The notes under the pieces: model-generated
Seen by the model: only the letters and a program-made list of their open reading frames with translations
Database searches by the model: none
What the model was told of the DNA's origin: nothing
From: Candidatus Latescibacterota bacterium
GTDB lineage: Bacteria > Latescibacterota > UBA2968
Direction of reading: 5' to 3'
NCBI GenBank assembly: GCA_965242535.1
Contig: OZ251458.1
Location: 926,399-990,398 of the forward strand
Length of the DNA: 64,000 bases
Shown: positions 1 to 64,000 of the stretch, in pieces
How the letters are laid out: the number at the start of each line of letters is the position of its first letter
How positions within the stretch are numbered: position 1 is the stretch's first letter
Made by a program: the position numbers and the translations under genes

Positions 1-1191
1 GATGTCACGGTGGTCAATACGTGTACCGTGACCGGGCAAGGCGACGCGCAGTCGCGCAAGGCATTGCGTAGGGCGCATCGGCTTTCGCCCGAGGGCACGG
101 TCGTAGCCGTGGGGTGCTATGCCCAAACCGATCCGGATGCCCTGTCTCAAATGCCGGAAGTCGATTTGGTGGTCGGCACGGCCGAGCGCGTGCAACTTTT
201 GGATTTGATCAACGACACCTGTTCGTTGGGCCGAACCTTTGTCACGCGCAGTCGCACGGCTGATTTTCAGGATATGGATATTTACAATTTTGGCGGGCGC
301 GCGCGGGCCTTTGTCAAAATCCAAGAGGGGTGCAACGAGTTTTGCTCGTTCTGCATCATTCCGTTTGCGCGCGGGCGCAGTCGCAGCCGCACGTTGCAAA
401 GCGCGGTGTCGCAGGTGGAGAAGTTGGTGGATGCGGGCTATCGCGAGGTGGTGCTGACCGGGGTGCATATCGGGGATTACGGCGCGGATTTGGATGCGTG
501 CGCGTTGTTGCAGGTGCTCGAGGCTGTGGAGCAGATCGACGGATTGGAACGCTTTCGCGTCAGTTCTATCGAAGCCACGTACGTCACCGATGAGATGATC
601 GACTTTTTCGCGGCGAGCCAGAAATTTTGCCGGCATTTGCACATCCCCTTGCAAAGCGGGGACAATGGCATACTCGAGGCGATGCGCCGCCCCTACACGC
701 GGGAGCAATATATCGCGCTGATCGAAAAGGCGGCCGACCGCATGCCCGATGTGGGCATTGGCGGCGACGTGATGGTGGGCTTTCCCGGCGAGTCGGACGC
801 GGCGTTTCAAAATACGCGCGATTTGATCGCCCATCATCCCATGACGTATCTGCACGTATTTCCGTATTCCCCGCGCGGCAAAACGCCCGCGGCGCGCATG
901 AAAAATCAGGTCGATCCCCAAGTGAAAAAGCGACGCGGCGCGATCCTCCGCAAATTGGGGCAACAAAAGGTGGCGGCATTCCAAGCGCGGTTCATCGGAC
1001 AAACCCTGCCGGTGCTGTTTGAAAACCGTAGCAACGGGCAATTCTTACAAGGGCTGACCGACAATTACATCCGCGTGCTCGCGCCCGGCCCCGATGCTGC
1101 GTGCGAACAGATCGCGGATGCGCGCTTGCAACGAATCGAAGATGGCGTGGTCATCGGCGAGTTGACGGGGTTTGAGCGCAGTTGGAAATGA
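1..1191 (+). CDS. Radical-SAM methylthiotransferase, MiaB/MtaB family (5' end truncated by window edge)
   Basis: ORF is open to position 1. It has a CNEFCSFC radical-SAM CxxxCxxC motif, a UPF0004-like N-terminal region (VVGCYAQ) and a C-terminal TRAM-like tail. The layout looks MtaB-like but the subfamily is not resolved. Confidence 0.8.
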   Translation, partial: DVTVVNTCTVTGQGDAQSRKALRRAHRLSPEGTVVAVGCYAQTDPDALSQMPEVDLVVGTAERVQLLDLINDTCSLGRTFVTRSRTADFQDMDIYNFGGRARAFVKIQEGCNEFCSFCIIPFARGRSRSRTLQSAVSQVEKLVDAGYREVVLTGVHIGDYGADLDACALLQVLEAVEQIDGLERFRVSSIEATYVTDEMIDFFAASQKFCRHLHIPLQSGDNGILEAMRRPYTREQYIALIEKAADRMPDVGIGGDVMVGFPGESDAAFQNTRDLIAHHPMTYLHVFPYSPRGKTPAARMKNQVDPQVKKRRGAILRKLGQQKVAAFQARFIGQTLPVLFENRSNGQFLQGLTDNYIRVLAPGPDAACEQIADARLQRIEDGVVIGELTGFERSWK

Positions 1192-1364
1192 CCCTGACGG
1201 TCGCGCCGCACGGCGCCATAGGTGACGTCGGTGCTGTCGGTAGCATTAATCTATGGCAGATAGATGTGGCGAAGGGAAGTCGCTAAAAAAGCGTGTGGGA
1301 TTGGGCGCATTGGCACCTCCCACTTGTTTTGATTCTCCGCGCTCCCCAGCGTATTTTGCGAGCT

Positions 1365-2261
1365 ATGTCTAAGCCCTTCTCCCAAACTCGTGTGGTTGCT
1401 ATCGCAGAGGCGTATGCCCATTGCGAAGCACTCACCCGCGGCCACTACGAAAACTTTCCGGTTGGCTCGGTGCTCATTCCCAAATCCGTGCGCCCGCATG
1501 TGTATAGCATCTATGCGTTTGCGCGCACGGCTGACGACTTTGCCGATGAACCGGGCCTCGCGGCGCGGGAACGCCTCGTCCGCCTCGCGGATTGGGAAGC
1601 GCGGCTCGATGCGTGTCTCGCCCATCCCGATGGCCCGATATTTACGGCCCTTGCCGAAACCATCCGCGTACACGATTTACCCGTGCAATGGCTCAAAGAC
1701 TTGCTCGCGGCTTTTCGCATGGATGTCACCACGCATCGCCACCAAACGCACGAGGACTTGCTCGCGTATTGCGCCTGTTCCGCCAACCCCATCGGGCGGC
1801 TCATCCTGCATCTGTTTGGCTATCGCGGCGAGCACTACGCACGGCATTCAGACGCCTTGTGCAGCGCGCTTCAACTCGTCAACTTCTGGCAAGACATCGC
1901 CATCGACTTGTCGCGCGACCGCATTTACATCCCCCAAGACGACCTCGAGCGATTTGGCATCGGCATCTCAGACCTGCGCGATCAGCGCGTCACTCCGCAA
2001 TTTTGCAACCTCATGGACGCGCTCATCAGCCGCACAAACGCCCTCTTTCACGCGGGGTATCCTCTGCTAAATGCGGTGCATGGGCGATTGCGCTATGAAC
2101 TGCGATTGACCTATCTAGGCGGCATGCAAATTCTCAAAAAAATTCGCCGCAATGAGTATGATGTTTTTCGCCGTCGGCCCACCATCACAAAACGCGACGC
2201 GTTTGCCCTGTTGCTCAAAGCGTTTTTCAGCATGACGAGGAATGAGAGTAAGATGCGATGA
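1365..2261 (+). CDS. Squalene/phytoene synthase family protein (HpnC/HpnD-like)
   Basis: YENFPVGS motif, Asp-rich ARTADDFADE segment and FWQDIAIDLSRDRIYIPQDDL second Asp-rich region typical of trans-isoprenyl diphosphate synthase head-to-head family. ATG at 1365 follows an upstream extension that starts on a non-ATG codon. Confidence 0.75.
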   Translation: MSKPFSQTRVVAIAEAYAHCEALTRGHYENFPVGSVLIPKSVRPHVYSIYAFARTADDFADEPGLAARERLVRLADWEARLDACLAHPDGPIFTALAETIRVHDLPVQWLKDLLAAFRMDVTTHRHQTHEDLLAYCACSANPIGRLILHLFGYRGEHYARHSDALCSALQLVNFWQDIAIDLSRDRIYIPQDDLERFGIGISDLRDQRVTPQFCNLMDALISRTNALFHAGYPLLNAVHGRLRYELRLTYLGGMQILKKIRRNEYDVFRRRPTITKRDAFALLLKAFFSMTRNESKMR

Positions 2262-2427
2262 GCCACAAAAAGGCGCGTTCGCCCATTCGGCGATCCGTCT
2301 ATTTTTTTTTCGCCGTGCCAATATTTGTCTGCAAAATCCATGCGATCTGGGATCAGCCCTGTCCGACATCCCCAAACCCGACGCGCTTCGATGAATTGCC
2401 ATCGCAGGACCCTTTCCTTTGATTCGT

Positions 2428-2676
2428 TCATCCCATCCCCTTTGTGAAGACTTTTCCCTGGATGATTTTGTGCGCGGCTTGACCGCCGTACATTTTGAAC
2501 CGCGCAAATGCCCGTCCGCATTTTGGGCAGTGCATGTCGCCGCGGGTATGGTCTTCGGCGATGCGATCTAAAACGCACTTCACGAGCCGGCCGCGCCCGC
2601 CTTTGCGGTATTTGTACAGCAGGGTTTTGCATCTCGCGCAACAGATCGAAATGGTCCGAATATCTTTGCGTGCCAT
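2428..2676 (-). CDS. Small zinc-ribbon protein (hypothetical)
   Basis: 82 aa, basic, with CxxC...HCPKCG cysteine pairs. Only this strand is open in a short intergenic stretch. No family assignment possible. Confidence 0.35.
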   Translation of the reverse strand: MARKDIRTISICCARCKTLLYKYRKGGRGRLVKCVLDRIAEDHTRGDMHCPKCGRAFARFKMYGGQAAHKIIQGKVFTKGMG

Positions 2677-2705
2677 GGTCGAGGTCTCGATTGGGCTTGA
2701 GTAAA

Positions 2706-2772
2706 GTAAGGGCGTAATGTAAGGGCGTAATGTAAGGGCGTAATGTAAGGGCGTAAAATCTTACGCCCTTAC
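2706..2772. repeat. 4x tandem 13-mer GTAAGGGCGTAAT ending in a 28-bp palindrome GTAAGGGCGTAAAATCTTACGCCCTTAC
   Basis: Read directly. Lies in the divergent intergenic region between the small Zn-ribbon ORF and the large membrane protein gene. The same palindrome recurs at 13086. Confidence 0.9.
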
Positions 2773-2893
2773 CCGTACATGATAATCCCGCCATTGCAGA
2801 TTGGCAAATGAGTATGGGCGTAAGTTTTCGCCCTGTTCGTTTGACACCTCCAAGCGGGCGCGGTATATTGCGCGTTCAAATTTGGAGCACAGA

Positions 2894-4882
2894 ATGGCGA
2901 TAGCACAATCCGATCCGAAAATCCAACCGACCGAATCGCCGCGCATCACCGGGCGATCCATCCTGCTCGGTCTGTGTACCGCAGGCGCGATGGCGTATGC
3001 ACAAAACGTCCTCGAAATCGTGCTCCACGCGGGGTCCTTGGTCAAATCGAGTTTTCCCGTCGCCCTCATTTTGGGCTTTTTGCTGTGGGTGGTGATCAAC
3101 ATGGTCATCGCCCGCATCGCGCCGCGAGCCGTGCTCACGCGCCATGAAATGATGGTGATCTTCGCCACGATGTGGATCGTGGGCATGATGCCCGGCGTGG
3201 GTTGGATGGGCTATTTTATCGGCGCGTTGCCCGCGCCCCATTTTTTTGCCTCTCCAGAAAACCGCTGGGCCGAATTGTTTTTGGACGAATTGCCCGGTTG
3301 GGCCTTTCCCGAACCCACGCCTTGGATCGTGGACCGGTTCTATTTTGGTCTGCACACAGGCGAATACGTCCCCTGGACCGGCTGGATGCCATCCGTCTTG
3401 TGGTGGTTTTCCGGCGTGTTGGCCTTTATGGCCGCGGGGTTTTTTGTCCTCGCGATTTTTCACCGGCAATGGGCCGATGCCGAGCGCTTGACCTATCCCC
3501 TCGTCAATTTCCCGATGGATCTCATGGAGGGGTTTGGCGAAGGCCGCGCATTGCCCAAAATTTTCCGCGACCCGATCTTCTGGGCAGGCTTTGCGTGGAC
3601 CGCGGGCATTATCGGCTGGAACATCATCAACTTCTGGTTTCCCAACGTGCCGCGCATCACGCTTTTCGACAGCATCAACACCAAGTCCATGACCGTTGCA
3701 CAGAACTTTCCGCCCGTGTATTTGCGCGTCTTGCCCTTGGTGATCGGCCTCGGCTACTTGTGCAGTTTGGACTTGTTGTTCAGTTTCTGGTTCTTCGGCC
3801 TGCTCGCCGTGGTCAAGATGGGCGTCGTCAATCGCACCGGGTTCACGGTCGGATTGGAAGGGCAAGTCGCCACGGGCGGCGAGATCGTCAATTTGGAGAG
3901 CCACGGCGCGATGACGGTCTTGGTCGTCTGGTCCGTGTGGATCGCACGGCGACATCTCGCGCAGGTGGCGAAAACCGCATGGCGGGGAGACCGCGGCGAT
4001 GGCCCCATCGCCTATCGCTTTGCCGCGGTCGGCCTGATCGCGTCCGCGCTGTACCTCTGTTGCTTTTTTATGGCATTGGGCATGTCGCTTTTCCTAGCCG
4101 TCATCCACCTGCTGTTGATGTTCATCGCCTATTTTGCGACCTCCAAATTCATCGCCGCAAGTGGGTTTGGGTATCTCTTTCCGGTGTGGATCAAGGGATC
4201 GGGCTTCGTCAACGCCATTCTCGGCACGGCCACCCTATCCACGCGCGAAATGACCGCCATGCACTTGGTCAACAGCAGCGTGTTCTACGGCGGCGGGCGC
4301 ATTCAAACCATGCAGGTGCTACCCCATCATCTCAAAGCGATGGACGACGTGCCCGCAGAACGCGGCAAACAATGGACTACGGGCGTGGTCTTCATCGCGT
4401 TCACGATGGGCTTTTTCGTCTGCGCCGCCACCATCATTTACTACTGCTATCGAGACTCCGCGCTCTTTTTGCGTTCCTGGACCCTGTGGGAAGGCCCCTT
4501 GGGCATTTTTGGCGGGATCGGGCGCGCCTTGGGCGAAACGGAAAAAACGTCTTTTGATCCCCAAAAACTCGGCATCTGGCTGTTGGGCGCGGGGATAGCC
4601 GCATTGTTGGCGGGCCTGCGGACGTGGTTCCCGTGGTGGCCGCTGCACCCCTTGGGCTTGGCGTTTCAATACACCACCGGCCCGCGCTACTACGCCTTGA
4701 GCATTTTGATGGTGTGGGCGGCCAAACTCCTCATCGTCAACTTGGGCGGCCCTCGCCTGTACGACCGCGCAAAGCCCTTTTTTTATGGCACGGTAATCGG
4801 CTATTGCACGGGCATCGGCGTCGGCATGGTGATCGATCTGATCTGGTTCCCCGGCTCCGGGCACGGGTTCCACAATTTCTGA
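2894..4882 (+). CDS. Large polytopic integral membrane protein of unknown function (662 aa, more than 12 predicted TM segments)
   Basis: Long hydrophobic segments throughout and Trp/Gly-rich loops. ATG at 2894 is preceded by a TGGAG ribosome-binding site. The upstream 31 codons of the tracked ORF lack a start context. Confidence 0.6.
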   Translation: MAIAQSDPKIQPTESPRITGRSILLGLCTAGAMAYAQNVLEIVLHAGSLVKSSFPVALILGFLLWVVINMVIARIAPRAVLTRHEMMVIFATMWIVGMMPGVGWMGYFIGALPAPHFFASPENRWAELFLDELPGWAFPEPTPWIVDRFYFGLHTGEYVPWTGWMPSVLWWFSGVLAFMAAGFFVLAIFHRQWADAERLTYPLVNFPMDLMEGFGEGRALPKIFRDPIFWAGFAWTAGIIGWNIINFWFPNVPRITLFDSINTKSMTVAQNFPPVYLRVLPLVIGLGYLCSLDLLFSFWFFGLLAVVKMGVVNRTGFTVGLEGQVATGGEIVNLESHGAMTVLVVWSVWIARRHLAQVAKTAWRGDRGDGPIAYRFAAVGLIASALYLCCFFMALGMSLFLAVIHLLLMFIAYFATSKFIAASGFGYLFPVWIKGSGFVNAILGTATLSTREMTAMHLVNSSVFYGGGRIQTMQVLPHHLKAMDDVPAERGKQWTTGVVFIAFTMGFFVCAATIIYYCYRDSALFLRSWTLWEGPLGIFGGIGRALGETEKTSFDPQKLGIWLLGAGIAALLAGLRTWFPWWPLHPLGLAFQYTTGPRYYALSILMVWAAKLLIVNLGGPRLYDRAKPFFYGTVIGYCTGIGVGMVIDLIWFPGSGHGFHNF

Positions 4883-5162
4883 TTCGCGACCCACGAGCAA
4901 AATTTCCCAAGAACGCCGCTTTGATAGATAAGACAGGAACAAAAAACCTTGAAATACGGGCGATTATTCGAGAAGCAGGTCTGACTCGTTCGAGCGTTCA
5001 GAACCCTCTCGTAAGTCCGACTGCGCGGCGTGCGATGGCATCATGGAGGCCGCGCTCGAGCGGGTCTATCGCGCTGCTCGAAAGCGATATTGACAAGCCG
5101 ATCAAAAACCATTTTCTTTTTTCATCCAAATGAAAAATACAACTCGCGCAAGGAGTTCAATC

Positions 5163-6323
5163 GTGGCATTTCGAGATCACTTTGGTTATTACGGCCCGAC
5201 GCGCCTCGTCATGGGGCGCGGTACGGTCCGCGAGATCGGGCAAATCGCGCGTGAAGCGCGGGTGCAAAAGGCGCAGATCGTCACGGACGAGGGCCTCGTC
5301 GCGGCGGGCGTCGTGGCTCGCGTTACAGAGGTGCTCGACGACACGCGCATCGCGTACAGCATCTACGACGGCGTCGAACCCAATCCGCCCATTCGCAATG
5401 TGGAAGCATGCGCGGCGCAATACCGGGCGGAAAACTGCGATTTTCTGCTCGCTATCGGCGGCGGCTCTTCGATGGATGTCGCCAAAACCGCGGGCGTGCT
5501 CGTCAATCACGGCGGCAAAATCACCGATTATTTCATCGGGGAAAAACCCGTTCCCGGCCCCATTCCCTTTCTCTTATGCGTGCCCACCACGTATGGCACG
5601 GCGAGCGAAGTCACGCCCTTTGCCGTGATTACGGACGACAACCATTTCAAAGGCACTGTGCCAGGCCCACATGTCATGCCGAATGTGGGCATCCTCGACG
5701 CGGACATGGCCGTTGCCTTGCCCCTGCCCATCGCCGCGGCGACCGGCATGGACGCCCTCACGCACGCCATCGAATCCCATGTTTCCCTGTTGTCCAACCC
5801 CATTTCCGAGGGCATGGCCCTGCACGCCATTCGCCTCATCTCGCAAAACCTGCGCCAAGCCGCGTACAGCGACCACAACCACGAAGCCACGCAAAACATG
5901 CTCGCGGCGAGCACGATGGCCGGGTTTGCCTTTTCGCAAACGCGCTTGGGCAATGTCCATGCGATGTCGCATCCGGTCGGTGGGCACTACGGGGTGCCGC
6001 ATGGCGTTGCCAACGCGATTTTGCTCACGCGCATCATGGCGTACAACCGCTGTGCCTGCCCGGAAAAATTCGCGGATATCGCGGTCGCAATGGGCGAAGA
6101 TGTGGATGGCTTAAGCGCGGTCGACGCATCCGTGCTCGCGGTCGAAGCCGTGCAAAAGCTGTCTGACGACGTGGGCATTCCCGCCACGTTGACCGCCGCA
6201 GGCGCCAAAGCCACAGGCGTACAAGTGATGGCCGAGGACGCCATGAAAAGCGGCAATATCCAAGTCAATCCGCGCAAAACCGCGATCGAAGACGTGATCG
6301 CCCTGTACCAAGCATCCATGTAA
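5163..6323 (+). CDS. Iron-containing alcohol dehydrogenase (Fe-ADH family)
   Basis: GGGSSMDVAK NAD-binding motif and the metal-binding histidine region (HAIESHVS ... HAMSHPVGGHYGVPHG). GTG at 5163 is 7 nt after an AAGGAG ribosome-binding site. The ORF tracked from 5130 probably over-extends. Confidence 0.85.
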   Translation: MAFRDHFGYYGPTRLVMGRGTVREIGQIAREARVQKAQIVTDEGLVAAGVVARVTEVLDDTRIAYSIYDGVEPNPPIRNVEACAAQYRAENCDFLLAIGGGSSMDVAKTAGVLVNHGGKITDYFIGEKPVPGPIPFLLCVPTTYGTASEVTPFAVITDDNHFKGTVPGPHVMPNVGILDADMAVALPLPIAAATGMDALTHAIESHVSLLSNPISEGMALHAIRLISQNLRQAAYSDHNHEATQNMLAASTMAGFAFSQTRLGNVHAMSHPVGGHYGVPHGVANAILLTRIMAYNRCACPEKFADIAVAMGEDVDGLSAVDASVLAVEAVQKLSDDVGIPATLTAAGAKATGVQVMAEDAMKSGNIQVNPRKTAIEDVIALYQASM

Positions 6324-6335
6324 TGGAGGATCAAC

Positions 6336-7643
6336 ATGCCGACTTACCCCAATATGTTCCGCATTCGCCAGCACTTCGACGCGCCGCGCATCGACGACAT
6401 CGCGTCTGCCGTGCGCGGCGAAATCGCCAAACTCGATCCCGGTGCCACCATCGCCCCCGGCCAAACCGTGGCCATTGCCGCGGGCAGCCGGGGCGTGGCG
6501 AATATCGACGCCATCATCAAGACCATCGTGGAAGAAATGCAGGCCATTGGCGCGGCCCCGTACATCGTGCCCGCGATGGGCTCCCACGGCGGCGGCACAG
6601 CCGAAGGCCAAACCCAGGTCTTGGCCGGCTATGGCATCACCGAACGCGCGATGGGTTGCCCGATCAAATCGTCGATGGAGGTCGTGCAGATCGGGGTGTC
6701 GGATTTCGGCATGCCCATCTACTTCGACCGCCATGCCTCTGAAGCCGATCACATCGTCGTGGTCAACCGCATCAAGCCGCACACGGGATTCGCAGGCGAA
6801 ATCGAGAGCGGCCTGATGAAAATGATGCTCATCGGCTTGGGCAAGCACAAAGGCGCGGCCGTGTATCACCGCGCCATCATCCACCACTCGTTCGACAAAA
6901 TCGTGCGCTTGGTCGGTCGAGTCGTATGCCGGGAAATGCCCATTGCCTTTGGCGTGGCAACCCTCGAAAACGGCTATGACGAAACCGCGCTCGTCGAAGC
7001 CATCCCCGCATCGGACTTCGAAGCGCGGGAAAAAGTGCTTCAGGCCCAATCCAAGGTGTGGTGCCCCGCGTTGCCCTTTGACGATGTCGATCTGCTCATC
7101 ATCGACGAAATGGGCAAAGACATTTCCGGCGCGGGCATGGACACCAACGTCATCGGCCGCAAGCGCAACGACCGCCGCGCAATGGGCGATGAAACCCCCC
7201 GCGTGTTGCGAATTTTCGTGCGCGACCTCACCGAAGCCACGCACGGCAATGCCACGGGCTTGGGCATGGCCGAGTTCACCACGCGCCGCCTCGTGGATAA
7301 AATCGACTACCACGCCACCTATACCAACGTCATCACCGGGCAACACGTTTCGGCAGGCGCGATTCCCCTGCACTGCGACACCGATGCCGAAGTCCTCGAT
7401 ATCGCCCTGGAATCCCTCGGCCTCATCGCGCCGGAAGACGCCCGCGTGGTCTGGATTCCCAACACCCTCAACTTGGGCGAAGTCGAGGCGTCCGAAGCCT
7501 ATTGGGCGCACGCCGACATCCGGGACGACCTCGAAATCCTCACGGACTTGCGCCCCCTCGCAACCGAAGCCGACGGCAACTTGCCGTCCATCGAAGCCTA
7601 CCGCGACCGCGTGCCCGCAGGCGAACTCGCGTTTGCGGATTGA
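6336..7643 (+). CDS. LarA-like (lactate racemase N-terminal domain / DUF2088) family protein, putative
   Basis: Length of 435 aa and an H-x-GFAG...SG..K...H segment (IKPHTGFAGEIESGLMKMMLIGLGKHKGAAVYH) resemble the LarA catalytic core. Strong GGAGGA ribosome-binding site. No larB/C/E nearby. Assignment is by recall only. Confidence 0.45.
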   Translation: MPTYPNMFRIRQHFDAPRIDDIASAVRGEIAKLDPGATIAPGQTVAIAAGSRGVANIDAIIKTIVEEMQAIGAAPYIVPAMGSHGGGTAEGQTQVLAGYGITERAMGCPIKSSMEVVQIGVSDFGMPIYFDRHASEADHIVVVNRIKPHTGFAGEIESGLMKMMLIGLGKHKGAAVYHRAIIHHSFDKIVRLVGRVVCREMPIAFGVATLENGYDETALVEAIPASDFEAREKVLQAQSKVWCPALPFDDVDLLIIDEMGKDISGAGMDTNVIGRKRNDRRAMGDETPRVLRIFVRDLTEATHGNATGLGMAEFTTRRLVDKIDYHATYTNVITGQHVSAGAIPLHCDTDAEVLDIALESLGLIAPEDARVVWIPNTLNLGEVEASEAYWAHADIRDDLEILTDLRPLATEADGNLPSIEAYRDRVPAGELAFAD

Positions 7644-7813
7644 GAAATGCGTCGCCTGGTCGAAGGCTCTGCAACTGGGGTGAACCGTTAGGTGATGCCC
7701 GCCTTGGCTCTATGCGTTTTTTTGATCAGATATGAAAATGGCGGATTCGTCATTGAGCCGATTGCGTTTGGCAAAGACCTGAACGCAATTTTTGCTTTGT
7801 GTGCCTTTGTAAA

Positions 7814-8773
7814 ATGTCCGAACTATTGAATCTAAATCATTTTCAAAAAACCGCGATCGCGACGCTCATTGCGATTCTCGTCCTCATCGGCGTCGGCAGT
7901 CTCGTGCGCGTTTCGGGCGCGGGATTGGGGTGTCCCGATTGGCCCAAGTGCTGGGGCTGTTGGTTTCCGCCATCGAGCGTTGATGAAATTGACAAAAATT
8001 ATCTGGCAGAACGCGGGCTGGACATCGCGGACTTCAACGCGGTCAAGATGTGGATCGAGTACGGCAATCGCTTGGTCGGCGTGCTCATCGGGGTGCTGGT
8101 CATCGCCACGTTTTTGCGCGCGATCCCGCATCGACGAACCCATCCCGCGATTTTCTACGGGTCGCTCATGGCGGTCTTGCTCGTCGGCTTTGAAGGCTGG
8201 CTCGGCGGGCAGGTCGTCAAATCGGGCCTCAAGCCCGGGGTCATTACCCTGCACATGGCCGGCGCGATGGCGCTCTTGTGTCTGTTGCTCTACGTCACTT
8301 TTCACGCGGTTGACATCCGCCTGCCCGATTCGTTGCCCGCCCCCAAAGTGCTCGCTCGGCTCTCTGGCGTGCTCTTTGCCGCGATCTGCATTCAGATGCT
8401 GCTCGGCACGCAGGTGCGCGAAGCCATCGATCCCTACATCAAAAACAGCGGCGGGGTCGCTCGCAGCGCGTGGATAGCCAATGTCGGCCTTTTCGATCAC
8501 ATCCACCGCTCGTTCACCTGGGGGGTGGTTGCCATCGCCGCCTATCTCGCGTACATCGTCCGCAAGCTCGGCGGCGTGCTCAAAATGACGTGTTATCTCG
8601 CGCTGGCACTCATTCTTTGCCAAGCGGGCTCCGGCATTGTCTTGGCGTACGGGGGCTTGCCCCGGGTGTTTCAAGTGCTCCACCTCGTCAATTCGGCGAT
8701 GCTGATCTGCGCGACCTACGCGCTTTGGCTCATTCTGAAAACGGCACATCTCAACACAGGGAGGTCTTTGTGA
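7814..8773 (+). CDS. ctaA: Heme A synthase (COX15/CtaA family)
   Basis: Signature GAGLGCPDWPKCWG motif, multiple TM helices and the conserved His in HMAGAM. Confidence 0.85.
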   Translation: MSELLNLNHFQKTAIATLIAILVLIGVGSLVRVSGAGLGCPDWPKCWGCWFPPSSVDEIDKNYLAERGLDIADFNAVKMWIEYGNRLVGVLIGVLVIATFLRAIPHRRTHPAIFYGSLMAVLLVGFEGWLGGQVVKSGLKPGVITLHMAGAMALLCLLLYVTFHAVDIRLPDSLPAPKVLARLSGVLFAAICIQMLLGTQVREAIDPYIKNSGGVARSAWIANVGLFDHIHRSFTWGVVAIAAYLAYIVRKLGGVLKMTCYLALALILCQAGSGIVLAYGGLPRVFQVLHLVNSAMLICATYALWLILKTAHLNTGRSL

Positions 8774-9729
8774 AAATTTCCGTGTGGCACCGCGAACTGT
8801 CCGACTCCTATCTCCGCTTCGTCACGCAACTCGGCGCGGACTGCATCGACTTTGGGCGCGATGAGGATTTTCCCGGCGTCGCCGAACAGGGGTATCCGGA
8901 CCTGGACGCGCTCCTCAAAATCCAAAAGAAATTCCAATCCTGGGGCCTGGCGATCAACCGCGTCACCTTGCCCGATGTGTCGGAAAAATTTATGACCGAC
9001 CGACCCGGCGGGGAACGAGAACTCGAAAATACGTGTCGGGCCCTGCGCGTCTTTGCCGAAGCGGGCGTGCCCATTGCCCGCCAACGCTTTTGGGGCGACA
9101 CGTTCAACGCGCTCATGTTTCGCTATTCCTCCGAACACCGAGGCGGGTACCGCTCGCGCGGCGAGAGCCGGGATCTGACCCGTCCCGTGCCCGAAACGCC
9201 CGATTACGACGCCCTGCAAAACTGGTGGCAACACTTTTGCGCGGTCTATGAACGCCTCGTGCCCATCGCCGAGGAGACCGGCATCAAGCTCGCGATTCAC
9301 CCGTCCGACACGCCCAACCCGGACACGCCGCTTGGGGGACTGGGATTTCACCGGGTCATCGACGCGTTCCCGAGCCGGCAAGTGGGCTATCTCTACTGCT
9401 GTGGCACGCGCGCCGAAGCGGGCGGCTCCCCGCTCGTGCTCGACGAAATCAACAACTACGGCCGCAAGGGCCGCATCTTCATGGTGCATTTCCGCAACGT
9501 GCGCGGCTCGTTGGCCACGGCGCGCGGTTTTGAGGAAACCCTGCTCGACGATGGCGATATGAACATGTTTAAGCTCTTGCTCGAACTCGACCGCGTGGGA
9601 TTTGACGGCTGCCTCAATCCGGACCACATTCCCGCGCTCGAGGGCGATCATCCCCCGCTCACCGGGGGCTTGGCATACTCCGTGGGCTACATCAAAGCCC
9701 TGTTCGCGGCCATGGCGGCCCTGCCGTAA
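8770..9729 (+). CDS. Mannonate dehydratase (UxuA)-like / xylose-isomerase-like TIM-barrel protein
   Basis: AIHPSDTPNP, IFMVHFRNVRGS and LNPDH motifs parallel the UxuA AVHPDDPP / IYFTHLR / RPDHGH blocks. GTG start overlaps the ctaA stop as GTGA. Confidence 0.6.
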   Translation: MKISVWHRELSDSYLRFVTQLGADCIDFGRDEDFPGVAEQGYPDLDALLKIQKKFQSWGLAINRVTLPDVSEKFMTDRPGGERELENTCRALRVFAEAGVPIARQRFWGDTFNALMFRYSSEHRGGYRSRGESRDLTRPVPETPDYDALQNWWQHFCAVYERLVPIAEETGIKLAIHPSDTPNPDTPLGGLGFHRVIDAFPSRQVGYLYCCGTRAEAGGSPLVLDEINNYGRKGRIFMVHFRNVRGSLATARGFEETLLDDGDMNMFKLLLELDRVGFDGCLNPDHIPALEGDHPPLTGGLAYSVGYIKALFAAMAALP

Positions 9730-9782
9730 TGCGACCGCTTGACAAGGGCAGGGGGATTTGATATATTGGTTTTGCGTCGGGT

Positions 9783-18305: not shown

Positions 18306-19643
18306 TTAGCCTTCCTCTGTACCTGCTAGCTGAACCATGAGGTCGCGCCGGTCGTGGATGATAGATGGAGAATGGGTAGCTACGAGGAAATCGAGGTCAG
18401 CCAACTTGGATATCTTAGCAATATCCTCGAGAAACTTTCTCTGCCATGTGACGTGAAGAGACAACTCTGGTTCATCTATGAGAATGAGGGAACCCGGCGA
18501 TGCCTTGAACAAAAGTCCGTATGTCAGGACAATTTCATGTTGCTCACCGGAGGACAGTGCTTTTGGAGGCACAATGGATCCATCGTGATCTGACTTAAAC
18601 ACGAAGCCCCTATCTTTATCTATCTCGAATTTCTTATATGAGAAACGCGAGTTGATAATCTCTTTGAACAGTTCTACTCGGCGGAGAAGTGGGTCGAATA
18701 CATCCAGTTTCTTTTGAACGTCATCGAGGTAGGCCCATAAAATTTTTCTTTCATTTTCTTCTAAACCTTCAGGGGTTAGAGGAACGGGAGCCTCAGCAAC
18801 AAGGAGACCTGCTTCCATCAAGCGATCTCTATATTTTGATTGACGGTTATATTCTTCCTGTATGCTCTCTTCTGTCGCTGTCTGAGGAAGCGCGTATGCC
18901 AAAAGCCGTTGGGGAAAAGAGCTATCTAAAGATGATCCAAGCTCACCGGATTCCCTTTGGCATTCCTTTATTCTCGATACCATATCCTCCGAGTATTGCT
19001 CTACCGTCACTCGTTGGACGGGAACTTCTCTCCTATATCGAGGCACAAATTCGCCATTTTTGTGCCTTGTAAAGAGTCTCTGAGTTTCAACAACGACAAT
19101 ATTGATTTGGTTTAATATGCTGTCCATTGCATCCGAAACTGAGGGGATGGATTCTCGAATATCAGAGGGTAGAAAGTGTCCGTAACGAAAAACGACCTCA
19201 TCAAAAGCCATGATCTCGTCCGTGATTTCATCATACCACTCAGATGGACCAATGCGTTCAATATGATCGATCATGCGTTCTAAGAGGCCGGCGGAATATC
19301 TTTTTAGCCTCTCCGGCACTCTCGAGGATACCGTATGCTCAATCGTTTTGTTTCCGAAACGATAGGTTAATTTTAGCTTTGCGGAATCCTTTGCCCCTTC
19401 TTTTTGGATTTGTCTAACTGTCAAGCTGCCTTTCGGATCGAAACGGACCACAATGCGGTCAAAGGGCGTATCGAACAATGAGTGAAACCGCCGTTTGAAG
19501 AGGTCATAGACGAGACGGAGAACCGTCGTCTTGCCGACGCCATTCCGGCCGTGGATGATAGTAATACGGTCGTTTTCCTTCAAGGGTATCTCGTGATCAA
19601 AATACCCGAACAGAGAGTGAATATCGATCTGTCTTATTTTCAT
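18306..19643 (-). CDS. ABC/SMC-type ATPase component (AriA-like; AAA_15/AAA_21-like)
   Basis: Walker A GRNGVGKTT, ABC signature LSSGEQ, Walker B LILIDEPE and H-loop ATHSP. ATG at 19643 with a GGAG ribosome-binding site. The 164-codon upstream extension in the ORF track is read-through antisense to the TPR gene. Confidence 0.75.
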   Translation of the reverse strand: MKIRQIDIHSLFGYFDHEIPLKENDRITIIHGRNGVGKTTVLRLVYDLFKRRFHSLFDTPFDRIVVRFDPKGSLTVRQIQKEGAKDSAKLKLTYRFGNKTIEHTVSSRVPERLKRYSAGLLERMIDHIERIGPSEWYDEITDEIMAFDEVVFRYGHFLPSDIRESIPSVSDAMDSILNQINIVVVETQRLFTRHKNGEFVPRYRREVPVQRVTVEQYSEDMVSRIKECQRESGELGSSLDSSFPQRLLAYALPQTATEESIQEEYNRQSKYRDRLMEAGLLVAEAPVPLTPEGLEENERKILWAYLDDVQKKLDVFDPLLRRVELFKEIINSRFSYKKFEIDKDRGFVFKSDHDGSIVPPKALSSGEQHEIVLTYGLLFKASPGSLILIDEPELSLHVTWQRKFLEDIAKISKLADLDFLVATHSPSIIHDRRDLMVQLAGTEEG

Positions 19644-19671
19644 GTCCGTCTCCAATTGTCTATTTGCACTT

Positions 19672-19712
19672 TTAGAAAACCCCGCACTCATTGGCACGGG
19701 GTTTTGGGATGT
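19672..19712. terminator. Hairpin and T-run identical to 17388-17428 (right copy of the direct repeat)
   Basis: Same 41-bp sequence. Lies 26 nt downstream of the TPR gene stop. Confidence 0.7.
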
Positions 19713-19737
19713 TGGGGTTTGTGGAGCGAGGTGATCG

Positions 19738-20925
19738 CTATTCCTGATTTTGGCTTTGCAGAGCCTCGTACATCTGGTAGGCTTCGGTGGCTTTTTTGAC
19801 GCATTCTGCGGCGACATCGCCTTCCGAGACTTCGGATTTGCGCGCATAAACGCGAGACAGCGCGGCCCAAGCGCGGGCATTGGCGGGTTCGAGTTCGGTG
19901 ACTTGGGCAAAGGCTTCGATGGCTTTGTCAAAGGATTCCACTTTGTCCGCGAGCAAGCCGAGCTGGTACCACGAATCGACATCGTCGGGATTTGCTTCCA
20001 CGCTCTTTTGGAAGAGGTCGAGGGCTTGATCGCCCTTGCCGAGTTGCCGATAGGCAATGGCGAGGTTGAACATCGCGTCCATGTTATCGGGTTGGAGCTC
20101 GACCACTTTATCGAGGATTTCAGCGGCTTTTTCAAAGTTTTCGGCTTGCAAAAAGATCTGCGCCGCGATGTTCAAAATTTTGGGATCATCGCCCGCTATC
20201 GCCAAGGCTTTTTCCGCGGATTCCGACGCGCCTTCTCTGTCGCCTAATTGGTATTGGGCTATCGCCATGTTCTGCAAAATAAGGATATCTTCGGGATCGA
20301 TCTCGTGGCCTTTTTGGAACATTTCCAGGGCTTCGTCAACCCGGCCCGCATTCATCAGCGCGCCGCCGACATTGAAAAAGGACTGGGCTTTCTTCGGATT
20401 GAGTTCAAGGGCTTTTTTGTACGTCTCGATGCCCTCGTCTGCATTGCCCGAGTTGAGGTGCGTGATCGCCAAGCCTTCATACGCGTCGGCTTCTTTGGGG
20501 TTGATCGTGATGGCGAGGTTGAATTGCTCGATGGCAAACTCGGATTTTTGGGAGTTCATCCCCTTGACGCCCAGGTTGTAATACCGCGTCCAAAGCTCTT
20601 TGCGGTCCGTCTCGACTTTCTTTTTCCATTTCTTGTCCGTGGCCAGCTCGTAGTGTTCGTTCATTTCCTCGAACAATTCCTTTTTCGAGTAGAGCCAGCC
20701 CAAGTAGTACTGGACTTCCGAATCGTCGGGGCGACCTTCTGCCGCGATGATGTATTGTTCCAACGCCTTGTCGTATTGACGCTGATTGATGTACAATTTG
20801 CCCGACCGCTTGGCAACAGAGGCCTGCCCTTTGGTCACTTTGGCTTCCGCAGTCGCGGTGAGCGATGGGGGCGCAACAAAAGCTAGCGTCAGGGCAACGA
20901 TGAGTCCACACTTGCGAAATGTCAT
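19738..20925 (-). CDS. Secreted TPR-repeat protein
   Basis: Signal peptide MTFRKCGLIVALTLAFVAPPSLTATAEA, then repeated TPR-like A/Y/L/G heptad patterns throughout. Confidence 0.75.
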   Translation of the reverse strand: MTFRKCGLIVALTLAFVAPPSLTATAEAKVTKGQASVAKRSGKLYINQRQYDKALEQYIIAAEGRPDDSEVQYYLGWLYSKKELFEEMNEHYELATDKKWKKKVETDRKELWTRYYNLGVKGMNSQKSEFAIEQFNLAITINPKEADAYEGLAITHLNSGNADEGIETYKKALELNPKKAQSFFNVGGALMNAGRVDEALEMFQKGHEIDPEDILILQNMAIAQYQLGDREGASESAEKALAIAGDDPKILNIAAQIFLQAENFEKAAEILDKVVELQPDNMDAMFNLAIAYRQLGKGDQALDLFQKSVEANPDDVDSWYQLGLLADKVESFDKAIEAFAQVTELEPANARAWAALSRVYARKSEVSEGDVAAECVKKATEAYQMYEALQSQNQE

Positions 20926-21098
20926 GGGAATTTTCCTTTCTCGACGCGACCGGCGCGGCCGGCAACAGGTTAAAAAGGTCTCGAACGTACACCTCGCCAA
21001 TATAGGGCGTGGTCAAATGCCTGTCAAGTGCGGTGGCGCGTGCGAGTCAATCCCGCATAACGGGTACAACAGGGGACTGACTACCACCGCGCCTTTTT

Positions 21099-21284
21099 CT
21101 ATTGCTCCGAAAGCAAGGTCCCGCCTCTCGCCCAGTGGTCGCGGGGGATGTCCTCGATGACGACCATCGTGCCATCGGCTTTGGCATTGCAGATCTCGAC
21201 CATCGCGTCGGTGATGGCTTTGGCGAGTGCGCGCTTTTGATCGTGCGTGCGCCCTTCCAGCATTTTGACGTTGACAAACGGCAT
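21099..21284 (-). CDS. 4-oxalocrotonate tautomerase family protein
   Basis: MPFVNVKMLEGRT start (Pro1 catalytic), 61 aa, ATG at 21284. The tracked 130-aa ORF over-extends upstream. Confidence 0.7.
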   Translation of the reverse strand: MPFVNVKMLEGRTHDQKRALAKAITDAMVEICNAKADGTMVVIEDIPRDHWARGGTLLSEQ

Positions 21285-21294
21285 GGTTCCCTCC

Positions 21295-22608
21295 TCAAAA
21301 AACGATGAGTTCTGGACTTTGAAAATTGGGTATTGCGGGTTTGGATGAGTTGAACGAAAAGGCCACGGGCACGGCAAAGCCGCGAATGGTGCCCAGCGCG
21401 ACCTCGTTTTCGAGATCGACGATAAAAAGTTGCAAACTGGGAGCCGGGGCGCCGAGGGATTCGATGCCGGCGACGTACAGGGTTTTGCCATCGGGCGTCA
21501 TGCCGATATTTGCCACGAATGCGCCGAGAAAAATTTCGGCTGTTTGCTCCCAAGTGCGCGTGTCAATAACCGCAATGCCACCCCACAAAACAGGCGCGAC
21601 ATTGCCCATGGCATCAAAACCCGAAAAAGTTCGACCGAGGGATGCGGCGAGGCGCGTGCCATCTGCGGAAAGCGCGACATCGAGGACGCTGACGATCTGG
21701 TCGGTCGCTTGCCCCAGCGAGAGGCTATCCGCTATCGCTTTGGTCGTCGCATCGACTTTGAGCAATCGCCCCGTGCTTAGGCTGTTGAGATACAGGGTTT
21801 GCCCATCGGGCGAGAGGGCCAAGCGACTGACCGCTTGCCCCACCGCGATGCTGTCGATCAGCGCGGGGATGCGCGTGTCGATCACGGACACCGCACTCGC
21901 GCCATGGCCGTGCCCGACGTAGAGGCGCGCACCATCGGGCGAAATGACAATCCCGCTGGGGGAGGGGGGCACGTCGATGAGATCTAACGACTGGCCTGCG
22001 AGAATGTCGATGACCTCGACTGCCGCGCCGGATTCTTCGGTGAGGTATGCAAATTGATGATCGGGCGAAAGCACGACGCGATACCCGCCCCGACTGGGCC
22101 GGGCAGGGGGTTTGAGAGAGAGTTGAAACGCGGGCGATCCATCTTCGCCAAAGGCGTGAAAGGAGTCGATGGCGGCCACGTAAATTTGCGCGTTGGTATT
22201 GGAAAGGGCAATGCCGCGGGGTTGCGCGGCACGGAGCATTCGGGTGGGGTCGAGTAAATTGGTCTCGGTATTGAGGACTTGGATGTTGTCGTTGGTCAGG
22301 TCCGCGATGTAGAGCAACAGCGGCCCGTCATCAGGCGGCGGATCGGTCGGGACAGACGATTCGCCAAAGGCATCGACGAAGCGGAGAAAATCGCCAAAGT
22401 CAATTGTGCCATCGCCATCGAGATCGAGTTTGGCGTTGAAATCGGCATCCCCGGCGGACTTGCCGAACCCCCGTGCAAAAATGAGAAAGTCGTTGAAATC
22501 GACCATGCCATCGCCATTGAAGTCCGCGGGATTCGCCTCTTGCGCCGCGAGAAAGGCCGTTGCCAAAAGCAGCGCGAGACACAACGCCGTCGCCGTGTAT
22601 TTCTCCAT
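21295..22608 (-). CDS. Secreted protein with N-terminal dockerin-type Ca-binding repeats and YVTN-family beta-propeller repeats
   Basis: Signal peptide; DFNGDGMVDFNDF and DLDGDGTIDFGDF dockerin/EF-hand-like pairs; recurring SPDG(A/Q/K)(R/T)LYV blades. Confidence 0.7.
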   Translation of the reverse strand: MEKYTATALCLALLLATAFLAAQEANPADFNGDGMVDFNDFLIFARGFGKSAGDADFNAKLDLDGDGTIDFGDFLRFVDAFGESSVPTDPPPDDGPLLLYIADLTNDNIQVLNTETNLLDPTRMLRAAQPRGIALSNTNAQIYVAAIDSFHAFGEDGSPAFQLSLKPPARPSRGGYRVVLSPDHQFAYLTEESGAAVEVIDILAGQSLDLIDVPPSPSGIVISPDGARLYVGHGHGASAVSVIDTRIPALIDSIAVGQAVSRLALSPDGQTLYLNSLSTGRLLKVDATTKAIADSLSLGQATDQIVSVLDVALSADGTRLAASLGRTFSGFDAMGNVAPVLWGGIAVIDTRTWEQTAEIFLGAFVANIGMTPDGKTLYVAGIESLGAPAPSLQLFIVDLENEVALGTIRGFAVPVAFSFNSSKPAIPNFQSPELIVF

Positions 22609-23018
22609 TGCGTTTCCCTATTGTGTGATCCGCGTTTGCGGGTTATGATACGCTTGCCAGCAGGTGTCGTCAATCTGATTTTGAAACCCTTGAACCTATC
22701 CAGAGTTCCACAGCCAAACGCGCCATGAAAATCACAGTCAGAAAATTGCGGGACAAACCAAAAGAACATCGGGCTTCGACTTCCGAAGAACGCCTCGAAC
22801 TCGTCGAACAACTGCGAATCCAATCCGGGAGATTCCTGTATGACTACCCAGCCCGACTTCGAAGAACTGTTAGGGTCAGAAAAAAATAAATGGCGTGCGT
22901 GGGAGATTCCCGCGTGCTTTGGCGTTGACATCCGAGTTGTGCGGTTGCATCGCGCGACTTGCACGGGTTGAACAATGAAAATTGATCATTGTCACCAGAA
23001 AGGTATCGGTTAGCTGCG

Positions 23019-23810
23019 ATGGGCGCGTATATTTCCAAAGCCGAGTGGGAGGCGTTTGACGCGCAGGGGTATTTGCACTTGGGCAATGTGATGGACGATG
23101 GCGAGTTGGCGGCGTTGCAACAGCGGATCGACGAGATCATGATGGGCACGGCGTCTATCGACTACGACCGCGTGATGATGCAACTCGATTCCGATCCCGC
23201 GCACGGAGGATCCCCCGGCCCGCAGAGCAAGGGGCACAAAATCCCCACGCTGGCGTATCGCAAAATTCAGGATTTGGAGTTGGACGACCGGTTTCGCGCA
23301 TTTTTGCAAAAGCCCGTGTTTCGAGAGATCTGCGAGCATGTGTACGGCAAAGACACGCCTGTGGACTGCTTTCGGGCGATGTTCATGAACAAGCCCGCGC
23401 GCGAGGGCACGCCGCTCGTGTGGCATCAGGACCGGTGGACGGATTTGACCATGGATCCGCAGATCACCTTGTGGACCGCGTTGGATCCCACGTCAATCGA
23501 AAATGGATGCGTGAAAATCATCCCCGGCTCGCACCGCGAGTTGATCAATCCCGAGCATGGATCCGGGTTTTTGACCGACGAGCACATCGAGACGATTGTC
23601 GCCAAGTGCGAACCGGTGGATCTCATCTTGGAAGCGGGCGACTCGGTTTTGTTGCACAACTGGACGCTGCACAGTTCCGGGGTCAATGAGACGGATATCG
23701 CGCGGCGCGCGTTCAGCGTTTGTTACATGCACGGTGCCACGCGCTCTTTGCGCGGCAAGACATTCACTCGGGTTTTTGGCAACGGCGCCATCGGTGAATG
23801 TAAATCATGA
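23019..23810 (+). CDS. Phytanoyl-CoA dioxygenase (PhyH) family Fe(II)/2-oxoglutarate oxygenase
   Basis: WHQDRW...D and distal His/Arg pattern typical of PhyH. One of four paralogues in the window. Confidence 0.7.
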   Translation: MGAYISKAEWEAFDAQGYLHLGNVMDDGELAALQQRIDEIMMGTASIDYDRVMMQLDSDPAHGGSPGPQSKGHKIPTLAYRKIQDLELDDRFRAFLQKPVFREICEHVYGKDTPVDCFRAMFMNKPAREGTPLVWHQDRWTDLTMDPQITLWTALDPTSIENGCVKIIPGSHRELINPEHGSGFLTDEHIETIVAKCEPVDLILEAGDSVLLHNWTLHSSGVNETDIARRAFSVCYMHGATRSLRGKTFTRVFGNGAIGECKS

Positions 23811-23906
23811 CCGATCCCCTCGTTTTGCTTAAATCGCATCGCGGCGATGCGCGTTTTCGCTTTCGCGTCCCGAAGGCGTTGGCCCTGCGCTCAACCGTGT
23901 TGAGTA

Positions 23907-24343
23907 CCCATTTGTACCAACTCATTCATTATCGGGGTCGCTTTGCTGTTCCATCGTCCTTCAGAAAAGCCATCCCAACTCGTGCCATCCCAAAAGTTCA
24001 TCGACGAAAGCCATCGGGCACAGCGCGCAAGTCCGTCTCGCAACCCACATCCATTTTGCAACCCACTTTGCAGGCTGTCTCATGTCGTGGAATTACAAAA
24101 GCGATTTGCGCTGTGCCTAGCCCCTCGGCGCATGAGAGCGGCATTTTTGAACTGCTCGGGCAGTTGTACCCCGCTCGCCTACTTTTTTTTGCTGTTGAAA
24201 AAAAGTAGGTCGCCGAAGGCATCGAAGGCAACCAACGATGCTTTTAGGACCAAACGTTTTAGAAAAGTGAGCCACGTCGGTGCGGATTGGTGCGGATCAA
24301 CATTTAGTTTAATTTACGGAGTATTTAGTTGGTACAAATGGTT
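23907..24343 (+). repeat. MITE-like repeat copy B (terminal inverted repeats CCATTTGTACCAACT... / ...AGTTGGTACAAATGG)
   Basis: Inverted termini read directly. The internal modules match copy A. Confidence 0.8.
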
Positions 24344-24450
24344 GATCAGCCCGTCCAGTCGGGATTCCACGCGGTGGGGTTTTTGTCTTACGGGATCACT
24401 TCCGTGTGGAAATGGAGCGGGATCGAACTCGTCGAATGATCGGAGGCTTT

Positions 24451-25617
24451 ATGTATCGAATTGGACAACCCGAAATCGCGCGCGTGGCGACCCTGTTGGA
24501 AAGCGGCGAGATTTTTCGCTATGGCAAGGCGGGGGAATGCGACCGGTTTGAAGCGGATTGGGGCAGGCGATTGGGCGGGGTTCAGGTGCGGATGACCACC
24601 AGTGGCACGGCCTCGCTTTATTGCGCCCTCATCGGCCTCAAGGTCGGGCCGGGGGATTCGGTCATCGTGCCTGCGTGTACGTACATGGCGACCGCGCTCG
24701 CGGTCGTCGCTGCAGGGGCCATGCCCATCGTCGCGGAGGTGGATGAATCGATCACCTTGTCTCCCGAAGATGTCGCAAAAAAAATTGCCCCGCACACCAA
24801 GGCCATCATCCCCGTCCACATGTGGGGGTTGCCCTGCGACATGGACGCGCTGATGGGCCTTGCAGAAGAGCGCGGGGTCAAGGTCTTAGAAGATGCGTGT
24901 CAGGCCGTTGGCGGCGGGTACAAAGGTCGCGCACTCGGGTCTATCGGACACGCGGGAGCGTTCAGTTTTAACTATTTCAAAAATATGACCAGCGGCGAGG
25001 GCGGCGCGTTTGTTTCGGCGGATGCGTCTGTGTTCCGACGCGGGTCGGTCGCCGCGGATTGCTGCTCGTATTATTGGAATCCGGAAGAGCATCGCCCCGA
25101 TGAACAATTCGCCGGGCTGAATTTTCGGGCCACGGAAATTTCGGGCGCGATTCTCAATGCCCAACTCGAGCGCATCGACGAAATGCTGGATCGGATGCGC
25201 GGGCACAAGCGCGTGCTGACAAAGGTGGGCGAAGACGCGGGCCTGACGTCGATCACCAACAACAGTTTGGACGACGAATGCGGCACGCACGTCGGATTTA
25301 TTTTTGAGTCGGAAGAACGCGCTCGCGCCTTTGCCGGACAGATGAAGACAGCGACCGGCCGCGCGTTTTTGCCCATCGACACCGGGCGACACGTCTATAC
25401 GCGCTGGGATCCCATCATGCGAAAACAAGGCGCGCACCATCCCGCGCTCGACCCGTTTCGCCTGCCGGAAAACGAGGCGTTGCAGATCGCGTATTCCGAG
25501 GATATGTGCGCCCAATCGCTGGATATTTTGAGCCGGGCCGTGCTCATCGGCATGCACCCGGACAACGACCGGGAAAAGGTCGATGAAATCGCAACCGCCA
25601 TTCGGGAATCCACCTAG
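24451..25617 (+). CDS. DegT/DnrJ/EryC1/StrS family PLP-dependent sugar aminotransferase
   Basis: Fold-type I aminotransferase pattern with a conserved FSFNYFKNMTSGEGG region (PLP Lys). CGGAGG ribosome-binding site. Confidence 0.8.
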   Translation: MYRIGQPEIARVATLLESGEIFRYGKAGECDRFEADWGRRLGGVQVRMTTSGTASLYCALIGLKVGPGDSVIVPACTYMATALAVVAAGAMPIVAEVDESITLSPEDVAKKIAPHTKAIIPVHMWGLPCDMDALMGLAEERGVKVLEDACQAVGGGYKGRALGSIGHAGAFSFNYFKNMTSGEGGAFVSADASVFRRGSVAADCCSYYWNPEEHRPDEQFAGLNFRATEISGAILNAQLERIDEMLDRMRGHKRVLTKVGEDAGLTSITNNSLDDECGTHVGFIFESEERARAFAGQMKTATGRAFLPIDTGRHVYTRWDPIMRKQGAHHPALDPFRLPENEALQIAYSEDMCAQSLDILSRAVLIGMHPDNDREKVDEIATAIREST

Positions 25618-25719
25618 ATCGCGTTGTTCGGCAATGGCTTCAAGCCTTGTCAACCTTTCGTTGGTGGTGGCTTGGGACGGATCGATGATGGGAATGGGTA
25701 TGCGTTTTTAGGGATTTCA

Positions 25720-26892
25720 TCAATAATGGACGACCTGAAAATACAAGTCGTCTTTGACCGGGTTAAATTCAACAAATTTCAATCGGTCACACCGTCCACC
25801 ATTGTTCTGGTTAAATCTGTTAAAGCTGTCAATCAATTGCTGATAAGCCACAGATTGCTTATTGGCAATTTTTTTTGTTACCAGCACTGGCTGAATATCA
25901 CTTGGGCGATTCGAAATATAATATTGCTCAATCCAATCCACATATCTTTGAATTTGTATGACGTTATTTATGTCCGCTTCAACTGCTTTCAGTTCAAGGG
26001 CAATTACTATTCTTTGCTCATTTCGTATAGCTGACGCCATAATATCAATCCTCTGCATGCCAACACCGCATGATACCTCATTGCCAAGCCATTCAATTTG
26101 CGCGCCATTAAGGATTGCCGCATCCAAACTCGCGTTTATTGTTTGGCCTATATTCTTTGTTATATACGCCTGCAAATGTGATTCAAACATTTGTCCGACT
26201 TGATACTTTGCAATCAGCCGCGGCAATAGATTTAGTTCCTCTTGCCGTATTCCAGCGTAGGGGCTCTTTTGGTCAAGACAAACTATTTTTCCTTTTTCCA
26301 AATCGAATGAAACCCCCGTATTTTGGCAGTTCAATTCTGTTTTTTTGTTTTTGTTCCTAATAAGTTGCGTCAATCTTTCAGCCTCATAAATCGTTATCAT
26401 TGTGTTACCGCGATTGCCCTTAAGTTTTCGGTATATCAAGCTCCATAGCATTTGATTTGGAGAGTTTATGTTTTTAATCTCGTCCAAAGCTTCCCATTCT
26501 GTTACGCCTTCCGCATAAACTCTATATGGCTCAATGAGCGTTCTAAAAGTTAGCGGCTTTTGAAGTTCGCTTTTGAGATATTGCCGATCATCATTGTTAT
26601 CCAAGAACGACCAGTTGTGTTTGGCTTTGAAAATTCCAAAAAACTTACCTTCAAAAATTTTATTTGCAAAGTTCTGTTGCAAATAAAAAATGATTTGGTC
26701 TCCCCGTCTAACCCTACTCCCATCGGCGATCATGTTGACAAGCATATTTTCTGTTGCTGGGTGAAGATAAGTGCTTGTGCTTGGACTGTTAAAGTCAACT
26801 TTGTTGTCTTTTGCCCCAGTGCCGGCAAAGAGATATTCCAAGTGGATTTTGAATGTCGTGGAATCGACAATGAAAACATGTGTTGTCATCAT
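25720..26892 (-). CDS. Restriction endonuclease-like protein: N-terminal PUA/EVE-like beta-barrel plus C-terminal PD-(D/E)xK nuclease
   Basis: N-terminus carries the R-R-GD-x-I-x-FY pattern (RVRRGDQIIFY) of EVE/ASCH/PUA folds. C-terminus carries RIDIMAS...IVIALELKA (D...E-x-K). Strongly AT-rich codon usage. AGGAGG ribosome-binding site. Confidence 0.6.
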   Translation of the reverse strand: MMTTHVFIVDSTTFKIHLEYLFAGTGAKDNKVDFNSPSTSTYLHPATENMLVNMIADGSRVRRGDQIIFYLQQNFANKIFEGKFFGIFKAKHNWSFLDNNDDRQYLKSELQKPLTFRTLIEPYRVYAEGVTEWEALDEIKNINSPNQMLWSLIYRKLKGNRGNTMITIYEAERLTQLIRNKNKKTELNCQNTGVSFDLEKGKIVCLDQKSPYAGIRQEELNLLPRLIAKYQVGQMFESHLQAYITKNIGQTINASLDAAILNGAQIEWLGNEVSCGVGMQRIDIMASAIRNEQRIVIALELKAVEADINNVIQIQRYVDWIEQYYISNRPSDIQPVLVTKKIANKQSVAYQQLIDSFNRFNQNNGGRCDRLKFVEFNPVKDDLYFQVVHY

Positions 26893-26925
26893 GGTACCTC
26901 CTATCGTCGGAAAACAGCGGATACC

Positions 26926-27933
26926 TCACGTTGGGGGTTTGCAGACCGAGCAGGGAAAATGGTCTTTCTCGGCATCTTTCAATGAGATGGGAATATAGGT
27001 CTTTTTTAGATATCGACAACCAGCGCGATGATACTTGGTTCCCGCTGTTGTGGTATAGACCTCAATTTCGTCACGGGAACGGACTTTTACCGTATTGCCT
27101 ACTTTTTTAAAAACGAAAATGTACTCGTGCTTGAAAATGTAGAACCCGCCTACGAGTGCGCGATAGCGCCACAGATTTTCCCGATTCTGCTTTGCGCGGT
27201 TGTTCACCATATTTTTTACGAGAATGCTTTTCAGCATGAGGCCATGCCCGCGCTTTAGGATTTCTTGCATGAGATAAAACCCGAGCGGCACCCACTCGCT
27301 ATTGGTGTACTTATCGCCAATCACAACCGCCAAGTATCTGTCCCGCGCCAATAAATCGGTAAAATTTTCAATCACATCGCCGAACTTCGCGACAAATTCG
27401 TCAACGGTTGGGGCATTGCACAGATCCGCTTTTTGGTCGCTGAACTTGATAATATCGTGATACGGGGGATGCAACAAGATCAAATGGACATATTGTTTGC
27501 CCATTTTGTCCAGCACTTCCAAAACTTTGGTGCGTGCAGCTCTTGTCGCGCTGTCTGCGACGATGACTTCTGTCAGAACATTGTCGCCACTGACTTCAGT
27601 GCCTGCATGATCAAAAGACAGTTCCTCTTGGCTGATATTTTGTCGTGCGTATTCCGCCACCTCGGGTATCAACTCAACGCCGATACCGTGCCGGCCCAAC
27701 CGCTTCGATTCGATGAGGGTCGTGCCGTGCCCCAAAAACGCATCCAAAACAACATCGCCTTTTTGCGTGAACCGATTCATCATCTGATTCGGGATTTGCG
27801 GAATGAAGTTGCCGTGGTACGCGTTGTTGTGTGCCCCGGATTTGTCGCGCTCGCCAATCAACCACAGGCTATCGGTGATAATATCGCCGTATTTCTTCCA
27901 ATTTTTTAATTCTAAATCGTTGATTTTCGGCAT
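26926..27933 (-). CDS. DNA methyltransferase (amino-MTase: N6-adenine or N4-cytosine)
   Basis: Motif I VLDAFLGHGTT with a preceding FIPQIPNQ block and LGRHGIGVE. Motif IV LLHPPY. Cys-rich C-terminal tail. Same AT-rich island as the nuclease. Confidence 0.75.
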   Translation of the reverse strand: MPKINDLELKNWKKYGDIITDSLWLIGERDKSGAHNNAYHGNFIPQIPNQMMNRFTQKGDVVLDAFLGHGTTLIESKRLGRHGIGVELIPEVAEYARQNISQEELSFDHAGTEVSGDNVLTEVIVADSATRAARTKVLEVLDKMGKQYVHLILLHPPYHDIIKFSDQKADLCNAPTVDEFVAKFGDVIENFTDLLARDRYLAVVIGDKYTNSEWVPLGFYLMQEILKRGHGLMLKSILVKNMVNNRAKQNRENLWRYRALVGGFYIFKHEYIFVFKKVGNTVKVRSRDEIEVYTTTAGTKYHRAGCRYLKKTYIPISLKDAEKDHFPCSVCKPPT

Positions 27934-27960
27934 GGTTAATCCCCGTCATTTGTATCTTCG

Positions 27961-28045
27961 GACGGGCACGGGGGCCTGTCCCTACGATTGCGATTGCTTC
28001 TCACCTCTCACCTCTCCCGTCTCCCGTCTCCCGTCTCCCGTCTTG
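27961..28045. repeat. REP-like hairpin (reverse orientation) plus (GGGAGAC)n tail and CTTGTATCTT
   Basis: Reverse complement of the canonical hairpin-GAAGATACAAG-(GGGAGAC)n composite. Confidence 0.85.
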
Positions 28046-28965
28046 TATCTTTCCTCTCTGAAATACCCCCGTTGCCGCATCAGCAGGCGGTAGAGGTCGG
28101 GGTGTTTTTTGAATGGTTCGCGGCCGTGCAGCCAGAAGTGGTTGTTGAGCACCAAGAGGTGATCCGGCGGCAGTGAGAGCGGGACTACGCCTGCGGATGC
28201 TTCCATCGAATCGGACAGATCGCGCAGGTATCGGGCCTGTGCGATGGTTTTGGGATACGCGAATTGATCGATAAAACACACGCAGGCTTTGCCATCCCGC
28301 TCGTAAAACGCGGTCTTTTCAACGGATGTGGGATAATTCTTGCTCGGCGGCGATTGGTAGGTCATGGGCAACGAAGCCAGCGGATGCCGGGCAAATCGCG
28401 CCAACGCCTCCCAATCGTCCAAATGCAACAAGCGCGATTCGCCCCCCACCGCATCGCGCTCGGCCATTTTCATCATCAAAATCCAGTCCGTCGTCTCGCG
28501 GATGTACGTGCCATCGGTGTGGAGCGTGAACAGGCGGTACGCTTGGCGCAAATACGAGTCGCTGTCGTCCGCGTCCCGCACCTCAAAGCAGGCGTAATAA
28601 TTTCCGGTCATATCGTCAAAATTGGGCATCCCGATCAGGTGTGAAACCGCCGTGCCAAACGCCACGCGCTGATCCTGGGTCTCAAACCCGCCTTCGACCG
28701 CGATGGTGAATCCACCCGTTGCGCGGTCTCGCACGAGCGCGTTGATCTGCGCGGCAAAATCCCCCCCGACGCTTCGTTGCAGGATATCCACGGCGATCAA
28801 TCGCAAATAGGGCACATAGGTCAAGCGTTGCTCAGACAAATCGCCGGTCTCGCGCACAAATCGCGCCGCGGCATCGCCGCCGATGGCGATGCGATGCAAC
28901 CGATGGTGCTCGGGATGTCGTTCAATCGCGTAGTTCAATGTCTGATCCTTTCCGTAGCCGGGCAC
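27982..28965 (-). CDS. TauD/TfdA-family Fe(II)/2-oxoglutarate dioxygenase
   Basis: LHTDGTY (HxD) and NHFWLHGR second His/Arg. The C-terminal 20 codons are read-through of the REP repeat, so the true stop context is uncertain. Confidence 0.6.
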   Translation of the reverse strand: MPGYGKDQTLNYAIERHPEHHRLHRIAIGGDAAARFVRETGDLSEQRLTYVPYLRLIAVDILQRSVGGDFAAQINALVRDRATGGFTIAVEGGFETQDQRVAFGTAVSHLIGMPNFDDMTGNYYACFEVRDADDSDSYLRQAYRLFTLHTDGTYIRETTDWILMMKMAERDAVGGESRLLHLDDWEALARFARHPLASLPMTYQSPPSKNYPTSVEKTAFYERDGKACVCFIDQFAYPKTIAQARYLRDLSDSMEASAGVVPLSLPPDHLLVLNNHFWLHGREPFKKHPDLYRLLMRQRGYFREERYKTGDGRRETGEVRGEKQSQS

Positions 28966-29197
28966 GGGGCCACGCCCCTGTGATTACCGTTCATCTTGGC
29001 TTTGTTGCATAAATAGGTGTTGCGCGGGATTGATTCTTTTTTTCATAAAATTAACCCTAGAATCCGAAACCTCAAACCGACCAAAGAAGAGAAGCGGCTG
29101 TTTATCGAGCAATACGGATCAAAACATAAATCCCAACGATCTGCACAGCGTGCATAATCCTTGGGGCAAAATTTCTCAATAACTCAAAAAGGAAGGA

Positions 29198-30112
29198 CTA
29201 CCCAATGTCAAATTCCCGTTCAAATGCCCGCCAGAGATCGCGATCGACAGCGGCCGTGGCGTCGGTGAGGACTTCGTCGAGTTCGCGGGGCGATGCCGGC
29301 CCGACCAAGAGCATGCCATTGCCATTGAGGGGCGCGGCCAGGCAAAATTGCAGGGCGAGGCGGCGAATGCTGATGCCGCTCTCCTGGCACCATGCCCACA
29401 TCGCAAGTGCGCGGTCCGCTTGCCCCGGATAGCGGCGGTCTGTCAATTCGGGATCGGGCTTGGGGCCGGCGAGCACGCCCATGCCCTGCACGCTGGCGAG
29501 GATGAGGCCCACGTCGCGTTCGAGCGCGAGCGGAATGGTCGTCTCGGCCGCGGTCTGACTGAGCAAGGTGTAGTCGAGAAATGTGATGACGATATCGCAA
29601 TGCCCGGTCTCGATGATGCGACGGTGGAACTCGTGCGAGCGGCAACCGATGCCCGTGTATCCGATCAGGCCCTCGTCCCTCATTTTCAAAATCTCGTCCA
29701 AAGCGTATCCCGGCGCGCACGTCTCGTCCATGTCTTGCGGGTCGTGGATGAGCACCGAGTCGAGATAGTCGGTCTCGAGTTGTCGCAGACTGTTCTCGAC
29801 TGTCCAGCGAATGGCTTTTGCCGAATAGTCGTGGCGCAGATCTGGATGCGTGCCGGCCTTGGTCTGAAGATAGACTTTTTCCCGGTACCCATCTCGAAGC
29901 GCGAGGCCCACACGGCGTTCGCTCTCGCCCCCGCCATACGCGGCAGACGTGTCGATAAAATCGATTCCCCGGTCGATGGCCTCGCGCACCGTGGCGATGC
30001 CCACATCGTCAGAGACGCGCTGTGGACTGCCGAGAAAGGCGCAGCCGAGGCCAATGGCTTTGGGTGTGAGTTCCGTGCGACCCAAGCGTCGCGTTTCGAG
30101 TTCGGGCATGGT
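29198..30112 (-). CDS. Aldo/keto reductase
   Basis: GLGCAFLG, DTSAAYGGGESERRVGLAL and IHDP motifs. ATG at 30112 with a GGAGAT ribosome-binding site. Confidence 0.8.
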   Translation of the reverse strand, partial: TMPELETRRLGRTELTPKAIGLGCAFLGSPQRVSDDVGIATVREAIDRGIDFIDTSAAYGGGESERRVGLALRDGYREKVYLQTKAGTHPDLRHDYSAKAIRWTVENSLRQLETDYLDSVLIHDPQDMDETCAPGYALDEILKMRDEGLIGYTGIGCRSHEFHRRIIETGHCDIVITFLDYTLLSQTAAETTIPLALERDVGLILASVQGMGVLAGPKPDPELTDRRYPGQADRALAMWAWCQESGISIRRLALQFCLAAPLNGNGMLLVGPASPRELDEVLTDATAAVDRDLWRAFEREFDIG

Positions 30113-30150
30113 ATCTCCTTTGGGTAGGGACAGACACGGAGGCTGAACAC

Positions 30151-31593
30151 TTACCTCTTGTCCGCACGGGATTGGACATAGCGCGCGAGCACCTCGAGGT
30201 TGCGGTTGAACGTGCGGCACGAGAGAATTTCCGCGTCGATGCGTTCCCGCCGGTTGTGTGGATTTCGCAAGGAGCCGCGTTCCACCCAGCGGCCCTGGTC
30301 GTCGAGTGCGGCGATGATTTGTCGCACTCGTTCGACCTCCGGGGCCGAGACGCGCCCGCGTTCTGCCAATAGTTTTTCGCGCCCCTCTGCTTTGACGCGC
30401 TGGTACAGGGCGTCGATCCTATCGACCCGGTTGCCACTCACCTTGAAGGCGTAATGCGTGGGCATGTCCGCATCGCTGTACGTGAGCGCGTAGTCGCGGG
30501 TAAAATACAGGGGGCGATTGGTCTGGAGTTCGTAAAAACGAGCCATGCGCCCATCGGGCAAGCGCGAGCGTTTGGCCCAATCGAGCGCGGGGGGAATGGG
30601 ATCGAGAAAGCGTTGCACCCCGGTTTGAATGTGCAAGTCCAAAAGCGTTTGCACGATCCCAAAACTCTCGCCGCCCGTGATGGCGGGCGGTTCAAATCGC
30701 CGCGCCCAAGCCGGCTCCATGTCCAGATTGTACTGCTGTGCCCAAGCGGGTTGTGGCGCGGGCATCTGCGCGAGCAAAATGAAATCGCCCCCGCGAATCG
30801 CCGCGTCCAAATAGCGCGAATCGCCGTAAATCGCATGGGCTTCGATCAGCGTTTCGATCACATCGGCTATCGCATTGTCGTTGAACGTGTAATGATCCAC
30901 ATAGCGCGTAGCCGGATGGGTTCGCGCCCAGGTTTTGGGATAGCGCGCTTTTTTGACCGGAAACTTTTCCGCATCGGGAAACGCTTCAAATCGCTGCGGC
31001 CACGCGCCGTTTGGATACTGCGCTTTGAGCAGGGCGTCGAGGCCAAATTGCGCGGCGGTGTGGATTTTCGCATCTTTGAAATCGCACGCCGCGTCCACGC
31101 GCATCAGCAGTTGCAACGCGCTTTGCGTGGTGTTGTCGTCTAGCGTGGTGCGATTGCGGCGGTCGCCCGTCTGCACATCGCCCCGCTCGACATCCCGGCG
31201 ATAGTGCCAGTGGTCGCGCTGTTCGGCGTCAAACGCGATGCGGTAATCCCAACCGCCCGACGCGAGTTGCCCCCAAGCGAGCGCGTGCGCCGCATCTATC
31301 GCGCCATTGAGAAACAGCGTATCGCGCGTGGCTTCGTACGCCGCGAGAAAGGCCATGCCCACCGCAGGCGTGCCGGGCGGTTGCACCCAAATCGTCATAG
31401 CCGACGCCGTGCCTTCGCCCTCGCGCATGGAGAAGTCGGTTTTGTATCGCCACAAATACCCGCCGTTCGCGGCGACATGCACGCGAAAATAGCGCGTGGC
31501 TTTCACCATCGCGTCAACAGCGGCACGGCGCTCGGCGTCATCGGCGTTGCTCGGCGCGCTGGCGAGGATGAGCAAGATGAGAAATTTTTTCAT
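30151..31593 (-). CDS. Secreted pectate lyase-like protein (PL10 / PelA-Pel-15E family, putative)
   Basis: Signal peptide MKKFLILLILASAPS. The W/Y-rich (alpha/alpha) barrel pattern was recalled as PL10-like. Not verifiable here. Confidence 0.45.
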   Translation of the reverse strand: MKKFLILLILASAPSNADDAERRAAVDAMVKATRYFRVHVAANGGYLWRYKTDFSMREGEGTASAMTIWVQPPGTPAVGMAFLAAYEATRDTLFLNGAIDAAHALAWGQLASGGWDYRIAFDAEQRDHWHYRRDVERGDVQTGDRRNRTTLDDNTTQSALQLLMRVDAACDFKDAKIHTAAQFGLDALLKAQYPNGAWPQRFEAFPDAEKFPVKKARYPKTWARTHPATRYVDHYTFNDNAIADVIETLIEAHAIYGDSRYLDAAIRGGDFILLAQMPAPQPAWAQQYNLDMEPAWARRFEPPAITGGESFGIVQTLLDLHIQTGVQRFLDPIPPALDWAKRSRLPDGRMARFYELQTNRPLYFTRDYALTYSDADMPTHYAFKVSGNRVDRIDALYQRVKAEGREKLLAERGRVSAPEVERVRQIIAALDDQGRWVERGSLRNPHNRRERIDAEILSCRTFNRNLEVLARYVQSRADKR

Positions 31594-31629
31594 GGATTGC
31601 CTTTTATTTTCGCGCTGTCGCCAATCGGC

Positions 31630-31655
31630 GGACAGGCACGGGGGCCTGTCCCTAC
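31630..31655. repeat. REP-like hairpin GGACAGGCACGGGGGCCTGTCCCTAC
   Basis: Family member, reverse orientation. Confidence 0.85.
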
Positions 31656-31787
31656 AACGGATGGGTGATGGGACCGATCCCCGATTCTCGCCTCCCGCCA
31701 TTTATACCCCATTCGCCGCTCGCGGTCAATCTCAAAATGGGCGCAGGGGTTGCGCTTTTGGCGTTGCGCGTGTAACTTGAAGTCTCA

Positions 31788-32465
31788 ATGGACATTCTCT
31801 ACCTCGACAACCATCTGCTGGTCGCGCGCAAACCCGCTGGCATGCTCATACAGGGCGACCACACGGCGGACGAGAATTTGCTCGACCTGGGCAAAGCCTA
31901 TCTCAAGGGCGCGTTCGACAAGCCCGGCAATGTGTTTCTCGGATTGGTTCACCGCTTGGATCGCCCCGTCTCTGGCGTGGTGGTCTTTGCGCGCACGTCA
32001 ACCGCCGCGCGCCGCTTGTCGGATCAGTTCCGCAGGCGAACCGTTGAAAAACGCTATGTCGCACTGGTGGAGGGCAAAGTTGCCAAAACAGGGCGACTGG
32101 TGCATGGCATCGCGCGGCGGCAGACCAAGAGCCGTATCGTATCGCACGCGGGCCAACGCGCCGAACTCTCGTTTGAGCGGTTGGCCTATCGCCGCGGCTT
32201 ATCCCACATCCGCGTGAACCTCGCCACGGGGCGCCACCACCAGATTCGCGTGCAGTTCGCGCATATCGGGCATCCGATATTGGGCGATTTCAAATACGGA
32301 TCGCGCGAGCCATTCCCCAACCGCGCCATCGCCCTCCACGCACAATCCATCCGCGTGACGCATCCGACGAAAAGAGAACGCATGACCTTTGAAGCCGAGC
32401 TAGAATCGTTTTGGCCCAAGGGATTTACACACCTGTCGAAAGGATCGCCATGGCCGAGCAGGTGA
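31788..32465 (+). CDS. RluA-family pseudouridine synthase
   Basis: HRLDRPVSGVVVFART catalytic-Asp motif. Confidence 0.8.
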   Translation: MDILYLDNHLLVARKPAGMLIQGDHTADENLLDLGKAYLKGAFDKPGNVFLGLVHRLDRPVSGVVVFARTSTAARRLSDQFRRRTVEKRYVALVEGKVAKTGRLVHGIARRQTKSRIVSHAGQRAELSFERLAYRRGLSHIRVNLATGRHHQIRVQFAHIGHPILGDFKYGSREPFPNRAIALHAQSIRVTHPTKRERMTFEAELESFWPKGFTHLSKGSPWPSR

Positions 32466-33343
32466 TCTACCGCGACCGCAAAACGGGTGAGATGATCGCC
32501 GAACCGCTGATTTTGCCCAGGGTTCAATACGCCCTTGTGCGGTCTCGCGCGGCGATGTGGATCGGCGATATGCTCCTCAACACGCATGCGTTTTGCTGGC
32601 TGATGGGCAAGGGGATGGATTGGGCGGGATCGCGGAAGAACATTCGATCCTTTGCGAAAAAACACGGTATCGAGCTCGGCGAAGTCGCGTTGCCCATCGA
32701 TCGATACAGAAATTTGAATGCGTTTTTCGCGCGCGCGCTCAAACCCGGCGCGCGCCCCTTTGCGCCCGATCCGCAGGTCTTCTGCTCGCCCGCGGATGGC
32801 AAGGTGCTGGCCTATCCCAAACTCTGCGAACGAACCCGGTTGCCGGTCAAAGGCGCGCATGTGGATATCGCCCATCTCATGGCATCGCAAATCTCGGCAA
32901 CGCCGTACCGCAAGGGCGCCGCGCTGGCGATTCGCTTGGCGCCGGCGGATTATCACCGCTTTCACTTTCCGGCCGATGGCATCGCAACCGCATCGACTGA
33001 AATTTCTGGACGCTATTATTTGGTCAACCCCATCTCGCTCGCCGCCAAACCCGATCTGTTCGCCCACAACAAGCGCGCGATCACCTACCTCGAAACCGCG
33101 CGCTTTGGCCGGGTGATGATCATGGAAATCGCGGGCTGGGCCGTGGGCCGCATCGTCCAAACCTACCGAGCGGGCCGGGTTGCGCGCGGCGCGGAAAAGG
33201 GCTATTTCCAATTTGGCGGATCCACGCTGGTTCTCCTGTTCGAGCCCGGGCGCATCGCCTTTGACGAGGATTTGATCCGCGATACGCGGGCGGGCATCGA
33301 AGTCCAAGTTCTGGCGGGATCGCAACTGGGCGTTTCCACATAA
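32450..33343 (+). CDS. psd: Phosphatidylserine decarboxylase proenzyme
   Basis: YHRFHFP motif and the FGGST self-cleavage site. AAAGGA ribosome-binding site before the ATG at 32450. Overlaps the rluA-like gene by 16 nt. Confidence 0.8.
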   Translation: MAEQVIYRDRKTGEMIAEPLILPRVQYALVRSRAAMWIGDMLLNTHAFCWLMGKGMDWAGSRKNIRSFAKKHGIELGEVALPIDRYRNLNAFFARALKPGARPFAPDPQVFCSPADGKVLAYPKLCERTRLPVKGAHVDIAHLMASQISATPYRKGAALAIRLAPADYHRFHFPADGIATASTEISGRYYLVNPISLAAKPDLFAHNKRAITYLETARFGRVMIMEIAGWAVGRIVQTYRAGRVARGAEKGYFQFGGSTLVLLFEPGRIAFDEDLIRDTRAGIEVQVLAGSQLGVST

Positions 33344-33357
33344 CACAGGTGGTTTTT

Positions 33358-34695
33358 ATGCCGACGGTTAACCTCATCACCCTGGGCTGCCCGAAAAACA
33401 CGGTCGATTCCGAGCGCATGCACCGCCTCCTCGCGCTCAATGGGTACGACCTGTCGGACCATGCCGAAGACGCCGATATCATCGTGGTCAATACCTGCGG
33501 ATTCATCGCGCCGGCCAAAGAGGAATCCATTGCGACCGCGCTGGACGCCGCCGAGTACAAGGACAAAGGCAGGTGCCGCGGGGTGATCGTCACCGGTTGC
33601 TTGGCCGAGCGATACCGCAAAGAATTGGAAGCCGAACTCGTGGAGGCGGACCTGATCGTGGGCCTTGCGGGCGAGCGCGATATCGTGGCGCATTGCGATC
33701 GCTTGCTGGGCACGTCGCGCATCCAGACGATTCGGGACGCGGAGTCTCGGCACTTGCTCACGCCAAAACACTGGGCGTATTTGCGAATCTCGGATGGCTG
33801 CGACCGGACGTGTGCGTTTTGCGCCATCCCCAGTTTTCGCGGGAAAAACCAGAGCGAAGACCTCTATCGTTTGGTCGCCGAAGCCCATCGCATGGTCGCC
33901 CATGGCGTGCGCGAAATCGCCCTCGTCGCGCAGGATACCATGCGCTACGGCGCGGATGGGTACGGCAAGCCCCGATTGACGGATTTGCTCAAGGCGTTGG
34001 TCGAGATCGACGGCCTCGATTGGGTGCGCCTGCTCTACGCCTATCCGACGGGTTGGCGCGATGAGTTGATCGATCTGTTGGCGAGCGAAGAGAAATTGTG
34101 CGGGTACATCGACTTGCCCATTCAGCACGCATCCGACCCCATTTTGAAGGCGATGAACCGCGGCACCACGCAAGCGGGCATCCGCGAGTTGATCCACACC
34201 TTGCGCGCGCGCATCCCCAATTTGACCTTGCGGTCGTCGATCATCGCGGGATTCCCGGGGGAGCGCGATGAACACGTCGCGGAACTGATGGATTTTGTCG
34301 ATGAAATGCGATTCAATCGCCTCGTGGGCTTCACCTATTCCCACGAAGAGGGCACGCGAGCGAGCCGTTTGACCGATGACGTGCCCGATGACGTCAAGCG
34401 CGAACGGCTCGACGATCTGATGGCATTGCAGGCGCGCATCTCGGGGGAATTGAACGCCGCACACATTGGGCATACGTTCAAAGTGCTGGTGGACGAGATG
34501 TCAGACGATCCGGCCTATCACTATGTGGGCCGCACGCGCATGGACGCGCCCGAGATCGACGGCGCCGTGTTCTTCACCGGCCCCGCCCAAATCGGCGATT
34601 TCGTCGAAGTCGAGATCACCGACGCCACCGAGCACGACCTAATCGGGCATGTCGTCAAGACCCCTGCGTTGCTAAAAATTAGCACGCCGCTTTGA
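33358..34695 (+). CDS. rimO: Ribosomal protein S12 methylthiotransferase RimO (MiaB-family radical SAM)
   Basis: LITLGCPKNTVDSE N-terminal motif, CDRTCAFCAIP radical-SAM cluster and C-terminal TRAM. AGGTGG ribosome-binding site. Confidence 0.75.
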   Translation: MPTVNLITLGCPKNTVDSERMHRLLALNGYDLSDHAEDADIIVVNTCGFIAPAKEESIATALDAAEYKDKGRCRGVIVTGCLAERYRKELEAELVEADLIVGLAGERDIVAHCDRLLGTSRIQTIRDAESRHLLTPKHWAYLRISDGCDRTCAFCAIPSFRGKNQSEDLYRLVAEAHRMVAHGVREIALVAQDTMRYGADGYGKPRLTDLLKALVEIDGLDWVRLLYAYPTGWRDELIDLLASEEKLCGYIDLPIQHASDPILKAMNRGTTQAGIRELIHTLRARIPNLTLRSSIIAGFPGERDEHVAELMDFVDEMRFNRLVGFTYSHEEGTRASRLTDDVPDDVKRERLDDLMALQARISGELNAAHIGHTFKVLVDEMSDDPAYHYVGRTRMDAPEIDGAVFFTGPAQIGDFVEVEITDATEHDLIGHVVKTPALLKISTPL

Positions 34696-34732
34696 GCGGT
34701 CCGTTGTCAGTCCTGCCCGCGTCCATATCTTT

Positions 34733-34781
34733 AAAAAAAAAGAAGCCCAGGTTCACGATGAACTCGGGCTTTCATTTTTTG
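34733..34781. terminator. Bidirectional rho-independent terminator candidate (A-run, GC hairpin, T-run)
   Basis: AAAAAAAAAGAAGCCCAGGTTCACGATGAACTCGGGCTTTCATTTTTT lies between convergent rimO and the small coiled-coil gene. Confidence 0.6.
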
Positions 34782-34795
34782 AACGGATACAGTCC

Positions 34796-35278
34796 TTAAC
34801 CACCGGTCGCTTGCTTTGCCGATTGCTGATCGCCGACCGTTTGCGGACTTGGGGCTTGGACTTGAGGACTAGGGCCGTTTCTCAATCGTCTGTACGTGTC
34901 ATAGCCTAGGGTAATGGCAATGGGCGCGACGAGAGCCGAAATAATGCCCATAAACCAATAAAACATGGTGTTCATCCGATTGTGCAACTGTTCAAATTGG
35001 GCGTCCATCTTTTTATTTTGCTCGTCGAATTTGGCGTCCATCTTTTTATTCAGCGCGTCTTGTCTGTCCTCAACGCGATCAAGTCTGTTTTCAACGCGAT
35101 CGAGCCGTTTGTCCATTTGTTCAACGATGCCAATCAACTTGCCAAGTTCGGTTTGGTTTTGAGACATCCTCGTATCTCGTGCCGGTTTTTGACTGGCCTG
35201 CTGTTGGGCGTCAATCGGTGCGGCGAGCATCCAGGTCAATGAAATGCAAACGATCCATAAGATGTTTTTCATGTTCAT
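34796..35278 (-). CDS. Small secreted/membrane-anchored coiled-coil protein (paralogue 1; XhlA/DUF1640-like architecture)
   Basis: Signal peptide, RLDRVENRLDRVEDRQD heptads, C-terminal TM FYWFMGIISALVAPIAITLGY. Paralogues at 49574 and 60322. Confidence 0.6.
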   Translation of the reverse strand: MNMKNILWIVCISLTWMLAAPIDAQQQASQKPARDTRMSQNQTELGKLIGIVEQMDKRLDRVENRLDRVEDRQDALNKKMDAKFDEQNKKMDAQFEQLHNRMNTMFYWFMGIISALVAPIAITLGYDTYRRLRNGPSPQVQAPSPQTVGDQQSAKQATGG

Positions 35279-35719
35279 GTCCTTTCACGAGTGACATGTG
35301 AATTTGCATCTTACAAAGATACGCCCTTTTTGACGGATGTCAACTTTCGTCCGGCCCCCAAAACTACCGGTCGCTTGCTTTGCCGATTGCTGATCGCCAA
35401 ATCTCTGCCGCGGTCAACCGCCTGTACGTGCCCCGATCATCCCCTACCTGCCCTTGCCTTTCCTCCTCGCTCTCTGCCCTCTGCCCTCCTCTCGCCTTTA
35501 ATCCGCCTTTCGCTTTTTCTTTGTCGGCCCTGTGAGCTACGCCTCTGTCTGCTCTGTGCTTTGCCCTCTGCCCCACTCTCGTTTTTAATCCGCCTTTAAT
35601 CCCCTAATCCGTGTAATCCGCGATTCAGACAGGGATTGTAAAATGGGAGAATGGTAACTATATTTGTCGCAACGGGAAAAACAGCAATCGGCGTTCAGCC
35701 CACTTCTCCGGAGAAACCC

Positions 35720-36184
35720 ATGACCATCATCGCAGCGATGGATAAAAACCGCGTGATTGGAAAAGAAAACAAAATGCCATGGCACATCTCGGCAGAGTCG
35801 AAGCACTTTCGGCGGACGACGAACGGGCACGTCGTCTTGATGGGGCGAAAGACCTATCGATCTATCGGGAGCAAACCCCTGCCGGGCCGCCCGCATGTGA
35901 TCGTGAGCCGATCCATGCCCGAGGCCAAAGATGTGGATGTTTGCCGATCGCTCGAAGAAGCGATCCAAAAAGCCGAGTCTTACGGCCGCGAAGTATTCAT
36001 CTGCGGGGGCAGTGAAATTTACCGCGCGACCCTCCCAAAAGCCGACCGCATGATCCTGTCGCATATCCACGCCGAGTACGAAGGCGACGCGTACTTCCCC
36101 GAGTTCGATGAATGGGACTGGGCGATCACGCAAAAAGAGACACACGATCAATTCACGGTGGTCTATTACGAGCGCGAAAAATAG
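35720..36184 (+). CDS. folA: Dihydrofolate reductase
   Basis: MTIIAAMDKNRVIGKENKMPW...VVLMGRKTY...ICGGSEIY motifs. Confidence 0.9.
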   Translation: MTIIAAMDKNRVIGKENKMPWHISAESKHFRRTTNGHVVLMGRKTYRSIGSKPLPGRPHVIVSRSMPEAKDVDVCRSLEEAIQKAESYGREVFICGGSEIYRATLPKADRMILSHIHAEYEGDAYFPEFDEWDWAITQKETHDQFTVVYYEREK

Positions 36185-36219
36185 AAGAAACCGCTTTGAA
36201 TCATCGATGGAGTTTTTTC

Positions 36220-37059
36220 ATGCACACGTATCTCGATCAGTTGCGATATATCCTCGATCACGGCGTTGAAAAAAGTGACCGCACGGGCGTGGGGACGATC
36301 TCGTGTTTTGGTCTGCAAGCGCGCTACGCGATGGCCGATGGCTTTCCCGCTGTGACGACCAAGCGATTGGTGTGGAAGTCCCTGCTCTCGGAGCTGCTGT
36401 GGTTCGTGTCGGGGTCGGACAACATCCGCGATCTGAAAGCCCGTCTGAAAAGCAACCGCCTGTGGGATGGCAATTACGAGGATTATTTGAACCGCTTGGG
36501 GCGAGATGCAAATGACGGTGGCATGGGGCGCATCTACGGCGTGCAGTGGCGGCGCTGGCAAGGGGCAAATGGCGAGGTGGTCGATCAACTCCAAGAGGCG
36601 ATAGATTTGATTCGGGAAAATCCCGAATCCCGACGCATTTTGGTCAATGCGTGGCATGCGGCCGAAATAAGCCCTCAGAAAGTGGCCCTGCCCCCGTGTC
36701 ATGTCCTGTTTCAATTTTACGTGGCCGAGGGCAAATTGTCTTTGCAGATGTATCAGCGATCATGCGACATGTTTTTGGGCGTTCCGCTCAACATCGCGTC
36801 CTATTCCACCTTGTTGCACATGGTCGCCAAAATCACGGGGCTGGTGCCGCACGAATTTATTCACGTCCTCGGCGATGCCCACATTTATCTCGACCATCTC
36901 GACGCGGTCAAAGCGCAACTTTCGCGCACGCCGTATCCCCTGCCCCAGTTGCGGATCGCCGACCGCGGCCAAACCGAGATCGACCATTTTGCGATGGACG
37001 ATTTTGACCTGATCGATTACCAGCACCACCCGACCATCCGCGCGAAAATGGCGGTGTGA
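36220..37059 (+). CDS. thyA: Thymidylate synthase
   Basis: DRTGVGT, LPPCH active-site Cys and ASYSTLLHMVA motifs. Directly downstream of folA. Confidence 0.9.
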   Translation: MHTYLDQLRYILDHGVEKSDRTGVGTISCFGLQARYAMADGFPAVTTKRLVWKSLLSELLWFVSGSDNIRDLKARLKSNRLWDGNYEDYLNRLGRDANDGGMGRIYGVQWRRWQGANGEVVDQLQEAIDLIRENPESRRILVNAWHAAEISPQKVALPPCHVLFQFYVAEGKLSLQMYQRSCDMFLGVPLNIASYSTLLHMVAKITGLVPHEFIHVLGDAHIYLDHLDAVKAQLSRTPYPLPQLRIADRGQTEIDHFAMDDFDLIDYQHHPTIRAKMAV

Positions 37060-37256
37060 AGGCGAGGAGAATAATCCAGGTCCGATCTCGTTCGGCGAGG
37101 GAGTCCGAATCATCTTAAAACGGCTTCCTCCCGCGTCCAAAGGCCATCGACAGAACGATGGTTGAAACCACAGCGCGAGGCTTTGTCTTGCGCCTTTTTG
37201 TCGTCTCCCATATCTTTTGTCAACGCGATGCCACCATTTTTCAGGAGAAACAGATC

Positions 37257-38147
37257 ATGTCATTGACACGAGAACAGGTCGATCGCTATCGCGAGCAGGG
37301 GTTTTTGATCGCGGAGGGCGTGTTGGACGATGATGCCTTTGAACCGATTGAACATGCGTATGACGTGCTGATCAATCAGAAGGCGCAAACGCTCTTGGCA
37401 GAAGGCGCGATTTCATCGGTGCATGCAGACGCGCCATTTGGCTATCGGCTCGCCGCGATCGCCCGAGAGTTGGACGATGGGGGATACGACGCGTTGCGCG
37501 GTTTTACGGGTGGGTTGGACATCATGCACGCGCGCGTGAAACCGATGTTCGATATTTTCTTTGATGAAAACTTGTTGTCCGCGGTCGCGTCCTTGATCGG
37601 CCCGGAGATCACGCTGAGTCCCATTCAACACTTTCGCCCCTATTTGCCCGCGCGCGAAAAACAGCCCGGGCAAGTGCCGTGGCATCAGGATCAGGGCGTG
37701 ACCAAAGAAGAGGCCGATGTTTCGGAAATCATAACCTGTTGGATTCCACTCGTGGATGTGACGCCGGAACGCGGGTGCTTGCAAGTGTTGCCGCGCGTCG
37801 TGCCCATGGGCCTGCTCGAACACCAGCGCGAGGGCGGTACGATGATCAAGCCCCAGTTTATGCCCGAACGCGACCCCGTCAACTGCGCGATGAAGCGCGG
37901 CGACGTGCTGCTGATGAGCGCGTACACGCCGCACAGGGGACAGCCCAATCGGTCAAACCTCGTGCGCTGGAGCATGGATTTGCGCTTTCAAAAAACCGGC
38001 ACGCCCACGGGGCGGCCGTTCTGGCCCGAGTTCATCGTCCACAGCGAAGAAGACCCCAGCCGCGTGCAAGACGGCTTTGACGACTGGTGCAAACGCTGGA
38101 TCACGGACCTGCGAAACAGCAAGGGCATCCACTTGCATCGGGTATAA
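37257..38147 (+). CDS. Phytanoyl-CoA dioxygenase (PhyH) family oxygenase
   Basis: WHQDQG...D and a distal His in HRG. CAGGAGAAA ribosome-binding site. Confidence 0.7.
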   Translation: MSLTREQVDRYREQGFLIAEGVLDDDAFEPIEHAYDVLINQKAQTLLAEGAISSVHADAPFGYRLAAIARELDDGGYDALRGFTGGLDIMHARVKPMFDIFFDENLLSAVASLIGPEITLSPIQHFRPYLPAREKQPGQVPWHQDQGVTKEEADVSEIITCWIPLVDVTPERGCLQVLPRVVPMGLLEHQREGGTMIKPQFMPERDPVNCAMKRGDVLLMSAYTPHRGQPNRSNLVRWSMDLRFQKTGTPTGRPFWPEFIVHSEEDPSRVQDGFDDWCKRWITDLRNSKGIHLHRV

Positions 38148-38412
38148 AAATGGGGAACGCGGGGAGAGGTGGGATTGAGCCGGGGGTAAGTCAAGTCCAT
38201 CGCGGCTCGGGCCTATTGCGGATGCAATCCTGCACAACAGTACGCGAAGAGAAGCGCAAAAGCCGATGAAAAACAGTAGCGGATTGTATTGAGGATGTAT
38301 CTCGGTAAGAACAGAGATCGGGGACGGGGGGCGTTCTGCGAGTGACGGGAAAGCGGATGGGATAACCGCTTGTTTTTGTGACTGATAAACGCCATTTTCG
38401 GATGGCGTTTTT

Positions 38413-39294
38413 TTATTTTCCATTGTAAGGGCGAAAGCCGCGCACCATGATGCCGTGCTGGCTTTCGCCTTTTTTCGTCGCCACCTGTTTTGCCGATGCT
38501 GCGCGGTTTTTTGTCGTGGTGCCGCGGACGACGACATAATCATCGGCCCTGCGGTAGCGGTGGATGAAGACGGGACGCGGTTTGTCCGAGTGGTTCTGTT
38601 TCGAGCCGTGAACGGTTTTGACGTGAAAAAAGATGGCATCGCCCGGCTGACCGGGGATCGCGAGGGCGCGTTCCCAAGGCCATTGCCCGTCGTCCAGCCC
38701 CAGATGCGAGAACGTGTCGATGTGGTCGAGCTGCCCGAGTTTGTGGGAACCGGGCACGACGTGGAGGGCGCCGTTGTCGAGGTCCGTGGGCACGACGTAG
38801 GTCAGCACGCCCACCGGCCCGTCGTATCGGTGTTCAAAATACGCGGAATCTTGGTGCAGGTGTTTGGGGTGGCCGCCCACGGGTTCTTTGTACAGGCATT
38901 GCCCCGTGCCGTAGAGCTCGATGTTGGGGCCGAGAATGGCTTCGACGATGTCGAGGGTGGGCGGGTGAAATGCCGAGCGCGAGAAGGCCGCGCTGGTGTG
39001 GTAATCGATGCCGAGCACCATGATTTGTCGGTCGCGCTCGTAGTGATCGGGCGCGGGGATGAAAAGCGTGTTGTTGGGCGTGCGCCATCCTTCGGGAATC
39101 GCACGGGCCCGATCGAGCAGAGCGAGCGATTCCCAAACCGCGGCGTCGATATCGCGGTGAATCGCGTCGATGTATTCGCCGAGCAACCCGCGCACCGCGA
39201 TCGCGCCGTGCGTGTTGAACGCCTCGGCAACGCGCCGAATGTTGATCGCTCCGGCTTGAAAATCCAGATCACTTAGGGAAACGGTTGGCGTCAT
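38413..39294 (-). CDS. Phytanoyl-CoA dioxygenase (PhyH) family oxygenase
   Basis: HQDSAYF and VHGS motifs. Convergent with the previous PhyH gene. Confidence 0.65.
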   Translation of the reverse strand: MTPTVSLSDLDFQAGAINIRRVAEAFNTHGAIAVRGLLGEYIDAIHRDIDAAVWESLALLDRARAIPEGWRTPNNTLFIPAPDHYERDRQIMVLGIDYHTSAAFSRSAFHPPTLDIVEAILGPNIELYGTGQCLYKEPVGGHPKHLHQDSAYFEHRYDGPVGVLTYVVPTDLDNGALHVVPGSHKLGQLDHIDTFSHLGLDDGQWPWERALAIPGQPGDAIFFHVKTVHGSKQNHSDKPRPVFIHRYRRADDYVVVRGTTTKNRAASAKQVATKKGESQHGIMVRGFRPYNGK

Positions 39295-39403
39295 GGGTTT
39301 TCCTCGTTCATGGATAACTCCTCTCGTTCCATCCGAGACGTATCGGGCGATGATAAAGATCCAATCTCTTCACGCCAAATTCCCGGTTGGCCGCCATTGA
39401 AGT

Positions 39404-40378
39404 TCACAGAAGTTCCGAGAGCATGACGCGGCGGTTTTCCGTTGTGGATCGCTCTGCGGCGAGGCCGATCAATGCGGCGTTGATGGCCGTGCGGGCGTCG
39501 GATCGGTGGGTGCCGTTGCGGATGTCGTCTCGGAATTGGGTGTGGATCGTGCGGGCCGAGGGTTCGGCCGATGGGAGATCGCTTTTGCCGGCGCGAGTCG
39601 AGAGGTGCCAGCCATCGCCATCGTGGATGAATGTACCCCGCGTCATGGCGATGCGGCGATGTTCTTCGGCATGGGCGATTTCGATACCGCCCGCCCAGTT
39701 CCATTGCCCGATGCCGCCTGTTTCAAAACCGACTGTGACGGCATTTGCAAAGCCGTCGTAAGTGCCATCGCCGCGTAGATTTTCGTAGCGGGCCGCGGCT
39801 TCGACCCAGGTTGCGGGGCCAAAGCAATCGACGATGGGGTAGATGTGATACACGAAAAAGAGCGCGGGCGGCCCTGTGATGCGGAGGTTGAACAGGATTT
39901 CGGGACGCTTGCCGCGGCCCGGGGTGAGGCGGGTGAACAGCGCGATAGCGAGCGTTCCGGTTTGGGCGAGGCGTCGCTTGAGCGCGCGGTGATCGGGCGA
40001 GAGCACTTCGTCGTGGGCAACGCGAAACGCGCAGGGCGAGGCGTCGATTTTGGCGAGCAACCCCCGGGCGTGGGCGATGTCGCGCGTCGCGGGGTATTCG
40101 GTCAAGACGTGTTTGTCGGCGTTGAGCGCGGCCAGGGCGATTTCGCCGTGCGTGTCGTTGTGCGTGCAGATCGCGATGGCGTCGATGTCGTCGCGGGCGA
40201 GCATTTCCCGATAATGCGACAAAACGTCCGCGCCGTGCGCGTGGGCCAATGCGGGGCCGGTCTCGGGATTTCGCGCGGCGATGGCGACGAGTTCACAACC
40301 CTCTGTTTGGGAAAAGCCTTGGGCGTGGTGACGGGCCATGCCGCCAGAGCCGATGATGCCGATGCGGATGGGGTTCAT
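39404..40378 (-). CDS. Gfo/Idh/MocA family NAD(P)-dependent oxidoreductase
   Basis: IRIGIIGSGGMARHHAQGF Rossmann N-terminus. ATG at 40378. Confidence 0.8.
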   Translation of the reverse strand: MNPIRIGIIGSGGMARHHAQGFSQTEGCELVAIAARNPETGPALAHAHGADVLSHYREMLARDDIDAIAICTHNDTHGEIALAALNADKHVLTEYPATRDIAHARGLLAKIDASPCAFRVAHDEVLSPDHRALKRRLAQTGTLAIALFTRLTPGRGKRPEILFNLRITGPPALFFVYHIYPIVDCFGPATWVEAAARYENLRGDGTYDGFANAVTVGFETGGIGQWNWAGGIEIAHAEEHRRIAMTRGTFIHDGDGWHLSTRAGKSDLPSAEPSARTIHTQFRDDIRNGTHRSDARTAINAALIGLAAERSTTENRRVMLSELL

Positions 40379-40451
40379 GGGCAACTCCGCGCGATACGCA
40401 AAGAACCCGCGAGCAAAACTCACGGGTTCTCCATTTTGGGAATGACGGGGT

Positions 40452-41993
40452 TTAGTTCGGCGAGATTTCGTCGGCGAACAGGCCGCCTGTGAATTGGAGC
40501 ATGACCTTGAAGGACGCCAGGCCCACGGGGCGGCCGTCTGGATCGACGATGGGAATGTGGCGGAACCCGTGCAGCGACATCAGATGCAAGAGGTGGCCGA
40601 TGGGATCGGACGTCTTGAGCGACGTGGGGTCTTTGGTCATCAAGCTGCCCACCGTTGTTTGGGACAGATCGAACTCGCGCCCGGCGACTTTTTCAAACAG
40701 ATCGCCCTGTGCGAAAATGCCGCGCAACAGGCCGCGCTTGTCCACGACCAACAAGCAACCCAGGTTTTTCTCGCGCATGGTTTGGATGGCCTCGGCCACA
40801 GACGTATCCGCGGACGCGCATTCGGGCACGGGCAAGTCGAGCGACGAGATCGGATCGTAGAGCAGTTGCTGAAGCGAGGTGCGCGGCGTGCGGGGGTCTT
40901 CCTCGTCGATATCCGGAATGATGTTGGACGTGGGGATTTCTTCGTGGACTTCTTGCACGGTCTCCGCATCCGGGCCTTCCGGCACGATCCACGTATCCGT
41001 CGCGTGATAAAGCGCGTGCAGATCGCCCGGCCCGCGCTCTTCCACAGCTCGGCGGCCCTGCGCGACGATTTGCTCTTCGTAAATCGGGCGTTCCACGCAG
41101 CGGAACACCCCGAGCGGCACCGGGTATTCCGGATGCGTGAGCCTGCTGAGCAAATACGCATGCGTGGGATCGTCCAAGGTCTCGTCGTGGGTGAGCAAGT
41201 CGCTTTCCCGCACGCCATTGCCCAAGGAAACGACCTCGGGCGCCAAGCCGTTGAGGCGGATGCCCTTGTCGCGGTCCTTGCCAAAAACGAGGGGTTGGCC
41301 GTGTTCCAAAATCGCGGTTTGGTCGTCCTTGACGTCGGCTTGGGTCGCGAAAAACCACGCGCCGTCATTGTAAATATTGCAATTTTGGTAAATCTCGACA
41401 AAGGACGTGCCCCGGTGTTCGGTCGCGCGCTTGAGAATCTCGGCCATGTGCTTGGTGTTGCGATCCACGGTGCGGGCCACAAACGTGGCTTCGGCGGCGA
41501 GGGCGACCGAGATGGCGTTGAAATCCTGTTCCACAGACCCCATGGGCGAGGAATAGGTGCGCGTGCCCGGCGGCGACGTGGGCGAATACTGGCCCTTGGT
41601 GAGGCCGTAGATCGCATTGTTGAAGAGAATGATGCTGAGGTTGACATTGCGGCGCAATACGTGAAGCAGGTGATTGCCGCCGATAGACAAGCTGTCGCCA
41701 TCGCCGGTGATCACCCAAACGTGCAGGTCCGGGTTGGCGACCTTGAGACCGGTCGCGACCGTGGCCGCGCGGCCGTGAATGGTGTGCAGGCCGTACGTGT
41801 TCATGTAATACGGAAACCGGCTGGAGCACCCGATGCCGGACACGAAAACCATGTTCTCGCGGGCGATGCCCAACTCGGGCAACACGCGCTGCATCTGCGC
41901 GAGGATGGCGTAGTCGCCACAGCCGGGGCACCAGCGGACCTCTTGGTCCGACACGAGGTCTTTGCGCGTCAGTGTTTCAACGGCGTCTGCCAT
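40452..41993 (-). CDS. korB: 2-oxoglutarate:ferredoxin oxidoreductase beta subunit (TPP-binding) with fused C-terminal CBS-domain pair
   Basis: CPGCGDY...GIGCSS and the GDGD TPP motif in the first ~300 aa. After an acidic linker, a ~190-aa tail with two CBS-like units. Confidence 0.8.
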   Translation of the reverse strand: MADAVETLTRKDLVSDQEVRWCPGCGDYAILAQMQRVLPELGIARENMVFVSGIGCSSRFPYYMNTYGLHTIHGRAATVATGLKVANPDLHVWVITGDGDSLSIGGNHLLHVLRRNVNLSIILFNNAIYGLTKGQYSPTSPPGTRTYSSPMGSVEQDFNAISVALAAEATFVARTVDRNTKHMAEILKRATEHRGTSFVEIYQNCNIYNDGAWFFATQADVKDDQTAILEHGQPLVFGKDRDKGIRLNGLAPEVVSLGNGVRESDLLTHDETLDDPTHAYLLSRLTHPEYPVPLGVFRCVERPIYEEQIVAQGRRAVEERGPGDLHALYHATDTWIVPEGPDAETVQEVHEEIPTSNIIPDIDEEDPRTPRTSLQQLLYDPISSLDLPVPECASADTSVAEAIQTMREKNLGCLLVVDKRGLLRGIFAQGDLFEKVAGREFDLSQTTVGSLMTKDPTSLKTSDPIGHLLHLMSLHGFRHIPIVDPDGRPVGLASFKVMLQFTGGLFADEISPN

Positions 41994-42008
41994 GGTGGAT
42001 TCCTTTGC

Positions 42009-43883
42009 TTAAGCGCCTAAAATTTCGGCAATTTTGTCGGCGAGTTCTGAAATTTTGAAGGGCAAGCCCCGAACCTTGTTGAAGGGGACGATCCTTTGCC
42101 CGGGGTATCGCGCTTTGAGCAACAAGGACAACTGCCCCATGTTGAGTTCGGGAACGAGGACGGTTTTGTAGCGCGACAAAATCGCGCCGAGGTTTTTGGG
42201 GAACGGATTGAGATAGCGCAGATGCGCCGCGGCGATCGAATGGCCCCGTTGCCTGGATTGGCGCACCGCCGAGCGAATCGCGCCGTACGTGCATCCCCAA
42301 CCGAGCACGAGCAAATCGCCGGATTTGGGGCCCATGACGTGCTGGAGCGGAATGCGATCCGCGATGCGCGCGATGCGTTCGGCGCGGATGTTCGCCATGT
42401 GCTGGGTGTCGTCGGGGTCGTAAGACACATTGCCCGTCACGTCTTCTTTGCCCAATCCGCCGAGCCGGTGCTCGAGGTCAGGCGTGCCCGGCAAAGCCCA
42501 TGGGCGGGCGAGGGTTTTCGCGTCTCGCAAATAGGGCATGAAGCCCTCGGGATCGGTTGTGTGCGCGATCCGAAGGGGCGGAATAGCGTCCGGATCCGGA
42601 ATTTTCCACGGCTCCGCGCTGTTGTTGAGATACCCGTCCGAGAGGAAGATGACCGGACTCATGGTTTCGACCGCGATGCGAAACGCCTCGATGATCATGT
42701 CAAAACAATCGGACGGCGTCGCGGGCGACACGATGGGGAGGGGGCTGTCGCCATTGCGGCCGAACATGCACTGGAGCAAGTCCGATTGTTCGGTTTTGGT
42801 GGGCATGCCCGTGCTGGGGCCGCCGCGCTGAAAATCGCAAATCACCAGGGGCAATTCCATCATCAGCGCGAGGTTCATCGCTTCGCTCTTGAGCGCGATG
42901 CCCGGGCCGCTGGTGCCCGTGGCGGCAAACGCGCCGCCAAATGCCGCGCCGATGACCGATCCCAAGGCGGAGATTTCGTCTTCGGCCTGAAAGGTTCGCA
43001 CGTCAAAATTTTTCAATGCGGCCAATTCCTCGAGCACTGCGCTAGCAGGCGTGATGGGATAGCTGCCGTAAAACAGGGTCTTGCCCGCCTTGTGCGCCGC
43101 GGTGACCATGCCCATGGCCGTGGCTTGCGTGCCGGTGACGGCGCGGTACGTGCCGGGCGCGACCACGGCTTTTTTGACGCGGTACTGAACCTGAAATTCC
43201 TCCATGGTTTCGCCGAAGTTGTACCCGGCTTTGAGGGTGCTCACATTGCCGTCGATGATTTCGGCTTTGCCGTGGAATTTCTTTTCCAACATGCGAATGG
43301 TCGGGTCGAGCGGCCGGTCGAAAATCCAGTAGGACAAGCCGAGCGCGAAGAAGTTTTTCATCATGTCGATTTGCCGATTGGTCAGGCCCTCGACGTGCGC
43401 GACTGCGGCTTTGTGCAAGGTGGTCAGCGGCACTTTGACCACGCGGTAATTGGCGAGCGCGGGGGTGCCGAGCGGGTCGCCGTCGTAGCCGGCCTTGCGG
43501 AGGTTGTTGCGCGTGAAATTGTCCGTATTGGCGATGACGATGCCGCCATCGGGCAGATCGTGGAGATTGGCTTTGAGCGCGGCCGGGTTCATCGCAACGA
43601 GCACTTGCGGTTCGTCCCCGGGCGTGAAAATGTCTTCGCTGGAAATGCGGATTTGAAACCCGCTCACCCCGGGCAATGTACCTGCGGGGGCGCGGATTTC
43701 CGCGGGAAAGTCCGGCAAGGTGCTGATGTCGTTGCCGACGATGGCCGAGGTGTTGGCAAATTCCTTGCCGATGAGTTGACTGCCGTCGCCCGAGTCGCCC
43801 GCGAAGCGAATGGCGATGGATTCGATTTCCGTGAGTTCGCTCAATGCGGATTCCGCGATGTCTTCCATTTCGAGTTCGGCCAT
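42009..43883 (-). CDS. korA: 2-oxoglutarate:ferredoxin oxidoreductase alpha subunit (fused gamma-alpha type)
   Basis: MAELEMEDIAESALS start with an AGGAGG ribosome-binding site. The pyruvate/2-oxoacid:Fd oxidoreductase domain pattern continues through the protein. Confidence 0.8.
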   Translation of the reverse strand: MAELEMEDIAESALSELTEIESIAIRFAGDSGDGSQLIGKEFANTSAIVGNDISTLPDFPAEIRAPAGTLPGVSGFQIRISSEDIFTPGDEPQVLVAMNPAALKANLHDLPDGGIVIANTDNFTRNNLRKAGYDGDPLGTPALANYRVVKVPLTTLHKAAVAHVEGLTNRQIDMMKNFFALGLSYWIFDRPLDPTIRMLEKKFHGKAEIIDGNVSTLKAGYNFGETMEEFQVQYRVKKAVVAPGTYRAVTGTQATAMGMVTAAHKAGKTLFYGSYPITPASAVLEELAALKNFDVRTFQAEDEISALGSVIGAAFGGAFAATGTSGPGIALKSEAMNLALMMELPLVICDFQRGGPSTGMPTKTEQSDLLQCMFGRNGDSPLPIVSPATPSDCFDMIIEAFRIAVETMSPVIFLSDGYLNNSAEPWKIPDPDAIPPLRIAHTTDPEGFMPYLRDAKTLARPWALPGTPDLEHRLGGLGKEDVTGNVSYDPDDTQHMANIRAERIARIADRIPLQHVMGPKSGDLLVLGWGCTYGAIRSAVRQSRQRGHSIAAAHLRYLNPFPKNLGAILSRYKTVLVPELNMGQLSLLLKARYPGQRIVPFNKVRGLPFKISELADKIAEILGA

Positions 43884-43897
43884 ACGGCCTCCTGTGG

Positions 43898-44365
43898 TTA
43901 CGCGCCATCTCGGGCGCTGGCAAAATGGTCCGGAGTGGGGGGTAAGTTGTAGATTTCTTCGGGAAAGTGGTCGCTCATGTACTTGATGATCGCGTAGTGG
44001 GTCAGCGTGCCGAGTACGCGACCATCCGCATCGACGACCGGCATGTAGCGATGGGGTTTGTCGCCCATAAAGCGAATGGCCTCGATCAGCGTGATGTCCG
44101 ATTGCAAGGTGAGCGGGTCGGGCGTCATGATCGCCTCGATGGGTTCGCGGAGCACCTCGGCCCGATCGATCACGCGCCGCGCGATATCGTGCGCGGTGAA
44201 GATGCCGACGAGTTTGCCCCGATCCATCACCAACGCGCATTTGCGCTGGTTGGCCTGCATTTTGGCGATGACGCGACCGACGGGATGGTCTTTTTCAACT
44301 TCGACGTAAAAAGAGAGATCGACGTGCTTTACCGTGTCGTTGTGGAGGCTGCTACTCAGGTTCAT
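43898..44365 (-). CDS. Stand-alone CBS-domain pair protein
   Basis: Two CBS units (VGRVIAKM...KLVGIFTAHDI ; IEAIRFM...RVLGTLTHYAII). First gene of the kor operon. Confidence 0.7.
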   Translation of the reverse strand: MNLSSSLHNDTVKHVDLSFYVEVEKDHPVGRVIAKMQANQRKCALVMDRGKLVGIFTAHDIARRVIDRAEVLREPIEAIMTPDPLTLQSDITLIEAIRFMGDKPHRYMPVVDADGRVLGTLTHYAIIKYMSDHFPEEIYNLPPTPDHFASARDGA

Positions 44366-44500
44366 GGGGAGGCTCTTGAGAGGGGCTTGGGAGGGAGGAG
44401 GAAAGTGTCCATTGAAAGCGATTTAATATAAGGGATTTACCCACATGTGGCAAGACTTTCGCATTCGATTTTCGCGGTCCGATCTCCGGCCTTTCGCCGC

Positions 44501-45841
44501 TTATCGCCCGAGGGCGCGGCACTCCATGTAGTACCGCTTCTCATCCGCGCGACCGATGGAGATGGATTTGCGGGGATAGGCGCCGTAGCGCACGATGGAT
44601 TCAAACACGCTGTCCTTTGAAATCGGCGGCAGGTAAAAGCCGAGCGCGTCGGGCCGATGGCCCAAGTCGTCGATCACCTCCGCGCCGTGGATGAACCCGA
44701 CCTCGGCTTCGGGATGTGCGCGCGTGAACAGCTCGAGCGCGGCTTCCATCGTCTCCGGGATGGTTCTCTGCGATGGCTTCTCGATCGCCAAAATGCCCGA
44801 GCGTCCTGCGGCGCGATAGGGCAGGCCATGCGCGGATTCCGATGCCAATGCGATGAGGCGTCGGTCTCGCGCCTCGGGCGATGCGACCGCTTCCAAGCGT
44901 GCGCGCGCGCCAGACGCATTGAGCAAGGCGACCATCGCGTCGCACGCGGCGACGGGATCGACGCGGGTGATCAGCCTGTGGATCGGCTCGATGTCTATCG
45001 CATCGTCGTGCAGGTTGATCAGCTCGACCATCGCGTAGCGCGCGGGATGTCGCGCCGCATCCCGCCCCTTGCCGAGTGTCGATTTGATCCTTTGCCAGGC
45101 TTTTTGCGCCGCGGCAAAGGAGTGGTTGCCATCGCCCATCGCGTAGAGGAGCGTTTCGCTTTCAACGCCGTATTTCTCGCGGATGTAATCCGGGGCGATC
45201 CGCCCGGCGAGTTTTTGGGCAATGCGCGCTATGTCCGCTTTGCGGTGGATCAGGCGATACGCGATCCGCCCGCCGCTCATCATGAGTTCAAAATCCGCGA
45301 TGGTGGGATGGCCTTCTTCAAACAGGGGCTCGATGATTTCCCGGTTGGGATCGTCGATGAGCACGAGGATATGGGGGCATTCGAGGGAGGCGTTGCCCCG
45401 GAGCTCCAACCGCGCTTCGAGGTTTTTGGGATAGGTGCCCTCGGTCGCGCGGATGAGGGTTTTGGACGCGCTTCGGCTGTCGTAGTGCTCGAGGTCGAGC
45501 GCGACGACCAACCCCTTGCGCGATTTCCCAGACGGCAAGACGCGATCGACGAGCAAAAAGCCCTCGAGCCCATCGCGGAAAACGCCGTCGGCGACAAAGC
45601 GTTTCATGTTGTTGTGAACGCGGGCCACGCGCGCATCGTGCCCCTCGTCGGACAAATAGACTTCGGGATAGATGAGCTCCAGCGTCGACGGTTCATGGCC
45701 CACCATGCGTTTGACCTCCGCCCAATACGCCCGGTCGTGGACGTACTGATCGCAGGCGATGACGGCCCACTTCTCGCAGTCGATTTCCGGTCTGGGCAAC
45801 AAAATTTTGGGCACGCCGAGCGCGATGTCGTCAAAAAACAT
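44501..45841 (-). CDS. DUF1015-like protein (putative)
   Basis: Length and sequence pattern recalled as DUF1015 (COG4198). Not verifiable here. Confidence 0.4.
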   Translation of the reverse strand: MFFDDIALGVPKILLPRPEIDCEKWAVIACDQYVHDRAYWAEVKRMVGHEPSTLELIYPEVYLSDEGHDARVARVHNNMKRFVADGVFRDGLEGFLLVDRVLPSGKSRKGLVVALDLEHYDSRSASKTLIRATEGTYPKNLEARLELRGNASLECPHILVLIDDPNREIIEPLFEEGHPTIADFELMMSGGRIAYRLIHRKADIARIAQKLAGRIAPDYIREKYGVESETLLYAMGDGNHSFAAAQKAWQRIKSTLGKGRDAARHPARYAMVELINLHDDAIDIEPIHRLITRVDPVAACDAMVALLNASGARARLEAVASPEARDRRLIALASESAHGLPYRAAGRSGILAIEKPSQRTIPETMEAALELFTRAHPEAEVGFIHGAEVIDDLGHRPDALGFYLPPISKDSVFESIVRYGAYPRKSISIGRADEKRYYMECRALGR

Positions 45842-45866
45842 GGCGTCTTTCCCCTCCGATATTTTT

Positions 45867-47021
45867 TTATAGTCGCGTCTTTCGCCCCGCCAGCGCGAGC
45901 GCCACGATCAAGCCGATGAACAGGCCGGGAATGAGCGCGAAGCCCGCTTTGAGGCCGGCCGCGTCTCCGATGATGCCCATGATCCACGGGGTCATGCCAA
46001 AGCCGGCAATGCCGAAACACGCGAGCATGACGAGCAGCATCGTGGCGTCCACGGGCAGGCGGTCCGCGGCTTCGGCGAGCACAGTGGGCCAGAAGCAGGC
46101 CGCGGCAAATCCGGCGAAAACGAGCAGTGCGTAGAACCCGATCAAGCTGTCGGCAAAGGGGATGGCGCTGCTGATGCCCACGCCGAGAATCGCCGAACCG
46201 ATCATCAAAGCCCGCTGGCTCATCGCATGGGACAATTTTGCAAACAGCAAGCGGCCGATGGCCATGGTGCTGGAAAAGATCACGACGGCGATGGCCCCTG
46301 CGCGGGGCATGTCGCGGAGATAGACCTCCACGTAACTGCGGCTCCAGAACGTGAACGCGGCCTCTACGCCCGCGCCCAAAAACAGGGCCATGCCAAAGAA
46401 CCAAAAGTGGGGGATTTTGAGAATTTGCGCGATTGAGCGGATGGACGACCGCCGATCGCGCACGGGTGCGGGAAAACGCGACAGGTGAAACCAGATCCCC
46501 ATGCCGAACGCGCCTGCGGCGGCGATGCGAAACGCGATCCGCCACGAATGGCCGAGGGTCAAGAGTTCGCCAAACAGGAGCGCGGAGACCATGACGCCAA
46601 TGGGATAAAACGCGTTGGTGATGTTGAGGTATTTGCCCGTGTTTTTGGGATGGAGGTCGACGACCAAGGGGTTGATGAGGGCCTCGGTGAATCCGCCGCC
46701 AATGCCCACGACCATGAGCGAGAGGAGCACCATCGGATAGGTGTCGGCGCAGCTGATCAGCAACAGGCCGAGGGCCGTGAGATATTGCCCCCAGGCCAAG
46801 AAGTGTTTCTTCCCCCAGGTGCGCGCGAGAATGCCGGATGAAATCAGGACGACGAGCAACAAAAGCAGCCGCGCCGTTTCCAATCCGCCGCTTTCAGACA
46901 GGGAGATCGACAGGGTTTTAGCGATTTCGGGCAGGCATATCGGCGTCACGACCCCGCTGGTGGCAAACATCACAAACCCGCCCCACGATGCCACATCGAG
47001 CCGCGTCAGTCCATTTTTCAT
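45867..47021 (-). CDS. MFS transporter
   Basis: 12-TM profile. ATGA start/stop overlap with the upstream sulfatase gene. Confidence 0.7.
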   Translation of the reverse strand: MKNGLTRLDVASWGGFVMFATSGVVTPICLPEIAKTLSISLSESGGLETARLLLLLVVLISSGILARTWGKKHFLAWGQYLTALGLLLISCADTYPMVLLSLMVVGIGGGFTEALINPLVVDLHPKNTGKYLNITNAFYPIGVMVSALLFGELLTLGHSWRIAFRIAAAGAFGMGIWFHLSRFPAPVRDRRSSIRSIAQILKIPHFWFFGMALFLGAGVEAAFTFWSRSYVEVYLRDMPRAGAIAVVIFSSTMAIGRLLFAKLSHAMSQRALMIGSAILGVGISSAIPFADSLIGFYALLVFAGFAAACFWPTVLAEAADRLPVDATMLLVMLACFGIAGFGMTPWIMGIIGDAAGLKAGFALIPGLFIGLIVALALAGRKTRL

Positions 47022-48511
47022 ACGTCGTCCAGATAATCCATTTCCGGGCGCAAGTCCCAGCGGATGGCGTCTGCGGGTTGGGTGTGGCGCGCCCAGGCGG
47101 AAAGGATGCGGCGATCCTCATTTTGCGCCGCCAGTTGCGAGGCGATGGTTTCGGGATTCCAGCCGTCGAGGACGCGCGCCGCGAAGGCTTTGATCCGGCG
47201 TTGGCAGGCCGGATCGTCTGCGCGGTCGCGCAACTCGTCGGGGTCTTCTTTCAGATTGAAGAGTTGACAGGGCAGGTTGTGGTAGTAATTGAACTTCCAT
47301 TCGCCTTGGCGGATCATGCGCTGGTACACGCCTTGGGACGGAAAGGGGCCGCCGCCCCCTGCGCGGTCTTGGCAAAATTCGGAGAAGGCGACATCGTCCC
47401 ACGAGGCGTTCTCATCGCGCATGAGGGGCAGGAGGGATCGCCCGTGAGAATGCGGGAGCGCGGGGCATTGCAGGGCGTCGATCATCGTGGCGTTGAGGTC
47501 CAAGGACGAGATGACGCGGTCGAAGCGTTTGCCCTTGGGCAAGTGGCCGGGCCAGGAGAGGATGGCGGGCACTTTGGCGGAATGTTCGTAAAACGTCTGC
47601 TTCCACCACAAGCCGTGTTCGCCTGCCTGTTCCCCGTGATCCGACATATAGACGATGAGGGTGTCGTCGCGCAAATCGTTCGCATCTAAAGCCGTCAAAA
47701 TCTGCCCGATCAGGCGATCCATGCGATCGACGAGCGCCCAATAAGCCGTGCGCGCGCGGTGGATTTCCGCATCCGTGACCTGGGCGATGCCGCAGTGTTC
47801 GCGCCAGTATTTGATGTGGGGATGCAGGTCGTCTGAAAAGGGAACGGAGACCGCAGGCGGGGGAACGCGCCCGTCGTAGCGGTCGTAATCCGCCCGCCGC
47901 GCGACAAAGGGCTGGTGGGGCAGCATAAAACCCACGGACAACGAGAACGGCTCTGCCGGTTGACCCGCGCGCTTTTTGACGCCCAATCGGTCGAGATAGG
48001 CCACGGTCGCCGCGGTGACGTCTTCGTCGTGTACCTGATACGCACTTTGCCCGATCCCGGATTTTCGCAGGCTGACGCGGGCAGGCCCTGCGGTGCCGGA
48101 CAACATCCCGTGGTCGACGCCGCGGCCGCCGGGATGGTTGGGGCCGTGGTCGCCGACGAGGCGTTGGGCATACCCGTGCAACTGGTCGGGCCCGTTGGCG
48201 TGCATGCGCCCGATGAGCACGGGTTCGTAACCGCCCGCGCCCATCGCATGGGCAAAGGTGGGAATGCCCGAATGCAGCGCGTGCGCGTTTGTCCACACCT
48301 CGTTTTCAAAGGGATGACGCCCCGAGAGCATCGACATGCGCGAGGGCACGCAGATCGGCGACGGGCAATAGCAGTTTTCAAACACGACGCCATCGGCCGC
48401 GAGACTGTCGAGATGGGGCGTCGAGACGACTGAGTCCCCGTAGCATCCCGCGACGTGTGGATCGTGCTGGTCCGAGTGGATGTAGAGCAGGTTGGGTTTT
48501 GAACGCGCCAT
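47018..48511 (-). CDS. Sulfatase (formylglycine-dependent arylsulfatase family)
   Basis: CVPSRMSMLSGR C-x-P-x-R signature near the N-terminus and the LYIHSDQHD metal-binding region. Confidence 0.85.
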   Translation of the reverse strand: MARSKPNLLYIHSDQHDPHVAGCYGDSVVSTPHLDSLAADGVVFENCYCPSPICVPSRMSMLSGRHPFENEVWTNAHALHSGIPTFAHAMGAGGYEPVLIGRMHANGPDQLHGYAQRLVGDHGPNHPGGRGVDHGMLSGTAGPARVSLRKSGIGQSAYQVHDEDVTAATVAYLDRLGVKKRAGQPAEPFSLSVGFMLPHQPFVARRADYDRYDGRVPPPAVSVPFSDDLHPHIKYWREHCGIAQVTDAEIHRARTAYWALVDRMDRLIGQILTALDANDLRDDTLIVYMSDHGEQAGEHGLWWKQTFYEHSAKVPAILSWPGHLPKGKRFDRVISSLDLNATMIDALQCPALPHSHGRSLLPLMRDENASWDDVAFSEFCQDRAGGGGPFPSQGVYQRMIRQGEWKFNYYHNLPCQLFNLKEDPDELRDRADDPACQRRIKAFAARVLDGWNPETIASQLAAQNEDRRILSAWARHTQPADAIRWDLRPEMDYLDDV

Positions 48512-48532
48512 GATTCGTCCTCGTTTGATGTT

Positions 48533-49294
48533 TTACACCGCCATGCCATTGGGCATGAAAATTTCGTGGCGTTTGGGATCGGAATAGCCTTTGATCTCCG
48601 TGTGAACCACGCCCGGGCTTTCTATCGCGGCTTTGACGATGTGCTTGTTAAACGTGCTGACGCTGTCGCTGGACAGGTATTCCGAGATGGGCAGCCAGAG
48701 GCATTCTTCGATCTCGTCGGCTTGGATGGCGATGTCTTCGCTCAAGGGCGAGAGGCGGCAGACAAAATAGATGTCCGATTTGTCGTAGCGGTACCCGTGC
48801 CAGTGCCGGAAGCAGACCAGTTTTTCAAATTTGGTTCGCACGCCGGTCTCTTCAAACACCTCGCGTTGCACGCAATCCGCGATGTGTTCGCCGGGGTGCA
48901 GCGCGCCGCCGGGCAATTTGTAATGGGGCGATTCGGATCGGCGGTGCAATTCGCTGACGACGAGCAACTCGTCGCGGCTGTTGATCGCGACCCCGCCCGC
49001 GCCGATGTAATGCGTGGCGTATTCGGGAATGAGCGCGTCTGCTTCGAGGCGTTTGGTGAGCAACAGATAATCCGCGCCCGAATGGTGAAACGAAAACCCC
49101 GCTCGCGTTGCAACGGGGATGAGTTCGGCGCGTTCGATGGGAATGGAGATCCAAACGACCTTAAAGGCTTCGCGTTTCCATTCCCGCAAAGACGCGGCCA
49201 AGCGCGTGCGGAACTCATCCGGATCGCGCGGCAGGGCGGCCGAGTCGAGTTCGATGCCTTGAAAGCGGTTCGGCGTGGCTTCGAGTATTTGCAT
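48533..49294 (-). CDS. Nudix hydrolase with N-terminal accessory domain
   Basis: Nudix box GGALHPGEHIADCVQREVFEETGV. Confidence 0.8.
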   Translation of the reverse strand: MQILEATPNRFQGIELDSAALPRDPDEFRTRLAASLREWKREAFKVVWISIPIERAELIPVATRAGFSFHHSGADYLLLTKRLEADALIPEYATHYIGAGGVAINSRDELLVVSELHRRSESPHYKLPGGALHPGEHIADCVQREVFEETGVRTKFEKLVCFRHWHGYRYDKSDIYFVCRLSPLSEDIAIQADEIEECLWLPISEYLSSDSVSTFNKHIVKAAIESPGVVHTEIKGYSDPKRHEIFMPNGMAV

Positions 49295-49489
49295 GCATCA
49301 CCTCAGTTGATCGATGGGAGTTGCGAAACGCCCCAAAATAAAAATTATCATCCGGATAGACAAGGGCTTTGCGATGGGCGGTTCTGCTTGACAGCGGTCA
49401 TGGAGAGGATGATATTCAGTCGTCAGACCACCAGGCACCATCCATTGTAAATCCTGCTGTGATGATGCCCGGCACCATCCATTGTCCAT

Positions 49490-49516
49490 TGTAGGGACAG
49501 GCCCCCGTGCCTGTCC
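49490..49516. repeat. REP-like hairpin GTAGGGACAGGCCCCCGTGCCTGTCC with a flanking CCATTGT duplication
   Basis: Canonical family sequence, about 60 nt upstream of small coiled-coil gene 2. Confidence 0.85.
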
Positions 49517-49573
49517 TCATACCCAGTCGTCAGTGGTCTAATCTCCACAACCCCTTATCCAAAAGGAGACCCC

Positions 49574-49825
49574 ATGCCCATTCCCATCATTGACCCGTCC
49601 CAAGCCACGACCAACGAGAGGTTGGCAAGGTTTGATGCGATTGTTGAACAACTGGCACAAACGCTTGTGCGCGTTGAAGATCGCCTTACGAATCTTGAAG
49701 ACCGCATCGCAAGGGTTGAAGACCACATGAATAAATCGTTCCGTTGGCTCGTCGGCATCCTCTTCACGATCCTGATTGCCATTTTGGGCGCGACAGTGAC
49801 CATTTTGTTGAACATGCCCAAGTGA
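49574..49825 (+). CDS. Small coiled-coil protein with C-terminal TM anchor (paralogue 2)
   Basis: RLTNLEDRIARVEDHMNKSFRWLVGILFTILIAILG. AAAGGAGAC ribosome-binding site. Confidence 0.6.
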   Translation: MPIPIIDPSQATTNERLARFDAIVEQLAQTLVRVEDRLTNLEDRIARVEDHMNKSFRWLVGILFTILIAILGATVTILLNMPK

Positions 49826-49901
49826 CGCGCGCGCTCCGCTGAAGCATGGGCGAGGGCTGAAAGCGAATTTCCATATTGATTACAAACTTGACGGAGCAAA
49901 T

Positions 49902-51095
49902 ATGTCGTCTATTCTCGAACAGTTGGGCGTGCGGCCCATCATCAATGCCGCGGGGCCGGTCACGCGCTTGAGCGGCGCGCGCATGGACGCAGATGTGATC
50001 GACGCCATGCGCGAGGCCGCGCGGGTTTGCGTGGATATCGCGCAGATGCAGGCCGCGGCGGGGCAATTGATCGCCGACATCACAGGGGCCGAGTGCGGGT
50101 ATGTGACATCGGGCGCGGCGGCCGGGCTGATGCTCGCAACGGCGGCATGCGTTACGGAGATGGACCCCGGCAAGATGAATCGATTGCCCGATACCTCGGG
50201 GATGAAAAATGAGGTGATCATGCCCCGGTCGCATCGCAACTTTTACGATCACGCGGTGCGCTCCGTGGGCATCACACTCGTGGAAGTGGGCATTCCCGAC
50301 CGGTTTAGCGGCGCGGGCGTGCGCGATACAGAGGCGTGGGAAATCGCCGATGCAATAACCGATCAGACCGCGGCGATAGTCTATGTCGCGCAATCCTTCG
50401 CGCAACCGCCTTTGTCGCAAGTGACCGCGGTGGCGCGCGATTCTGCGATACCGGTCATCGTCGACGCGGCGGGTCAGTTGCCCCCCGCGGCGAATTTGCA
50501 GGCGTTTATCCGCGAGGGCGCCGATGCGGTGTGTTTCAGCGGCGGGAAAGCCGTTGGCGGGCCCCAGGGCACGGGTATTTTGTGCGGTCGCTACGAGCTG
50601 ATTACCGCAGTGGCATTGCAGCATTTAGACATGGATGTGCATTTTGACCTGTGGACGCCCCCGCCCTCGCTGATCCACAAAGCCATCCTGCCGGGCGCGC
50701 CGCAACACGGGATTGGGCGACCGTGCAAAGTGGGGAAAGAGCAGATCGCGGGCCTCATGGTCGCGCTGAAAAAATTCGTTGCCGAAAGCGACGAGACGCG
50801 ACACGCCCGCTGGTCGCAATGCTTGGAGCACTTGGCGGACGCCATTAGCGATTTGCCGAACTGCGATATCCGCATCGACCACCAGCGCGCCATCCCGGTT
50901 CTCCATATCGCACTCGCGCAAGCGGACAAAGGACTGGATTTGGCGCGGCAACTGATGGAAGGCGATCCGAGCATCCACGTCGGCACATCGGGCATTTACG
51001 ACGGCATCCTGACCTTCAATCCCGCGTGTCTGTCTGACGACCAGATCCAACCGATGGCGGAGCGATTGAGGGAAGCGGTAAGAGGTAGCGGTTAA
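49902..51095 (+). CDS. SelA-like PLP-dependent enzyme (L-seryl-tRNA(Sec) selenium transferase fold; DgaE-like)
   Basis: FSGGKAVGGPQGTGIL PLP-lysine block homologous to SelA FSGDKLLGGPQ. Confidence 0.6.
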   Translation: MSSILEQLGVRPIINAAGPVTRLSGARMDADVIDAMREAARVCVDIAQMQAAAGQLIADITGAECGYVTSGAAAGLMLATAACVTEMDPGKMNRLPDTSGMKNEVIMPRSHRNFYDHAVRSVGITLVEVGIPDRFSGAGVRDTEAWEIADAITDQTAAIVYVAQSFAQPPLSQVTAVARDSAIPVIVDAAGQLPPAANLQAFIREGADAVCFSGGKAVGGPQGTGILCGRYELITAVALQHLDMDVHFDLWTPPPSLIHKAILPGAPQHGIGRPCKVGKEQIAGLMVALKKFVAESDETRHARWSQCLEHLADAISDLPNCDIRIDHQRAIPVLHIALAQADKGLDLARQLMEGDPSIHVGTSGIYDGILTFNPACLSDDQIQPMAERLREAVRGSG

Positions 51096-51102
51096 TACTT
51101 AG

Positions 51103-51450
51103 TAAATTAAATGATACCAAATTTTGATCCGTACCAATCCGCACCTGCATGGCTCGCTTTTCTAAAACGTTTGGTCCTAAAAGCATCGTGGGTTGCCTTC
51201 GATGCCTTCGGCGACCTACTTTTTTTCAACAGCAAAAAAAAGTAGGCAAAAAATGCCGCTCTCAAACGCCGAGGGGCTTGCACAGCGCAAAGCGCTTTTG
51301 TAATAGAACGACATGCGCCAGCCTGCCAAGGGGGTTGCAAAAGAGAGGTGGGTTGCGAGACGGACTTACGCGCTGTGCCTGATGGATTTCGGTGATGGGC
51401 TTTTGGGATGGCACGGTTGGCGATGGCTTATTTAATTTATGTAGTAGTTA
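51103..51450 (-). repeat. MITE-like repeat copy C (reverse orientation)
   Basis: Contains the GTTGCCTTCGATGCCTTCGGCGACCTACTTTTTTT...AAAAAAAAGTAGG hairpin module and the AAATTAAAT terminus. Confidence 0.8.
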
Positions 51451-51617
51451 GTCCTCGCCTAGATCAAAAATCGAACTGGGGTCAGCGTGTCCGCTGACCG
51501 ATGTCTGCCCGAAGGCAATATAGCGGTTGCATCTGATTCCCTTTTTCGTGGCCTGTACCCGCCTGAAGATACGAGACAGATCGGAGGATGGAAGGATTTT
51601 GAGGAAGGAGGCATACC

Positions 51618-52298
51618 ATGGGCGTTATCACCATTTCGCGGGAATACGGCAGTGACGGGCGCACGGTTGCAAAGCGCGTTGCCGAGGCCCTGTCTTACCA
51701 CAATATCGACAAGGAATTGCTCGTGGAGGTCGCGCAAAAAGCCCAAGTGCCCATCTCGGAAGTCGAACGCTATGACGAACAACCCGAACATCCCGCGCTG
51801 CGAATTTTGCGTAAATTCCTCACCCCCGGATACGCCGACACGTTGACGGGCTTGGCGGAATACGAATGGTGGGCAACGGCGACTGTGCCCGAATTGTCGG
51901 AACACGAGGATCAAGCCCTGACGACGATGGACGAAGAGGTCTATGCGAAATTGACCGCAGAGGTGGCCGAGCAGTTGGCGGATCAAGGCGACGTGGTTTT
52001 GCTCGGCAGAGGGGGGCAGGCCGTATTGCGCGGCCGGATAGATACGCTGCATGTGCGCGTGGTGGGCACGCGAGATTTTAAGCTCGAGGTGGTAAAAGCG
52101 CGCGATCAATTGACCCGAGACGAGGACGCGATTCGGCGCATGCGCGAGGTGGACGACCGCCGCAAAACGTATATCAAACGCCACTACAAGGTGGAATGGG
52201 ACGATCCAAACCTGTACCATCTCATGGTCAATACCGGCTTGCTCGGCGTTGATGGCGCCGTAGATGCTATCGTCTGCGCGGCGCGCAAAGTGCTTTGA
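51618..52298 (+). CDS. Cytidylate kinase-like family protein
   Basis: MGVITISREYGSDGRTVAKRVAEAL N-terminus characteristic of the Cytidylate_kin2 family. Confidence 0.65.
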   Translation: MGVITISREYGSDGRTVAKRVAEALSYHNIDKELLVEVAQKAQVPISEVERYDEQPEHPALRILRKFLTPGYADTLTGLAEYEWWATATVPELSEHEDQALTTMDEEVYAKLTAEVAEQLADQGDVVLLGRGGQAVLRGRIDTLHVRVVGTRDFKLEVVKARDQLTRDEDAIRRMREVDDRRKTYIKRHYKVEWDDPNLYHLMVNTGLLGVDGAVDAIVCAARKVL

Positions 52299-52299
52299 G

Positions 52300-52640
52300 G
52301 GAGGCGGGGAGACGGGAGAGGGGAGACGGGAGAGGCGAAAGGCGAAAGGCGAAAGGCGAAAGGCAAAAGGCGAAAGGCGAGAGGCGAGAGGCGAGAGGCG
52401 AGAGAAGCAATCGCAATCGTAGGGACAGGCCCCCGTGCCTGTCCGAAGATACAAGATGGGAGACGGGAGTTTAGCCACAAAAGGCACAAAAGGCACAAAA
52501 GGCACAAAAGGCACAAGCGAGGTACAACTGGCACCGCCAGTTCAAAGGCACGAGCGGGGTACAACTGACGACAGCCGTTCATCGTAGGGACAGGCCCCCG
52601 TGCCTGTCCGAAGATACAAAGGGAGACGGGAGACGGGTAG
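52300..52640. repeat. Repeat-filled convergent intergenic region: (GGGAGAC)n, (GGCGARA)x11, REP hairpin, (GGCACAAAA)x4, second REP hairpin plus GAAGATACAAAGGGAGACGGGAGACGGG
   Basis: Read directly. The hairpins are at 52419-52445 and 52584-52609. Confidence 0.9.
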
Positions 52641-52670
52641 TGGTCGGGTAAAAACAAACGACTCTTGCCC

Positions 52671-54083
52671 TCACAATCCCATTTCGATATACGCCTGCGC
52701 GATTTTTTCGATGGCGATCACAAAAGCAGCCGTGCGTAAATCCGGCACATTGTCGCGCGAGTTGCGAATTTCGCGCAGGGTTTGATAGGCGATGCTCATC
52801 GTATCTTCGAGTCCCGAACGCACCAAATCCAATTCGTCCGCGCCGTAAGAGAGTTTTGACCTGAGATGGTCGGGAACGGGTTTGCCGACCATTTCCTCTA
52901 TGGCTTCGATGATTTGCACGCCGCGATGCGTCTCGAACCGCCTGTCGAGCCGCCCAAAACGGATGTGGGAGAGGTTCTTGATCCATTCAAAATACGAAAC
53001 CGTGACGCCGCCCGCATTGAGGTACGTGTCGGGGATGACGATCTTGCCGGCGCGTCGCAACACGTCATCCGCTTCAAATGTGATCGGACCATTGGCGGCT
53101 TCGGCAATGACCGGGGCTTTGATACGCCGTGCATTTTCGAGCGTGATCTGCCCCTCGACCGCGGCGGGAATCAGCACATCGCATTCCGCTTCGAGCGTGC
53201 GTTTGCCCTCCGAGACATAAGTCGCGCCCGGAAAGTCTTTTGCGGACCCGCGTTCTGCGCGGTACGCGGCGACATCTTCAATGCAGAATCCCCTCTCGCA
53301 CAAGACGGCACCATCGCGTTCGATAATGCCGACGATGCGCGCCCCGCTTTCTTCCTCCAAAAATTTCGCCGCGTGAAAGCCCACATTGCCCAAGCCCTGC
53401 ACGATGACGCGCTTGCCCTCCAAATCGCCTTCCAATCCCGCGTCTTTGACGTCTTGCGGGTGATTGAAAAATTCTTTGATCCCGTAAAAAACCCCCCGCC
53501 CGGTCGCTTCGAGGCGCCCTTGAATCCCGCCTTGGGAAAAGGGTTTGCCCGTCGTGCAAGCGATGGCATCGATATCTTCGGGGTGCATGCTGCGATAGGT
53601 GTCGGCGATCCATGCCATTTCTCGGTCGCTGGTGCCCATGTCTGGCGCGGGAACATTGAGGGCCGGGTTGATGTATCCCTTTTTGATCAATTCCTGTGCA
53701 AATCGCCGGGTGATGCGCTCGAGGTCTTCCTCGTCGTATTCGCGCGGGTCGATGCACAAGCCGCCTTTAGATCCGCCAAAGGGCACATCGACAATGGCGC
53801 ATTTGTACGTCATGAGTGCCGCGAGGGCTTCCACGTCTTCTTGATTGACCGTAGGGGCAAAGCGGATGCCGCCCTTTACCGGCAGGCGATGCTCGCTGTG
53901 AACCGAGCGCCAACCCGTGAAAATCTGGTAGCTACCGTGGCATTTGACAAAAAAACGCACCATGTAAATGTTGTTGTTGGTCTTGATCTGGTCCGCCAAG
54001 CCGGGGGGCAAATCGAGCGTTGCCGCGGCCCGGTCAAACATGAGGTCGACGCTTTGCTTAAAGGTGTGTTCGTGTGCGGCCAT
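52671..54083 (-). CDS. gdhA: Glutamate dehydrogenase (Glu/Leu/Phe/Val dehydrogenase family)
   Basis: KGGIRF and PFGGSKGG motifs, GLGNVG Rossmann. GGAGGAAT ribosome-binding site. Confidence 0.9.
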   Translation of the reverse strand: MAAHEHTFKQSVDLMFDRAAATLDLPPGLADQIKTNNNIYMVRFFVKCHGSYQIFTGWRSVHSEHRLPVKGGIRFAPTVNQEDVEALAALMTYKCAIVDVPFGGSKGGLCIDPREYDEEDLERITRRFAQELIKKGYINPALNVPAPDMGTSDREMAWIADTYRSMHPEDIDAIACTTGKPFSQGGIQGRLEATGRGVFYGIKEFFNHPQDVKDAGLEGDLEGKRVIVQGLGNVGFHAAKFLEEESGARIVGIIERDGAVLCERGFCIEDVAAYRAERGSAKDFPGATYVSEGKRTLEAECDVLIPAAVEGQITLENARRIKAPVIAEAANGPITFEADDVLRRAGKIVIPDTYLNAGGVTVSYFEWIKNLSHIRFGRLDRRFETHRGVQIIEAIEEMVGKPVPDHLRSKLSYGADELDLVRSGLEDTMSIAYQTLREIRNSRDNVPDLRTAAFVIAIEKIAQAYIEMGL

Positions 54084-54222
54084 AAGGATTCCTCCTGATC
54101 TGGAAAGATGGCCCTGAAATACTTTTTGTGCCTCTATCCTCGAATGTCTCGATCATACCCAAACCTAATCGGATGGGGTAATATTGTCAACCGCCGTTAT
54201 TTTTTGCGATATTTTCGTCGAC

Positions 54223-57200
54223 CTACCATTCCTTCTTCCAAAACAACCCGACCGATTCTCGCGTGCGTCGGTTTTTTGTATCTTCGTCCAACTCATCCAC
54301 ATGGCCGGCCTCAAATGTCACGCCCGGCAGCACCTCAAACTCCATCGCCACTTCGTAAGCCGTGCTCGAAATGTCGCGTGCGTAACTCATAAAAAGCCGC
54401 TCGCCGATGTACTTGCCCAGCCGGACGCGCGAAATATTGCCCTCGCCCACATCGACTTCCACGAGATCCAGATTCAGTTTTTGCCCGAGGCGTTGTCCCA
54501 AGCGGTTGGCGGCAACGCCCAAAACGAGATCCAGCGTGCCCCCGCGGGAAAACTGAAACTGGCTGACCGACCTGCCCGTCAGCAACAGCGCGACCATATC
54601 CCCCATATCGCCTTCCAACTGCGGCTCGCTCGTGATCGCGACTTGCGGATGCACCAGCGTGCCGCCCACTGTCACAAAAATAGCGACCGGCTCGGCTGCC
54701 GCGCCTTCGGCGATCGCCGTGCGTACGCGCGTCTCGGCGCGGATATTCAGATCGGGATTCCCCCCGGGCCTGCCTTGAAACCGGATCTCGCCCCGCGTGA
54801 TCCGCAAGCGGCGGTTTTGCAAAATGTAGTTGCCCCTGCGGCTCGCCAGCGCGCCGTAAATACGCATGCCGTCGCGATCTTGGATCACATCCACATCGCC
54901 CGCGATTTCCACCTCAAAGGTCGGGTCGCGCACCCACACCTGCCGGTCGGCAGACACCTGCACCTGCATGGCTAAATTATTTAGAAACTCCGATTCGCCG
55001 CTCGGCATTTCGAGCAATTCCGCCAAGCGAATCTCGGCTTGTTTCACCGCGAGCTCGCCCGCGAGTTTCGCGCTTTTGAGCGTGCCTGTAAATCGCAAGT
55101 GCCCATCGGTCACCAGTTGGAGTTCGCGCCAGGCGATGGGTTCAAATGCGGTTAGGCGCGCCGATATGTCCCAACGGCTCGGATAAAACCCATCGAGCGT
55201 TATGTCGCCGGCTAGAGTTGCCGAAGGCCCGACCGCGAAGCTGTCGATCTGAATTTTGCCATCCCCAATCGCGGCGCGCCCAGAAACGGCCGCGTAGGCG
55301 CGATTGAGATCGGGCAGATCGATCGCGCCATCTTTCAGTTCGATCACCCCGCGAATATCGGGATCGTCAAAACGGCCGCGCGCGTCCAAGTCCAGCGACA
55401 GCATCCCCGAAATCCCCTCGGACGCATCGAAAAGCGCGTTCAAAGCCGTGTTGACCTCCAAGCCCTCGGACCGCTCTATCCCCGCCAATTTCGTTTTTTC
55501 ATCTGCGACATCCAAAAGCGTGCGGAGTGCGATCCCCTCCGACTGCGCGTGCAAGTGCATCTCCCCGGTCTGCGAGAGGGGAAAACGGCCCATCAGCTCC
55601 AGCGCCTCGTTTTCATTGGGCAAGACCCGCGCCTCCACGAGCAACCCGCCATGGCCATAAGACAGCTCGGCGGTGGCATCGCCAAATCGCACGCCCATGA
55701 CTTTCGCATTTGCAAGCGCGAAACTGCCAAAAACGAGCGGATCCGTCAGAGTACCGGCAAAAAGCACCTCGCCATCGAGAAGGCCCCCAGAACCGGAAAC
55801 GCCCGCCACAAACGCCCACGGGCGCAAATCCAAATTTTTCAACAGCACTTCCACAGTCGCCTGAAAATCCCGCTGATCCCGCGCGACGAGGCGGCCCGCC
55901 GGCCCGGAGAGCACCAACTGCCCGATTTGAACGCCTCGCACAGGCGAATACGCAAATCGGATCGGCCCCTCGTTGTTCAACTCCACCTCATCGACCTGAA
56001 TGTGCAGCGAATCCACCGCCACTTGAAAGCGATCATCGTCCCGTTGCACGCGCCCCCCAAAAAAGACTCGGTCGGTCGCCAGCGCGTCACTGCCCAACAA
56101 AAACGAGGTTTCGCCGCGCACGTGTACCGCGTCGAGAAATGCCGATTGCAACGCCCGTTCGCCCGAAATCAAATGATCGATTCGCAGCATCACCGCGCCC
56201 GAATCCAGGCGCGTCCATCGCGTATCGAGCGCGACATTTTGCATGGCAATGCCCGAAACGGAGAGGCTATCCGCCGCGCCTCGTGCGGAAAAACCGGGCG
56301 CGTCCAATGTTCCCGACAAATCGCCAGACAGCGACAGGGCACCGGACAACTCCATGCCGACCACCTCGCCGACTGTTGCCAACTGCGAGACATCCATCTG
56401 CCACGCGCCCGACAAATCCATCCCTTGCAAATCGGCGCGCCCCTCGGCGGACAACATCCCGGCATCGCCCGACAATGCCGCGCGAAATTCGGATACCCAG
56501 GTGGAATCGACCGCCGCGGACAGGCGAAGGCGATCCACCGCGGCATTGCCCGAAATCTCGCCCGACAACGCCAGGGACAACGCGCCGCCGACAATGCCAT
56601 CGACACGGCCCACAACCGTCAGGGAATCGCCCCACATATCCGTCCCCATCAAATCGGGCAGAGCGACCTCGGCGCGGAGCCTGCCCGCAACCGCGGGTTC
56701 GAGAGCGATCGACGCCTGTCCATCGCCCACAACGCGCGTTCCCCAATGCGGCAATCGCGCCGCGAAGTGATCGATCCAAACGCGCTGATCCGCGTATTTG
56801 GCCTCGAGGGTCGCGTCTCGCATGTCGCCATTTGGCATTTGCAATTTGTCCAACGCAATGCCCACGCGCCACGCCTCATCGCGCCCCAGGTCGATGTGCC
56901 CGGTCGCCCGTCCGATATTTTGCGGGATGCCGGGAAAGTGTCCAATGTGCAAATCGCGGAATCGCAGTGCCCAATCGCCGCGCCAATCGGCCCATCGCGC
57001 TCGCCCATCGCCATCTATCTCGCCGCTCGGCCCGGCCGCGGCGACCTGTGCATGGAACAGGCCATCTGTTGCATCGCCTGCAAAACGCACGGAATCAAAT
57101 CGCGCATCGCCCACGCGCACGCGCTGCAACACGCCCTCGACCTCGCCTTCTCGCACGCCCGAGGAATCGATTTCGATGCTGCCTCGCCCTTTCAGCTCAA

Positions 57201-58134
57201 ACCCGACCGCGTATTCCAATGGGACGCCCCACTTGGACAAATCGTCCACCGCGACATCGAAAACCGCGTCGCCGCACATGGCAAACGGCGACGCGCTCAA
57301 GATGCCATTCAATTTTATAGAATCGGATATCCCGCTTTTCACAACCGCTTCCGCGACGAGGGAATCCAGCCCGCCCTTCGCGCTGCCTCGCAACCGCACC
57401 GCGCGCTTTGGCATCTCGCCTGCCCCTCGGATATCCGCCAGCCAGAGGGAGTCTGCCTCTACGCCGATATCCAGCACAGGGTCGTCCAACTGCCGCACCG
57501 TGCCGCTGAGCAAAACGCGGGACTTGTGCGTGTGCAGCGCGATGTCGTCCAACTGCACCTGTCCCCCTTGCAATACCGCAACGCCGGACAAATTGGTCAC
57601 CTCCAGCGGCGGATCGAATTGCACGGAGCGAAACCGTTTCAAAACCGCACGATAGCCCCGTTCCTCGGCGACGAGCGCGCCGGAGAGTGCGATGTCCCGC
57701 ACATACGTGCTATCGACCGCGACATCGGCATCCGCGATCTCCAGCGAGTCGATGTGAATGTCCAAGGGCAGTTGGGCACCCCACCCCTCGTTCTGTTCGC
57801 CTGCGGTGCCGATCCGCACTTCAACTCCCGATATTTTCAGCCGATGCACAACCGCCCGCCCGATCGGCAGCACCCAAATATCGTACGCCACCTCGAGCGT
57901 ATCCACGCGCACCCAATCGCCGATTTGCACATCCACCGCACGCCAATCGCGCAGCGGATTGCCCTGAAACTCGCCGATCCGAGCGTCCTCCGCCAGTTGC
58001 CACACCAGAACGCGCTGCGCCGATCCGCGCAAAACGCCATTGGCATAGCCCCCCGCGATCAGCAGCAGCGTGACCAGCAGTACAATGGCTGTGCCGATGG
58101 CGATGTAGATCGATTTTTTGATTCTTGGCGTCAT
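54223..58134 (-). CDS. tamB: Translocation and assembly module subunit TamB-like (DUF490 C-terminus)
   Basis: 1303 aa, N-terminal TM anchor, long beta-rich repeats and a C-terminal RVRLGKYIGERLFMSY...FEVLPGVTFEAG DUF490-like block. Upstream of the Omp85 gene. Confidence 0.7.
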   Translation of the reverse strand: MTPRIKKSIYIAIGTAIVLLVTLLLIAGGYANGVLRGSAQRVLVWQLAEDARIGEFQGNPLRDWRAVDVQIGDWVRVDTLEVAYDIWVLPIGRAVVHRLKISGVEVRIGTAGEQNEGWGAQLPLDIHIDSLEIADADVAVDSTYVRDIALSGALVAEERGYRAVLKRFRSVQFDPPLEVTNLSGVAVLQGGQVQLDDIALHTHKSRVLLSGTVRQLDDPVLDIGVEADSLWLADIRGAGEMPKRAVRLRGSAKGGLDSLVAEAVVKSGISDSIKLNGILSASPFAMCGDAVFDVAVDDLSKWGVPLEYAVGFELKGRGSIEIDSSGVREGEVEGVLQRVRVGDARFDSVRFAGDATDGLFHAQVAAAGPSGEIDGDGRARWADWRGDWALRFRDLHIGHFPGIPQNIGRATGHIDLGRDEAWRVGIALDKLQMPNGDMRDATLEAKYADQRVWIDHFAARLPHWGTRVVGDGQASIALEPAVAGRLRAEVALPDLMGTDMWGDSLTVVGRVDGIVGGALSLALSGEISGNAAVDRLRLSAAVDSTWVSEFRAALSGDAGMLSAEGRADLQGMDLSGAWQMDVSQLATVGEVVGMELSGALSLSGDLSGTLDAPGFSARGAADSLSVSGIAMQNVALDTRWTRLDSGAVMLRIDHLISGERALQSAFLDAVHVRGETSFLLGSDALATDRVFFGGRVQRDDDRFQVAVDSLHIQVDEVELNNEGPIRFAYSPVRGVQIGQLVLSGPAGRLVARDQRDFQATVEVLLKNLDLRPWAFVAGVSGSGGLLDGEVLFAGTLTDPLVFGSFALANAKVMGVRFGDATAELSYGHGGLLVEARVLPNENEALELMGRFPLSQTGEMHLHAQSEGIALRTLLDVADEKTKLAGIERSEGLEVNTALNALFDASEGISGMLSLDLDARGRFDDPDIRGVIELKDGAIDLPDLNRAYAAVSGRAAIGDGKIQIDSFAVGPSATLAGDITLDGFYPSRWDISARLTAFEPIAWRELQLVTDGHLRFTGTLKSAKLAGELAVKQAEIRLAELLEMPSGESEFLNNLAMQVQVSADRQVWVRDPTFEVEIAGDVDVIQDRDGMRIYGALASRRGNYILQNRRLRITRGEIRFQGRPGGNPDLNIRAETRVRTAIAEGAAAEPVAIFVTVGGTLVHPQVAITSEPQLEGDMGDMVALLLTGRSVSQFQFSRGGTLDLVLGVAANRLGQRLGQKLNLDLVEVDVGEGNISRVRLGKYIGERLFMSYARDISSTAYEVAMEFEVLPGVTFEAGHVDELDEDTKNRRTRESVGLFWKKEW

Positions 58135-58166
58135 GCCAACTCCATCGTCCGTAGGGATAGGCCCTG

Positions 58167-58490
58167 TGCCATCTGTACCAACATCGGGATCGGTTTGCTG
58201 TTCCCTCGTCCTTCAGAGAATCCATCGCCAACCGTGCCCTCGCAAAAGTCCATCAATGAAAGCCATCGCGCACAGCGCGCAAGTCCGTCTCGCAACGCAC
58301 TTCTCTTTTGCAACCCACCTTGCAGGCCGACTCATGTCGTGCGATTACAAAAGCGCTTTGCGCTGTGCCTAGCCCCTCGGCGCATGAGAGCGGCATTTTT
58401 TGCTTACTTTTTGTTGCTGTTGACAAAAAGTAAGTCGCCGAAGGCATCGAAGGCAACCCACGATGCTGTAGGACCAAACTTTTTGGATCA
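58167..58490 (+). repeat. MITE-like repeat copy D (3'-truncated at the tamA stop)
   Basis: Begins with CCATCTGTACCAAC and contains the hairpin module CTTACTTTTTGTTGCTGTTGACAAAAAGTAAG. Confidence 0.75.
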
Positions 58491-60239
58491 AAACGCCTGT
58501 CCCAAACTGATGTGATATTGCAGGCGTTGCCCGGCAGTTGGGTCTTCTGACAGGCGGTAGGCGATATCGAGCCTGACCGGGCCAATGGGGCTCAAGTAGC
58601 GCAAGCCCGCGCCCGCCGCCCATTTCAGACCTCGGGGATCGAATGCCTCGATACCGGGATCGACATTGCCCGCGTCTAAAAAAATGGCCGTGCCCCAGGA
58701 AAAGAACACCTGTGTCCTGATCTCCGCGCTCAATTCCGCGCGGCTCAACCCGCCGGTGGGTTCGCCCCGTGCGTCTTTTGGCCCCAGCGCGTTCAACCGC
58801 CAGCCGCGCACGCTGTTTAGGCCGCCCGCAAAAAACCGCTCGACATTGGGCACGCCGCCCGGTTTGCCCAGTTCAAAAATCACGCCTCCTTGCACGCGCA
58901 ATGCCAACACACTCCGCCATGGGATGGGGCGAAACCATCGGCCCTCGGCAGTCGCCTGCAAGAACTCGCCATCGGCCCTGAAAAACCGCCCCCGTTCGCG
59001 CACGGTAAGCTGTGTGAGCGCGCCCGATTGCGGATCGAAAATATCGTCTCGCGTGTCCCAAAGCCATCTGACCTTGGCTTCGGCAAACGCGCTGTCCGCT
59101 GAAAAATCCACCACGCCACCGCTGAATTGCGCGATCAGATCGTGGGTCGCCGTGATATTTCGCTCCACGGACAGATTGCCGCCCACCTCGTCTTGGCGGA
59201 ACGCGGCTTGGCGTTCGCGCTGCACGAATCCACTGATATTCAAATAGTTGCGACTGTCGAGAAAATACGGCTGCCGCAGGCCCAGGTTCGCTTCTCGATT
59301 CTTTCCGGAAACGCGCCCGGACAACTGGAGTTGGCGCCCCCCCCCGGCAAAATTGCGATGGGCCAACGCGCCCGATGCCCAAAAATCTTCATCCGTATCG
59401 TATCCCGCGCCCAGGCGCAAAACCCGGAAGGGCCGCTCGGACACGCGCACGCGCACATCCACCCGATTCGCAACCGCGACGCTATCCGCGACGCCCAAAG
59501 CCACGGATCGAAACACGCCTGCGCGATAGAGTTGGCGCTGGCTGTTTTGCAAAGCCCGTTCCTCGAATCGCGCCCCGGCTTTGAAGGTCAACCCGCGCAG
59601 AATGACCCGCTCGGACACGGCATCGCTGCCGGATATGCGAATCGCGCGTATGCTGCACACCGGGCCGGGCGCGAGATGGAGAACGAGGTCGGCCCGATCT
59701 CGCAAAATCTCGGACTCGACCTCGCCGCGGGCAAACGCATAGCCCCTGTCGCGCAACGCGCTTAGAACTCGAGAAACGCTTTGGCCGATGAGCGCGCGCG
59801 ACAAGGGTTCGCCCTCGAGTTGTCCAAAGGCGTTCTCGACATCTTCACCGCCCACCACAGACGCGCTGGCAATGCGCGTTCGCGGCCCCTCTGAAATGCG
59901 GACATGGAGTTGAATCTCATCCGCGCTCAAGCGTTCTACCGCAGAATCGACCACAGTAGCCAAATATCCCCGGTTGCGATAATGCGTTCGCAAGCGTTCC
60001 AGATCCGCGGCAAACGAGACGGAATCGTACCTGCGCGCGTGGATATAGGGCAGAAAATCGTACCACGCCGAGGCGCGCGTGACCATCAGTGCCTTGAGTT
60101 CGCCCGTTGAAATCCCCCGATTGCCCGAAAGATCGAGCAACCTCACGATGGGCGGATCGGATGCGGTTTGGCCGTGTATTTGGATGGGCATCAAATACAA
60201 TGCGGCGAACCACACCGTTGAGAAATTGGCGTAACGCAT
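58488..60239 (-). CDS. tamA: Omp85-family outer membrane protein (TamA/BamA-like)
   Basis: POTRA-like N-region and a C-terminal beta-barrel ending ...YHISLGQAF (terminal Phe). ATG at 60239. Confidence 0.7.
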   Translation of the reverse strand: MRYANFSTVWFAALYLMPIQIHGQTASDPPIVRLLDLSGNRGISTGELKALMVTRASAWYDFLPYIHARRYDSVSFAADLERLRTHYRNRGYLATVVDSAVERLSADEIQLHVRISEGPRTRIASASVVGGEDVENAFGQLEGEPLSRALIGQSVSRVLSALRDRGYAFARGEVESEILRDRADLVLHLAPGPVCSIRAIRISGSDAVSERVILRGLTFKAGARFEERALQNSQRQLYRAGVFRSVALGVADSVAVANRVDVRVRVSERPFRVLRLGAGYDTDEDFWASGALAHRNFAGGGRQLQLSGRVSGKNREANLGLRQPYFLDSRNYLNISGFVQRERQAAFRQDEVGGNLSVERNITATHDLIAQFSGGVVDFSADSAFAEAKVRWLWDTRDDIFDPQSGALTQLTVRERGRFFRADGEFLQATAEGRWFRPIPWRSVLALRVQGGVIFELGKPGGVPNVERFFAGGLNSVRGWRLNALGPKDARGEPTGGLSRAELSAEIRTQVFFSWGTAIFLDAGNVDPGIEAFDPRGLKWAAGAGLRYLSPIGPVRLDIAYRLSEDPTAGQRLQYHISLGQAF

Positions 60240-60321
60240 TCTGTCACTTATGAAAAAACCCCACAAAATCGATTCATTCTGTGGGGTTAAAATGGCTTGG
60301 CGGGCGTGAGGACTCTGCGAA

Positions 60322-60663
60322 TCACCAAAGTTTGTCGATAATTTTCAAAAGAATCCCGGTCCCTAAAATCGCACCGATCAGCCATTTGAAGTCTTTGTAC
60401 ATCCGGTTGGACAAATCCTTGTGGTTTTGCCTCATCTCGCTAAGCGCGGCATCCACGCGGTTGGACAGATCTTTGTTGTCCTGTCTCAATTCGCTGAGCG
60501 TATTGTCCACGCGAGAAAGCAAAATCTCAAACTTGTCGTCCATCCGACCCGCCAAGTTGCGCTGATCTTGTTCCACATTGGAAACGCGCTGACCGATCTG
60601 TTTGGTCTCGCCTTCCAATTTGGCTTGTCGCTCCGCGAGTTTGGAAACTTCTCCTGCCATCAT
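60322..60663 (-). CDS. Small coiled-coil protein with C-terminal TM anchor (paralogue 3)
   Basis: Heptad-rich body and a KDFKWLIGAILGTGILLKII tail. ATG ATG at 60663 follows an AAGGAG ribosome-binding site. The tracked GTG start 9 codons upstream is less likely. Confidence 0.6.
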   Translation of the reverse strand: MMAGEVSKLAERQAKLEGETKQIGQRVSNVEQDQRNLAGRMDDKFEILLSRVDNTLSELRQDNKDLSNRVDAALSEMRQNHKDLSNRMYKDFKWLIGAILGTGILLKIIDKLW

Positions 60664-60789
60664 CCGCTCCTTTCCGTTGTCGTTGAACACGTCTCTCGTT
60701 TCGCAAATCTATCCCATTTTGCAGGCAATGGCAAGGGGAAAACGAGCGGGGATCCGCCCCTGCGTTACGGGATTACTGCGCGTGCAGGC

Positions 60790-60910
60790 GTAGCCAACGC
60801 ATCGAAGGCAACCCACGATGCTTTAGGGCCAAATGCTTTAGACAAGCGAGCAACTCAGGTACTGATTTGTACGTATCAAAATTGAGAATAACTTAATTTA
60901 CAGAGTAATC
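60790..60910 (+). repeat. MITE-like repeat copy E (3' fragment including the terminal inverted repeat TTAATTTACAGAGTA)
   Basis: Matches 15040-15127 of copy A. Confidence 0.75.
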
Positions 60911-61198
60911 AATATCGCAATAAAAAATGTCCGATGCAACGCGGGGTTGTGGCGAAATGCCATGGCCCCGTTTTTTTGTGAAAATATTTCTGTCATTTTG
61001 AAACCTTTAAGGGCAAGGCGTGTATCTAAGACCTAATAGAGAACAAAAAAGCAGGAGAGCAAAGGATGGACGATGCCCAACCCTGAAACTTTGTAAAAGC
61101 ACGATGCGTTTAAGGAATGTCCGAACTCCGAATTTGCAACGGGTTCAATCGGGACGAGGCATAATCCCCTGTCAGCACCCGCTTTGGGAGGGAATCTC

Positions 61199-62182
61199 AT
61201 GACCGCAAAATTGGACATGCCGACGACAATTCGCGCCGAGCCGAGTGGAGGTTTTCGCCGTGCTGTTGGACATGACCGCGAGCGCGACAAAAAAACCATG
61301 TCCTCGCATGATGCTGTCGGAGAACGGAAAGAACGGGTGGAAGATATGAAAACAGAAGCGCGGACCGGGCGCGATACTTCGATTCAGAGCTACCTGAAGG
61401 AGCTCCGCAAGTATCCGCCATTGAGTCGAGAAGAAGAACAAAAGACGCTGTGCCAGGCCAAGAAGGGCGATCGCGCGGCGACAGACAAAATCATCACGTC
61501 AAACTTGCGTTTTGTCGTCAGCGTCGCACTCGAGTACCAGGGACGAGGCGTACCCCTCGCCGATTTGATCGCCGAGGGCAATATCGGACTGATGGAAGCC
61601 CTCAAGCGATTCGATGAAAAGCGCGGGTTTAAGTTCATCAGCTATGCGGTTTGGTGGATTCGGCAGGGCATTCTCAACGCGCTCAAGCGCACATCGACCG
61701 TGGCGATGCCCGCAAATCGCCAGGAAGATATGGACCGCATGGCGCGACGCTGGGGGCAGATGAGCCAAGAGTTGGGCCGCGTGCCCACGCTGGACGAAGT
61801 CGCCAGCGATATGCAGATCAGCCCCGAGCGCGCAGAGCGAGCCTTGCGTTGCGTGCGTCCCGATCTGTCGCTCTCGATGCCCATAGATGCGGAAGGCGAG
61901 CAGTCGCTCATGGATTTGATCGAGGCCGATGTCGAGTGCCCCGATCAGTTGGTTATGGCACGCGATCAGTCCGAGTGGGTGTCCCGATCTCTCGCCGCGC
62001 TCGACCCGCGCGAAGCCGATGTCATTCGCGTCTATTTTGGCCTCGATGGCCATGAGCGCGAGAACCTCAGCGAAATCGGTCGCTCTTTGGGCCTGACCCG
62101 AGAACGCATTCGCCAGATCCGCAACCGCGCGCTGTGCAAACTCCAGCGATATTTTCGGCGCGAAATGCCGGAGGAGAGGTGA
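61199..62182 (+). CDS. Sigma-70 family RNA polymerase sigma factor (group 2/3-like)
   Basis: Region 2 (NLRFVVSVALEYQGRGVPLADLIAEGNIGLMEALKRFD...YAVWWIRQ) and region 4 HTH (LSEIGRSLGLTRERIRQIRNRAL). GGGAGGGAA ribosome-binding site. Confidence 0.8.
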   Translation: MTAKLDMPTTIRAEPSGGFRRAVGHDRERDKKTMSSHDAVGERKERVEDMKTEARTGRDTSIQSYLKELRKYPPLSREEEQKTLCQAKKGDRAATDKIITSNLRFVVSVALEYQGRGVPLADLIAEGNIGLMEALKRFDEKRGFKFISYAVWWIRQGILNALKRTSTVAMPANRQEDMDRMARRWGQMSQELGRVPTLDEVASDMQISPERAERALRCVRPDLSLSMPIDAEGEQSLMDLIEADVECPDQLVMARDQSEWVSRSLAALDPREADVIRVYFGLDGHERENLSEIGRSLGLTRERIRQIRNRALCKLQRYFRREMPEER

Positions 62183-62189
62183 GACGGGA

Positions 62190-62474
62190 GACGGGAGACG
62201 GGAGAGGGAAGAAGCCATCGCAATCGTAGGGACAGGCCCCCGTGCCTGTCCGAAGATACAAAGACGGGAGATGCCATCGCAATCGTAGGGACAGGCCCCT
62301 GTGCCTGTCCGAAGATACAAGAGGCGAGAGGTGGGAGACGGGAGAGGGAAGAGATGTGTAGATCGGATTGCGACGCGAAGCACAACGTCAGTAAAGGGAA
62401 AAACGATGGCGGATTGATCCGTGACCCGTTCCATTATTTGTAGGGACAGGCCCCCGTGCCTGTCCTTGCCCCAA
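62190..62474. repeat. Cluster of three REP-like hairpins (62226-62251, 62285-62310, 62449-62474) with GAAGATACAAG tails and (GGGAGAC)n
   Basis: Canonical family sequence repeated downstream of the sigma factor gene. Confidence 0.9.
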
Positions 62475-62845
62475 CCCCTGCGCGTTTCGATTCGTAGATG
62501 AACGGATCTGAAAAGCGACCGGTTGTACCCCGATCGCGAAGGCGGTCATGGTTTTGCCATGGCCGCCTTTGCTCGTTTCATTGCAGGCAGAGTGGAAGAT
62601 GTAGCAGGCGCGGGAATGTGAGGAGCAATCCGCGCTCATTCGCGAGCCAGACAAATCGCCGATGGCGTTTCCGTTTATCCCGATTTGTCCGTATCCTACC
62701 TTCCCTAAGAAGCTGTCCATACTACGCAAAAAAAAATAAAAGACCTGTGTAAAAGCCCAAAAAGAGTGAGATTAAAGTTGCCCGCAAAAACCCTCACACC
62801 CTCATCGATGGTCGCTTCTCACCTCTATTTTCCCTCGTCGTTTTC

Positions 62846-63661
62846 TCAAACTGTCAGCGTCACGAAATCCTTTTTTACAATCTCTTTTTCGTACGTATAG
62901 GACTGCGTTTCGATCAGTTCTCGCGTCTCGGGTGAAAGCCGCGCCAGTACGGAATCGGGAAATTCGTGGAGTTGGCGATGGTACTGCGGGCGGTAGCGCA
63001 AAATCAAAAATCGCCGGTCCCGATCCTTGGGGCGCCACGCCAGTGCCCCGTGCGTCATCAACTCGGTCAGCACCACGACATCGCCCGCCTTTGCCGTCAC
63101 ATTTGTCACGCCCAGGGGTACATCGCTTTCCAACCAACCATCGTTGAACACATCTGTAGGCCGCTTAAAATCGCTCTTGTGCGACCCCGGCACCAGCAAC
63201 AACCCACCATCTCCGGGCAACACGTCCGTCAGGTAGATAAACACCACCAGATCATCGCAGTAAATTTTCCCATCATCGCAACTGTACCGGCAGCTATACG
63301 GCCCAAAACTCTCGCGCGAACAATGCAGGCGATGCGCCGGATCTTTCGCCTTGTTGATCCGCACATCGCCGCTGTTGAGGCGCGGCCGTCTCCCGGACAC
63401 CTCCAGCACGATGGGCCAAAATGACCGGTGAAAGGTCAACGCCTCCAGTGCCTTGTCGAACGCAAAGGCGTATTTGTAGTGCGACCGATTCTTGTCAAAC
63501 GGCGACGCCGAACGCCCAAACGCCTCGGGCAATTCGTCTTGCGCGGCGTTCACATACCGATCCACAGCCTCTTGCGCGGCGTTCAACTCTGCGCGACTCA
63601 GGGCATGTTCCAAGTGCAAATACCCCATCGTGTCGAACAAATATCGTTGTGCATCTGTCAT
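62846..63661 (-). CDS. Phytanoyl-CoA dioxygenase (PhyH) family oxygenase
   Basis: PhyH-like HxD...H pattern (LVPGSHK). ATG at 63661. Confidence 0.65.
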   Translation of the reverse strand: MTDAQRYLFDTMGYLHLEHALSRAELNAAQEAVDRYVNAAQDELPEAFGRSASPFDKNRSHYKYAFAFDKALEALTFHRSFWPIVLEVSGRRPRLNSGDVRINKAKDPAHRLHCSRESFGPYSCRYSCDDGKIYCDDLVVFIYLTDVLPGDGGLLLVPGSHKSDFKRPTDVFNDGWLESDVPLGVTNVTAKAGDVVVLTELMTHGALAWRPKDRDRRFLILRYRPQYHRQLHEFPDSVLARLSPETRELIETQSYTYEKEIVKKDFVTLTV

Positions 63662-63739
63662 CGCAATGCCTCCAAAGATGAGCGGCATCAAACGCTCAAA
63701 TTATTCGCGTGTTCATACTTTTTGTCAACAGAGAAGACG

Positions 63740-63992
63740 CGAATGAGCATTTAAAAAAAGTAGGCGAGCGAAGTACAACTGCTCCAGCAGTTCAATCGCT
63801 TTTGTAGCAGGACGACATGAGACAGCCTACAAAGGGGGTTGCAAGATGAATATTGGTTGCGAAACGGACTTGCGCGCTGTGCGTGACAGCTTTCCTTGAG
63901 GGGGTTTTGAGATGGCACGTTTGGCGATGGCTTTTCTGAAGGACGGTGGAACAGCAAAGCGACCCGATAATGAATTAGTTGGTACAGATGGA
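63740..63992 (-). repeat. MITE-like repeat copy F (reverse orientation, 5' part; terminus ...GGTACAGATGG)
   Basis: Reverse complement of the 23907-24100 modules of copy B. Confidence 0.75.
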
Positions 63993-64000
63993 TCCCGTGC

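Follow-up and report, generated by a model that had tools for sequence, protein, structure and literature searches.

The 64,000-nucleotide stretch of Latescibacterota DNA analysed here (the window) contains a two-gene island which we take, with rather more confidence than doubt, to be a classical, methylation-sensitive Type II restriction-modification operon with a new enzyme architecture and a recognition site that probably contains CATG. One gene encodes a DNA amino-methyltransferase (M1) with SAM-binding and catalytic motifs; the other, separate and adjacent, encodes a presumed restriction endonuclease with its catalytic motif intact. The nuclease consists of an EVE domain of the PUA superfamily, a basic middle region and a NucS-like PD-(D/E)xK domain, an architecture previously undescribed for a restriction endonuclease, as which we presume the protein to act. 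Elsewhere, the EVE fold is known from modification-dependent enzymes only (PMC6765204, PMC7897488, PMC12707154). A methylase in every assessable locus, the usual coupling to the upstream gene and substitution for the restriction enzyme IceA are together what one expects of a methylation-sensitive Type II enzyme.

A low-GC island of two genes

Both genes, as delimited by ORF calling, are read from the minus strand. The island, its edges and the elements discussed below are as follows.

24406-25617, DegT-family aminotransferase gene (PF01041), one neighbour of the island
25720-26892, minus strand, EVE::PD-(D/E)xK nuclease, 390 aa, presumed restriction endonuclease
25723-26106, minus strand, C-terminal NucS-like PD-(D/E)xK domain, residues 263-390
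25987-26046, minus strand, catalytic segment D283...E300-L-K302, with Q313 and Y317 just downstream
26107-26457, minus strand, middle alpha/beta region, about residues 146-262 (secondary structure from the AF2 model)
26458-26892, minus strand, N-terminal EVE (PUA-superfamily) domain, about residues 1-145
26897-26902, minus strand, Shine-Dalgarno sequence AGGAGG, 4 nt upstream of the nuclease ATG (direct sequence reading)
26926-27933, minus strand, M1, DNA amino-methyltransferase, 335 aa (PF01555 and PADLOC)
26929-27093, minus strand, C-terminal tail of M1, 55 aa, Cys/His-rich (YHRAGCRYL...PCSVCKP)
27460-27471, minus strand, motif IV of M1, HPPY, residues 155-158 (direct sequence reading)
27721-27747, minus strand, motif I (SAM-binding) of M1, DAFLGHGTT, residues 63-71
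27965-27986, plus strand, REP-like dispersed hairpin at the upstream edge of the island, stem GGAC(A/G)GGC / GCCTGTCC (copies aligned)
27999-28043, plus strand, heptamer tandem repeats TCTCACC / TCTCCCG adjoining the REP-like element (Tandem Repeats Finder)

The preliminary description had seen here an AT-rich, horizontally acquired restriction island with a REP element at its edge, and the calculations bear this out. The GC content of positions 25720-27933 is 0.434 against 0.581 in the remaining window, the minimum among all 2214-bp sliding windows (z = -4.7 against non-overlapping windows), and GC3 is 0.41 in the nuclease gene, 0.58 in the methyltransferase gene and 0.71 in the flanking genes. 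In almost all hosts examined, the methyltransferase-nuclease pair has a GC content below that of its flanks, as expected for a mobile restriction-modification module, and copies with 57-89% identity are spread over more than 15 phyla of bacteria and archaea. To call the island recently acquired would probably be too strong, since it is shared, together with one flanking gene, with the related Latescibacterota genome OZ242320.1 at similar divergence.

The core of the REP-like element, GGACAGGCACGGGGGCCTGTCCCTAC, is present in nine copies in the window, with none expected by chance. The heptamer repeats next to it fall within the 3' end of a CsiD-like ORF, and other copies of the element are flanked by the same heptamers. 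A search beside the island for a tRNA, an integrase, a transposase or convincing terminal repeats found none of these, and a promoter scan gave nothing above shuffled sequence.

The methyltransferase

M1 matches the Pfam family N6_N4_Mtase (PF01555, 4.3e-21) in two stretches and the PADLOC model MTase_II (PDLC03351) at 4e-103, in agreement with the amino-methyltransferase previously recognised from its motifs I and IV. Homologues of M1 are 66-98% identical to it. In their alignment, motif I is conserved as D-x-F-L-G-x-G-T-T. HPPY is invariant in this alignment and present in 146 of 147 M1 homologues, across all cassette types; its first residue is unusual for a catalytic motif of the (D/N/S)PP(Y/F) type. 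Since motif I precedes motif IV, the protein is circularly permuted relative to the beta-class enzymes with their order IV-TRD-I, and the PDB alignment with TTHA0409 shows the two halves swapped (residues 42-107 on chain positions 219-284, residues 138-208 on 30-100). M1 is thus a circular permutant of the PF01555 family. The 55-residue tail is found only in the window, in P0121-P0123 and in L011, that is, in this lineage only; it has no match in Pfam and a weak one to the C-terminus of phrog_14556 (1.4e-4).

The nuclease

The spacer between the methyltransferase stop codon (TGA, 26926-26928) and the nuclease ATG is 33 nt long and contains the AGGAGG. The nuclease has 2571 homologues, the best 120 of which are 70-100% identical to it; in protein databases they are named only "DUF91 domain-containing" or "predicted RNA-binding protein". 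Restriction-enzyme models in Pfam, NCBIfam, PADLOC and PHROGs do not match it: PADLOC has no REase_II model for it and gave only weak PDC-S02 matches, and PHROGs gave zero matches. A phage collection likewise returned zero matches, and a plasmid collection a single one, from Halobaculum at 24% identity. The protein matches neither ICEA (PF05315) nor HNH nor NucS_N, and at 390 aa it is longer than NucS (about 250 aa).

A structure prediction, which the preliminary description had suggested as a check, yielded an AF2 model with a pLDDT of 94.7 and a pTM of 0.93. The EVE-like character proposed earlier for the N-terminus is confirmed by a five-stranded pseudobarrel of the EVE fold and by a match to the EVE profile (PF01878); it is through the RVRRGDQIIFY segment that the protein aligns with PH1033 and MJECL36, two EVE proteins of archaea. 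The fold is closest to the modified-base readers THYN1, VcaM4I and YTH. Residues T13, H17, F22/G24/T25, F84-F88 and E132/W133 are conserved, and their positions match numerically those of the VcaM4I base pocket (Q10, T11, E15, W22, P24, W82, Q128, Y130; PMC7897488). On this positional comparison, the EVE pocket is likely to be functional. The middle region bears a near-invariant basic segment, WSLIYRKLKGNRG, and in the homologue alignment a set of conserved residues (W150, I153, Y154, R155, K156, L157, R161, G162, E170), and it is a candidate DNA-contact or linker domain.

The D...ExK motif noticed earlier in the C-terminal part stands on firm ground, with D283, E300, K302, Q313 and Y317 invariant in the 61 homologues aligned, and its ELK...Q...Y pattern aligns to the catalytic segment of NucS. 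The closest similarity of this domain is to NucS/EndoMS, a mismatch endonuclease, and this raises the thought of a repair enzyme, analogous to Vsr in dcm-vsr, which would nick a lesion or mismatch at M1-methylated sites and take no part in restriction; M1 would then be, in the two-gene loci, effectively an orphan methylase. We consider this unlikely, largely for reasons that come from the gene neighbourhood and are given below. In addition, we know of no need for a site-specific patch repair at m6A or m4C, whose deamination products go to general repair.

Linkage of the nuclease to a methylase

As a rule, modification-dependent enzymes are built from a PUA-superfamily reader joined to a nuclease (PMC6765204, PMC7897488, PMC12707154), and with the EVE fold confirmed this architecture is indeed present. 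The preliminary description had leaned towards such a function, Type IV- or IIM-like, in which case the methylase beside the nuclease would have to recognise sites that do not overlap with those of the nuclease, or serve some unrelated purpose. The loci of the family speak for a different arrangement. Among 80 species-level genome loci, an M1 homologue lies directly upstream of the nuclease on the same strand in 76 and convergently downstream in 2; the remaining two are L041, which has a different methylase, and one locus without upstream DNA. When all loci are taken together, about 110 from more than 15 phyla, every intact nuclease gene with DNA available on either side has a methyltransferase next to it. 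The distance from the end of the upstream gene to the nuclease start is at most 15 nt in 88 of 107 loci, and to judge by this spacing the two genes are usually translationally coupled. The absence of a cognate methyltransferase, which goes with the Type IV or IIM assignment, is thus not what we find: the linkage is close to 100%, whereas in published PUA-domain modification-dependent enzymes a methyltransferase lies within 3 kb in under 6% (PMC6765204). An enzyme that needed the mark of its own neighbour would moreover be suicidal.

Two single loci are informative in this respect. In L041 the nuclease is accompanied only by a D12-class N6-adenine methyltransferase (PF02086, 1.6e-47), which starts 3 nt after the nuclease stop codon; the partner can be swapped for a non-homologous m6A methylase, a further point against the modification-dependent reading. 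In L038 a small HTH gene, seen in no other locus, precedes the nuclease gene by 3 nt, where a controller (C) gene usually sits, and this speaks against a repair enzyme. Linkage as such cannot separate repair from restriction, for dcm and vsr are also strictly linked, with overlapping genes. The broad lateral spread as a low-GC module, however, suits a selfish restriction-modification unit better than a repair function.

Exchange with IceA and the recognition site

A further argument comes from loci fetched with an IceA-family enzyme (PF05315, 2e-111). Their typical order is M1-IceA-D12, and the middle slot of this M1-X-D12 cassette may be taken by an IceA/NlaIII-type endonuclease, by the EVE nuclease or by both. 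The EVE nuclease is also present in 18 of 80 IceA loci, a retention of two nucleases which a single-site Type II reading leaves unaccounted for. Cassettes of the form M1-EVE-D12 without IceA were found in 20 genome loci, and M1-EVE without any other nuclease in 67. In L173 a 33%-identical relative of the nuclease lies beside two PF01555 methylases and an IceA gene. The M1 and D12 proteins of the M1-EVE-D12 cassettes have a median identity of 82% and 78%, respectively, to those flanking IceA alone; with flanking methylases about 80% identical whichever nuclease is present, the target is probably the same or nested. The nuclease thus stands in for a classical CATG enzyme within conserved M-R-M cassettes, which makes the modification-dependent function highly improbable; it also takes, between the same two methylases, the slot of a bona fide restriction enzyme, which is hard to reconcile with a dcm-vsr-like role.

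How far the site can be carried over to the window is a matter of divergence. The window's M1 falls in a clade that shares only about 50-55% identity with the M1 proteins of the IceA cassettes, and the window's nuclease shares 64-68% with the nucleases of M1-EVE-D12 cassettes, so the specificity could have drifted. No locus examined combines IceA with M1 as sole methylase; in those that lack D12 but extend far enough downstream, its slot holds a C5-cytosine methylase. M1 and D12 may for this reason not be equivalent. An "IceA with M1 alone" arm of a 2x2 argument was discarded, the loci concerned either carrying the C5 methylase or ending before the slot. Plasmid matches to M1 and IceA (Fusobacterium, Priestia) were unannotated and too distant to be of use.

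According to papers that cite the original work (PMC3261200, ref 10; PMC2749054; PMC2441816), IceA1 and NlaIII cut CATG; the text of the first of these misprints the site as CTAG while citing a title with CATG. Palindrome avoidance was considered as an independent readout. The observed/expected ratio of CATG is 0.66 in the pooled loci, 0.63-0.64 in the flanks of the EVE loci and 0.92 in the window, against 0.46-0.50 in the IceA loci, which served as the positive and sole control set. In the host flanks GATC, GGCC and CTAG are as low as CATG or lower. As a readout of the site, CATG depletion is consistent with the proposed target but not decisive, being non-specific in the flanks and absent in the window.

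The cassettes with both nucleases also bring to mind a hybrid of Type II and Type IV, where methylation by M1 shields the host while the EVE domain senses, in addition, a second, foreign base modification. Such a cassette would restrict unmodified DNA as well as phage DNA hypermodified against NlaIII-type (CATG) cleavage. The 18 cassettes with IceA and the EVE nuclease are easier to understand if the two enzymes are non-redundant, the nearest relatives of the EVE fold are known readers of modified bases, and there is a precedent in the proposal of Bell et al., who suggested a similar logic for EVE proteins with Type I systems (PMC7641849). Against this, the enzyme must act alone in the 67 M1-EVE and 20 M1-EVE-D12 loci without another nuclease, and the sequence points to no second ligand. 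The canonical EVE tryptophans, moreover, seem to be replaced, on a weak comparison with PH1033. On these grounds we hold the hybrid to be improbable.

How the system might work

In the Type II reading that we prefer, M1, with its HPPY motif and permuted PF01555 fold, would mark the host DNA, and the nuclease, encoded in the same operon and with a Shine-Dalgarno sequence of its own, would cut DNA without that mark. The recognition site would most likely be CATG or a longer site containing it, and the protective mark N6-methyladenine. The nuclease is probably dimeric, like NucS and VcaM4I. Its EVE domain may flip the target base into the conserved pocket and license the nuclease only if the base is unmethylated, either by steric exclusion of the methyl group or by a relief of autoinhibition resembling that of Type IIE enzymes. 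In VcaM4I, removal of the EVE domain sets free a nuclease that is non-specific. A PUA-family reader would, in the present case, have come to check that methylation is absent, and we infer this to be likelier than the hybrid with a second ligand.

Comparison with known systems

It is worth setting this nuclease beside its closest counterparts. With NlaIII and IceA1 (HpyI) it shares the slot between an upstream HPPY-type PF01555 methylase and a downstream D12-class methylase. The likeness ends with this position in the cassette: IceA and NlaIII are HNH (beta-beta-alpha-Me) enzymes of about 225 aa (PF05315; PMC2441816), and neither the sequence nor the fold of the 390-aa EVE and PD-(D/E)xK protein is related to them. 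The characterised systems of H. pylori and N. lactamica are reported with a single methylase (hpyIM; PMC2749054), unlike the two-methylase cassettes described here. The VcaM4I/TspA15I group of EVE-HNH enzymes has the reader domain but an HNH nuclease and no partner methylase, and cuts 5mC/5hmC DNA (PMC6765204, PMC7897488). The present enzyme has instead a PD-(D/E)xK domain and is obligately paired with a methylase, and this implies that its logic is the reverse of theirs.

NucS/EndoMS has in common with the nuclease the C-terminal D...ExK...QxxxY pattern and the general plan of a base-accepting N-terminal domain followed by a restriction-enzyme-like C-terminal domain. For EndoMS, base flipping was reportedly described by Nakae et al. 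in 2016. In the present protein an EVE domain replaces the N-domain of NucS and a middle region of about 115 residues is added; NucS, for its part, is a chromosomal repair enzyme which has no methylase linkage and lacks the lateral mobility of the EVE nuclease. Finally, a D12/alpha-class and a PF01555-type methylase serve one endonuclease in DpnII, MboI and LlaDCHI as well, all with the 4-bp palindrome GATC. These M-R-M systems have another target and unrelated nucleases, and the island in the window corresponds to a reduced form with M1 and the nuclease.

Significance

The family could be of use in the laboratory, as a source of cutters of the CATG family with another cut geometry or another methylation sensitivity. 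The cassettes offer, in addition, a natural experiment, in which an HNH enzyme and an EVE::PD-(D/E)xK enzyme have been exchanged, or kept side by side, between the same two methylases.

The wider meaning concerns the working rule that EVE and other PUA-superfamily domains are a hallmark of modification-dependent restriction enzymes, a rule for which the lack of a methylase beside such enzymes has served as supporting evidence (PMC6765204; reviewed in PMC12707154). This rule is challenged by a nuclease family with about 2,600 detectable members in CPR bacteria, many other bacterial phyla and some archaea, in which the EVE reader fold is paired with an obligate, presumed protective, methylase. 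If the nuclease is methylation-sensitive, then a reader domain can serve to confirm that a base carries no modification, and the assignment of a restriction enzyme to Type IV needs more than its domain architecture.

The Island and Its Surroundings

The two genes of interest share the minus strand of a short island, bounded on either side by genes of the aminotransferase and dioxygenase families.

24406-25617: DegT-family aminotransferase gene, flanking the island on one side
25720-26892, minus strand: EVE nuclease (EVE::PD-(D/E)xK protein), 390 aa
26926-27933, minus strand: PF01555 methyltransferase (M1), 335 aa
27982-28965, minus strand: CsiD/TauD-family dioxygenase gene, flanking the other side

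A preliminary description had proposed a low-GC island with a methyltransferase and a 390-aa protein downstream. Both reading frames were found, and the computed composition agrees: the GC content of 25720-27933 is 0.434 vs. 0.581 in the remaining window, the lowest among all 2.2-kb stretches of the window (z = -4.7). GC3 is 0.41 in the nuclease gene, 0.58 in M1 and 0.71 in the adjoining genes. The spacer between M1 and the nuclease is 33 nt long, with AGGAGG placed 4 nt ahead of the nuclease ATG. No integrase, tRNA or terminal repeats were found at the island edges.

A locus on another Latescibacterota chromosome (L011, OZ242320.1) has the identical gene order, with a CsiD-like flank gene 81% identical to that of the window at the amino acid level, and a tailed M1 and a nuclease that are 78% and 82% identical in nucleotides; the opposite flanks are not alike. 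The window organism is thus probably a relative of this one, with an island older than the split of the two lineages that has nonetheless kept its low GC.

The REP element mentioned in the same description is a genuine dispersed hairpin, GGACAGGC-ACGGGG-GCCTGTCC, in which GGACAGGC and GCCTGTCC pair as an 8-bp stem around a 6-nt loop. This genome-specific element has nine copies in the window against none expected (22-nt cores at 12972, 27965, 31635, 49490, 52418, 52583, 62225, 62284 and 62439), and the copy at 27965-27986 lies directly upstream of the M1 start. Five copies have a common left flank, TTGTATCTTC, edged by the heptamer repeats TCTCCCG / TCTCACC. Tandem heptamers at 27999-28043 fall within the 3' end of the CsiD-like frame; because they make it about 20 residues longer (…KTGDGRRETGEVRGEKQSQS) than its L011 orthologue, the true stop and C-terminus of this gene are doubtful. 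About 6 kb from the island, a second low-GC patch (0.44-0.50; 17444-20135, minus strand) holds a PARIS-like defence pair: an AAA_15/AAA_21 ATPase (PADLOC AriA 1.9e-24, PtuA 1.5e-24) and, after it, a DUF4435/Toprim protein (PADLOC AriB 6e-21).

The Methyltransferase and the Nuclease

The assignment of M1 as a DNA methyltransferase stands: Pfam N6_N4_Mtase (4.3e-21) and a PADLOC model for Type II methyltransferases (4e-103) both match it. Along the chain, motif I (FLGHGTT, residues 63-71) comes ahead of motif IV (HPPY, 155-158), and the two halves of the protein align in swapped order with the beta-class enzyme TTHA0409, which makes M1 a circular permutant of the TTHA0409 family. HPPY is invariant among close homologues and present in 146 of 147 M1 homologues covering all cassette types; the motif does not discriminate N6-adenine from N4-cytosine methylation. 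After the core comes a Cys/His-rich tail of 55 aa (YHRxxC…PCSxCxP; 26929-27093, minus strand, and L011 5665-5830), which is confined to the window lineage and missing from all other M1 homologues. The tail has no Pfam match and weakly matches the C-terminus of the phage family phrog_14556; its position is the one that a target-recognition domain would take in a gamma-class enzyme.

The architecture suggested for the nuclease, an EVE-like reader at the N-terminus joined to a D...ExK nuclease, was upheld by profile searches, an AlphaFold2 model and Foldseek. The window protein matches Pfam NucS_C (4e-5, at the gathering score) and NCBIfam NucS (1.6e-5), and its residues 59-148 match the archaeal EVE-type family PRK00809 (6.9e-5). 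In an alignment of 61 family members, with identities down to 27%, D283, E300, K302, Q313 and Y317 are invariant; they make up the PD-(D/E)xK + QxxxY signature, which aligns with the catalytic segment of the mismatch endonuclease NucS/EndoMS. Pfam EVE is matched individually by 14 of the 61 (best 1.5e-7), and a PDB search with the family profile retrieves MJECL36 (5.7e-5) and PH1033 (1.3e-4), both EVE proteins, in an alignment that spans the RVRRGDQIIFY segment singled out in the preliminary description. The model built from the family alignment (pLDDT 94.7, pTM 0.93) predicts a confidently folded EVE domain, and its Foldseek search concurs with the sequence-based domains. Between the two domains, a region of about 115 residues carries a near-invariant basic segment, WSLIYRKLKGNRG. 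The protein has an intact PD-(D/E)xK site, a strongly conserved EVE domain and a conserved basic middle region.

Distribution and Linkage to a Methylase

There are 2571 detectable homologues of the nuclease, and the best 120 of them (70-100% identical) are named just "DUF91 domain-containing" or "predicted RNA-binding protein". The family is compact: representatives at 50% identity, searched exhaustively, yielded only 321 clusters. One-genome-per-species data hold 157 relatives; the best 80 (57-81% identity) all come from uncultured genomes, the hosts including Patescibacteria lineages, Latescibacterota, Zixibacteria, Ignavibacteria, Bacteroidota, Dehalococcoidia, Planctomycetota, Verrucomicrobiota, Omnitrophota and Gammaproteobacteria, as well as the archaea Altarchaeum and Woesearchaeota.

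An M1 homologue lies directly upstream and co-oriented in 76 of these 80 loci, and downstream and convergent in two. The GC content of the pair is below that of its flanks in nearly all hosts. When every locus retrieved is considered, 88 of 107 nuclease genes begin no more than 15 nt from where the upstream gene ends. A methylase could be detected in all nuclease loci but two: L070, which lacks upstream DNA, and L092, where a viral contig holds a truncated copy of the nuclease. In the latter (IMG/VR, 5737-8870), only residues 43-336 of the nuclease are present, directly 3' of a gene that encodes a Type IIG-like fusion of HSDR_N_2, N6_Mtase and Eco57I domains; another viral contig (L091) has an intact pair with an M1 of 378 aa. 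In Paceibacterota (CPR; L001-L006, e.g., L001 3976-9488), the pair is immediately 3' of dnaA-dnaN, beside the region of the replication origin, with a small winged-helix gene after it. Reading frames of 163 aa (Zixibacteria L007/L008/L010/L017, 3945-4436) and 180 aa (L079, 5446-5988) separate M1 from the nuclease in some loci, and have no match in Pfam, NCBIfam or PADLOC.

Exchange with IceA

The methylase itself can be replaced. In L041, the sole genome locus that lacks an M1 homologue with upstream DNA present, a D12-class N6-adenine methyltransferase (PF02086 1.6e-47, DPPY) begins 3 nt past the nuclease stop. In L053, a full-length IceA/NlaIII-type protein (PF05315, 2e-111) lies between M1 and the nuclease. 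H. pylori IceA1 is an NlaIII-like endonuclease for CATG whose gene adjoins hpyIM, the gene of the CATG methylase; NlaIII belongs to the HNH enzymes (PMC3261200 ref 10, PMC2749054, PMC2441816). The text of PMC3261200 calls NlaIII "CTAG-specific" while the title of its ref 10 has CATG-recognizing, a misprint that could mislead text mining.

The L053 IceA protein was used as a query to gather 80 metagenomic loci. Their typical layout is M1-IceA-D12; in 18 the EVE nuclease is present as well, usually as M1-IceA-EVE-D12 and once as M1-EVE-IceA-D12.

Cassette types after re-scoring of all loci
M1-EVE: 67 loci
M1-EVE-D12: 20 loci
M1-IceA-D12: 32 loci
M1-IceA-EVE-D12: 17 loci
EVE-D12: 1 locus

The methylases of M1-EVE-D12 cassettes closely resemble those flanking IceA alone, at 65-90% identity for M1 (median 82%) and 72-89% for D12 (median 78%). 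By these counts and identities, one methylase-flanked slot can hold either the EVE nuclease or the IceA-type enzyme, or both stacked together. An IceA gene and a pair of PF01555 methylases are again found alongside a more distant family member, which has just 33% identity to the window nuclease. IceA with M1 as its only methylase was never seen among the loci fetched; where D12 is missing from an IceA cassette with downstream DNA present, a C5 methylase, from one human-gut lineage, takes the slot. In this variant (L160, L161, L163, L165 and L166; e.g., L160 3174-6922), M1 (HPPY) and IceA are followed by an HTH and a C5-cytosine methyltransferase (PF00145 8e-70), so an m5C methylase occupies the place of the D12 adenine methylase, and an Abi_C-domain gene comes next.

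A five-gene cassette in a Peregrinibacteria MAG (L038, 4294-8255) reads M1, HNH-type enzyme, HTH, EVE nuclease, D12. The HNH-type enzyme (PADLOC REase_II 1.7e-32) is a distant IceA relative (BLASTP 2e-8), and the HTH gene, 70 aa, Cro/C1-type and controller-like, is 3 nt upstream of the nuclease. The position directly upstream of the nuclease gene is where controller proteins are usually encoded. The methylase linkage, taken alone, would also be compatible with a Vsr-like repair nuclease; with the EVE nuclease filling the IceA slot and a controller-like gene beside it in L038, we find this explanation improbable.

Function, Recognition Site and Mechanism

A modification-dependent enzyme does not need a methylase. 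Among PUA-domain nucleases, a methylase is reported within 3 kb in <6% of cases, and this absence was taken as evidence for modification dependence (PMC6765204). The present family has the opposite pattern: obligate methylase linkage, coupled expression, a replaceable methylase and replacement of a classical enzyme. Together these point to a methylation-sensitive Type II endonuclease as the best reading, one we hold to be reasonably probable. The modification-dependent (Type IV/IIM) enzyme of the preliminary description does not fit the linkage or the IceA replacement, and we consider it very unlikely. A hybrid Type II/IV enzyme, additionally sensing foreign modification, would account for the 18 cassettes with both nucleases; its chance is small, on a par with that of a repair nuclease.

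Methylases about 80% identical are almost always of one specificity, and the sites of a restriction enzyme necessarily lie within the set protected by its partner methylase. It follows from the likeness to the IceA methylases that the most likely family site is CATG itself or a longer sequence that includes it, for which we see close to an even chance; the window M1 clade is ~50-55% identical to the cassette M1, and the window nuclease 64-68% identical to the cassette nucleases, which tempers this proposal. Avoidance of CATG by host DNA agrees with such a site but is non-specific.

That a base-flipping N-domain can work together with a nuclease domain of this kind has a precedent in NucS/EndoMS. 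In VcaM4I, an EVE-HNH modification-dependent endonuclease, the EVE pocket consists of Q10, T11, E15, W22, P24, W82, Q128 and Y130, and the EVE domain and linker auto-inhibit the nuclease (PMC7897488). The near-invariant T13, H17, F22/G24/T25, F84-F88 and E132/W133 of our family match these positions by residue number, a numbering that suggests a working base pocket. We envisage that a dimer would bind the site and that the EVE pocket would receive the flipped target base, in all likelihood adenine; cutting would be licensed only when this base is unmethylated.

The EVE nuclease has no match to the PADLOC Type II REase models, to any restriction-enzyme family in NCBIfam or Pfam, or in PHROGs and the plasmid and phage collections; the EVE surveys consulted make no mention of NucS/DUF91 fusions or of a methylase-linked EVE nuclease. 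Judged against PADLOC, NCBIfam, Pfam, PHROGs and these surveys, we rate the system as Type II, with an endonuclease whose architecture is new and in which a reader domain would have been put to an unexpected use.

Follow-up and report, generated by a model that had tools for sequence, protein, structure and literature searches.

Three short open reading frames, here called genes A, B and C, lie in a 64,000-nt stretch of a Candidatus Latescibacterota bacterium (contig OZ251458.1, positions 926,399–990,398; 'the window' below), and they raise the question of what kind of protein they encode, whether they belong to one family, and whether the repeats beside them have moved or multiplied them. The sequence-only reading had described them as three paralogous small coiled-coil proteins with a C-terminal membrane anchor and an XhlA/DUF1640-like layout, each next to a REP hairpin or MITE copy, and possibly membrane-active, holin-like or stress-related. 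All three frames were found at the positions given there (34796–35278, 49574–49825 and 60322–60663); their coordinates and those of associated features are collected in the table.

Table. Positions of the three genes and of associated features. Positions are those of the window, except for the last two lines, which refer to loci (L numbers) in related Latescibacterota.
Feature	Position	Strand	Remarks
Gene A, open reading frame	34796–35278	−	frame present
Gene A, 158 aa	34796–35272	−	conserved; P0002 100% identical at 158 aa
Gene A, residues 1–22, signal-peptide-like hydrophobic segment MKNILWIVCISLTWMLAAPIDA, then QQQ	35207–35272	−	hydropathy; kept in orthologues
Gene A, predicted TM helix, residues 102–124, then DTYRRLR	34901–34969	−	hydropathy; invariant in orthologues
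Gene A, promoter-like site: TTGACA, 16-nt spacer, TATCTT	35316–35343	−	consensus match only
Gene A, intrinsic terminator hairpin 3' of gene	34743–34771	−	−19.4 kcal/mol, z = −3.1, U-run
37-nt copy of the gene A 3' end	35364–35400	−	36/37 identical; decayed, frame-shifted 'TYRRL' just upstream
Gene B, 83 aa, predicted tail-anchored	49574–49825	+	P0039 100% identical
Gene B, predicted TM helix, residues 58–80; four residues after	49745–49813	+	hydropathy
Gene B, promoter-like site: TTGACA, 17-nt spacer, GATATT	49388–49416	+	kept in orthologous locus L001
REP-type hairpin at gene B	49485–49519	+	between B promoter and RBS, 55 nt before start codon
Gene C, open reading frame	60322–60663	−	frame present
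Gene C, 112 aa, predicted tail-anchored	60322–60660	−	best XhlA match of the three
Gene C, membrane anchor WLIGAILGTGILL, then KIIDKLW	60346–60384	−	invariant in orthologues
Gene C, promoter-like site: TTGCCA, 17-nt spacer, TAGATT	60706–60734	−	kept in L007–L009
Intrinsic terminator between gene C and Omp85/TamA-like gene	60257–60288	−	hairpin plus U-run
Partial MITE-like copy	60796–60911		130–250 nt 5' of C, beyond C promoter
MITE-like element, 330–530 nt	14596–15126, 23913–24262, 58165–58487		three long copies
REP hairpin copies	12974, 27959, 31627, 49492, 52420, 52585, 62227, 62286, 62441		window positions
Heptanucleotide arrays	52299–52404, 62173–62209, 11328–11355, 28013–28043		examples
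Arrays of B-type genes	L003 4001–5485; L002 3718–4267; L004 4001–4472		2–5 copies
Pair of C-type genes	L007 3614–4285		two copies

Orthologues were recovered from metagenome assemblies at E ≤ 1e-3 (38 clusters for A, 99 for B and 11 for C) with identities of 55–100% and from many Latescibacterota assemblies, and relatives were located by a genome scan on the Latescibacterota chromosomes OY282377.1 and OZ242010.1. Orthologue lengths varied always in frame, by whole units of 7 or 11 residues, and dN/dS in the B family (eleven genes, pooled) was 0.10 and 0.09 at the conserved N- and C-terminal codons. Because of the conserved orthologues, the in-frame length differences and the low ratio at the B ends (about 0.09–0.10), A, B and C are, judged by conservation, real coding genes, as had been supposed. 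The start of gene A is probably at 35272, since an AAAGGA ribosome-binding site lies 8 nt 5' of this ATG and P0002 has the same length; with the other possible ATG, at 35278, the protein would have 160 aa. For gene C, position 60660 was favoured over the alternative starts at 60663 and 60690 on the basis of the upstream alignment with orthologous loci and of ribosome-binding-site spacing. Promoter-like sites of their own precede all three genes at a plausible distance, and terminators of their own follow A and C; the terminator of A is flanked by an A-run and a T-run and is bidirectional, common to the convergent rimO. The conserved promoter of gene C, CCCCTTGCCATTGCCTGCAAAAT(G/A)GGATA(G/C)ATTTG, may also be read as the Bacteroidota/FCB-type pattern (−33 TTG, −7 TAnnTTTG). 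A heat-shock promoter 5' of C was considered and found unsupported, the conserved site being equally readable as sigma-70 or FCB-type.

In the coiled-coil regions of all three proteins the hydrophobic periodicity was 3.5–3.6 residues, and the coil leads into F-x-W-(L/F)-(V/I/M)-G, after which a hydrophobic helix follows. The W(L/F)(V/I)G-type junction before the helix was thereby seen in A, B and C as described earlier, and the heptad R(L/V)(E/D)xRLxxVEDR in A and B but not in C. A single architecture had been claimed; it holds for coil, junction and helix, but A adds a signal peptide and a tail, and the TM helix is C-terminal in B and C only, being followed in A by 36 residues that are basic and Pro/Gln-rich. 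Gene B encodes, in order, the invariant N-terminal peptide MPIPIIDPSQATTNERL, heptads, an SFRWLVG junction and a TM helix that is near-invariant among 23 family members; because this one helix occupies residues 58–80 of 83 and is preceded by four Lys/Arg, B is predicted to be tail-anchored with its N-terminus inside. Gene C encodes a coiled coil, a DFKWLIG junction and a short hydrophobic anchor (residues 94–106 of 113, of borderline hydropathy). B and C fall into the tail-anchored class (no signal peptide, TM within about 30 residues of the C-terminus) and have the XhlA layout, being small and combining an N-terminal coil with one C-terminal TM; A does not belong to that class and deviates from that layout. 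Its order is signal peptide, heptad/hendecad coiled coil, FYWFMG junction, TM helix and basic tail. The N-terminal hydrophobic segment ends in PIDA before the QQQ, which is typical, by hydropathy, of a cleaved signal peptide, and cleavage is considered probable. On the strength of the signal peptide, the TM helix, the Pro/Gln-rich tail and DTYRRLR, whose positive charges after the helix mark the inside, A is predicted to be a type I protein with its coiled coil facing the periplasm. The AF2 monomer of A was a single continuous helix over residues 38–131, at low confidence (pLDDT 55.6). Conservation in each of the groups was highest at the N-terminal motif and at the junction plus TM, and lowest in the middle of the coil.

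XhlA (PF10779) was the only family matched consistently by all three orthologue sets (13 of 19 A-type, 7 of 23 B-type and 11 of 11 C-type sequences, with best member E-values of 1.8e-8, 6.1e-6 and 5.7e-8) and was matched by 16 of 29 broader relatives; some orthologues carry precomputed PF10779 matches. The proposed XhlA-like layout is accordingly the best and only consistent family match, but the window proteins themselves scored 15.1 (A), 16.3 (B) and 32.4–32.8 bits (C), all below the gathering cut-off of 34.7. The other half of the proposal, DUF1640 (PF07798), fell away: it was absent among the matches listed for A, B and C at E ≤ 10 (for A and C, the best 25 families), and a single one of the 29 broader relatives matched it (8e-5). 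DUF1664 (PF07889), also named as a candidate, was absent among the matches listed for the window proteins and was matched by 5 of 19 A orthologues (best 3.7e-4) amid dozens of generic coiled-coil matches, that is, as weak coiled-coil noise. PHROG 'hemolysin' and 'holin' families were matched weakly, together with several function-unannotated families, and a PDB sequence search returned only generic coiled coils, mostly trimeric viral ones. A, B and C are new, ordinary members of a known XhlA-like small-protein family, and the XhlA-like reading holds at the level of the superfamily.

Similar layouts are found in other small membrane proteins. E. coli YgiM (TIGR04211), ElaB, YqjD and YgaM (DUF883), which are encoded on the chromosome and associated with stress, sit in the inner membrane by a C-terminal anchor that begins with Trp and have a helical region in the cytoplasm. 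The coil-plus-anchor part of TIGR04211 weakly matched C and seven others of a 19-sequence set, but there is no SH3 domain and the score was 23 bits against a cut-off of 65; DUF883 was absent among the matches listed, and the likeness to the E. coli proteins is one of architecture only. The ssr2422 family thylakoid membrane protein (NF053525, about 77 aa) consists, as B does, of a coiled coil and a C-terminal anchor; B aligned to nearly the whole model and 6 of 19 family members matched it, with B at 19.7 and C at 14.8 bits, both below the cut-off of 38. That family is cyanobacterial, whereas B comes from Latescibacterota, and in the literature the sole use of the name ssr2422 was unrelated to the NF053525 family.

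The only characterised relatives are Bacillus subtilis PBSX XhlA and SPP1 gp24.1, which are lysis proteins (PMC6316719, PMC6834076); both are harmless alone and lethal with their XhlB or gp26 partner, and XhlA and holin together permeabilise the membrane (PMC6316719). A literature search for non-phage roles of XhlA gave nothing relevant. As in the window proteins, the coil leads into one C-terminal TM and a Trp marks the junction, and the gp24.1 sequence taken from the phage record has the same coil–TM layout, but against a broad window-family profile gp24.1 reached only 39% hhalign probability. XhlA comes from Firmicutes phages and sits in a lysis cassette, whereas the window genes are on a didermic Latescibacterota chromosome and have neither XhlB nor an endolysin gene as a neighbour; gene A is further unlike XhlA in its signal peptide and cytoplasmic tail.

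Gene A lies between rimO (convergent) and folA–thyA (divergent; DHFR and ThyA). Gene B is flanked by genes for a Nudix hydrolase and a SelA-like protein. Gene C immediately precedes an Omp85/TamA-like gene and tamB, and a sigma-70-family gene (61184–62182) runs divergently from it. In relatives, one or two tandem C copies are located between hsp20–clpB and the same omp85 gene, an order that gives a weak hint of stress; clpB was looked for in the 64-kb window and not found. A-type genes had a different neighbourhood in each genome examined. TnpB/Cas12f-like (IS605-family OrfB) genes were observed a few kb from A-type genes in two related genomes (L010 1429–2757 and L012 6337–7572), a proximity that may be coincidental.

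Head-to-tail arrays of B-type genes were found in relatives: L003 carries five copies, L002 and L004 a pair each. The copies are separated by spacers of 37–58 nt, each with a ribosome-binding site and with no repeat elements between copies. DNA identity of the array ends was 93–100% within an array and 74–92% between arrays, and members differ in their central region by whole heptads, so that the proteins are 67–102 aa long; near-identical ends combined with heptad differences suggest recent duplication or concerted evolution. At least four further B-type sequences (P0057, P0079, P0103 and the fragment P0137) probably belong to the source genome.

No small two-TM ORF, endolysin or phage gene was found within 3 kb of A, B or C, and no relatives of B and C were found in IMG/VR (searched with the B and C family alignments) or, by tblastn, in cultured phage genomes. 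A, B and C are outside any lysis cassette, in a housekeeping neighbourhood. A membrane-permeabilising role is still conceivable because PBSX XhlA and SPP1 gp24.1 are lysis proteins, and in its fullest form this alternative would make A, B and C domesticated XhlA-type holin accessories which, with an unlinked holin-like partner, permeabilise the inner membrane when triggered; autolysis, membrane-vesicle or cargo release, or abortive infection could be the purpose. The rank of XhlA as best family match, the matched PHROG 'holin' and 'hemolysin' families and the coil and single C-terminal TM shared with PBSX XhlA and gp24.1 (PMC6316719) agree with it, as do the TM segments, whose strong conservation would be expected if the TM does more than anchor the protein. 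Its chances are modest all the same, given the absence of holin, endolysin and phage genes nearby and of close relatives of B and C in the viral collections, the scores below the PF10779 threshold and the weak gp24.1 match, a predicted periplasmic orientation of A that does not fit an N-in XhlA-type layout, and purifying selection on arrays with as many as five copies, which would be unusual for a lysis factor.

We regard it as probable instead that A, B and C are old, diverged XhlA-like chromosomal paralogues, transcribed separately, with a likely role at the envelope or membrane, and that the repeats are not causal. The housekeeping context, the missing holin partner and the upkeep of several copies by purifying selection argue for a cellular envelope or membrane role, as scaffold or in stress, over phage lysis, and such a role appears most likely. 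B and C would be anchored in the inner membrane by their tails, the coiled coil lying in the cytoplasm; A would have acquired a signal peptide as well as a basic tail in the cytoplasm, and its coil would therefore face the periplasm. All three probably self-associate, using the coil and the strongly conserved TM helix; function would reside in the conserved ends (N-terminal peptide, junction and TM), and the central coil would serve as a stalk whose length is free to change by whole heptad or hendecad units. Topology, cleavage of the signal peptide and oligomerisation are predictions.

A bolder extension, whose chances are rather small, is that the genes represent a large, unrecognised cellular branch of the XhlA superfamily (2,000 or more clusters at 50% identity, almost none with a name), in which length-diversified stalk arrays would form a set of membrane-proximal spacers or 'rulers' and the A type would have been re-targeted to the periplasm; the stalk would hold the conserved end-pieces apart, its length being deliberately diversified by gain and loss of heptads. 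The XhlA layout is so far known experimentally only from Firmicutes phage lysis cassettes. If the findings on A, B and C are confirmed, uncultured phyla would also have this layout as a widespread family on their chromosomes, each genome having several paralogues and one variant being of predicted inverted topology; the labels 'hemolysin' and 'holin' for such genes would then call for caution, and the family would provide a small, tractable system for bacterial tail-anchored coiled-coil proteins. As it stands, the analysis improves the annotation of three hypothetical genes and opens no new question.

Whether the three are related at all was judged on formal alignments. Pairwise BLASTP gave 26–29% identity (single-comparison E-values from 3e-8 to 5e-5), and local alignments exceeded 2000 shuffles in which signal, coil, TM and tail segments were kept separate (z = 10.0, 6.8 and 5.6). 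Comparison of the orthologue profiles with hhalign gave probabilities of 96.5%, 95.9% and 89.7%, which are inflated by the shallowness of the profiles (Neff about 1.5). In the joint alignment two motifs were in register: one at the coil start (ERLAxLEGIVEQ-like; TELGKLIGIVEQ, ERLARFDAIVEQ and ERQAKLEGETKQ) and one at the junction leading into the TM ((N/D)(R/H)M..F.W(L/F).G; HNRMNTMFYWFMG, EDHMNKSFRWLVG and SNRMYKDFKWLIG). The joint profile, searched against 1.84 billion cluster representatives, gave 2188 matches at E ≤ 1e-3 and 64 at E ≤ 1e-10; 139 of the 150 best are ≤200 aa long. The junction W and G were invariant and the F at least 90% conserved among 26 sampled relatives and the three window proteins. 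P0153, which is outside the A orthologue set, has an A-like signal peptide and tail; the distant relatives P0186, P0275, P0158 and P0164 are on contigs of ≤1.5 kb. By these alignments A, B and C are distant paralogues whose similarity goes beyond composition, and the paralogy proposed for them was borne out. That three unrelated small proteins should each have arrived independently at a generic coiled coil and membrane helix is improbable: low pairwise identity, the compositional bias of coil and TM with many weak matches to unrelated coiled-coil families and PDB coiled coils, and the differing predicted topology of A would suit such convergence, but it would have to account for z-scores above architecture-preserving shuffles, for a coil start and an F.W..G junction that align in register, for more than 2000 small proteins, intermediates included, that have both motifs, and for the recovery of a signal-peptide form from outside the A set.

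The last part of the question concerns the repeats. The REP-type hairpin GTAGGGACAGGCCCC(C/T)GTGCCTGTCC was present in nine copies at about seven sites in the window, often with GAAGATACAA after it and (GGGAGAC / GAGAGGC)n heptanucleotide arrays alongside, and these elements look like one composite intergenic repeat; most of the sites are not beside members of the A/B/C family. The orthologous B locus L001 has kept promoter and gene but has no REP. The MITE-like fragment 5' of gene C marks a rearrangement breakpoint, since it sits where relatives have the end of clpB; the hsp20–clpB synteny seen 5' of C in L007–L009 is broken in the window exactly at this fragment, and the same relatives conserve the C promoter and gene without a MITE. 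The hairpin 3' of gene A is unique, being in no repeat family reported for the window. The statement that each gene sits next to a REP or MITE copy was therefore only loosely right: B has a REP and C a partial MITE nearby, but the hairpin of A is a terminator. Because the REP is absent at L001, the MITE fragment lies beyond the C promoter at a breakpoint and the A hairpin is a terminator, the link to repeats is incidental: the REP and MITE copies belong to the ordinary repeats between genes and are not causally tied to A, B and C, and duplication in relatives is by local tandem arrays and not repeat-driven. The 37-nt copy of the gene A 3' end (35364–35400, extending up to about 35440) suggests a lost tandem A-type paralogue of which it would be the remnant. 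A mobile family spread or duplicated by the adjoining REP/MITE elements, as the sequence-only reading had proposed, is highly improbable, for although a REP precedes the B start codon, a MITE fragment lies 5' of C, a duplicated-copy remnant adjoins A and A-type neighbourhoods vary between genomes (twice near TnpB genes), the nine REP copies are mostly away from family members, the orthologous B and C loci do without REP and MITE, the A hairpin is no repeat and the relatives' copies are tandem arrays without repeats between them.

Several minor features of the window were also recorded. Of the long MITE-like copies, one is located between the TamA-like and TamB genes and that at 14596–15126 carries an extra insert of about 150 nt; an Rfam search of the window repeats, including the MITE-like element, gave no match. 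Adjoining the remnant upstream of gene A, two copies of a 39-nt CT-rich repeat were found at 35472–35597. A tRNA gene is present at 9783–9866 (Rfam, 45 bits), and about 100 nt 3' of it (9967–10039) there is a perfect 21-nt tandem repeat of 3.5 copies (ATGAAGGCGAGTAATCCGAGC), with a related copy at 12856–12894. Two identical 41-nt terminator-like hairpins (TTAGAAAACCCCGCACTCATTGGCACGGGGTTTTGGGATGT), 2.3 kb apart at 17388–17428 and 19672–19712, flank a 609-aa ORF at 18306–20135.

Follow-up and report, generated by a model that had tools for sequence, protein, structure and literature searches.

A 26-base hairpin, GTAGGGACAGGCCCC(C/T)GTGCCTGTCC, that recurs in this Candidatus Latescibacterota DNA is probably, with a likelihood that we put at about 80%, a GTAG-tagged REP of the type paired with RAYT/TnpAREP tyrosine (HuH-Y1) transposases of subclass 2.4. 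Nine full copies occur in six separate spacers of the window, i.e., the 64-kb stretch of DNA that was analyzed, whereas a dinucleotide-preserving shuffle led us to expect 0.03 copies of the 26-mer and none of 100 shuffles reached nine. The REP is a known kind of element; the unusual part is the presence of an identical hairpin in many phyla. The family explains most of the odd non-coding sequence found here, including the inflated convergent spacers, one rewritten gene tail and the landing site of an insertion sequence (IS).

Copies and anatomy of the hairpin

The original prediction described a hairpin with a perfect 8-bp stem, repeated in both orientations at about 13 sites. The repetition and the two orientations were confirmed, and nine of the sites hold full copies. 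Those at 10045, 13060 and 17339 proved to be decayed relics, however, and the one at 28961 was unconvincing. The copy that had been placed at 62449 is real, but starts at 62440. Six of the nine full copies are letter-identical; the copies at 12973 and 62285 carry the loop CCCTGT instead of CCCCGT, and the copy at 27960 has a single stem mismatch. In all nine, a GTAG tag lies directly 5' of the foot of the stem. The copy at 52419-52444 (+) reads GTAGGGACAGGCCCCCGTGCCTGTCC, with an 8-bp stem formed by GGACAGGC and GCCTGTCC and the loop CCCCGT, which is 6 nt long. The 26-mer folds alone as single-stranded DNA, equally well on either strand.

Two subtypes can be distinguished by their flanks. Subtype A has AGC(A/C)ATCGCAATC on its 5' side and GAAGATACAA(G/A) followed by heptamers on its 3' side. 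Its five copies are those at 52419 and 52584-52609 (+), which stand head-to-tail with a spacing of 165 bp, those at 62226-62251 (+) and 62285-62310 (+), which are units 1 and 2 of a 59-bp tandem duplication in perfect register (62203-62320), and the copy at 27960-27985 (-). Subtype B (four copies: 12973-12998 (+), 31630-31655 (-), 49491-49516 (+) and 62440-62465 (+)) has a CCATC-type 5' flank and is without the tail of linker and heptamers. The statement that GAAGATACAAG and GGGAGAC repeats usually follow the hairpin is therefore true for five of the full copies and wrong for the other four. Across the window, GAAGATACAAG was matched 11 times at no more than one mismatch (0.4 expected) and GGGAGACGGGAGA 14 times (0.08 expected).

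Apart from the full copies, three decayed ones and a truncated sister variant were found in the window. The decayed copies are GTAGGGACAGGTCCCGTGCCCGTTC at 10045-10069 (+), a copy at 13060-13087 (+) with the tag ATAG and a 3-nt insertion in its 3' arm, and the 3' half of a subtype A REP at 17339-17356 (-), which reads CACGGGGCCTGTCCCTAC and then GATTGCC. The sister variant at 11385-11418 (+) is a 5'-truncated REP, GGCGATGCCCTGTGCTCGGTC (REP part 11385-11405), followed by the linker AAAGATACAAG; its stem type, GCGATG, is also that of loci L035 and L104.

With regard to gene context, the assertion that the hairpin always lies in intergenic space was nearly right, given that eight of the nine full copies are located between genes. 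The ninth (27960) overlaps a stop codon: the TAG of its tag terminates a CsiD-family ORF (27982-28965, -), the last ~23 codons of which come from the linker and heptamer array. A frequent position between convergent genes had also been claimed, and indeed five of the full copies sit in two convergent spacers. The copy at 31630 lies in sense orientation ~35 nt upstream of the likely start of a pectate-lyase-family gene, encoding a secreted protein whose likely start is the signal peptide MKKFLILL, and is thus upstream of this gene and not inside it. The copy at 49491 has a conserved promoter-like block on one side and a small ORF on the other.

GTAG-class REPs are defined as repetitive, extragenic hairpins with GTAG at their foot, and the tetranucleotide GT[AG]G is expected 0-2 nt 5' of that foot (Di Nocera 2013, PMC3733652; Quentin 2018, PMC6006769). 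The hairpin described here carries this tag, and its basal stem has 8 perfect pairs where at least 7, fully paired, are called for. Its 6-nt loop is slightly longer than the 2-5 nt allowed for short hairpins by one published search rule. It is extragenic in the window (8/9) and in other genomes, in which 25 of 120 copies fell inside long ORFs against an expectation of 73% (p = 6e-32). Besides the nine copies in six spacers of the 64-kb window, at least 10 motif loci were found between 0.66 and 4.12 Mb of the Latescibacteria chromosome OY282377.1. The original reading of a dispersed, REP/BIME-like family of extragenic hairpins is supported, and the family even bears the diagnostic GTAG tag, which that reading did not mention. 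The alternating orientation of E. coli-type BIMEs was not seen; orientation is uniform within clusters, and ordered, conserved linkers are present.

To characterize variation in the stem, we collected all sequences in the fetched loci that had the tag and a CCYYGT loop, pairing not being required. This yielded 26 distinct forms. The GTAG tag was invariant in all of them, and 7 or 8 of the 8 stem positions were paired in 21. Nine perfectly complementary stems were present, i.e., ACAGGC, GCGGCC, ACAACC, GCGGAC, GCCGCC, GACGGC, GCGCAC, ACGGCC and GCAACC. Pairing was found in 88% of cells in the variants; it fell to 69% in shuffles and to 31-48% after sliding of the partners. Compensatory changes affected six of the eight stem pairs, and 47 double-change cells were observed where 15.7 were expected, a value matched by none of 500 shuffles. 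Stem covariation beside a constant tag and CCCYGT loop indicates that the hairpin is selected as a hairpin, and this is the pattern expected if a protein reads the tag and the loop.

A CRISPR array was considered and rejected, since the copies are scattered over six spacers with no repeat-spacer regularity and the 59-bp tandem repeats its "spacer" too. Rfam models identified only a tRNA at gathering thresholds and chance-level matches at E <= 1, with none for the hairpin.

Ordered mosaics around the hairpin

The spacer at 52299-52670 separates a cytidylate-kinase-like gene (cmk; 51618-52298, +) from a convergent glutamate dehydrogenase (GDH) gene (52671-54083, -) and consists of repeats throughout its length. 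Directly 3' of the cytidylate-kinase-like stop codon is a heptamer microsatellite block (52299-52404, +) with the units GGGAGAC, GGCGAAA and GGCGAGA. The linker between these first heptamer arrays and the 52419 hairpin reads AAGCAATCGCAATC; the 5' linker of subtype A lies here at 52405-52418 (+) and elsewhere at 62212-62225, 62271-62284 and 27986-27999 (-). On the other side of the hairpin, the 3' linker GAAGATACAAG (52445-52455, +) is followed by two further GGGAGAC-like units. Additional linkers of this kind occur at 52610-52620, 62252-62262, 62311-62321, 27949-27959 (-), 28042-28052 (-) and 11408-11418. Related heptamer arrays occur at 52456-52470, 52621-52637, 62173-62209, 62333-62349, 27999-28043 (-) and 11328-11355, and arrays in the window reach 12.7 units.

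The spacer continues with a 9-mer array (52476-52516, +) of 4.6 units of CACAAAAGG, with TTTAGCC just before it; this module is also found at 11358-11386 and in two relatives (L045 and L060). It is succeeded by a second small hairpin family, GGTACAACTG...CAGTTCAA (in short form GGTACAACTG...CAGTTC), which is present twice (52518-52581, +), the second time as a decayed copy. Downstream of the REP at 52584-52609 come GAAGATACAAA and 2.4 units of GGGAGAC. The modules thus follow a fixed order, in which the REP is succeeded by (G/A/C)AAGATACAAG, GRGAGAY heptamers, TTTAGCCAC(AAAAGGCAC)n and the hairpin GGGGTACAACTG...CAGTTCAA. Both this order and the GAAGATACAAG linker recur in Latescibacteria relatives whose REP stems differ.

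REPs in the window are single or head-to-tail, with uniform orientation within clusters, and their head-to-tail arrangement with heptamers is a local peculiarity of the Latescibacteria that is worth a closer look. The REPs and BIMEs of E. coli are alike in the GTAG tag, the extragenic hairpin, the mosaics with conserved linkers and the preference for 3' ends and convergent spacers. However, E. coli REPs have longer, bulged stems in place of the perfect 8-bp stem seen here, and BIMEs display alternating REP orientation and unrelated linkers. Heterocystous cyanobacteria possess heptanucleotide STRR repeats, i.e., intergenic tandem arrays of 7-bp units, with several unit types per genome. The window heptamers resemble these in layout, but differ in unit sequence and are tied to REP mosaics.

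Gain and loss among relatives

Three relatives with GDH proteins 93, 88 and 86% identical to that of the window are represented by megabase contigs, and the local gene order is common to all. The convergent cmk/GDH spacer measures 372 bp in the window. In the 93% relative it is 83 bp long and contains a different REP variant, GTAGGGGCGATGCCTCCGTGCTCGCCC; in the 88% relative it is 116 bp long, with decayed heptamers and without a REP; and in the 86% relative it is reduced to 5 bp. Likewise, a block of ~85 bp that includes the 49491 REP is missing from the 93%-identity relative (L104), in which the flanking promoter-like block and small ORF align. Orthologous spacers that lack the hairpin, or that contain another variant, demonstrate that the REP has been gained and lost. 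Other repeats and an IS are common to the window and the Latescibacteria records, and the best protein matches of the window include Latescibacteria, in line with a probable origin in that phylum.

These data also bear on whether the whole family could stem from a single ancestral spacer that was duplicated locally and altered by slippage and recombination, with no dedicated transposase. Such events would account for the 59-bp tandem in perfect register, for heptamer arrays of up to 12.7 units and for head-to-tail copies within spacers. They would not be expected to scatter copies of either orientation and of two flank types among six unrelated spacers over 50 kb, nor to yield an identical core with unrelated flanks in other phyla or different variants in the orthologous spacers of relatives. 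As a sole explanation, local duplication is already contradicted, and we regard it as the least probable of the alternatives.

An IS110-family element beside a truncated REP

An IS110-family IS (11431-12717, -; transposase ORF 11448-12455) is bounded on each side by AGATAC and shares 82% identity with an element in the closest relative, L104. The rebuilt target reads ...AGATACAAG... in both copies. Together with the AGATAC bounds, this places the insertion in a GAAGATACAAG-like linker beside the truncated sister REP and not in the hairpin. The suggestion that these repeats serve as IS targets is therefore correct with respect to the neighborhood of a REP, but not with respect to the hairpin itself. 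With two insertions (n=2), the linker as a specific IS110 target is a lead rather than a proven specificity. ISPpu9 of Pseudomonas putida is likewise reported as an IS110-family element associated with REPs (PMC8450116). ISPpu9-like elements hit the palindrome of the REP, whereas the two related copies described here share a junction motif and entered the AGATAC core of the adjoining linker.

Conversely, the composite might be a by-product of the IS110 family, with the GAAGATACAAG modules as IS ends or attachment sites and the hairpin as part of the target. The element does end in ...AAGATACAAG with AGATAC at both bounds, its relative in L104 has matching junctions, and the P. putida account provides a precedent for IS110-family elements that insert into REPs. 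Nevertheless, the single IS copy of the window contrasts with seven GAAGATACAAG linkers, the linker is missing from four of the nine REPs, no hairpin lies within 60 nt of the L104 insertion, and the hairpin family is present in many genomes without the GAAGATACAAG linker. This reading thus appears very improbable.

An identical hairpin in about eight phyla

The distribution of the exact 26-mer was determined in a set comprising one genome per prokaryotic species. It was found in at least 103 loci (the number listed, which is a lower bound) from at least 34 species-level genomes in about eight phyla. The family had been called genome-specific; the identical 26-mer in at least 34 other genomes shows that it is not. 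The carriers, as named by their submitters, are Latescibacteria, Nitrospinota, Nitrospirales/Nitrospira, Chloroflexi/Anaerolineae/Caldilinea and Omnitrophota, as well as Muiribacteriota, Pirellulales, Arenicellales and Poriferihabitaceae. Going by isolate names alone, many of them would seem to be sponge-associated. Our literature search retrieved no paper with the hairpin sequence and none on REPs in sponge symbionts.

The GC content of the carrier loci ranges from 33 to 65%, and the flanks of the hairpin are unrelated between lineages. Several carrier records are at chromosome level, so that binning error cannot explain the cross-phylum pattern; an assembly artefact was likewise rejected, given that the copies are found in the interior of chromosome-level assemblies and that their flanks are not related. 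The 26-mer had no match in viral contigs and none in plasmids.

The layout of the copies differs between lineages. Outside the Latescibacteria, an inverted REP partner within 80 nt accompanies 55 of 107 copies from other phyla, as in the REPINs of Pseudomonas fluorescens (Bertels and Rainey 2011, PMC3116915); in the window and the Latescibacteria loci, all 21 copies lack such a partner. Given the absence of inverted pairs in Latescibacteria, the mobile unit may differ there, or current growth may be by tandem duplication only.

REP/RAYT systems are usually regarded as vertical residents of single lineages, mostly Proteobacteria, and for REPIN/RAYT systems vertical inheritance within particular lineages has been described as the rule (PMC5581495). 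The core of the 26-mer, in contrast, is common to many phyla. We tentatively propose, at somewhat under even odds, that one REP/RAYT system has moved horizontally among at least eight phyla, has been rebuilt into head-to-tail heptamer mosaics in Latescibacteria, and has its RAYT as an integral member of a type I-like restriction-modification operon in several other carriers. If true, such horizontal spread would contradict the prevailing picture of vertical, lineage-specific inheritance. An identical hairpin tied to one RAYT subclass offers a test case for horizontal spread versus a long-frozen fit between enzyme and hairpin.

Association with RAYT genes of subclass 2.4

A physical link between the hairpin and a transposase gene was observed in other genomes. 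In six loci from at least five carrier genomes (L071, L189, L190, L191/L193, L194 and L195), an inverted REP pair of the hairpin family lies in frame inside a subclass 2.4 RAYT gene, at the same place in the ORF of every homologue examined. The peptides encoded by these pairs have the form VGTGPRACP...GQPQGVVPT, and three of the genes contain an exact or near-exact ACAGGC stem. Further REP copies adjoin the RAYT gene or operon (L189, L190, L191/L193, L194 and L195). Additionally, the left edge of L061 holds a RAYT N-terminus, with exact 26-mers 110-270 nt upstream of the start.

The L071 gene, on a Pirellulales contig, was first found as a weak match of an HMM built on 80 Y1 proteins of a different subfamily. 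Among the 103 REP loci it is the sole Y1 gene, and its product of 216 aa contains the motifs PNHLHGIII, WQRSF and YIRNNP. Using this protein as the seed, homologues were identified on contigs of known carriers, including an Arenicellales chromosome (2,900,423 bp). The RAYTs have lengths of 179-222 aa and the motifs NHAH, NHVH or NHLH (NH[ALV]H), LWQRSF and YI(K/Q/R/T)NNP. Their best NCBIfam match is REP_Tyr_transpos ("REP-associated tyrosine transposase"), with scores of 50-65 bits that are below the 80-bit cut-off. A profile search returned no solved structure for proteins of this type at E <= 0.01.

TnpAREP subclass 2.4, which corresponds to Bertels group 4, is characterized by the motifs NH[IFV]H, WQ and YIxNNP and a median length of 194 aa (Quentin et al. 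2018, PMC6006769). Traits unique to it include the in-frame insertion of REPs between HuH and Y, the existence of "double-foot" sister REPs and a patchy spread over phyla (PMC6006769). Motifs, length, in-frame REPs and patchy spread all agree with an assignment of our proteins to this subclass. Double-foot forms, e.g., GTAGGGACAGGTCGCGACCTGTCC(CTAC) and also GTAGGG...CCCTAC, co-occur in carrier loci, with none in the window.

The REPs themselves resemble those of subclass 2.4 (PMC6006769) in several respects: their GT[AG]G foot adjoins a stem bottom rich in G-C pairs, sister forms of the double-foot kind are present in the carrier genomes, and their distribution over phyla is patchy. The differences are as follows. 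Three consecutive G-C pairs form the stem bottom in subclass 2.4 (Quentin 2018, PMC6006769) and in our sister variants (GGGCGG...), whereas the window variant has G-C, G-C, A-T there. The subclass has been described mainly from Cyanobacteria and Bacteroidetes (PMC6006769), and our carriers are uncultured Latescibacteria, Nitrospinota, Nitrospirales, Chloroflexi, Omnitrophota and others. One 26-mer is letter-identical across our carriers. Finally, the lineage of the window has single or head-to-tail copies only, and no RAYT was found for it.

Specifically, neither the window nor the loci (21 kb) of three relatives yielded a Y1 or RAYT gene, and none of the best 120 homologues in each of two lists was on a known Latescibacteria contig. 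With no homologue assigned to the clade of the window, a cognate enzyme in the window's genome is assumed here. Approximate probes for the E. coli RAYT, IS200 and IS608 had no match in the window or in the 103 REP loci. A metagenome scan with an approximate COG1943-type Y1 consensus yielded 80 loci of a different subfamily, none of which was flanked by the hairpin REP. ORFs bracketed by inverted REPs were only housekeeping genes and translated repeats, and clustering of all REP-adjacent ORFs revealed no protein family enriched across genomes.

A proposed mechanism and possible effects at the RNA level

Most likely, the hairpin is a non-autonomous DNA element that is copied by a RAYT, with RNA-level effects and its use as an IS landing site being by-products. 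By analogy with work on E. coli TnpAREP (RAYT group 2; structure 4ER8), whose single-strand cut-and-ligate mechanism we also propose here, and on the IS200/IS605 family (IS608), the top strand of single-stranded DNA would fold into the 8-bp hairpin. The transposase would recognize the GTAG(GG) foot and the CCCYGT loop, cut nearby and re-ligate the element at new sites. Copies would persist where they do little harm, i.e., in spacers, and above all at 3' ends and in convergent spacers. The mosaics (REP, GAAGATACAAG, GRGAGAY heptamers, TTAGCCAC(AAAAGGCAC)n, GTAC hairpin, REP) would have grown by tandem duplication and microsatellite slippage. The rewritten tail of the CsiD-family ORF, stopped by the TAG of a REP, is one side effect.

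Both 3' and 5' untranslated regions contain hairpins, most of which are sense-oriented. Where the neighboring genes of the window and the Latescibacteria loci are in tandem, the tag strand was sense in 8 cases and antisense in 2 (9 versus 2 when the 27960 copy is included). This bias could come from selection at the RNA level or from a replication-strand bias, which the data do not separate. It is also one of the arguments for a different view of the family, in which the hairpins owe their retention mainly to a role in RNA, where they would block exonucleases or pause transcription in the 3'-UTR or modulate expression from the 5'-UTR, with spread by a transposase being secondary or historical. 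The hairpin is stable on its own, and all subtype A REPs (27960, 52419, 52584, 62226, 62285 and the partial copy at 17339) lie downstream of a gene in sense orientation. Furthermore, a preprint reports that E. coli REPs act as context-dependent regulators in 3'-UTRs (bioRxiv 10.64898/2026.03.23.713779).

Nevertheless, we consider a mainly RNA-based role to be unlikely, and the originally suggested roles as terminators or mRNA stabilizers are hypothetical for these hairpins. Either strand folds into the hairpin with the same ease, and between convergent genes a copy runs antisense to one of its neighbors. The hairpin has no T tract, no terminator-like site and no Rfam match. An intrinsic (Rho-independent) terminator was rejected for lack of a T run behind the hairpin, where GAAGATAC or TCA follows instead. 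Terminator-like sites were absent from 52200-52750 and promoter-like sites from the 52299-52670 spacer, and a larger folded RNA spanning that spacer was not supported (z = -1.2). The sequence is constant across a GC range of 33-65% and inside the coding sequence of RAYTs, which fits protein-DNA recognition better, and the replication strand alone might account for the orientation bias.

For the preferred reading of a RAYT-copied DNA element, the 26-mer is a ready substrate for the biochemistry of subclass 2.4 enzymes. The location of RAYT genes inside restriction-modification operons of other carriers is an observation that is worth a closer look in its own right. Finally, the repeats call for some caution in annotation, since short ORFs with peptides like VGTGPRACP or GQARGPVPT are translated repeats.

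Association of the RAYT gene with restriction-modification genes

In genomes carrying the REP, the RAYT gene of subclass 2.4 was found to be flanked by a methyltransferase gene (HSDR_N_2/N6_Mtase/Eco57I) and a Methylase_S specificity gene. This arrangement of RAYT, methyltransferase and specificity genes was seen in loci from other genomes (L189:2413-6009, L190:3023-4627, L191:1899-6031 and L193:257-3776), with the start of the RAYT gene overlapping the stop of the methyltransferase gene. Given this gene order and the stop/start overlap, the RAYT therefore appears to be an integral member of a type I-like restriction-modification operon.

Low-GC gene pairs adjoining REP copies

Two gene pairs of low GC content lie beside REP copies in the window. 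The first, at 17444-20135 (GC approximately 48%), comprises a DUF4435 gene and an AAA_15/AAA_21 ATPase gene, is bracketed by a perfect 41-bp direct repeat (17388-17428 and 19672-19712) and adjoins a half REP; the pair resembles an inserted defence-type cassette. The second, immediately downstream of the REP at 27960, consists of a gene with a NucS_C-like nuclease domain and an N6_N4 DNA methylase gene (25720-27933, GC approximately 45%), and is possibly an acquired restriction-modification module.

Other repeats besides the REP family

Heptamer arrays adjoining the same REP were also present in other genomes (L037:1025-1212, L078:6148-6168, L001, L045 and L080), with some units similar to those of the window: ACCATTG (6.3 copies) on a Chloroflexi-labelled contig and CGAAAAG (3.1 copies) on another. 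Arrays of CTGACCG and ACTGACA were present in Latescibacteria.

A second dispersed repeat family of approximately 330 bp, which contains the hairpin GCCTACTTTTTTTTGCTGTTGAAAAAAAGTAGG and had no match in Rfam, was observed in the window at 14596-14904, 23931-24325, 51094-51439(-), 58169-58487 and 63764-63991(-), with partial copies at 15053-15126 and 60796-60911. Every window copy is intergenic, identity between copies is 74-88%, and it is this repeat that enlarges the spacer ahead of the cytidylate-kinase-like gene. The repeat also occurs at L056 and L067, both from Latescibacteria.

The small palindrome GGGGTACAACTG(N5-8)CAGTTCAA defines a third family, represented by five copies as against 0.07 expected, at 14761(-), 24161(-), 52522(+), 52559(+) and 63773(+), and occurs in L045 and L060 as well. 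These palindromes, which vary in the loop and inner stem, lie at different places inside the 330-bp repeat and also in the REP mosaic.

Further repeats were detected beside individual REPs. The 21-bp unit ATGAAGGCGAGTAATCCGAGC forms an array of 3.5 copies at 9967-10039, approximately 100 bp 3' of tRNA-Leu(CAG) (9783-9869) and immediately preceding a decayed REP, with one further copy (12864-12894) 80 bp ahead of the REP at 12973. Finally, an 80-bp segment at 25623-25702 shares 86% identity, in inverted orientation, with 49573-49652, where the small ORF that follows the REP at 49491 begins on its downstream side, and is also matched by L104:13916-13995, from the 93%-identity relative.
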